Shown here piece by piece: positions 1 to 12,392 of a stretch of 12,392 nucleotides of DNA. The notes under the pieces are model-generated. The model was not told the origin of the DNA. It saw only the letters and a program-made list of their open reading frames with translations, and searched no databases. Positions within the stretch are counted from its first letter, which is position 1; each line of letters begins with the position of its first letter. This stretch comes from a virus. Taxonomy: Duplodnaviria; Heunggongvirae; Uroviricota; Caudoviricetes. The stretch lies in the IMG/VR virus record IMGVR_UViG_2579778982_000015, one strand, 5' to 3'. Both the position numbers and the translations under genes were made by a program.

Positions 1-929
1 TAAACCCGCGCGGCCTTCTCCACATCACCAAACGCACTTTTTTCGCCCGGCATCGCCCCCATCAGTTGCGGTGGAACACGGTGCGCAGCCAGCACATCAT
101 CACGGGATGCCGCCTTAACATTCATGAACTCATCTTTTGCGGTGATCTGCTGGAACGGCAAAATTTGCACCCCCTCTTTGCCCCCGTTGGGCGCATGGAT
201 GAGCACGTTTTTAAACGCACCACCACCACGCGCACCCTGTAACGTTTCTTTCAGGGAGTCCATGCTTTCGCGGTTTACCTGCGCTGCACCGATATAGATG
301 ATGCACCCGGCGTGGGATCCATTGTCGTAATACAGTTTTCTGAACATGTCCGCCGAATGAGACAGGCTGGCCGAGAGTAATGCGCCAAGATATTCCGGCA
401 TGCCGTAAATTTCCTGGTTAATGTCCGGATTCATCAGGTGGCACACTTTGCCAGGGCGAAACTGAAACGCATCCTTGCCATCCTGAACATACCACCATGA
501 TTCAAGATCGCTTCCGCGTCGCATGTATTTCGCCAGGGCGTGCCGTAATTTAAGCGGTTCGCCGAGCATATTGCTTCGAAGCTCAAGAAATGCGTTACCG
601 AACACAAACCAGTCCAGCGCCAGCGCCGAGAAATCCTGCCGGGAAAGCAGCGGGTGCGGAATATAGCAACCGAGCAATACATTGCGCTTAAAGTAAAGCG
701 CAGACTGATGCCAGGACGTTTGCCGGGCAGCTCTTGCCAGACCGTACCAGTCCACCGGGGTTTCATACCACCGCCCGTTATCAGCACAGTACATATTGTC
801 CAGCAAATCATGCCCGGTCAGGCGATAAGGACCATCAAATGTGAATGCACTGAGCGACGATTCTTTCCTGAGCGCATCAGCGAGATCAATGCGTGAACTC
901 ATGCGCACTTTTTTATTTTTTCTGCTCAT
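1..929 (-). CDS. Q: Portal protein (P2 gpQ-like), 3'-partial; start ATG at 929..927, C-terminus beyond window start
   Basis: Open minus-strand frame from ATG 929..927 to the window edge (about 309 codons). Translation MSRKNKKVRMSSRIDLADALRKESS ... MPGEKSAFGDVEKAARV reads as a P2-family portal/capsid-vertex protein. Start overlaps the terminase stop (TGATG). Not in the ORF track because it has no in-window stop. Confidence 0.85.
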   Translation of the reverse strand, partial: MSRKNKKVRMSSRIDLADALRKESSLSAFTFDGPYRLTGHDLLDNMYCADNGRWYETPVDWYGLARAARQTSWHQSALYFKRNVLLGCYIPHPLLSRQDFSALALDWFVFGNAFLELRSNMLGEPLKLRHALAKYMRRGSDLESWWYVQDGKDAFQFRPGKVCHLMNPDINQEIYGMPEYLGALLSASLSHSADMFRKLYYDNGSHAGCIIYIGAAQVNRESMDSLKETLQGARGGGAFKNVLIHAPNGGKEGVQILPFQQITAKDEFMNVKAASRDDVLAAHRVPPQLMGAMPGEKSAFGDVEKAARV

Positions 930-2680
930 CAGAACTCCATAACCGTAAAACGCTCGTTTTCCCCTTCGCCGCCAATTGGTTCGTTAATGACAGCAAGCAT
1001 GGTTGCCCACGCAAGGTCGCCGTGGCTGATCCCCCTCGCACGGTCCGTTTCGTAAGTGATAAAACCGCCCGGTGTTTTCACCTTACGCACGGCGTTAAAG
1101 GCCGCGACCAGCTCGCGTTCGGCGCGATCGTATTCCCACCGCCCGGCACGCATTATTTGCAGCATTTTCAGTACCAGCGACCGTTTTGATGACAGCGTGA
1201 AGGTGTACGGAATAGCAGCAGGGAAAAACCGTTTCACTATCTGATAAACAGCCTCCCCGTTCCCGCCCGTCACATCAATGCCGATGTGTTCCACGTTGTA
1301 GCGACACGTGAACTCTTCAATGACTCTGGCCTGTTCTTCAAACTCCAGCCCCTGAACGCGTCGCGTCTCCACCGTTCGAAAACGGCCACCAGGAACAGCC
1401 GGAGGAACCACCACGGACACAGCGCCGCTGTCGCCGTTGCCACTGCTGCCGTTTGCGTCATACCCAATCCATACCGGACGATTCCCCATCGGGCGGGGAG
1501 CAAAAGGTTTCCAGTCTTTCCAGTCGTCGTATCCGTCAACACCGCAGCCAATCAGGATATTCAGGTTAAATGCCGATTCCCCTTCGCGGACAAACTCACA
1601 CATATAGAGATTGCGGAACTCGTCTTCGGTGTTTTCATCACGAATTTCGTCAATATCGGTGTGTTTCCAGCCGTGATTAACCACATCTTCCAGCGTGACA
1701 ATTTGCCGCCACGTCCGGTCAGGGCAGATAAGCCCGTTATGCAGCGTTTTCCAGTCCACAGAAAAACGCTGGCGTTTATGCGTGGCCTTTTTCTCGTTCC
1801 AGCGGTCGCCGTTCCAGTAGGCGTATGCCTCGTGCGTTTCGGTGGATGGCGTGGAGAAGTAGGTGCGCCGCAGTCCGCTGAGGGTTGCCATAGCGCCAGC
1901 CACCTTGCGCAGTTCAGCAAAGCGACTGACCCAGAAAAATTCATCAAAATAAAAATTGCCCGTATAGGACTGTGCCGACGCAGCAGAAGTGCCGAGAAAA
2001 TGCAGCTCTGCACCGTTGGAGAGGATGATTTTATCGCCCCCTTTCAGCTCCACATCAACTTCAGCCGCGGCCTTCTGAATAATGCTTTTGAACTGGAACG
2101 CCTGACGACGCGACGCAGACAAAAAAATCTGGTTACGCTGGTAAGGTTGCGCCACATCGTCACGCAGCGCCATCAGCAGAGCTTCCTGTGCAAAATACCA
2201 GGTCGCCCCAATCTGTCGGGATTTCAGGATCATCCTGTTACGTATCCCGGCTTCCTTGCAAAGTGTCAGGGAGTCAAACCAGCCCCGCTGATGCCACTCC
2301 AGCCTGCTGATGATTTTTTCCCGCAGTGCGGCAATCTGTTCCGGCGTGAAATGATTTTTGAGTTTTTTCGCCCGGCCTTTCTTTCCTGCGGCCATCACAT
2401 CCGGCTGGCCATCATGCAGCTTTTTAAGCTGCCGGGTCAGCAGGTCTATTTCCTTAAAGTCACCGCCTGTTTTATTCTGTTTTTCAGTAAGCTGGATGAG
2501 GCGCGCATCGATGGACTGCGTGACACGCTGCACGGGTGGCGTTTCATCCCACTGGTCGCGTTTTTTCCACGCATAAACCGTGTTCGGGTTTATTCCCATC
2601 AGACGTGATATTTCTGCGGGCGGATAACCCTGCCAGTAAAGTTGCCGCGCACGCTGGCGCACAAAAGCGTCCTGAATCAT
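929..2680 (-). CDS. P: Terminase large (ATPase/nuclease) subunit, P2 gpP-like
   Basis: 583-aa ORF. N-terminal HTH-like GYPPAEISRLMGINPNTVYAWKKR, ATPase region ILKSRQIGATWYFA, C-terminal nuclease-like region. Size and position upstream of Q match P2 gpP (about 590 aa). SD-like GGGGGAG sits upstream of the ATG on the minus strand. Confidence 0.92.
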   Translation of the reverse strand: MIQDAFVRQRARQLYWQGYPPAEISRLMGINPNTVYAWKKRDQWDETPPVQRVTQSIDARLIQLTEKQNKTGGDFKEIDLLTRQLKKLHDGQPDVMAAGKKGRAKKLKNHFTPEQIAALREKIISRLEWHQRGWFDSLTLCKEAGIRNRMILKSRQIGATWYFAQEALLMALRDDVAQPYQRNQIFLSASRRQAFQFKSIIQKAAAEVDVELKGGDKIILSNGAELHFLGTSAASAQSYTGNFYFDEFFWVSRFAELRKVAGAMATLSGLRRTYFSTPSTETHEAYAYWNGDRWNEKKATHKRQRFSVDWKTLHNGLICPDRTWRQIVTLEDVVNHGWKHTDIDEIRDENTEDEFRNLYMCEFVREGESAFNLNILIGCGVDGYDDWKDWKPFAPRPMGNRPVWIGYDANGSSGNGDSGAVSVVVPPAVPGGRFRTVETRRVQGLEFEEQARVIEEFTCRYNVEHIGIDVTGGNGEAVYQIVKRFFPAAIPYTFTLSSKRSLVLKMLQIMRAGRWEYDRAERELVAAFNAVRKVKTPGGFITYETDRARGISHGDLAWATMLAVINEPIGGEGENERFTVMEF

Positions 2681-2834
2681 TGCTCCCCCTGAGTAATTAC
2701 AGGAAGATTACCCGCGCGCGAAACCGTTCTCCTTAACCCCCTGTTCTGGCCGTTTTCTTACAACAAAAGCCCTTTGTATCAGCCTGTTACGCTTTGCCAT
2801 CATGACTGAAGAACCAGTCAGAGGGGCAAAAACT
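2681..2834. promoter_or_regulatory. Divergent late-promoter region between P (leftward) and O (rightward); candidate activator dyad TGT-N15-ACA at 2742..2762
   Basis: 154-bp non-coding gap between divergent operons, which is where P2-family Ogr-dependent late promoters lie. Imperfect dyad TGTtctggccgttttcttACA at 2742..2762; minus-strand -10-like TAATCT at 2706..2711. Spacer is 15 nt, not the canonical 12, so the assignment is tentative. Confidence 0.4.
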
Positions 2835-3671
2835 ATGGCTAATGAAAAAAAGACATCCCGCAAAAAGTTTCGCGTGGCTGTCTCCGGATCAACTGTTGAT
2901 GGCCGCGAAATCAGCCCGGTACATCTGCGTGAAGCCGCCGAGAACTTCAACCCGGATGTTTACGCTGCCCGCGTGAACGTTGAGCACTATCTCTCGCCAT
3001 GCCCGTCAAGCGAATTTTCCGCAATGGGCGATGTCACCGCACTGAGTACGGAAGATATTACGGAAGGCCCGCTGGCCGGACGTACTGCGCTGTATGCAGA
3101 AATCGAACCGACCGAGCGCATGAAGCAGCTTGTCGCTGACGGCAAGAAAATCTATTCCAGTATCGAACTGCACCCGCAGTTCTCCGTTAACGGGCGCGCC
3201 TATCTGGTCGGGCTGGCGATGACCGACACCCCGGCAAGCCTGGGCACTGAGCGCCTGAAATTCACGGCACAGCAACGTCAGGCGGTGATGACGTTCAACA
3301 GTATCCAGGGTGAAGCACCGCTTATCTCCGAAGCCATCGAGTCTGAAATCATCGAAATGGCAGAACAACGCCAGGAAGAAGGCACCCAGTGGTTTAACCG
3401 CGTAATGGGGATTATTGGTCGTGGCCGCAAAGCGGATGACGCCAGTTTTTCCCGTATTCAGGAAGCGGTGGAAGGCGTCGCAACGTCACAGGCCGACATT
3501 ATCGACCGTTTTAATGTGCTGGAAACCCGCCATCAGCAGGACCGCCAGAAAATCACGTCACTGACCACAGAGCTGACAGCACTGAAGGAAAAACTGCGCA
3601 CGCAGGACGGCGATCCGCAGAACCGGTTCACCGCAACGGGCGCAGCCTCCGAGCAGCTGGCTGACTTCTGA
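2835..3671 (+). CDS. O: Capsid scaffolding protein (P2 gpO-like)
   Basis: Translation MANEKKTSRKKFRVAVSGSTVDGREISPVHLREAAENFNP ... has P2 gpO-like N-terminus and length (278 aa from ATG 2835). SD AGAGGGG at 2820..2826. The track ORF begins at 2802, but that ATG has no SD. Double stop TGATAA. Confidence 0.85.
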   Translation: MANEKKTSRKKFRVAVSGSTVDGREISPVHLREAAENFNPDVYAARVNVEHYLSPCPSSEFSAMGDVTALSTEDITEGPLAGRTALYAEIEPTERMKQLVADGKKIYSSIELHPQFSVNGRAYLVGLAMTDTPASLGTERLKFTAQQRQAVMTFNSIQGEAPLISEAIESEIIEMAEQRQEEGTQWFNRVMGIIGRGRKADDASFSRIQEAVEGVATSQADIIDRFNVLETRHQQDRQKITSLTTELTALKEKLRTQDGDPQNRFTATGAASEQLADF

Positions 3672-3694
3672 TAAGACAAAGGAGCAAATTTTTT

Positions 3695-4747
3695 ATGAAT
3701 CTGGTGATGTCAGATATTACCCGCAACAAGCTGGGTTGCTATATGGCGCAGCAGGCGTCGCTTAACAATATCCCGGTTTCCGCACTGGTATCGCGATTTA
3801 CCGTGGAACCCTCGGTACAGCAGCGTTTTGAAAACGCCTCAAAGGAAAGCACCGAATTTACAAAAAGAATTAACGTGATCGGCGTGACCGACCAGAAAGG
3901 CGAAAAAATCCTCCTGGATACCACCGGGCCGATTGCGCGCACGAATACCAGTTATGACGGCACAAAACGCCGTAACCCGAATAATGTGGTTGATCTGAAA
4001 AACCGCAAATACCAGTGCGAACAGGTGAACTACGACACGTTTATTTCATATCCGCAGCTTGATGCCTGGGCGGCACACCCTGATTTTCAGTCCCACATCA
4101 GCGCACAGATTGCCCGACAGGTGGCACTTGACCGCATCATGATCGGTTTCAACGGCACGTCTCACGCGGATGAGTCCAACTTCAGCACCAACAAGTTGCT
4201 TCAGGACGTTAACGTGGGGTGGCTGGAGCACATCAGAACCGACGCCAGCGAACGCGTTATGAATGACGTGACGCTGACCTCCCGTAACATGGACAACACC
4301 GTGGCGCACGCGGGTAAGTATGCGAACGCTGATGCACTGGTACAGGACGCGCGCTCATCCCTGCTGGATGAATGGCACAAGGAAGCTGACGACCTCGTGG
4401 TGATTATGGGGCGCAACCTGTTTAACTCGCTGCGTCTGCCCGTGCTGAACAGCATCAGCGGCCAGAATCCTAATGCGGAATTACTCGCCGGGCAGCTCAT
4501 TCTGTCATCGCGCACCATTGGCGGGCTGGGCGTGTTCCTTGCGCCGTTCTTCCCGGATGCAACGATGCTGATCACCTCGTTCAACAACCTGTCGATTTAC
4601 TGGCAGAAAGGTTCAATGCGTCGTCTGATGAAAGACGAACCGGAATACAACCGCATCGCCACCTACCAGTCCATCAATGACGCTTATGTCGTTGAAGACT
4701 ATGGCAAGTGCGCGATGGTCACTGGCCTGAAGTTCGCCGACAGCTAA
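3695..4747 (+). CDS. N: Major capsid protein (P2 gpN-like)
   Basis: 350-aa ORF with strong SD AAAGGAG 10 nt upstream; size and position match P2 gpN (357 aa); follows the scaffold gene. Confidence 0.92.
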   Translation: MNLVMSDITRNKLGCYMAQQASLNNIPVSALVSRFTVEPSVQQRFENASKESTEFTKRINVIGVTDQKGEKILLDTTGPIARTNTSYDGTKRRNPNNVVDLKNRKYQCEQVNYDTFISYPQLDAWAAHPDFQSHISAQIARQVALDRIMIGFNGTSHADESNFSTNKLLQDVNVGWLEHIRTDASERVMNDVTLTSRNMDNTVAHAGKYANADALVQDARSSLLDEWHKEADDLVVIMGRNLFNSLRLPVLNSISGQNPNAELLAGQLILSSRTIGGLGVFLAPFFPDATMLITSFNNLSIYWQKGSMRRLMKDEPEYNRIATYQSINDAYVVEDYGKCAMVTGLKFADS

Positions 4748-4756
4748 TCAACTCAC

Positions 4757-4775
4757 GGCGGGCATCATGCCCGCC
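4757..4775 (+). other. Perfect hairpin immediately downstream of capsid gene N (stem GGCGGGCAT / ATGCCCGCC)
   Basis: Inverted repeat ggcgggcat-c-atgcccgcc, 10 nt after the N stop codon. No U-tract follows, so more likely an attenuator or mRNA 3'-stabilising structure than a full intrinsic terminator. Confidence 0.4.
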
Positions 4776-4792
4776 TGTAACGGAGAGAAAAA

Positions 4793-5593
4793 ATGATTAC
4801 TCCTGCACAGCAACACTGGCAGAACGTGATGGCACAGCGCGCAGGCCGGGCGAATGAAGGCGTGGACCATGCCGCGCGTACCGCGCATGAAGAGGTGCTG
4901 TATCGTCTGCGTCTGGCACAGGCCCGGCTTAAGGGCGTACAGGCCAGAAGCGCGAAAGCCGCCATCAAAAAAGAGTTGTTGCCGGATTTTTCCGGCTGGA
5001 TTGAGGGAACGCTGGAGGCTGACGGCGGGCAGCAGGATGAAGTGATTGCCACGCTGATGGTGTGGGCGATTGACTGTGGCGATCTTCCGCTTGCGCTGCG
5101 TATCGGCGCGTATGTGGTCCATCACAACCTCATCATGCCGGATAACTTTGGCCGTACTGCTGCCACGGTACTGACCGAAGAAATCTGTAATCCGGTACTG
5201 ACGCAGGCCGGGACGGATGCCGACGCGGATTTGTCCGCCTTTATCGAACCACTGGACACCCTCCGGGAGATTGTCACCGACCAGGACATGCCGGACGAAG
5301 TGCGCGCCAAATTATGCAAAGCGTGCGCCTTTGCCCGCCGTGGCCTGACCGATGCGGACAGCATGGCCTCATCACTGAAGCTGCTGCGCGAAGCGATGCA
5401 CCTGAACCCGAACGCAGGTGTGAAACGCGAGATTGCAACCCTTTCCCGCGCCCTGAAAAAAGCCGATTCCGCAGCCGCACCAGAAGATGCCAGCACACCG
5501 CAGGCGCAGGACGAAAGCAGCAAAAGTAAAAAGACAACGCGGAAGCCTGCAACACGAAAAACCACCGCGACGCAGAAGGCGAAGCGCGGTTAA
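4793..5593 (+). CDS. M: Terminase small (endonuclease) subunit (P2 gpM-like)
   Basis: 266-aa ORF, SD GGAGAG upstream. N-terminal region MITPAQQHWQNVMAQRAG ... KKELLPDFSGWIEG resembles P2 gpM. Ends in a Lys/Thr-rich basic tail. Confidence 0.85.
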   Translation: MITPAQQHWQNVMAQRAGRANEGVDHAARTAHEEVLYRLRLAQARLKGVQARSAKAAIKKELLPDFSGWIEGTLEADGGQQDEVIATLMVWAIDCGDLPLALRIGAYVVHHNLIMPDNFGRTAATVLTEEICNPVLTQAGTDADADLSAFIEPLDTLREIVTDQDMPDEVRAKLCKACAFARRGLTDADSMASSLKLLREAMHLNPNAGVKREIATLSRALKKADSAAAPEDASTPQAQDESSKSKKTTRKPATRKTTATQKAKRG

Positions 5594-5609
5594 CGACTGA
5601 CCCCGTCAG

Positions 5610-5682
5610 CGGGCGGCGTGCGCGGTGTTCCGGTTTGACTCCGTGACCGTTTACACCGAGCACCCACCGCCCGATTTTTTTC
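5610..5682 (+). terminator. Candidate structured element / intrinsic terminator in M-L intergenic region (nested inverted repeats followed by T7 run)
   Basis: Outer stem cgggcgg (5610..5616) with ccgcccg (5667..5673); inner stem cggtgt (5623..5628) with acaccg (5653..5658); TTTTTTT at 5675..5681, just before the SD/ATG of L. Confidence 0.3.
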
Positions 5683-5696
5683 AGGAGTGAACCCCC

Positions 5697-6191
5697 ATGA
5701 GTATGGTTGCCAGAACTGAACCAAGACCCGCAGAGGACGACATCACCGATACCGATGATGGTGATACCCGTATTTCAGCGGGTGCATTCTGGCCGGATAT
5801 TGTGCTGCGTGAGCTGCGTCTGGCGATACGACTGCCGGGCCGTGTGACCACCTCCCGCCTGCTGCATACCGCCACCGGGGCAGTGGCACACGTTACCCGC
5901 GAGCTGGAAGCGTGGCAGCAGGAACAGCAGGCGGCTGGCCATCTGACGCTGGCCGATGTTCCGGCACCCGTAATTAACGGAGAAAGCGTCAATCTCTGGC
6001 ACTGGCGCAATGCTGTTTATACCGCCACACGCGCCCTGATTCTGGAGCGTTACCGCGATGTGGACACAACGGACAAGGGCGACCGCAGGGCGGACGCACT
6101 GGATATACAGACATCGGATTTGTGGCGTGATGTGAGCTGGGCCATCTCTGACATTCTGTGCCGCCCGCGAATCTTTGCGGAGTTGTGCTGA
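5697..6191 (+). CDS. L: Head completion / capsid stabilisation protein (P2 gpL-like)
   Basis: 164-aa ORF, SD CAGGAG upstream; size and position match P2 gpL (169 aa); stop overlaps the X start (TGATG). Confidence 0.85.
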   Translation: MSMVARTEPRPAEDDITDTDDGDTRISAGAFWPDIVLRELRLAIRLPGRVTTSRLLHTATGAVAHVTRELEAWQQEQQAAGHLTLADVPAPVINGESVNLWHWRNAVYTATRALILERYRDVDTTDKGDRRADALDIQTSDLWRDVSWAISDILCRPRIFAELC

Positions 6192-6391
6192 TGAAAGTAA
6201 AGGCACTGGAAGGCGACACCGTGGATTCGCTCTGTTTCCGGTACTACGGCACGACGCAGGGCGTCACCGAAAAGGTGCTGGATGCCAACCCCGGACTCTG
6301 CCAGCAGGTATTTCTGGACGCCGGGCAGGACGTGGAGATGCCAGAGCCGGAGAAGAAGAAACGAGAAATGATTCAGTTGTGGGGGGAGTAG
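6191..6391 (+). CDS. X: Tail protein X (P2 gpX-like, LysM-like)
   Basis: ATG at 6191 overlapping the L stop. 66-aa product MKVKALEGDTVDSLCFRYYGTTQGVTEKVLDANPGL ... LWGE matches the P2 gpX pattern (67 aa). The track's longer frame from 6158 overlaps L and is unlikely. Confidence 0.8.
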   Translation: MKVKALEGDTVDSLCFRYYGTTQGVTEKVLDANPGLCQQVFLDAGQDVEMPEPEKKKREMIQLWGE

Positions 6392-6393
6392 CA

Positions 6394-6717
6394 GTGAGCA
6401 CCATTCAAACAGGGATCACAGAGCAGGTTATTGCGTGGCTCTTTGACCACCTGCCAACGGTGTATGCAGTAGGCGCGGCGGTCAGCATTTCCGCGCTGAT
6501 GAGTCTTTATGACGGACGAACACTGGTTCAGACCGTAACGGGATCGCTGGCGTGCGGCGTTCTTGCCATGGCCGTGGCCGGGTCGTTGCGCTTCTTCGGG
6601 CTTCCTGAAGATGCCGTGACGTTTATCGGCGCATCAATCGGTTTTATGGGGGCAGAGAAAGCACGCGACAAGGTTATTGCGGCCTTTAATCGCAGGGTGA
6701 AGGAGAAGGACGAATGA
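6394..6717 (+). CDS. Putative holin (three predicted TM segments, charged C-terminus)
   Basis: GTG start at 6394 preceded by GGGGGGAG. 107 aa with three hydrophobic stretches (VYAVGAAVSISALM, TVTGSLACGVLAMAVAGSL, VTFIGASIGFMGA) and a basic/acidic tail (EKARDK ... RRVKEKDE). Sits in the P2 gene Y position just before the endolysin. Start codon choice is uncertain. Confidence 0.65.
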   Translation: MSTIQTGITEQVIAWLFDHLPTVYAVGAAVSISALMSLYDGRTLVQTVTGSLACGVLAMAVAGSLRFFGLPEDAVTFIGASIGFMGAEKARDKVIAAFNRRVKEKDE

Positions 6718-7106
6718 GCAACACATTTAAATTCAGTAGCCGGAGCGAAAAGAATTTGCAGGGCGTAAACCCTGATCTGGTGAAAGTGACCCGACGGGCA
6801 CTGGAAATTTCGGAAGTGGATTTTGGTATCACCGAAGGGTTGCGCAGCCGTTACCGCCAGAAGCAACTTGTGGCCACAGGTAAGAGCCAGACCATGAACA
6901 GCCGCCACCTTACGGGGCATGCCGTGGATGTTGTGGCTTATATCGGCAGCCAGGTGTCATGGGAATGGCCGCTGTACGAAAAAATCGCAGCAGCATTCAG
7001 ACAGGCCAGCCGGGAACTGAATATTCCGGTGGAATGGGGCGGCGACTGGAAGACCCTGAAAGACGGACCGCATTTTCAGTTACCACACGGAGCCTATCCG
7101 GCATGA
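6714..7106 (+). CDS. Endolysin, peptidase M15-type L-alanyl-D-glutamate endopeptidase (T5 Lys-like)
   Basis: 130 aa. MSNTFKFSSRSEKNLQGVNPDLVKVTRRALEIS ... SRHLTGHAVDV ... PHFQLPHG closely resembles T5-type M15 endolysins, including an H-x6-D motif and a C-terminal His (Zn ligands). ATGA overlap with the holin stop. Confidence 0.85.
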   Translation: MSNTFKFSSRSEKNLQGVNPDLVKVTRRALEISEVDFGITEGLRSRYRQKQLVATGKSQTMNSRHLTGHAVDVVAYIGSQVSWEWPLYEKIAAAFRQASRELNIPVEWGGDWKTLKDGPHFQLPHGAYPA

Positions 7107-7510
7107 AGCTCTGGCCCACGCTGGGCGTCGCTTTCCTTCTGATTGCCGCATGGGGAACATCCATGCGTCTGTCGTGGTCGCTGGGCCGGGAGAACGCCAG
7201 AAACGAAGCGCAGGCCAGCACCCTGAAAAGTACCGCCGACACCCTGAATATCATCAGCACCGGGGTACAGGATATGCAGCAGGTGCTGGCGCAACTCCGC
7301 GTGGAAAATCAACAACGAAATCAGGACGGAGAGGCAAGACGTGAACAGCTACGCAACGATATTGCAAAAGATGAATGCGCCCACGCTTTGCCTGACGCTC
7401 GTTTTACTGACAGGCTGCGCAGGCACGCAGAACGCGCCACGGCCAGCGCCGTCAGTCCGGCTTATACCGCAGACGCTGACCATACCGGTAACGCCTCCCC
7501 CCTTCCCTGA
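7103..7510 (+). CDS. Rz-like inner-membrane spanin (LysB-like)
   Basis: ATG 7103 overlaps the endolysin stop. N-terminal TM segment LGVAFLLIAAWG followed by a Gln/Arg/Glu-rich coiled-coil-like region; position matches lysB/Rz. Confidence 0.7.
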   Translation: MKLWPTLGVAFLLIAAWGTSMRLSWSLGRENARNEAQASTLKSTADTLNIISTGVQDMQQVLAQLRVENQQRNQDGEARREQLRNDIAKDECAHALPDARFTDRLRRHAERATASAVSPAYTADADHTGNASPLP

Positions 7511-7661
7511 CACTCCCACATGGGGAAATCTCGGTATATGGGGCGACCGCCTTCTGGATGCACTGGAAACCTGTAACGCGGATAAACGGGCCATTGAATT
7601 ACTGGAACAGCGCAGGCTGCAACGACTGAACAACGAGGACAACAACCATGCTGAAAACTGA
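7341..7661 (+). CDS. Rz1-like outer-membrane lipoprotein spanin (LysC-like), starting inside the Rz gene in another frame
   Basis: Lipobox LLTGC after a hydrophobic signal (MNSYATILQKMNAPTLCLTLVLLTGC), then a proline-rich segment (PRPAPSVRLIPQTLTIPVTPPPFPDTP). Overlaps the 3' end of Rz in a different frame and extends beyond it. Start may be ATG 7341 or ATG 7371. Confidence 0.7.
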   Translation: MNSYATILQKMNAPTLCLTLVLLTGCAGTQNAPRPAPSVRLIPQTLTIPVTPPPFPDTPTWGNLGIWGDRLLDALETCNADKRAIELLEQRRLQRLNNEDNNHAEN

Positions 7662-8115
7662 TTCCCTGCGTGAAGCCATGACCCGTTCATGCCGATGGTG
7701 TCAGGCTAACCCGGAAAAATTCACCATTTTCGTGGAGAGCGGCAACATTGAAACGACCGGAGAAACGCCCTCGTTTGTTTACCACTATCAGATGGTGATG
7801 TTTGTCATGGATTACGCCGGGGAGCTGGACGACCTCACGCTGCCGCTGCTGGCGTGGTTATCCGAAAATCAGCCACAGTTGTTGCTCAATCCGGAGCGTA
7901 ATCAGGACATCAAATTTTCCGCCGTTATCAATGACGATGACAGCGCCGATCTCCTGTTTACGCTCCCCCTGCGGGAACGCGTTCGCATCACGCGCAACAG
8001 TCAGGGCACACCGCAGGCAGAACACCTGCCGGAGCCAAAACCCCGCCTGCCATCTTCCGAAGGCGACTGGTCGCATGTATTCCAGGATGTGACGCGGGGT
8101 GAAAGCGATGGATAA
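7648..8115 (+). CDS. R: Tail completion protein R (P2 gpR-like)
   Basis: 155 aa, identical in length to P2 gpR; N-terminus MLKTDSLREAM ... FTIFVESGNI and LPLLAWLSENQP resemble gpR; SD GAGGA upstream. Confidence 0.85.
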   Translation: MLKTDSLREAMTRSCRWCQANPEKFTIFVESGNIETTGETPSFVYHYQMVMFVMDYAGELDDLTLPLLAWLSENQPQLLLNPERNQDIKFSAVINDDDSADLLFTLPLRERVRITRNSQGTPQAEHLPEPKPRLPSSEGDWSHVFQDVTRGESDG

Positions 8116-8743
8116 GGCATTCACCCGCGTGGATGAAACCTTTGAGGCCATCCGCGACAGCCTGAATCAGCAGGCCATCAATAACATCGCCAGAAAGCTG
8201 GCACAGGATTTACGCCGCGCCCAGCAGGCGCGCATCCGGTCACAGAAAGCGCCGGACGGGACCGCATGGACACCACGCAGACGCCGCGTAACCCGGATAC
8301 AGGAGCGCATTCGCTTTATCTGGAATAACGAAGCACGCACGCTGAAAAACTGGCATCACGACACGGGGAAATACGGGCGAACCATCACCGGGTGGGATGA
8401 GGATAAAAACAACATCCGCACGTTTTACCGGGATGACATCGACCGCTTTCTGGAAATACGCACCCGGCGCATCAACCAGGACAGCACAAAGCGCGTCCCC
8501 ATGTTCGTAAAACTGCGCACCGCCCGCCACCTGAAAGCCCGTGCAGATGCTTCCGGTGTGACGGTGGGTTACAGCGGCGTAGCCGCACGTATTGCACGCG
8601 TTCATCAGTACGGTGAGCGCGATCAGGTTGCGCCGGGCATTTTCACCGATTACCCGGTACGTGAGCTGCTGGGTATCAGCCAGGCAGATGAGCGCCTGAT
8701 TTATAACACGGTGCTGGGCCGGATTGCGGAGGCTGTACGGTGA
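8108..8743 (+). CDS. S: Tail completion / virion morphogenesis protein S-like (P2 gpS / Mu G family), apparently extended
   Basis: ATG 8108 overlaps the R stop; the track's GTG 8099 is an alternative start. C-terminal region ARIARVHQYGERDQVAPG ... RELLGISQADERL resembles the gpS family. At 211 aa it is longer than my recollection of P2 gpS (about 150 aa). Confidence 0.7.
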   Translation: MDKAFTRVDETFEAIRDSLNQQAINNIARKLAQDLRRAQQARIRSQKAPDGTAWTPRRRRVTRIQERIRFIWNNEARTLKNWHHDTGKYGRTITGWDEDKNNIRTFYRDDIDRFLEIRTRRINQDSTKRVPMFVKLRTARHLKARADASGVTVGYSGVAARIARVHQYGERDQVAPGIFTDYPVRELLGISQADERLIYNTVLGRIAEAVR

Positions 8744-9186
8744 GCGCAGAACTCATGCGACTGCTGAGCAACATCATCCGCACCGGGATCATCTCTGAAG
8801 TTGATGAGAAGTCCTGGCGCGTGCGCGTTCGCAGCGGCGAACTGGAAACAGGCTGGTTACGCTGGAACACCACGCGCGCAGGAACCTTCAACGTGTGGCT
8901 GCCGCCATCACCCGGCGAACAGGTGGTAATTGCCTGCATTGGCGGCAACCCGGAAACCGCCATGATAATTGGCAGCCTGTGGAGTGATGCCAATCCGGCA
9001 CCCGGCAAAAGCCTGAAAGAAATCGTGATCAGCGCGCCGGACGGCGCGGTGTTCCGCTACGACGCGGACGCAGGCGCACTGAGCGCCAGCGGCATGAAAA
9101 CAGCCACCCTACAGGCATCCGTCAGCGTGAAACTGGATACGCCCGTCGTGGAATGCACAAACCTTCTGAAAACAGCCGACGATTGA
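8740..9186 (+). CDS. V: Baseplate assembly/spike protein V, N-terminal part (P2 gpV-like), truncated by frameshift
   Basis: GTG start overlaps the S stop (GTGA). Product contains MRLLSNIIRTGIISEVD ... GEQVVIACIGGNPETAMIIGSLWSDANPAP ... LDTPVVECTN, typical of gpV. Ends prematurely at TGA 9184..9186; the rest of gpV continues in the +1 frame. Confidence 0.8.
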   Translation: MSAELMRLLSNIIRTGIISEVDEKSWRVRVRSGELETGWLRWNTTRAGTFNVWLPPSPGEQVVIACIGGNPETAMIIGSLWSDANPAPGKSLKEIVISAPDGAVFRYDADAGALSASGMKTATLQASVSVKLDTPVVECTNLLKTADD

Positions 9187-9205
9187 CGTCACAAAAGGGG
9201 GAAAG

Positions 9206-9322
9206 ATGAGCGGCAATATCACGCACAGCGGCGGCGATTTCACCTCAAACGGCATCACAGTGCATACGCATAAACACGGTGGCGTGAAAGGCGGCAGCGA
9301 TTCGACAGGAGGCCCGCAGTGA
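9206..9322 (+). pseudogene. V: C-terminal tip segment of baseplate spike V in +1 frame (38-aa ORF MSGNITHSGGDFTSNGITVHTHKHGGVKGGSDSTGGPQ)
   Basis: Matches the conserved C-terminal apex of P2 gpV (recalled as ... KGGTMRGNIEHTGG ... HTHKH ...). Preceded by AAAGGGGGAAAG, which is also coding sequence in this frame (VTKGGK). Stop overlaps the GTG start of W. Separated from the main V ORF by an apparent single-nucleotide insertion near 9184. Confidence 0.6.
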
Positions 9323-9669
9323 CAACCCGCTACACAGGAATGAACCCGGACGGAACGGGAAACCTGAACGATATGGAGCACCTGAAACAGTCAGTCAGGG
9401 ACATCCTGACCACCCCGCTGGCAAGCCGGGTTATGCGACGGGAATATGGCAGCCTTGTGCCTGATTTGATTGACGAACCCATGAATAACACCACGCGTCT
9501 GCAATGCATGAGTGCTGCCGTGATTGCGCTGACACGATGGGAACCCCGCATTGCCCTGGACGCCATCGACGTTGTCTGGAAAGCAGGAGGCCGCGCAGGG
9601 GTGACGCTGTCGGGCACTGTCATGCAGACCATGCAGAATGTTGAATTAACCATCACGCTGAGAGAGTAA
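9319..9669 (+). CDS. W: Baseplate wedge protein W (P2 gpW / T4 gp25-like)
   Basis: 116 aa from GTG 9319; N-terminus MTTRYTGMNPDG mirrors P2 gpW MTARYLGMN; also SRVMRREYGSL and KWEPR-like motifs. P2 gpW is 115 aa. Confidence 0.88.
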   Translation: MTTRYTGMNPDGTGNLNDMEHLKQSVRDILTTPLASRVMRREYGSLVPDLIDEPMNNTTRLQCMSAAVIALTRWEPRIALDAIDVVWKAGGRAGVTLSGTVMQTMQNVELTITLRE

Positions 9670-9672
9670 ATC

Positions 9673-10569
9673 ATGCCTGCTGTTGACCTTTCCCAGTTAC
9701 CGGAACCCGCCATCATCGCGAAGCCTGATTTTGAGGCAATTCTGGCTGACACAAAGGCCATGATGATTGCGGCCTATCCCGCCGAACAGCGTGAAGCCGT
9801 CTCCGCCGCGCTGGAGCTGGAATCGGAACCCCTGAACGTTATCGCCCAAACAACAGCGTTTCGTGAAATGCTGTTACGCCAGCGGGTCAACGAGGGCGCA
9901 CGCGCCTGCATGTTAAGCCACAGCGCAGGGACAAACCTGGACAACCTCGCGGGCAATATGAACACAAAGCGCCTGACCATCACTCCGGCAACGGATACCA
10001 CCGACGCGGTGATGGAGAGCGACACCTCGCTGAGACTGCGGGCGCAACGGGCGTACGACGGCCTGAGTGTTGCTGGCCCGTCAGGCGCATACGAGTATTT
10101 TGCACGCAGCGCCAGCGGTCTGGTACGCGACGCACGAGCCATCAGCCCGTCTCCGGCAAACGTGACGGTTTCCATCCTGTCCACTGAAGGCGACGGCACA
10201 GCAACGGAGGCGTTGCTTAATACCGTTCGCGCCGTTCTGAATGCAGAGGATACCCGCCCGGTGGCCGACCGCCTGACCGTACAGAGCGCCAGAATCGTGA
10301 CATGGCGGCTGAATGCAAAACTGTACTTTTACCCCGGCCCGGAATCCGAACCTATTCTGGTCGCGGCTGAATCGTCGTTCAGGAAGTGGCTGGCTGAGCA
10401 GGGGCTTATCGGTCAGGACGTGGCGTTGTCCGCCATTGCTGCCGCACTGCATGTGCACGGTGTGCAACGCGTGGAGATAATCGAACCCACACAGAATATG
10501 GCCATCAGCGACATACAGGCAGCGCGCTGTGAGTCATTCACCATCAGCGAAGGTGGGCGCAATGAGTAA
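9673..10569 (+). CDS. J: Baseplate protein J (P2 gpJ-like)
   Basis: 298 aa (P2 gpJ is 302 aa); follows W as in P2; SD GAGAG upstream. Confidence 0.88.
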   Translation: MPAVDLSQLPEPAIIAKPDFEAILADTKAMMIAAYPAEQREAVSAALELESEPLNVIAQTTAFREMLLRQRVNEGARACMLSHSAGTNLDNLAGNMNTKRLTITPATDTTDAVMESDTSLRLRAQRAYDGLSVAGPSGAYEYFARSASGLVRDARAISPSPANVTVSILSTEGDGTATEALLNTVRAVLNAEDTRPVADRLTVQSARIVTWRLNAKLYFYPGPESEPILVAAESSFRKWLAEQGLIGQDVALSAIAAALHVHGVQRVEIIEPTQNMAISDIQAARCESFTISEGGRNE

Positions 10570-11092
10570 TTCACTGTTACCGCCATCAGCCAGCAATTTC
10601 ATGCGTTGTGCCGAAGCCGTCGGAACACGCATTACAGACATTCCGGTAGACCTCAACACGCTGTGGTCGCCGGACACCTGCCCGGTGCATCTGCTGCCTT
10701 ATCTCGCCTGGGCATTTTCCGTTGACCGCTGGGATCGCAACTGGCCGGAAGAGACAAAGCGACAGGTTATTCGTGATGCATGGCTGATACACCGACACAA
10801 AGGGACCATCAGCGCACTGCGCCGGGCCATTGAGCCGCTGGGATACCTCATTCGTGTGTCTGAGTGGTGGGAGTTCGGCGGAGAACCGGGAACATTTACC
10901 GTTGAAGTCGGCACGCTGGACAGTGGCGTGACGGAGGAAATGTATCTGGAAATGGAGCGATTGATTGCTGATGCCCGCCCGGTCAGCCGCCACATGACAG
11001 GGCTGAATATCATTCAGGAAATTCCGGGGGATATTTTCGCAGCGGCGGCAACTTATGACGGTGAAGTAATTACCATTTATCCAGGCGATTAA
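10562..11092 (+). CDS. I: Baseplate / tail fibre-associated protein I (P2 gpI-like)
   Basis: ATG 10562 overlaps the J stop. 176 aa, same length as P2 gpI, with LWSPDTCPVHLLPYLAWAFSVDRWD and MERLIADARPVSRH motifs that resemble gpI. The track's frame from 10529 overlaps J and is less likely. Confidence 0.88.
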   Translation: MSNSLLPPSASNFMRCAEAVGTRITDIPVDLNTLWSPDTCPVHLLPYLAWAFSVDRWDRNWPEETKRQVIRDAWLIHRHKGTISALRRAIEPLGYLIRVSEWWEFGGEPGTFTVEVGTLDSGVTEEMYLEMERLIADARPVSRHMTGLNIIQEIPGDIFAAAATYDGEVITIYPGD

Positions 11093-11094
11093 GT

Positions 11095-12392
11095 ATGAGT
11101 ACCACAACACGAAAATTTAAAACCGTTATCACCAATACGGGTGCAAAAAAATTAGCGCAGGCAGCCACACCAGATGGTAAACCTGTCCGCCTGACTCATA
11201 TGGCCGTGGGTGACGGCGGCGGCACTTTACCCTCGCCAGACAGTAAGCAGACCCGTCTGGTGCATGAGGTGTGGCGACACACTGTTAATCGCGTCTTCCT
11301 GGACGCAACACATCAGAACCGCATTATTGCGGAGCTGGTTGTTCCTCCAGAAACGGGCGGATTCTGGATCCGGGAAATTGGTGTGTTTGATGAGCACGGC
11401 GATTTAATCGCAGTAGGCAATACTGCCGAAAGTTACAAGCCAACCGTTGCCGAAGGGTCAGGACGTGCACAAACATTTCGCACCATTCTGACCGTATCCA
11501 GCACTGCCACTATGGCGCTTACCGTGGATAACACCATGGTAATGGCCACAGTGGATTACGTGGATGACAAACTGAAAGAGCATGAACAGTCACGACGTCA
11601 CCCGGACGCCTCGCTGACCGCAAAAGGCTTTGTTCAACTTAGCAGCGCCACTAACAGCACATCTGAAACGCTGGCTGCGACACCTAAGGCTGTTAAGGCA
11701 GCATATGACCTGGCTAATGGCAAATACACCGCACAGGACGCAACCACTGCGCGGAAAGGGATAGTTCAGCTCAGTAGCGCCACCAACAGCACGTCTGAAA
11801 CGCTTGCGGCAACGCCAAAGTCTGTTAAGGCGGCATATGACCTGGCTAATGGCAAATACACCGCACAGGACGCTACCACTGCACGAAAAGGGATAGTTCA
11901 GCTCAGTAGCGCCACTAACAGCACATCTGAAACGCTGGCTGCGACGCCAAAAGCTGTTAAGGCGGTAATGGATGAAACGAACAAGAAAGCGCCCTTAAAC
12001 AGTCCTGCGCTGACCGGAACGCCAACAACGCCAACTGCGCCAAAAGGGACTAATAATACTCAGATCGCAAGCACGGCTTATGTGATGGCCGCGATTGCCG
12101 CACTTGTAGACTCGTCGCCTGACGCACTGAATACGTTGAACGAGTTAGCGGCGGCGCTGGGAAACGACCCGAATTTTGCGACCACCATGACTAAAGCGCT
12201 TGCGGGTAAGCAACCGAAAGATGCCACTCTGACGGCGCTGGCCGGGCTTGCTACTGCGGCAGACAAGTTTCCGTATTTTACGGGGAATGATGTCGCCAGC
12301 CTGGCAACCCTGACAAAAGTCGGGCGGGATATTCTTGCGAAATCGACCGTTGCCGCTGTTATCGAATACCTCGGTTTACAGGAAACGGTAAA
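11095..12392 (+). CDS. H: Tail fibre protein (P2 gpH-like conserved N-terminal domain plus repeat region), 3'-partial
   Basis: ATG 11095, 2 nt after the I stop. Open to the window end (432 codons). N-terminus MSTTTRKFKTVITNTGAKKLAQAA ... MAVGDGGG ... HEVWRH ... SYKP ... EGSGR ... DYVDDKLKEHEQSRRHPDASLTAKGF is the conserved gpH-type domain; followed by phage tail-fibre repeats. Confidence 0.88.
   Translation, partial: MSTTTRKFKTVITNTGAKKLAQAATPDGKPVRLTHMAVGDGGGTLPSPDSKQTRLVHEVWRHTVNRVFLDATHQNRIIAELVVPPETGGFWIREIGVFDEHGDLIAVGNTAESYKPTVAEGSGRAQTFRTILTVSSTATMALTVDNTMVMATVDYVDDKLKEHEQSRRHPDASLTAKGFVQLSSATNSTSETLAATPKAVKAAYDLANGKYTAQDATTARKGIVQLSSATNSTSETLAATPKSVKAAYDLANGKYTAQDATTARKGIVQLSSATNSTSETLAATPKAVKAVMDETNKKAPLNSPALTGTPTTPTAPKGTNNTQIASTAYVMAAIAALVDSSPDALNTLNELAAALGNDPNFATTMTKALAGKQPKDATLTALAGLATAADKFPYFTGNDVASLATLTKVGRDILAKSTVAAVIEYLGLQETV
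11623..11965 (+). repeat. About 2.6 tandem copies of a 132-bp (44-aa) tail-fibre repeat within gene H
   Basis: Copies begin at 11623, 11755 and 11887; unit K-G-[FI]-VQLSSATNSTSETLAATPK[AS]VKAAYDLANGKYTAQDATTAR; copies are about 90 to 100 percent identical at nucleotide level and in frame. Confidence 0.9.

Follow-up and report, generated by a model that had tools for sequence, protein, structure and literature searches.

A lysis cassette with an M15-type endolysin in the P2-like late operon of a P88-like phage of Escherichia coli, most likely acting in canonical three-step lysis

The stretch of viral DNA analysed here (the window; 12,392 nt; Caudoviricetes, IMG/VR record IMGVR_UViG_2579778982_000015) contains, at positions 6394–7661, four tightly packed genes flanked by the tail genes X and R. 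They follow each other in the order holin, M15 peptidase endolysin, Rz-like i-spanin and Rz1/LysC-like o-spanin, and all of them, like the two flanking genes, are read from the plus strand. The upstream edge of this lysis slot is the gene for the gpX tail protein (6191..6391; PF05489 Phage_tail_X, E 1.6e-20), and its downstream edge is the gene for the gpR tail completion protein (7648..8115; PF06891 P2_Phage_GpR, E 6.8e-40). The holin gene (6394..6717) and the endolysin gene (6714..7106) are joined by an ATGA start/stop overlap, the ATG at 6714 lying inside the holin end at 6717. A second ATGA connects the endolysin stop (TGA ending at 7106) with the start of the Rz gene (7103..7510; ATG 7103). 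The o-spanin gene (7371..7661) overlaps the Rz gene by 140 nt and the gpR gene by 14 nt. Further listed open reading frames (e.g. 6528–6920, minus strand; 7150–7344, plus strand) coincide with parts of the four lysis genes, either out of frame or on the opposite strand. They were treated as probable shadow reading frames rather than as antiholin candidates, none of them reading as a membrane protein. An earlier note on this DNA, made from the letters alone, had proposed a holin followed by a 130-aa M15-type endopeptidase and an Rz/Rz1-like pair; the stated coordinates are correct, and Pfam and PHROG searches bear out the families. As judged from sequence comparison, the family assignments of the four lysis proteins are far beyond chance.

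The holin (107 aa) is assigned to the lambda S family. Its gene starts at GTG 6394, with a Shine–Dalgarno sequence (GGGGGAG) 7 nt upstream. The protein matches the profile PF05106 Phage_holin_3_1 over its full length, residues 7–101 corresponding to profile positions 5–99 of 99 (E 6e-20; 72 bits for a cut-off of 23.8), as well as phrog_126 holin/anti-holin (E 9e-36), and BLASTP aligns it with lambda S at 25% identity over 60 aa (E 7e-6). In a crude Kyte–Doolittle scan, hydrophobic stretches cover residues 20–39 and 43–71, followed by a weaker one at about 73–86. The same pattern of two strong segments and one weak segment is seen for lambda S in the same crude scan. Membership in the lambda S family points to a holin of the class I type, in which the weak stretch would be the third transmembrane segment. 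The dual-start motif is absent, the N-terminus (MSTIQTG) containing neither a second Met nor a basic residue. An in-frame GTG at 6379, five codons upstream, was considered as the start of a dual-start antiholin and rejected; it is not preceded by a Shine–Dalgarno sequence, and the residues gained would all be uncharged. Within the cassette, neither a dual-start motif nor a separate antiholin gene was found. A single start likewise characterizes the ChiW holin of Serratia (PMC4259817).

The endolysin (130 aa; ATG 6714 to TGA 7106) is a predicted single-domain Zn2+ L-alanyl-D-glutamate endopeptidase (MEROPS M15C / LAS fold). It matches PF13539 Peptidase_M15_4 (E 8e-12; 46 bits for a cut-off of 25) and phrog_465 endolysin (E 5e-77), and the motif HLTGHAVD and C-terminal His on which its identification as a peptidase M15 had been based are present as H65-LTGHAV-D72 and H120. 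Among PDB entries it matches 23ri (2e-48), ChiX (5opz; 2.5e-48), 8q2g (3e-46) and the T5 enzyme (2mxz; 9e-23). Six of its residues (R44, H65, D72, W112, D117 and H120) are invariant in an M15C alignment. The Zn2+ ligand pattern, His-x6-Asp plus a C-terminal His, is formed by H65, D72 and H120, equivalent to H68/D75/H123 in ChiX; D117 corresponds to ChiX D120, the catalytic acid three residues before the last His, and R44 to the substrate-binding Arg, R47 (PMC5778951). All Zn-binding and catalytic residues of ChiX are common to the window endolysin. W112, near the active site, corresponds to W109 of EndoRB49 (PMC10487532). ChiX has been characterized biochemically as an L-Ala-D-Glu endopeptidase, and its D120A variant is inactive (PMC5778951). 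Both ChiX and the RB49-type enzyme (8q2g) are 62% identical to the window endolysin, and this likeness to characterized enzymes suggests that it shares the L-Ala-D-Glu specificity (PMC5778951, PMC10487532, PMC8140593).

More distant is the enzyme of phage T5, to which the endolysin had been likened at the outset. The likeness holds at the level of the M15C family (the 2mxz match) and goes no further. Identity to T5-type enzymes is ∼40%, versus 62–77% for ChiX, RB49-type and Nonanavirus enzymes, the upper group including the 62% relatives named above, and the Ca2+-binding regulatory loop that lies between W114 and D130 in T5 (PMC10487532) is missing from the window endolysin. Only four residues separate W112 from D117, whereas T5-type enzymes have about 15 at this place, including the loop residues G118 and H121 (PMC10487532); the short Trp-to-Asp spacing is the same in the RB49-type enzyme. 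As MAFFT and HMMER misalign the C-terminus of T5-type enzymes, putting the loop His on the catalytic His, this region was read by the residue numbering of PMC10487532. Both the lower identity and the absent loop argue against a T5 origin. In general architecture the enzymes agree: EndoRB49/EndoRB43-type enzymes and EndoT5 are, like the window endolysin, single-domain globular Zn peptidases of ∼130 aa (PMC10487532), and they share with it the H-x6-D...D-x2-H pattern and a conserved Trp near the active site.

The N-terminus of the endolysin, MSNTFKFSSRSEKN, is polar, and the highest 17-residue Kyte–Doolittle mean is 0.83. Because a hydrophobic N-terminus is absent, the enzyme is predicted to be cytoplasmic and holin-dependent. 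Many enterobacterial phages use another route, in which a pinholin is combined with a SAR endolysin that leaves the cytoplasm through Sec and becomes active once the membrane is depolarised. For this cassette such a route is extremely improbable: nothing at the N-terminus of the endolysin is hydrophobic or resembles a signal anchor, and the holin falls in the large-hole family of lambda S, not in the S21 pinholin family.

The Rz-like i-spanin (135 aa) matches phrog_214 Rz-like spanin (E 1.9e-41), its match to DUF2570 remaining under the cut-off (21.3 versus 26.6 bits). Its residues 1–23 are hydrophobic and are read as an N-terminal transmembrane helix. The o-spanin gene lies in the +1 frame; it was listed as an open reading frame at 7341–7661 and likely starts at ATG 7371, which gives a lipoprotein of 96 aa with the lipobox MNAPTLCLTLVLLTG/C (LLTG/C at Cys16). 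This protein matches PF23793 LysC (E 1.2e-13) and also phrog_3001 and phrog_456. Its gene extends past the 3′ end of the Rz gene, an ‘overlapped’ architecture as in P2 lysB/lysC. The pair thus combines the features of a two-component spanin, namely an i-spanin with a transmembrane helix and an o-spanin with a lipobox, encoded in overlapping frames. In E. coli genomes the RefSeq name of the o-spanin is ‘lysC: Rz1-like lysis system protein LysC’. Some phage records lack the gene at 7371–7661, such as that of P88 (NC_026014), where no Rz1/LysC gene is annotated.

The affiliation of the window is clear from DNA identity. Positions 5600–8200 are 97.7–98.4% identical to 12 phage records that cover this stretch fully, including P88, P884B11, 500465-2 and PhiR44_2; the search covered this one 2.6-kb stretch, and the gpV stretch 8730–9330 also aligns to P88 with few mismatches. 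By this sequence evidence, the window belongs with the P88 genus Xuanwuvirus (Peduoviridae) and is not a variant of P2. The gene set, gene order and overlaps are identical in P88 (NC_026014 gp30–gp32), P884B11, 500465-2, 503458, 520873, PhiR44_2 and Chuche. Differences within the cassette are essentially absent: Xuanwuvirus holins are 97–98% identical to the window holin at the protein level, and the P88 endolysin is 100% identical to that of the window. The matching phage records are annotated as holin / endolysin (Peptidase M15) / DUF2570. Among 5,426 complete E. coli genomes, 1,008–1,100 (about a fifth) carry the cassette, under the PGAP names ‘phage holin family protein’, ‘M15 family metallopeptidase’, ‘DUF2570’ and ‘LysC’. 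The cassette is therefore already known and annotated, being the ordinary lysis module in a prophage lineage that is very common in E. coli. Since P88 is inducible by mitomycin and forms plaques (PMC5285337), the cassette works in a live phage.

Collectively, these data make it highly probable that the region is an intact lysis cassette belonging to an E. coli temperate phage or prophage of the P88-like group (Xuanwuvirus, Peduoviridae). It most likely serves canonical three-step Gram-negative lysis. In the first step, the single-start lambda-S-family holin would accumulate in the inner membrane and open large non-specific holes at a programmed time. The small soluble cytoplasmic Zn2+ metallopeptidase would then pass through these holes to the murein. 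In the last step, the two-component spanin, with its Rz-like protein in the inner membrane and its Rz1/LysC-like lipoprotein in the outer one, would fuse the two membranes. The type of hole and the function of the spanin are taken from homologues and are probable to that extent.

A separate question is the state of the prophage in the source strain. Close to 9176, the gene of the baseplate spike gpV contains one nucleotide more than in P88 and Shae_phiSM, and the resulting +1 frameshift, private to the window, truncates the reading frame at 9186, leaving 148 aa versus 193 aa in P88. None of the 997 E. coli genomes that carry the region is at least 99% identical over the gpV stretch 9080–9280, and the 201-nt gpV query aligns to 200 nt in each of the eight best matches listed. 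The insertion would suit an intact cassette sitting in a decaying, non-productive prophage that could kill the cell on induction and release no infectious particles. This is possible, though on balance unlikely, as one additional base may have arisen in sequencing or assembly and all late genes in the window other than gpV, the four lysis genes included, are intact. If the prophage is defective, the cassette might never release virions in the source strain. This concerns the state of the prophage, not the identity of the cassette, which is best read as a P88-like lysis module.

Comparison with P2 shows how far this module differs from the prototype. The late genes around the cassette are syntenic with those of P2 (L and X upstream; R, S, V, W, J and I downstream), as had been noticed earlier, and the structural proteins of the window are 24–61% identical to their P2 counterparts (48% for gpX and 39% for gpR). 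The P2 order Y-K-lysA-lysB-lysC, as given in the earlier note, agrees with record AF063097. The two modules share the position between X and R and overlapped spanin genes, with an o-spanin gene running into gene R. The P2 gpY holin belongs to PF04550/phrog_175 and the window holin to PF05106/phrog_126, and BLAST finds no match between them. P2 gpK is, as in the earlier note, lysozyme-type and not M15. It matches the lambda-R-type ‘lysozyme’ (PDB 3d3d/1am7, E 4e-44) and is unrelated to the window endolysin, from which it differs in both fold and bond cleaved, gpK being of the lambda-R glycosidase/transglycosylase type and the window enzyme an M15C peptidase. Neither gpK nor LysA of P2 has a Pfam match; gpK was placed via PDB, and both were placed via PHROGs. 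P2 LysB (phrog_89) and the window Rz (phrog_214) give no BLAST match, only weak profile cross-hits (1e-4 and 2e-4), while P2 LysC and the window Rz1 are 32% identical (E 1e-4) and both match PF23793. Thus, of the lysis proteins, only Rz1 and P2 LysC are recognisably related in sequence.

The reported lack of a lysA-like gene in the window is confirmed; in P2, LysA is a multi-TM antiholin. With E-values of up to 10 allowed, a tblastn search with P2 LysA aligned to nothing in the window. Every gene from X to R adjoins or overlaps the next, leaving no space for lysA. This absence is unremarkable, because in a collection-wide tblastn search P2 LysA matches only 79 phage records, all but four of them at least 90% identical to P2 LysA, and no Xuanwuvirus-named record is among the 79. 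Judged by these matches, LysA occurs for the most part within the genus of P2 itself, and its absence is usual in other P2-like genera.

The earlier note had regarded the cassette as that of P2 with its endolysin swapped. In support, the endolysin is not homologous to gpK and exchange at this slot is real; on the other hand, the holin and Rz differ too, and the comparison is one between genera. In its narrowest form, this idea implies that a P2 genome recently underwent a mosaic event, a T5-derived endolysin replacing only gpK while lysA was deleted and the P2 holin kept. The order X-holin-endolysin-Rz/Rz1-R, which is that of P2 apart from the missing lysA, would fit such an event, as would the common M15C family of the endolysin and the T5 enzyme (2mxz, E 9e-23). 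Contrary to it, the holin is not of the gpY family, the flanking proteins have low identity to those of P2, and the DNA is ∼98% identical to Xuanwuvirus phages, all of which carry the cassette. A recent event of this kind has only a very slight probability and, from sequence comparison, is already refuted by the holin family and the genus-wide conservation. As all Xuanwuvirus relatives carry the cassette and identity to P2 is low, the P88-like module is the norm of its genus rather than something recently substituted into a P2 genome. The holin/endolysin/antiholin part is non-orthologous to that of P2, an old difference at the genus level.

The only recent exchange directly visible is that between M15 and GH108 endolysins within the genus. 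Citrobacter phage Shae_phiSM and 32 E. coli genomes (e.g. IHE3034) combine the holin and spanins of the cassette with a GH108 endolysin in place of the M15 enzyme. These 32 genomes compare with about 1,000 E. coli genomes that have the M15 form. When the DNA of the window, P88 and Shae_phiSM is aligned, the three sequences are near-identical up to ∼6694 and again from ∼7124, and unalignable in between. The exchanged segment (6695..7123, plus strand) reaches from the last seven codons of the holin through the endolysin gene to codon seven of Rz. The slot of Shae_phiSM encodes a 181-aa muramidase with GH108 and PG_binding_3 domains, and a 54-nt spacer separates holin and endolysin instead of the ATGA overlap of the window. 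The late operon of the GH108 version is the same, and its holin and Rz/Rz1 genes are ∼97% identical to those of the window at the DNA level. Within such a frame, the M15/GH108 alternative offers a clear-cut natural case of endolysin exchange. It is tempting, though the idea is speculative and rather improbable, to see the conserved flanks (the holin 3′ end to ∼6694 and Rz from ∼7124) as homologous ‘linker’ sites that allow the M15C and GH108 folds to be swapped while one single-start, antiholin-less holin of the lambda S type is kept. If true, the prophage family would be a natural test bed for fold-agnostic pairing of holin and endolysin and for lysis timing without an antiholin. Beyond correct annotation the importance of the cassette is small, each of its proteins having well-studied relatives.

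Among other known systems, chiWXYZ of Serratia marcescens has the same four-part make-up, with a single-start holin of the holin-3 family, an M15 endopeptidase and two spanins (PMC4259817). This composition and the 62% identity of the endolysin to ChiX could suggest that the window cassette serves non-lytic or subpopulation-lytic protein release (type 10 secretion) and not phage lysis. However, chiWXYZ belongs to the chromosome, where it sits beside chiB in a chitinase locus with no adjacent phage genes, and serves secretion (PMC4259817), and its chiB flank is also seen directly in the genome neighbourhood. The window cassette is part of a complete late operon of the P2 type, set between head and tail genes, in an inducible and plaque-forming lineage, and only its endolysin is close to the Serratia system. 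A secretory role is accordingly most doubtful, with little chance of being correct. Direct ancestry with chiWXYZ was also considered and rejected: ChiW is 26% identical to the window holin, no closer than lambda S, and the Serratia spanins are barely alignable. Other phages resemble the P88-like cassette in its setting. Salmonella phage SEN5 has a lambda-S-family holin 56% identical to that of the window, but its endolysin is a GH24 lysozyme and its spanin a DUF2514 protein; in the Burkholderia phages KS5, KS14 and KL3 the holin is of the DUF754 type, the endolysin of the PG_binding_1 type and the antiholin a separate protein (PMC3091744). Like the window, SEN5 and the three Burkholderia phages carry non-P2 holins, endolysins and spanins in the X-to-R slot, between syntenic structural genes. 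Because this slot is a known hotspot of module exchange, the P2 prototype (gpY, gpK and LysA) is a poor annotation template for other Peduoviridae.

The window corresponds to the late region in the genome of a P2-like phage. The large terminase gene lies on the minus strand (929-2680), and the plus strand carries genes for scaffold gpO (2802-3671), major capsid gpN (3695-4747), small terminase gpM (4793-5593), head completion gpL (5697-6191) and tail protein gpX (6191-6391), and for tail completion gpR (7648-8115) and gpS (8099-8743), with the plus-strand baseplate genes V, W, J and I 3′ of gpS. The cassette delimited in the earlier note (6394-7661, plus strand) sits between gpX and gpR and, judged from ORF limits and junctions, brackets exactly four lysis genes. 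The holin ORF (107 aa) extends from GTG 6394 to 6717, with GGGGGAG 5′ of its start, and is followed by the ORFs for the endolysin (130 aa; 6714-7106) and the i-spanin (135 aa; 7103-7510). The o-spanin ORF, in an overlapping frame from a plausible ATG at 7371 to 7661, encodes a lipoprotein signal (MNAPTLCLTLVLLTG directly before C). Two junctions are ATGA overlaps; the others are overlaps of 140 nt (Rz/Rz1) and 14 nt (Rz1/R) or a 2-nt gap. Therefore, no physical space remains for a fifth gene.

Along its whole length, the holin matches PF05106 (Phage_holin_3_1, lambda S family; E 6e-20); it also matches phrog_126 (E 9e-36) and is 25% identical to lambda S over 60 residues (BLASTP, E 7e-6). No antiholin is evident in the cassette: the holin N-terminus has no dual-start motif, and no separate membrane-protein gene occurs. 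An in-frame GTG at 6379 was rejected as an upstream antiholin start, since it lacks a ribosome-binding site and adds no charge.

An M15 peptidase had been proposed for the 6714-7106 product, and profile searches agree. The protein scores 46 bits with PF13539 (Peptidase_M15_4; cut-off 25) and also matches phrog_465 ‘endolysin’ (E 5e-77). Among solved structures, 23ri ranks first (E 2e-48), accompanied by the Serratia endopeptidase ChiX (5opz, E 2.5e-48) and 8q2g, an L-alanyl-D-glutamate endopeptidase (E 3e-46), with the phage T5 endolysin (2mxz/8p3a, E 9e-23) trailing. Residues R44, H65, D72, W112, D117 and H120 are invariant in a seven-sequence alignment and align with R47 of ChiX, with its Zn ligands H68/D75/H123 and with D120, the catalytic residue (the D120A variant is inactive; PMC5778951); W112 is the counterpart of the conserved active-site Trp109 of the phage endolysin EndoRB49 (PMC10487532). 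Cleavage between L-Ala and D-Glu is predicted from 62% identity to enzymes of measured specificity. As it has no hydrophobic N-terminus, the enzyme should be soluble and cytoplasmic, and should depend on the holin to reach the wall.

The i-spanin has a hydrophobic helix at its N-terminus; it matches phrog_214 ‘Rz-like spanin’ (E 2e-41), its DUF2570 match falling under the cut-off. The o-spanin has a lipobox and matches PF23793 ‘Rz1-like lysis system protein LysC’ (E 1e-13). The structures of the genes, the families of their products and the catalytic residues are established here, and the cassette most likely works as a canonical holin-endolysin-spanin system. Going by family membership, the holin would form holes that permeabilise the inner membrane at a programmed time, and the spanin complex would remove the outer membrane barrier in the last step. 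At least one member of the lineage has a working cassette: Escherichia phage P88, with a 100% identical endolysin, can be induced by mitomycin and forms plaques (PMC5285337).

The module is by no means new. Twelve Escherichia phage records, including PhiR44_2, P884B11, 500465-2, Chuche, P88, 520873 and 503458, cover positions 5600-8200 fully at 97.7-98.4% DNA identity, and several belong to the genus Xuanwuvirus (Peduoviridae). Those with annotation list a holin, an endolysin (Peptidase M15) and DUF2570. The 1,268-bp cassette recurs in 1,100 of 5,426 complete E. coli genomes (1,008 at ≥80% coverage), under the RefSeq names ‘phage holin family protein’, ‘M15 family metallopeptidase’, ‘DUF2570 domain-containing protein’ and ‘lysC: Rz1-like lysis system protein LysC’. 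Thus, the cassette is already known, annotated and extremely common; it is the standard lysis module of P88-like prophages. The P88 RefSeq record (NC_026014) leaves the Rz1/LysC o-spanin gene unannotated (18978-19116, corresponding to window 7510-7648), labels gpX ‘baseplate hub’ and gpO ‘head maturation protease’, and calls the i-spanin merely ‘DUF2570 domain-containing protein’. These oddities are annotation gaps, not biology.

Outside the cassette, gpV (baseplate spike, 8740-9316) has a 1-nt insertion near 9176 relative to P88 and Citrobacter phage Shae_phiSM. Its ORF is truncated at 9186 (148 aa versus 193 aa in P88), the remainder lying in another frame (9179-9316). None of 997 E. coli genomes with the gpV region reaches ≥99% identity over 9080-9280, and the eight best matches listed align the 201-nt query to 200 nt; therefore, the insertion looks private to this sequence, being either a sequencing error or the mark of an inactivated prophage.

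Module exchange, as suggested in the earlier note, is borne out in the X-R slot. Shae_phiSM, of the same genus, has the same holin and Rz/Rz1 (∼97% DNA identity), but where the M15 gene would stand it encodes a 181-aa GH108 + PG_binding_3 muramidase. A three-way alignment with P88 and Shae_phiSM is near-identical until ∼6694, seven codons ahead of the holin stop, unalignable from there to ∼7124, and near-identical again from seven codons into Rz. The GH108 version occurs in 32 of the 5,426 E. coli genomes versus ∼1,008 for M15, and the window cassette is the majority form within its genus. In Salmonella phage SEN5 (Senquatrovirus, Peduoviridae), a lambda-S-family holin 56% identical to that of the window has a GH24 lysozyme as its partner, along with a DUF2514 spanin. 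Collectively, these variants indicate that the X-R slot is a general hotspot of lysis-gene shuffling.

The label ‘T5-like’ given to the endolysin holds at the family level only. T5-type enzymes are ∼40% identical to it, against 62% for both ChiX and the RB49-type enzyme. EndoT5 is activated by Ca2+ on a mobile loop with W114, G118 and H121, a regulation absent from EndoRB49 (PMC10487532). Four residues separate W112 from D117 in the window, as in RB49 and ChiX, whereas T5-type sequences have ∼15 between the conserved Trp and the catalytic Asp; therefore, the regulatory loop is missing. Endolysins of Salmonella phage SP069 (Nonanavirus; 77% identity) and Yersinia phage vB_YenM_646 (unclassified Caudoviricetes in its record; 62%) lie in gene contexts unlike that of the window. 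In the 9NA-like siphovirus SP069 (locus positions 2250-3516), the gene comes after one for an 84-aa protein without Pfam match, presumably another kind of holin, and before small genes that are unrelated. Evidently, the endolysin gene moves among unrelated phage groups independently of its holin.

The chiWXYZ cassette of Serratia, which serves type 10 secretion, is made up in the same way: its holin has a single start and belongs to the holin-3 family, and it is joined by an M15 L-Ala-D-Glu endopeptidase and a pair of spanins (PMC4259817). The window holin is no nearer to ChiW (26% identity, E 6e-6) than to lambda S, the i-spanins match at E 0.004 and the o-spanins show no significant match. 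As the endolysin alone is close, no cassette-level ancestry is claimed; a secretion-system reading was rejected because the cassette sits inside a phage late operon. The contig JAWQUI010000017.1, labelled Pseudomonas lundensis, carries a ChiX homologue about as close to the Serratia protein (87% identity) as that of Serratia proteamaculans; a mislabelled or contaminated assembly or horizontal transfer may account for this.

In its record, phage P2 has Y, K, lysA, lysB and lysC, in that order, between X and R. Its endolysin gpK is, in keeping with the earlier note, a ‘lysozyme’, of the lambda R type (PDB 3d3d/1am7, E 4e-44), and is non-homologous to the M15 product. The proposed replacement of gpK thus captures a real difference, but a wider one: gpY belongs to another holin family (PF04550/phrog_175) without BLAST match to the window holin, and LysB (phrog_89) is connected to Rz by weak profile cross-hits alone, with no BLAST match. 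Recognisable kinship is confined to LysC and Rz1 (32% identity, E 1e-4, PF23793 in both). The surrounding structural proteins are themselves just 24-61% identical to their P2 counterparts; therefore, the comparison is cross-genus, and a recent replacement in a P2 backbone was rejected. The observation in the earlier note is confirmed, and its interpretation is supported in part. Absence of lysA also stands: with the E-value limit set to 10, tblastn of P2 LysA aligns nowhere in the window, and no gene space is left. LysA matches 79 of 50,697 phage records, none named Xuanwuvirus; 75 are close relatives of P2 (≥90% identity) and four fall below 60%, the two listed among these, Enterobacter phage ENT4 and Erwinia phage EtG, being at ∼40%. 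Thus, lacking LysA is normal outside the genus of P2. Downstream, gpS (8099-8743; 214 aa versus 150 aa in P2, 24% identical) and gpV (from 8740) overlap by 4 nt; therefore, the P2 S-V intergenic block, with the O operon terminator, divergent orf30, the activator site and the V promoter, is missing, and in this lineage the late operons O and V seem to be joined into one. In P2-like phages, structural synteny is kept, with holins, endolysins and antiholins dissimilar to those of P2 (Lynch et al. 2010, PMC3091744).

Follow-up and report, generated by a model that had tools for sequence, protein, structure and literature searches.

An extra cytosine splits the baseplate spike gene V in the P88-like prophage contig of Escherichia coli S6685

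The window analyzed here, 12,392 nucleotides in length, is the whole of contig JICA01000114.1 from the draft assembly GCA_000691105.1. The corresponding project, JICA00000000, is that of the enteropathogenic E. coli strain S6685 (O114, phylogroup B1, EPEC2 lineage, Kenya), whose Illumina HiSeq 2000 reads were assembled with Velvet (PMC4056304). The contig contains the late region of a P88-type prophage of the P2 family (Xuanwuvirus, Peduoviridae), with the portal and large-terminase genes on the minus strand and, on the plus strand, gpO, gpN, gpM, gpL, gpX, a holin, an M15 endolysin, LysB/LysC, gpR, gpS, V, gpW, gpJ, and gpI. The start of the tail-fibre gene is also present, the 12.4-kb contig ending within the portal gene on one side and the tail-fibre gene on the other. 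This gene order is identical to that of the P88 late operon, and the identity to P88 is 96.2% over 6.6 kb. Inside the tail-fibre gene, a tandem repeat at 11632–11965 (132-nt unit, 2.5 copies, 89% matches) is present in a different copy number in the aligned relatives. At 7341–7661 an embedded LysC frame (Rz1-like) overlaps both the DUF2570/LysB gene, at its end, and gpR, at its start, which arrangement is annotated likewise in the relatives and is normal for this phage group. In the gpM–gpL spacer the homopolymers T7 (about 5675) and C5 (about 5692) each differ by one base from those of two relatives (L004 and L005) and equal those of a third (L001); these differences upstream of gpL are a natural length polymorphism.

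Gene V, encoding the central spike of the baseplate, occupies positions 8740–9322 of the plus strand within the series gpS-V-gpW-gpJ-gpI, and measures 583 nt as opposed to the 582 nt of its intact relatives; the split by a one-nucleotide insertion proposed in the first-pass annotation, which had been made from the sequence alone, is thus confirmed. The 5' fragment (8740–9186, plus strand) begins with a GTG, encodes 148 amino acids comprising the OB fold and the N-terminal ~55% of the beta-helical Phage_spike domain, and terminates in …VECTNLLKTADD, where two aspartates encoded by the shifted frame precede a premature TGA at 9184–9186, evident in both the sequence and the ORF list. A look-up with an alternative 143-aa start variant of this product gave no match. 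The 3' fragment (9206–9322, plus strand), in the +1 frame, encodes 38 amino acids (MSGNITHSGGDFTSNGITVHTHKHGGVKGGSDSTGGPQ) that make up the last strand of the beta-helix along with the Apex motif, and its ATG is the internal Met156 of the intact gene. Upstream, at 9194–9205 on the same strand, is the Shine–Dalgarno-like AAAGGGGGAAAG, which in intact genes codes for KGGK. The frame-0 stop, the histidine-rich tip ORF in the +1 frame, the Shine–Dalgarno-like run, and the ATG at 9206 were accordingly all found as first described. Nine residues of V, 147–155, are encoded by neither ORF.

The Pfam profiles divide along the same line. The OB fold was recognized in the 148-aa product as Phage_base_V (PF04717) at residues 14–81, scoring 57.9 bits (cutoff, 23.8). 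Of the 53 positions of Phage_spike (PF18715), 1–29 were matched in the 148-aa product and 39–53 in the 38-aa ORF, so that the profile search found the complete domain in no single chain among the products of the window; the repaired V sequence, by comparison, covers positions 1–53 with 81.7 bits. The GpV Apex (PF18946; 33.7 bits) occurred only in the separate 38-aa ORF: the apex with its HxH motif is not fused to the spike in the window, whereas it is fused in every relative examined. The closest known counterpart is gp35 of Escherichia phage P88, the Xuanwuvirus baseplate assembly protein V of 193 aa, with 95–96.6% nucleotide identity across the gene, the same neighbors (gpS upstream; gpW, gpJ, and gpI downstream), and the same succession of OB fold, beta-helix, and apex. 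V constitutes a single ORF in P88 and in all the other records examined, as opposed to the 148 aa plus 38 aa of the window.

Removal of the extra base restores an ORF of exactly the 193 aa predicted in the first-pass annotation, and both halves of the repaired protein aligned with the solved structure of P2 gpV (PDB 3QR8; E = 4.4e-49), in a match that takes in the tip KGG.M.GNI.H.GG…HTHKH and so bears out the similarity to the P2 C-terminus noted at first reading. The iron-loaded, membrane-piercing P2 spike (PDB 3QR8, 3QR7, and 3AQJ) shares with the window the tip KGGxMxGNIxHxGG…HTHKH, including the HxH histidine cage. The H-K-H codons lie at 9269–9277 on the plus strand, the first (9269–9271) being aligned with P2 His197 and the third (9275–9277) with His199, the two iron-coordinating residues of P2 gpV (bioRxiv 10.1101/2023.02.25.529910). 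The element belongs to the P2 family and its spike is homologous to gpV, but it is P88-like (Xuanwuvirus); P2 belongs to a different genus and has an intact V gene, and its gpV is of 211 aa instead of 193, the surplus corresponding approximately to a single additional repeat of the beta-helix (about 18–20 residues).

A MAFFT alignment placed the insertion at position 9180 of the plus strand, as GCCGA[C]GATT, in a gap column where the base is absent from 84 of 85 sequences. That C lies outside any homopolymer, and the window reads as a common natural allele (…ACAGCCGA-GATTGAC…, encoding …KTAEIDVTKGG…) plus one C. The allele in question, allele A (CTGAAAACAGCCGAGATTGACGTC; KTAEIDV), is carried by 15 of the 80 IMG/VR loci, equals the window minus C9180, and also corresponds to the 457-member protein cluster P0001; without the extra C, the intact stretch reads GCCGAGATT. 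C9180 is, moreover, the sole private difference of the gene, all its other variable sites being common to at least two of the 84 other loci. The first-pass annotation had taken the T at 9184 for the extra base, and its removal would also restore the frame; but the resulting …TADDDVTKGG… occurs in no relative, and when judged against allele A the supernumerary base is C9180.

Two other derivations were considered. When the window is aligned with the commonest allele, …AGAACGGCGACGCTTGAC… (RTATLD), the gap may fall at 9176/9177, and the indel might then be viewed as a doubled C relative to allele B (…CAGCGACGCTT…). Such a placement needs two further private substitutions, found in none of the complete E. 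coli genomes, and the ancestor that it implies, CTGAAAACAGCGACGATTGAC, was absent from the GTDB representative genomes, with a best match of 98/100 in the complete E. coli genomes; since allele A explains everything with one event, we dropped this possibility. A chimera of the alleles A and B' containing both "extra" bases is formally possible, but it needs an out-of-register junction and k-mers present in neither parent, and is therefore disfavored for a de Bruijn assembly. On a fine scale the V gene of the window is a mosaic: rare alleles at 8859, 8880, and 8892 are shared only with the loci L001 and L045, between them a rare allele at 8884 is shared only with L026 and L027, and a patch of allele A at 9102–9182 is set within an L001-like backbone. 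This pattern could reflect natural recombination, homoplasy, or the consensus of two resident prophages.

All the close relatives that we examined have V as a single ORF of 582 nt and 193 aa. Such was the case for 13 phage records with 582-nt matches; in the IMG/VR loci residues 1–193 lay in one frame without exception (80 of 80); most of the best 120 protein clusters listed were of 193 aa; and every match listed from complete E. coli genomes had a single V ORF. A 33-nt pattern that tolerated the local polymorphisms while making the insertion obligatory had zero matches in the species-representative genomes, in IMG/VR, and in the metagenome collection. The gene itself is widespread, being present in 972 of 5,426 complete E. 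coli genomes, with up to three copies per genome; among those genomes, the 101-mer bearing the insertion found no exact match, and the 26 best-matching records, each at 100/101, all lacked the extra C. JICA01000114.1 is the one contig on record that has the exact 148-aa product. The absence of the insertion from the collections, together with the single ORF of the relatives, supports the choice set out at first reading between a sequencing or assembly error and an inactivating mutation.

The remainder of the contig is intact. The nearest relative, L001, an intact prophage from a Kenyan stool isolate, is 98.4% identical over 11,963 aligned nucleotides, within which the indel in V is the sole indel; and the other genes fully contained in the contig have lengths equal to those of their annotated intact counterparts. 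The prophage is therefore not generally decayed, and the decaying prophage entertained in the first-pass annotation is not supported; the lesion is isolated, and the assembly is not prone to indels. The lack of any other indel against L001, along with the equal lengths of the neighboring genes, also points to a recent lesion. One extra C breaks the V gene of an otherwise intact P88-like prophage, in an ordinary pseudogenising frameshift that is probably real and possibly an artefact. With a confidence somewhat above even, we consider the insertion most likely to be a recent, real mutation in the DNA that was sequenced, private or nearly so to S6685.

The possible artefact deserves weight, although we rate it as clearly the lesser probability. 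The V gene of S6685 would then be intact, the extra C having arisen from library preparation, low coverage, or the simplification of the Velvet graph; or else two P88-like prophages would have been collapsed into one contig with the lesion in one of the copies. Several observations fit with such an origin: none of the three collections scanned contains the insertion, and a single contig has its exact product; that contig is short, with both its ends in repeated phage genes, and a genome may hold up to three V copies; and the rare alleles of two lineages are interleaved at 8859–8892. Singleton one-base indels were likewise seen in 4 of the 84 other draft-derived loci over 2.5 kb, and with a background of about one indel per 50 kb, one event in 12.4 kb would be unremarkable. 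Yet the combination of Illumina reads with Velvet seldom produces insertions outside homopolymers, the k-mers of a de Bruijn contig must exist in the reads, no second indel appeared in 11.9 kb, and the identical insertion was found in an independent assembly. Between these two origins, we hold a real mutation to be roughly twice as probable as an artefact.

That independent assembly (locus L095; GCA_027273915.1, JAPXCL010000008.1, at about 2965–2975) has a stretch, GCCGACGATT, whose +C is identical to that of the window; its V haplotype, which departs from ours at 14 sites, also bears a change of G5 to G4. The assembly is very noisy (29 indels within 4.8 kb), so that chance may account for the coincidence, as may shared ancestry or a hot spot; nonetheless, we estimated the chance of the same base being inserted at the same site at roughly 0.001 per locus, and L095 thus lends moderate support to the existence of this +C in nature, where it may be recurrent or else be shared by way of a short tract of recombination.

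The recurrence in two haplotypes raised the question of a hot spot, in which the +C would arise repeatedly by perfecting a small quasi-palindrome, or of its arrival with a short tract of recombination. The inserted C does complete a hairpin, GACG-ATTGA-CGTC, which adjoins the palindrome TGACGTCA and brings the calculated DNA-folding energy to −4.3 versus −1.1 kcal/mol, and the allele-A patch (9102–9182) in the L001-like backbone has its right edge at this point. The stem, though, is of only 4 bp, and with a z-score of only −1.2 the fold is not significant; the carriers are only two, of which one is noisy; and the 26 best-matching complete-genome records are without the insertion. Within the window we found neither an ectopic donor nor a templating repeat for the +C. 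An origin of this kind accordingly seems improbable to us.

The 38-aa ORF is by no means peculiar to S6685. Its exact sequence has been called as a gene of its own on 43 contigs, and close variants on 109 (the variant P0137) plus 15 more. When we read 13 other split loci, the upstream lesions differed from one another and the frames were both +1 and −1: the run corresponding to 9197–9201 was shortened from G5 to G4 in five of them (L090, L091, L095, L098, and L102) and lengthened to G6 in one (L088); A4 had become A3 in two (L092 and L103) and A3 had become A2 in another (L089); codon 144 had turned from AGA into the nonsense TGA in L086; and internal deletions were present in L087/L093 and L101. 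Several of these assemblies are full of other frameshifts. In L086 (metagenome contig ERZ27305501 k141_46389) the independent nonsense mutation precedes the lesion of the window by three codons and leaves a pair of ORFs of 143 aa and 38 aa. Immediately before Met156, the A4G5A3 run (9193–9204) is one base shorter or longer in many independent assemblies, each such change yielding a split of 155 aa plus 38 aa; the run is a hot spot of slippage or of sequencing error, and accounts for dozens of 38-aa "baseplate assembly protein" entries. Because the intact gene has an in-frame Met156 behind the Shine–Dalgarno-like run that codes for KGGK, the 38-aa ORF is called whenever V breaks between about codon 120 and codon 155. 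An aberrant V of another sort, the NCBI protein P0057 from a 5.7-kb contig, continues after …LLKTA with a duplicated stretch from upstream, read in the +1 frame (…GRGVPLRRGRRR…), which suggests a duplication or a misassembly that joined CAGCC|GGACGG-like sequences near the same spot.

Since the lesions comprise homopolymer slips, a nonsense mutation, and deletions, in both frames, the splitting of V is a recurrent breakage, partly at the slippage-prone A4G5A3 run, and not a conserved arrangement. This diversity weighs heavily against a functional split gene, in which a blunt 148-aa spike would assemble noncovalently with a separate 38-aa tip, or in which a programmed +1 frameshift would occur at GAU-UGA-C. 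Certain features do speak for a function: the ATG at 9206 is preceded, at a distance of 4 nt, by a strong Shine–Dalgarno-like sequence, the separate ORF is annotated on dozens of contigs, P2 gpV folds with its apex removed, that apex being dispensable, and the UGA-C stop context resembles the prfB recoding site. But the same Shine–Dalgarno-like sequence and ATG are present in all the intact genes, where they serve as KGGKM codons; the cut falls within a domain, with the loss of nine residues; and the shared two-ORF arrangement with conserved frames that would denote a functional pair did not emerge from the comparison of homologues. We thus assign to a functional split a very slight probability, in keeping with the earlier opinion that a separately made tip was the less likely explanation.

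Programmed +1 frameshifting of the prfB type, in particular, is excluded for practical purposes: the site is not conserved, in that all the relatives examined are in frame and the insertion pattern had no match in the three collections; the GAU codon, read by tRNA-Asp, cannot re-pair in the +1 frame; and, upon inspection of the window, no stimulatory Shine–Dalgarno element, to be expected about 3 nt upstream of the shift site, was found in the preceding ACAGCCGAC, the Shine–Dalgarno-like run being located downstream. Spike bodies and sharp, metal-binding tips do reside in separate ORFs in T4 (gp5 plus gp5.4) and in the type VI secretion system (VgrG plus PAAR) (PMC12407873), and the window resembles those systems in having body and tip on two ORFs. 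There, however, the split is conserved and lies at a domain boundary, with the tip an independently folding PAAR-type protein, whereas in the window it is private, within a domain, and born of a frameshift. A two-piece spike of the gp5/gp5.4 kind is not supported, because the break is off the domain boundary and is not conserved.

Under the preferred reading, that of a pseudogenising insertion, the extra C at 9180 would shift the frame of V and translation would stop four bases later, the resulting 148-aa spike being expected to lack about the last third of the intertwined beta-helix as well as the iron-binding apex; the 38-aa "tip ORF" would be the leftover 3' end of V and no more. V is essential in P2, in which the amber mutant Vam1 fails to grow on a nonsuppressing host. 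The loss of the apex alone is, nevertheless, not lethal in P2, where gpV truncated after residue 196 so as to delete the apex (gpV-DEL, residues 1–196; Miller et al., bioRxiv 10.1101/2023.02.25.529910) still folds and assembles, with an efficiency of plating similar to that of the wild type; the equation of no apex with no infectivity is therefore wrong. The product of the window resembles that engineered spike in being apex-less, but its chain stops about 30 residues earlier, at a break within PF18715 (position 29 of 53) that is equivalent to about residue 166 of P2 gpV, so that about a third of the beta-helix is also gone. Because this cut is deeper and within the beta-helix, inactivation is likely here, and the truncation would probably leave the spike crippled or blunted. 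That the apex-less 148-aa spike still gives infectious particles, with the 38-aa tip peptide perhaps also docking noncovalently, we consider very doubtful; if true, this would extend the dispensability of the P2 apex, known from the laboratory, to a spike that occurs naturally and is far blunter.

The finding has little significance beyond annotation, the gene being a well-known phage gene and the lesion an ordinary strain-specific one or else an assembly error. In annotation the two ORFs should be treated as a single pseudogene, a frameshifted V, and the 38-aa "baseplate assembly protein" entries of the databases are fragments. The stretch near codons 144–155 of the P88-type V, comprising the A4G5A3 run and its neighboring sequence, is broken repeatedly in assemblies, for which reason isolated "apex" ORFs should not be taken for a new family of small proteins. 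As to the prophage itself, if the lesion is real, the S6685 element would probably form no fully functional virions unless a co-resident relative supplied gpV.

Follow-up and report, generated by a model that had tools for sequence, protein, structure and literature searches.

Tandem units of about 40 residues are an established element of phage tail fibers and are collected in the Pfam family PF03406 (Phage_fiber_2, 'Phage tail fibre repeat', IPR005068). Two described proteins, P2 gpH (AAD03286, 669 aa) and the tail fiber of phage P88 (AIZ95147, 764 aa), have the same N-terminal domain, array position, and downstream shaft as the fiber examined here, and in both the array ends on the same terminal unit (…VMDETNKKAPLNSPAL). 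P2 gpH has two units, in contrast to the three present here. The P88 fiber also has three, although these are of other types, with Q for L at SETQAAT in the first two; the second unit of our array is a different hybrid. A more distant example comes from phage Mu. Searched against the PDB, a profile of the unit matches only the Mu tail fiber protein S (gp49; PDB 5YVQ, 8JU3, and 9KI1), at residues 117-159 with an E-value of 3e-22. Mu protein S uses the same repeat but as a single unit, behind a different N-terminal domain and in a different phage family. In the cryo-EM work on Mu, only the N-terminus of gp49 was modeled and the repeat was not described (PMC11915804). Literature searches on the P2 gpH repeats and on the PDB codes returned nothing useful. 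More generally, one report presents tandem domain repeats in phage proteins as frequent evolutionary hotspots; the BACON repeats of crAss-like phages described there are likewise tandem domain repeats in a phage tail protein, although they belong to an unrelated domain family and host group (PMC6949934).

Here we describe the anatomy, family assignment, and copy-number polymorphism of one such array, together with the hybrid units found in it and in its relatives. The array lies in a stretch of viral DNA of 12,392 nucleotides, referred to below in its entirety as the window. The repeat family and the gene are both well known; the allele is new, and the array, although real, is ordinary and raises no new question. 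Compared with the rest of PF03406 we find no essential difference: the window holds a three-unit allele with a strict period of 44 residues.

Gene H in a P2-like late region

Pfam searches with the 10 largest ORFs of the window identified homologs of P (terminase), O (scaffold), N (capsid), M (small terminase), L (head completion), R and S (tail completion), and the baseplate genes W, J, and I, all in the order known from P2. The full gene order is P-O-N-M-L...R-S-V-W-J-I-H, a gene content that identifies the window as the late part of a P2-like prophage (Peduoviridae). Gene H opens with an ATG, meets no stop codon before the window ends, and follows a homolog of gene I (PF09684). The upstream homologs follow the V-W-J-I-H-G arrangement of the P2 late operon, with gene G past the window end. 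A fiber of the P2 gpH type is a trimer that binds the host surface and depends on a G-type assembly chaperone; the C-terminal part of H, like the chaperone gene, falls beyond the window. At the DNA level, gene H is 92% identical to the tail fiber gene of Xuanwuvirus P88 over 100% of the query and 84% identical to P2 gene H over 82% of the query, and E. coli prophage genes annotated as 'tail fiber protein' match it as well. The homology to P2 gpH and to the P88 fiber includes the N-terminal domain, PF12571, just behind which the array begins. The protein gives three PF03406 matches, with a score of 200.1 bits against a gathering cutoff of 22 and an E-value of 2.7e-60. A first-pass annotation of the sequence had called this a tail fiber gene, and the two domains, the P2 gene order, and the 84% DNA identity to P2 gpH bear that call out. 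The features of gene H are collected in Table 1.

Table 1. Features of gene H and its repeat array, in window coordinates
Feature	Position	Strand	Remarks
Gene H, 5' part (432 codons), P2 H-type tail fiber	11095..12392	+	Open ORF, PF12571 + PF03406
N-terminal tail-collar/baseplate-attachment domain PF12571, aa 6-153	11110..11553	+	E 3.2e-52
Repeat unit 1 (TAKGFVQLSS...DATT)	11617..11748	+	Columns 1-30 and 88-132 of first-unit type; columns 31-65 of terminal type
Repeat unit 2 (ARKGIVQLSS...DATT)	11749..11880	+	Columns 1-36 of terminal type; columns 45-132 of first-unit type
Repeat unit 3, terminal	11881..11965	+	85 nt homologous, then diverges (VMDETNKKAPLNSPAL)
Inferred crossover interval in unit 2	11785..11792	+	Between column 36 (last of terminal type) and column 45 (first of first-unit type)
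38-nt block in unit 1, containing the 32-mer of the first-pass annotation	11644..11681	+	Identical to 11908-11945 of unit 3
38-nt partner block in unit 3	11908..11945	+	Identical to 11644-11681

Three units of 44 codons

The tandem array of gene H occupies 11617-11965 and consists of two full units of 132 bp, or 44 codons, followed by 85 nt of a third; past column 85 the third unit gives way to unique sequence (VMDETNKKAPLNSPAL). Tandem Repeats Finder reports 11632-11965 with a period of 132, 2.5 copies, 89% matches, and no indels, and a separate repeat search returned three copies at spacings of 132 and 132. The first-pass annotation had described three consecutive, near-identical repeats of 44 residues in frame with the gene. 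The frame is as it stated, since the start codon and its array start lie a multiple of 3 nt apart (11623-11095) and 132 bp make 44 codons. The three repeats are recovered as three PF03406 stretches, the last of them partial at the DNA level. The term near-identical suits the protein, in which units agree at 40-43 of 44 residues, but not the DNA, in which units 1 and 2 share 111 of 132 positions (84%) and units 2 and 3 share 76 of 85 (89%). Pairs of units differ at 9-21 sites, and exact repeats within the array reach at most 41, 38, and 29 nt. Because dN/dS between units is only about 0.04 (range 0.03-0.08) at a dS of 0.5-0.7, the units are old duplicates held under strong purifying selection rather than recent copies of DNA.

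Two other classes of repeat were considered and rejected. The array has no match to PF01391 and its units lack a G-X-Y periodicity, unlike the collagen-like repeats of prophage fibers. Nor does it resemble the target of a diversity-generating retroelement: the differences between units span all base types, fall mostly at third codon positions, and are mostly synonymous, and there is no reverse transcriptase among the 10 largest ORFs of the window. The window contains no Chi site, the H fragment contains no inverted repeat, and no Rfam family matches; we see no sign of an RNA element or of a recombination hotspot motif. AlphaFold2 applied to the single sequence of window 11572-12090 returned a pLDDT of 36 and a pTM of 0.24, an unusable model.

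Copy number varies in whole units

To place the allele among its relatives, we counted units with a profile of the unit in 104 related loci, comprising 80 IMG/VR contigs, 12 loci from species-representative genomes, and 12 phage or E. coli records; two further fetched records stand outside the count. With the window included, the 105 loci range from one to eight units. Two units (46 loci) and three units (35 loci) are the commonest states, followed by four (13 loci), one (four loci), five (three loci), six (two loci), and seven and eight (one locus each). The spacing is 44 residues in all counted arrays except one; locus L014 has a spacing of 56 residues. The first-pass annotation had warned that repeats of this kind can expand or contract and had proposed comparing copy number among related prophages. 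That comparison shows variation in whole-unit steps, with three, four, and five units within the closest lineage alone.

Expansion and contraction can be read directly from several arrays. Loci L092, L078, and L082 contain one, two, and three copies, 100% identical, of one and the same unit and so total six, seven, and eight units, respectively, and in L005 two neighboring units are identical. Hybrid units are found as well. In L102-104, the unit c1' is a hybrid junction unit, and in the single-unit alleles of L060-62 a first-unit 5' part is joined to a terminal 3' part, which is the deletion product expected of unequal crossing-over in a two-unit allele like that of L049. Taken as comparative sequence evidence, the hybrid junction units and the neighbors at 100% identity point to unequal crossing-over.

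The nearest relatives that our searches turned up are prophages of E. coli. The prophage of ETEC H10407 shares 97.5% identity with window 7559-11963. At least seven complete E. coli genomes, H10407 included, carry window 11560-11800 (unit 1 and the start of unit 2) at 100% identity. This identity implies that the arrangement of units 1 and 2 was inherited. The H10407 fiber (WP_000108562) has four units, of which units 1, 2, and the terminal unit are identical to those of the window. ETEC6 also has four; its units 1 and 2 match the window and its terminal unit differs at one site. The extra unit of both strains sits between unit 2 and the terminal unit and combines a 5' part of terminal type with a 3' part that is internal and P88-like. 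A fifth unit is present in strains 90-9280, TW10828, and E2980; made up of the 5' part of unit 2 (columns 1-27) and the 3' part of unit 1 (columns 36-132), it is by its composition a textbook product of unequal crossing-over. N63 has another four-unit mosaic. H10407 and the related ETEC fibers therefore share units 1 and 2 with the window but have four or five units in place of three, and by this comparison the window is the three-unit member of a 3/4/5 allelic series. Among IMG/VR, metagenome contigs, and complete E. coli genomes, the three-unit allele is known from this window alone: exact-match scans found the junction of units 2 and 3 in neither IMG/VR nor metagenome contigs, the junction of units 1 and 2 has no exact match in IMG/VR, and complete E. 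coli genomes do not contain this three-copy allele at >97% identity.

Units 1 and 2 are the mosaic units

The first-pass annotation had noted that 32 bases of the third copy are identical to the first copy rather than to the adjacent second, and had suggested gene conversion or recombination among the repeats. Both of the 32-mers that it quoted are correct, and the full identity extends to 38 nt, a stretch from which unit 2 departs at five sites. Viewed in the window alone, the sites at which copy 3 resembles copy 1 form a run of five, which is modestly non-random (permutation p = 0.023). The comparative data on mosaicism are much stronger than this clustering statistic. When each unit of the window is compared segment by segment with all other units of the 104 related loci, unit 3 agrees fully with the terminal units of L021 and L040 across columns 1-87 and has two mismatches to those of the two-copy relatives L001 and L054; by these matches it is an ordinary terminal unit. 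Unit 2 differs at no or one position from second or terminal units over columns 1-30 and at no or one position from the first units of two-copy relatives over columns 66-132, and on this pattern it is a hybrid of a terminal-type 5' part and a first-unit-type 3' part.

Unit 1, too, is a mosaic. Over columns 31-65, it shows no mismatches to the terminal units of L021 and L040, and within columns 45-63 it has the terminal-unit state at four adjacent informative sites. This terminal-type patch is the reason units 1 and 3 look alike over 38 identical bases. Beside the patch, unit 1 carries private changes at columns 66, 69, 84, and 126; in view of these, the whole segment is as likely to have come from an unsampled allele as from conversion within the gene. 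Recombination among the repeats is thus upheld by the hybrid units, but the units that bear its mark are 1 and 2, not copy 3.

A probable recombining repeat in the fiber shaft

Whole-unit copy-number polymorphism, hybrid junction units, and identical neighboring units are all found in this array and its relatives. We consider it very probable that the PF03406 units form an in-frame variable-number tandem repeat whose copy number shifts by misaligned homologous recombination. On this model, the array would occupy the proximal shaft of a P2/P88-type H fiber, directly after the phage-specific N-terminal attachment domain. Its units would be old duplicates in which purifying selection keeps the protein near constant while synonymous sites drift apart. 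Copy number would move in exact steps of 132 bp through unequal crossing-over or slippage between misaligned units, either of one gene or of a related phage resident in the same cell, and short patches would also pass from unit to unit. The repeat-bearing sequence matches about 1,700 E. coli genomes, at up to 11 places in one genome, which suggests many potential recombination partners within one cell; a further observation is that it occurs at 105 places on plasmids. For the window allele, whose order is first unit, hybrid unit, terminal unit, the model would make unit 2 the crossover junction between a misaligned terminal unit on the 5' side and a first unit on the 3' side, with the exchange between columns 36 and 45, and would have unit 1 gain its terminal-type patch later.

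Three other accounts of what is seen in the window have to be weighed against this recombination history. Conversion of copy 3 by copy 1 within this very genome, with copy 3 as the mosaic unit, is what the window suggests when read on its own, because copy 3 there equals copy 2 over columns 1-27, copy 1 over columns 36-63, and copy 2 again over columns 66-84, and because its T at column 36 is elsewhere a first-unit state. We regard this as quite unlikely, given that the terminal units of other loci match copy 3 as described above, that at columns 45-63 copy 3 has the usual terminal states whereas the first units of two-copy relatives carry the copy-2 states there, and that the arrangement of units 1 and 2, being found in at least seven complete E. 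coli genomes, is not peculiar to this one. Independent synonymous substitution could in principle make copies 1 and 3 agree by chance, with no exchange between units, since all the sites are third codon positions and strong constraint on the amino acids leaves few states available. It is barely credible in view of the four adjacent informative sites of unit 1 that all show the terminal-unit base, the run test (which speaks against chance identity), and the clear hybrid units that recur among relatives. The assembly itself might be at fault, with a true copy number other than three, for instance an ETEC-like array of four or five units collapsed to three; the closest relatives do have four or five units, and the exact three-unit allele is absent from the other sequences searched. 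An artefact is nevertheless very improbable. The junction between unit 2 (…GCTACCACT) and unit 3 (GCACGAAAAGGG) is unlike both corresponding junctions of H10407 and could not be made by collapse of the four-copy H10407 array, which is ruled out on this ground. The window differs from H10407 by 2.5% elsewhere too, and three units are a common state among the 105 loci. With units that differ at 9-21 sites and a longest exact repeat of 41 nt, short reads should resolve the array, and the hazard for short-read assembly raised by the first-pass annotation is small for this allele.

The functional readings are a separate matter. By analogy with what is generally known of fiber repeats, each unit may add one 44-residue module to a trimeric fiber shaft, so that copy number would set its length and reach; a link from unit count to fiber length is conjecture, and unit count might, as the first-pass annotation proposed, also influence host range. 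A stronger version would make the array a selected, fast-switching contingency locus, a dial of fiber length for adapting to the host surface. The divergence of very close relatives (three, four, and five units in the ETEC lineage and six, seven, and eight in another) and the preservation of the reading frame in all copy-number changes would fit such a locus, but adjacent units are 11-16% diverged at the DNA level, which slows slippage, and most alleles have two or three units; we think it unlikely. Somewhat less doubtful, although still improbable, is a dual role, in which a length dial of one to eight units, with the tip reaching through O-antigen or capsule, is combined with a portable recombination adapter. 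If this were true, the conserved unit would serve as a patch of homology that joins the baseplate-attachment domains of unrelated phages to a shared distal fiber. The array does lie exactly where the phage-specific N-terminal domain gives way to a widely shared distal fiber. In non-P2 phages, namely the 49-kb Yersinia phages vB_YpM_39, vB_YpM_41, and vB_YpM_44 and phage 500465-3, homology to gene H sets in exactly with the first unit (query 523-528, which is window 11617-11622), and loci L013-L016 (Shigella, Escherichia, and other loci) match from residue 170-171. The vB_YpM_41 protein begins with an unrelated N-terminus; it then aligns to the window protein, from residue 162 of the latter, at 87.6% amino acid identity. 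This onset of homology at the first unit lends support to the adapter role.

Whichever function applies, the recombining repeat has practical consequences. The region can be annotated as the PF03406 repeat part of a P2-type tail fiber. Its series of one to eight units, with hybrid and freshly duplicated units, would be a clean natural case of unequal crossing-over reshaping a fiber shaft, and the array marks a site at which fiber length might be engineered in whole modules. In prophage typing and alignment comparisons, spurious indels of 132 bp are to be expected at the array.

Neighboring features and related prophages

In relatives of the window phage, a tail fiber assembly gene lies directly downstream of the fiber gene, and an invertible distal fiber module of the Mu/P1 kind is seen (L097 5896-8241, L002 5299-7134, and L103 2036-4982). 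The module runs from the assembly gene to an inverted assembly gene plus an alternative fiber C-terminus; a distal segment of this Mu-like type is thus a further likeness to Mu. A recombinase gene adjoins the module in H10407, and in TW10828 the invertible segment is apparently in the opposite orientation. The window stops within the constant part of H, ahead of the module.

Some of the closest prophages show decay. In E. coli CDF6 (L001 3001-5741), the annotation lists both H and the assembly gene as pseudogenes, truncated or frameshifted, and in E. coli E300010 (L099 1-610) a head-completion gene abuts a baseplate gene, a contact that implies an internal deletion. In vB_YpM_41 (L105 2431-4665, 49 kb), an insertion (AGKAPSNHTHSWEQITNVPVASLTVRG) has shifted the third unit, and the resulting spacing is 56 residues, as in L014. 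Just downstream of the array, at 12018-12043, the window carries a micro-repeat in which the 9-bp sequence AACGCCAAC is present 2.9 times and encodes TPTTPTAP. Its length varies: H10407 has 9 bp less (…TGTPTTPKG…), and ETEC6, N63, and 90-9280 have the version of the window.
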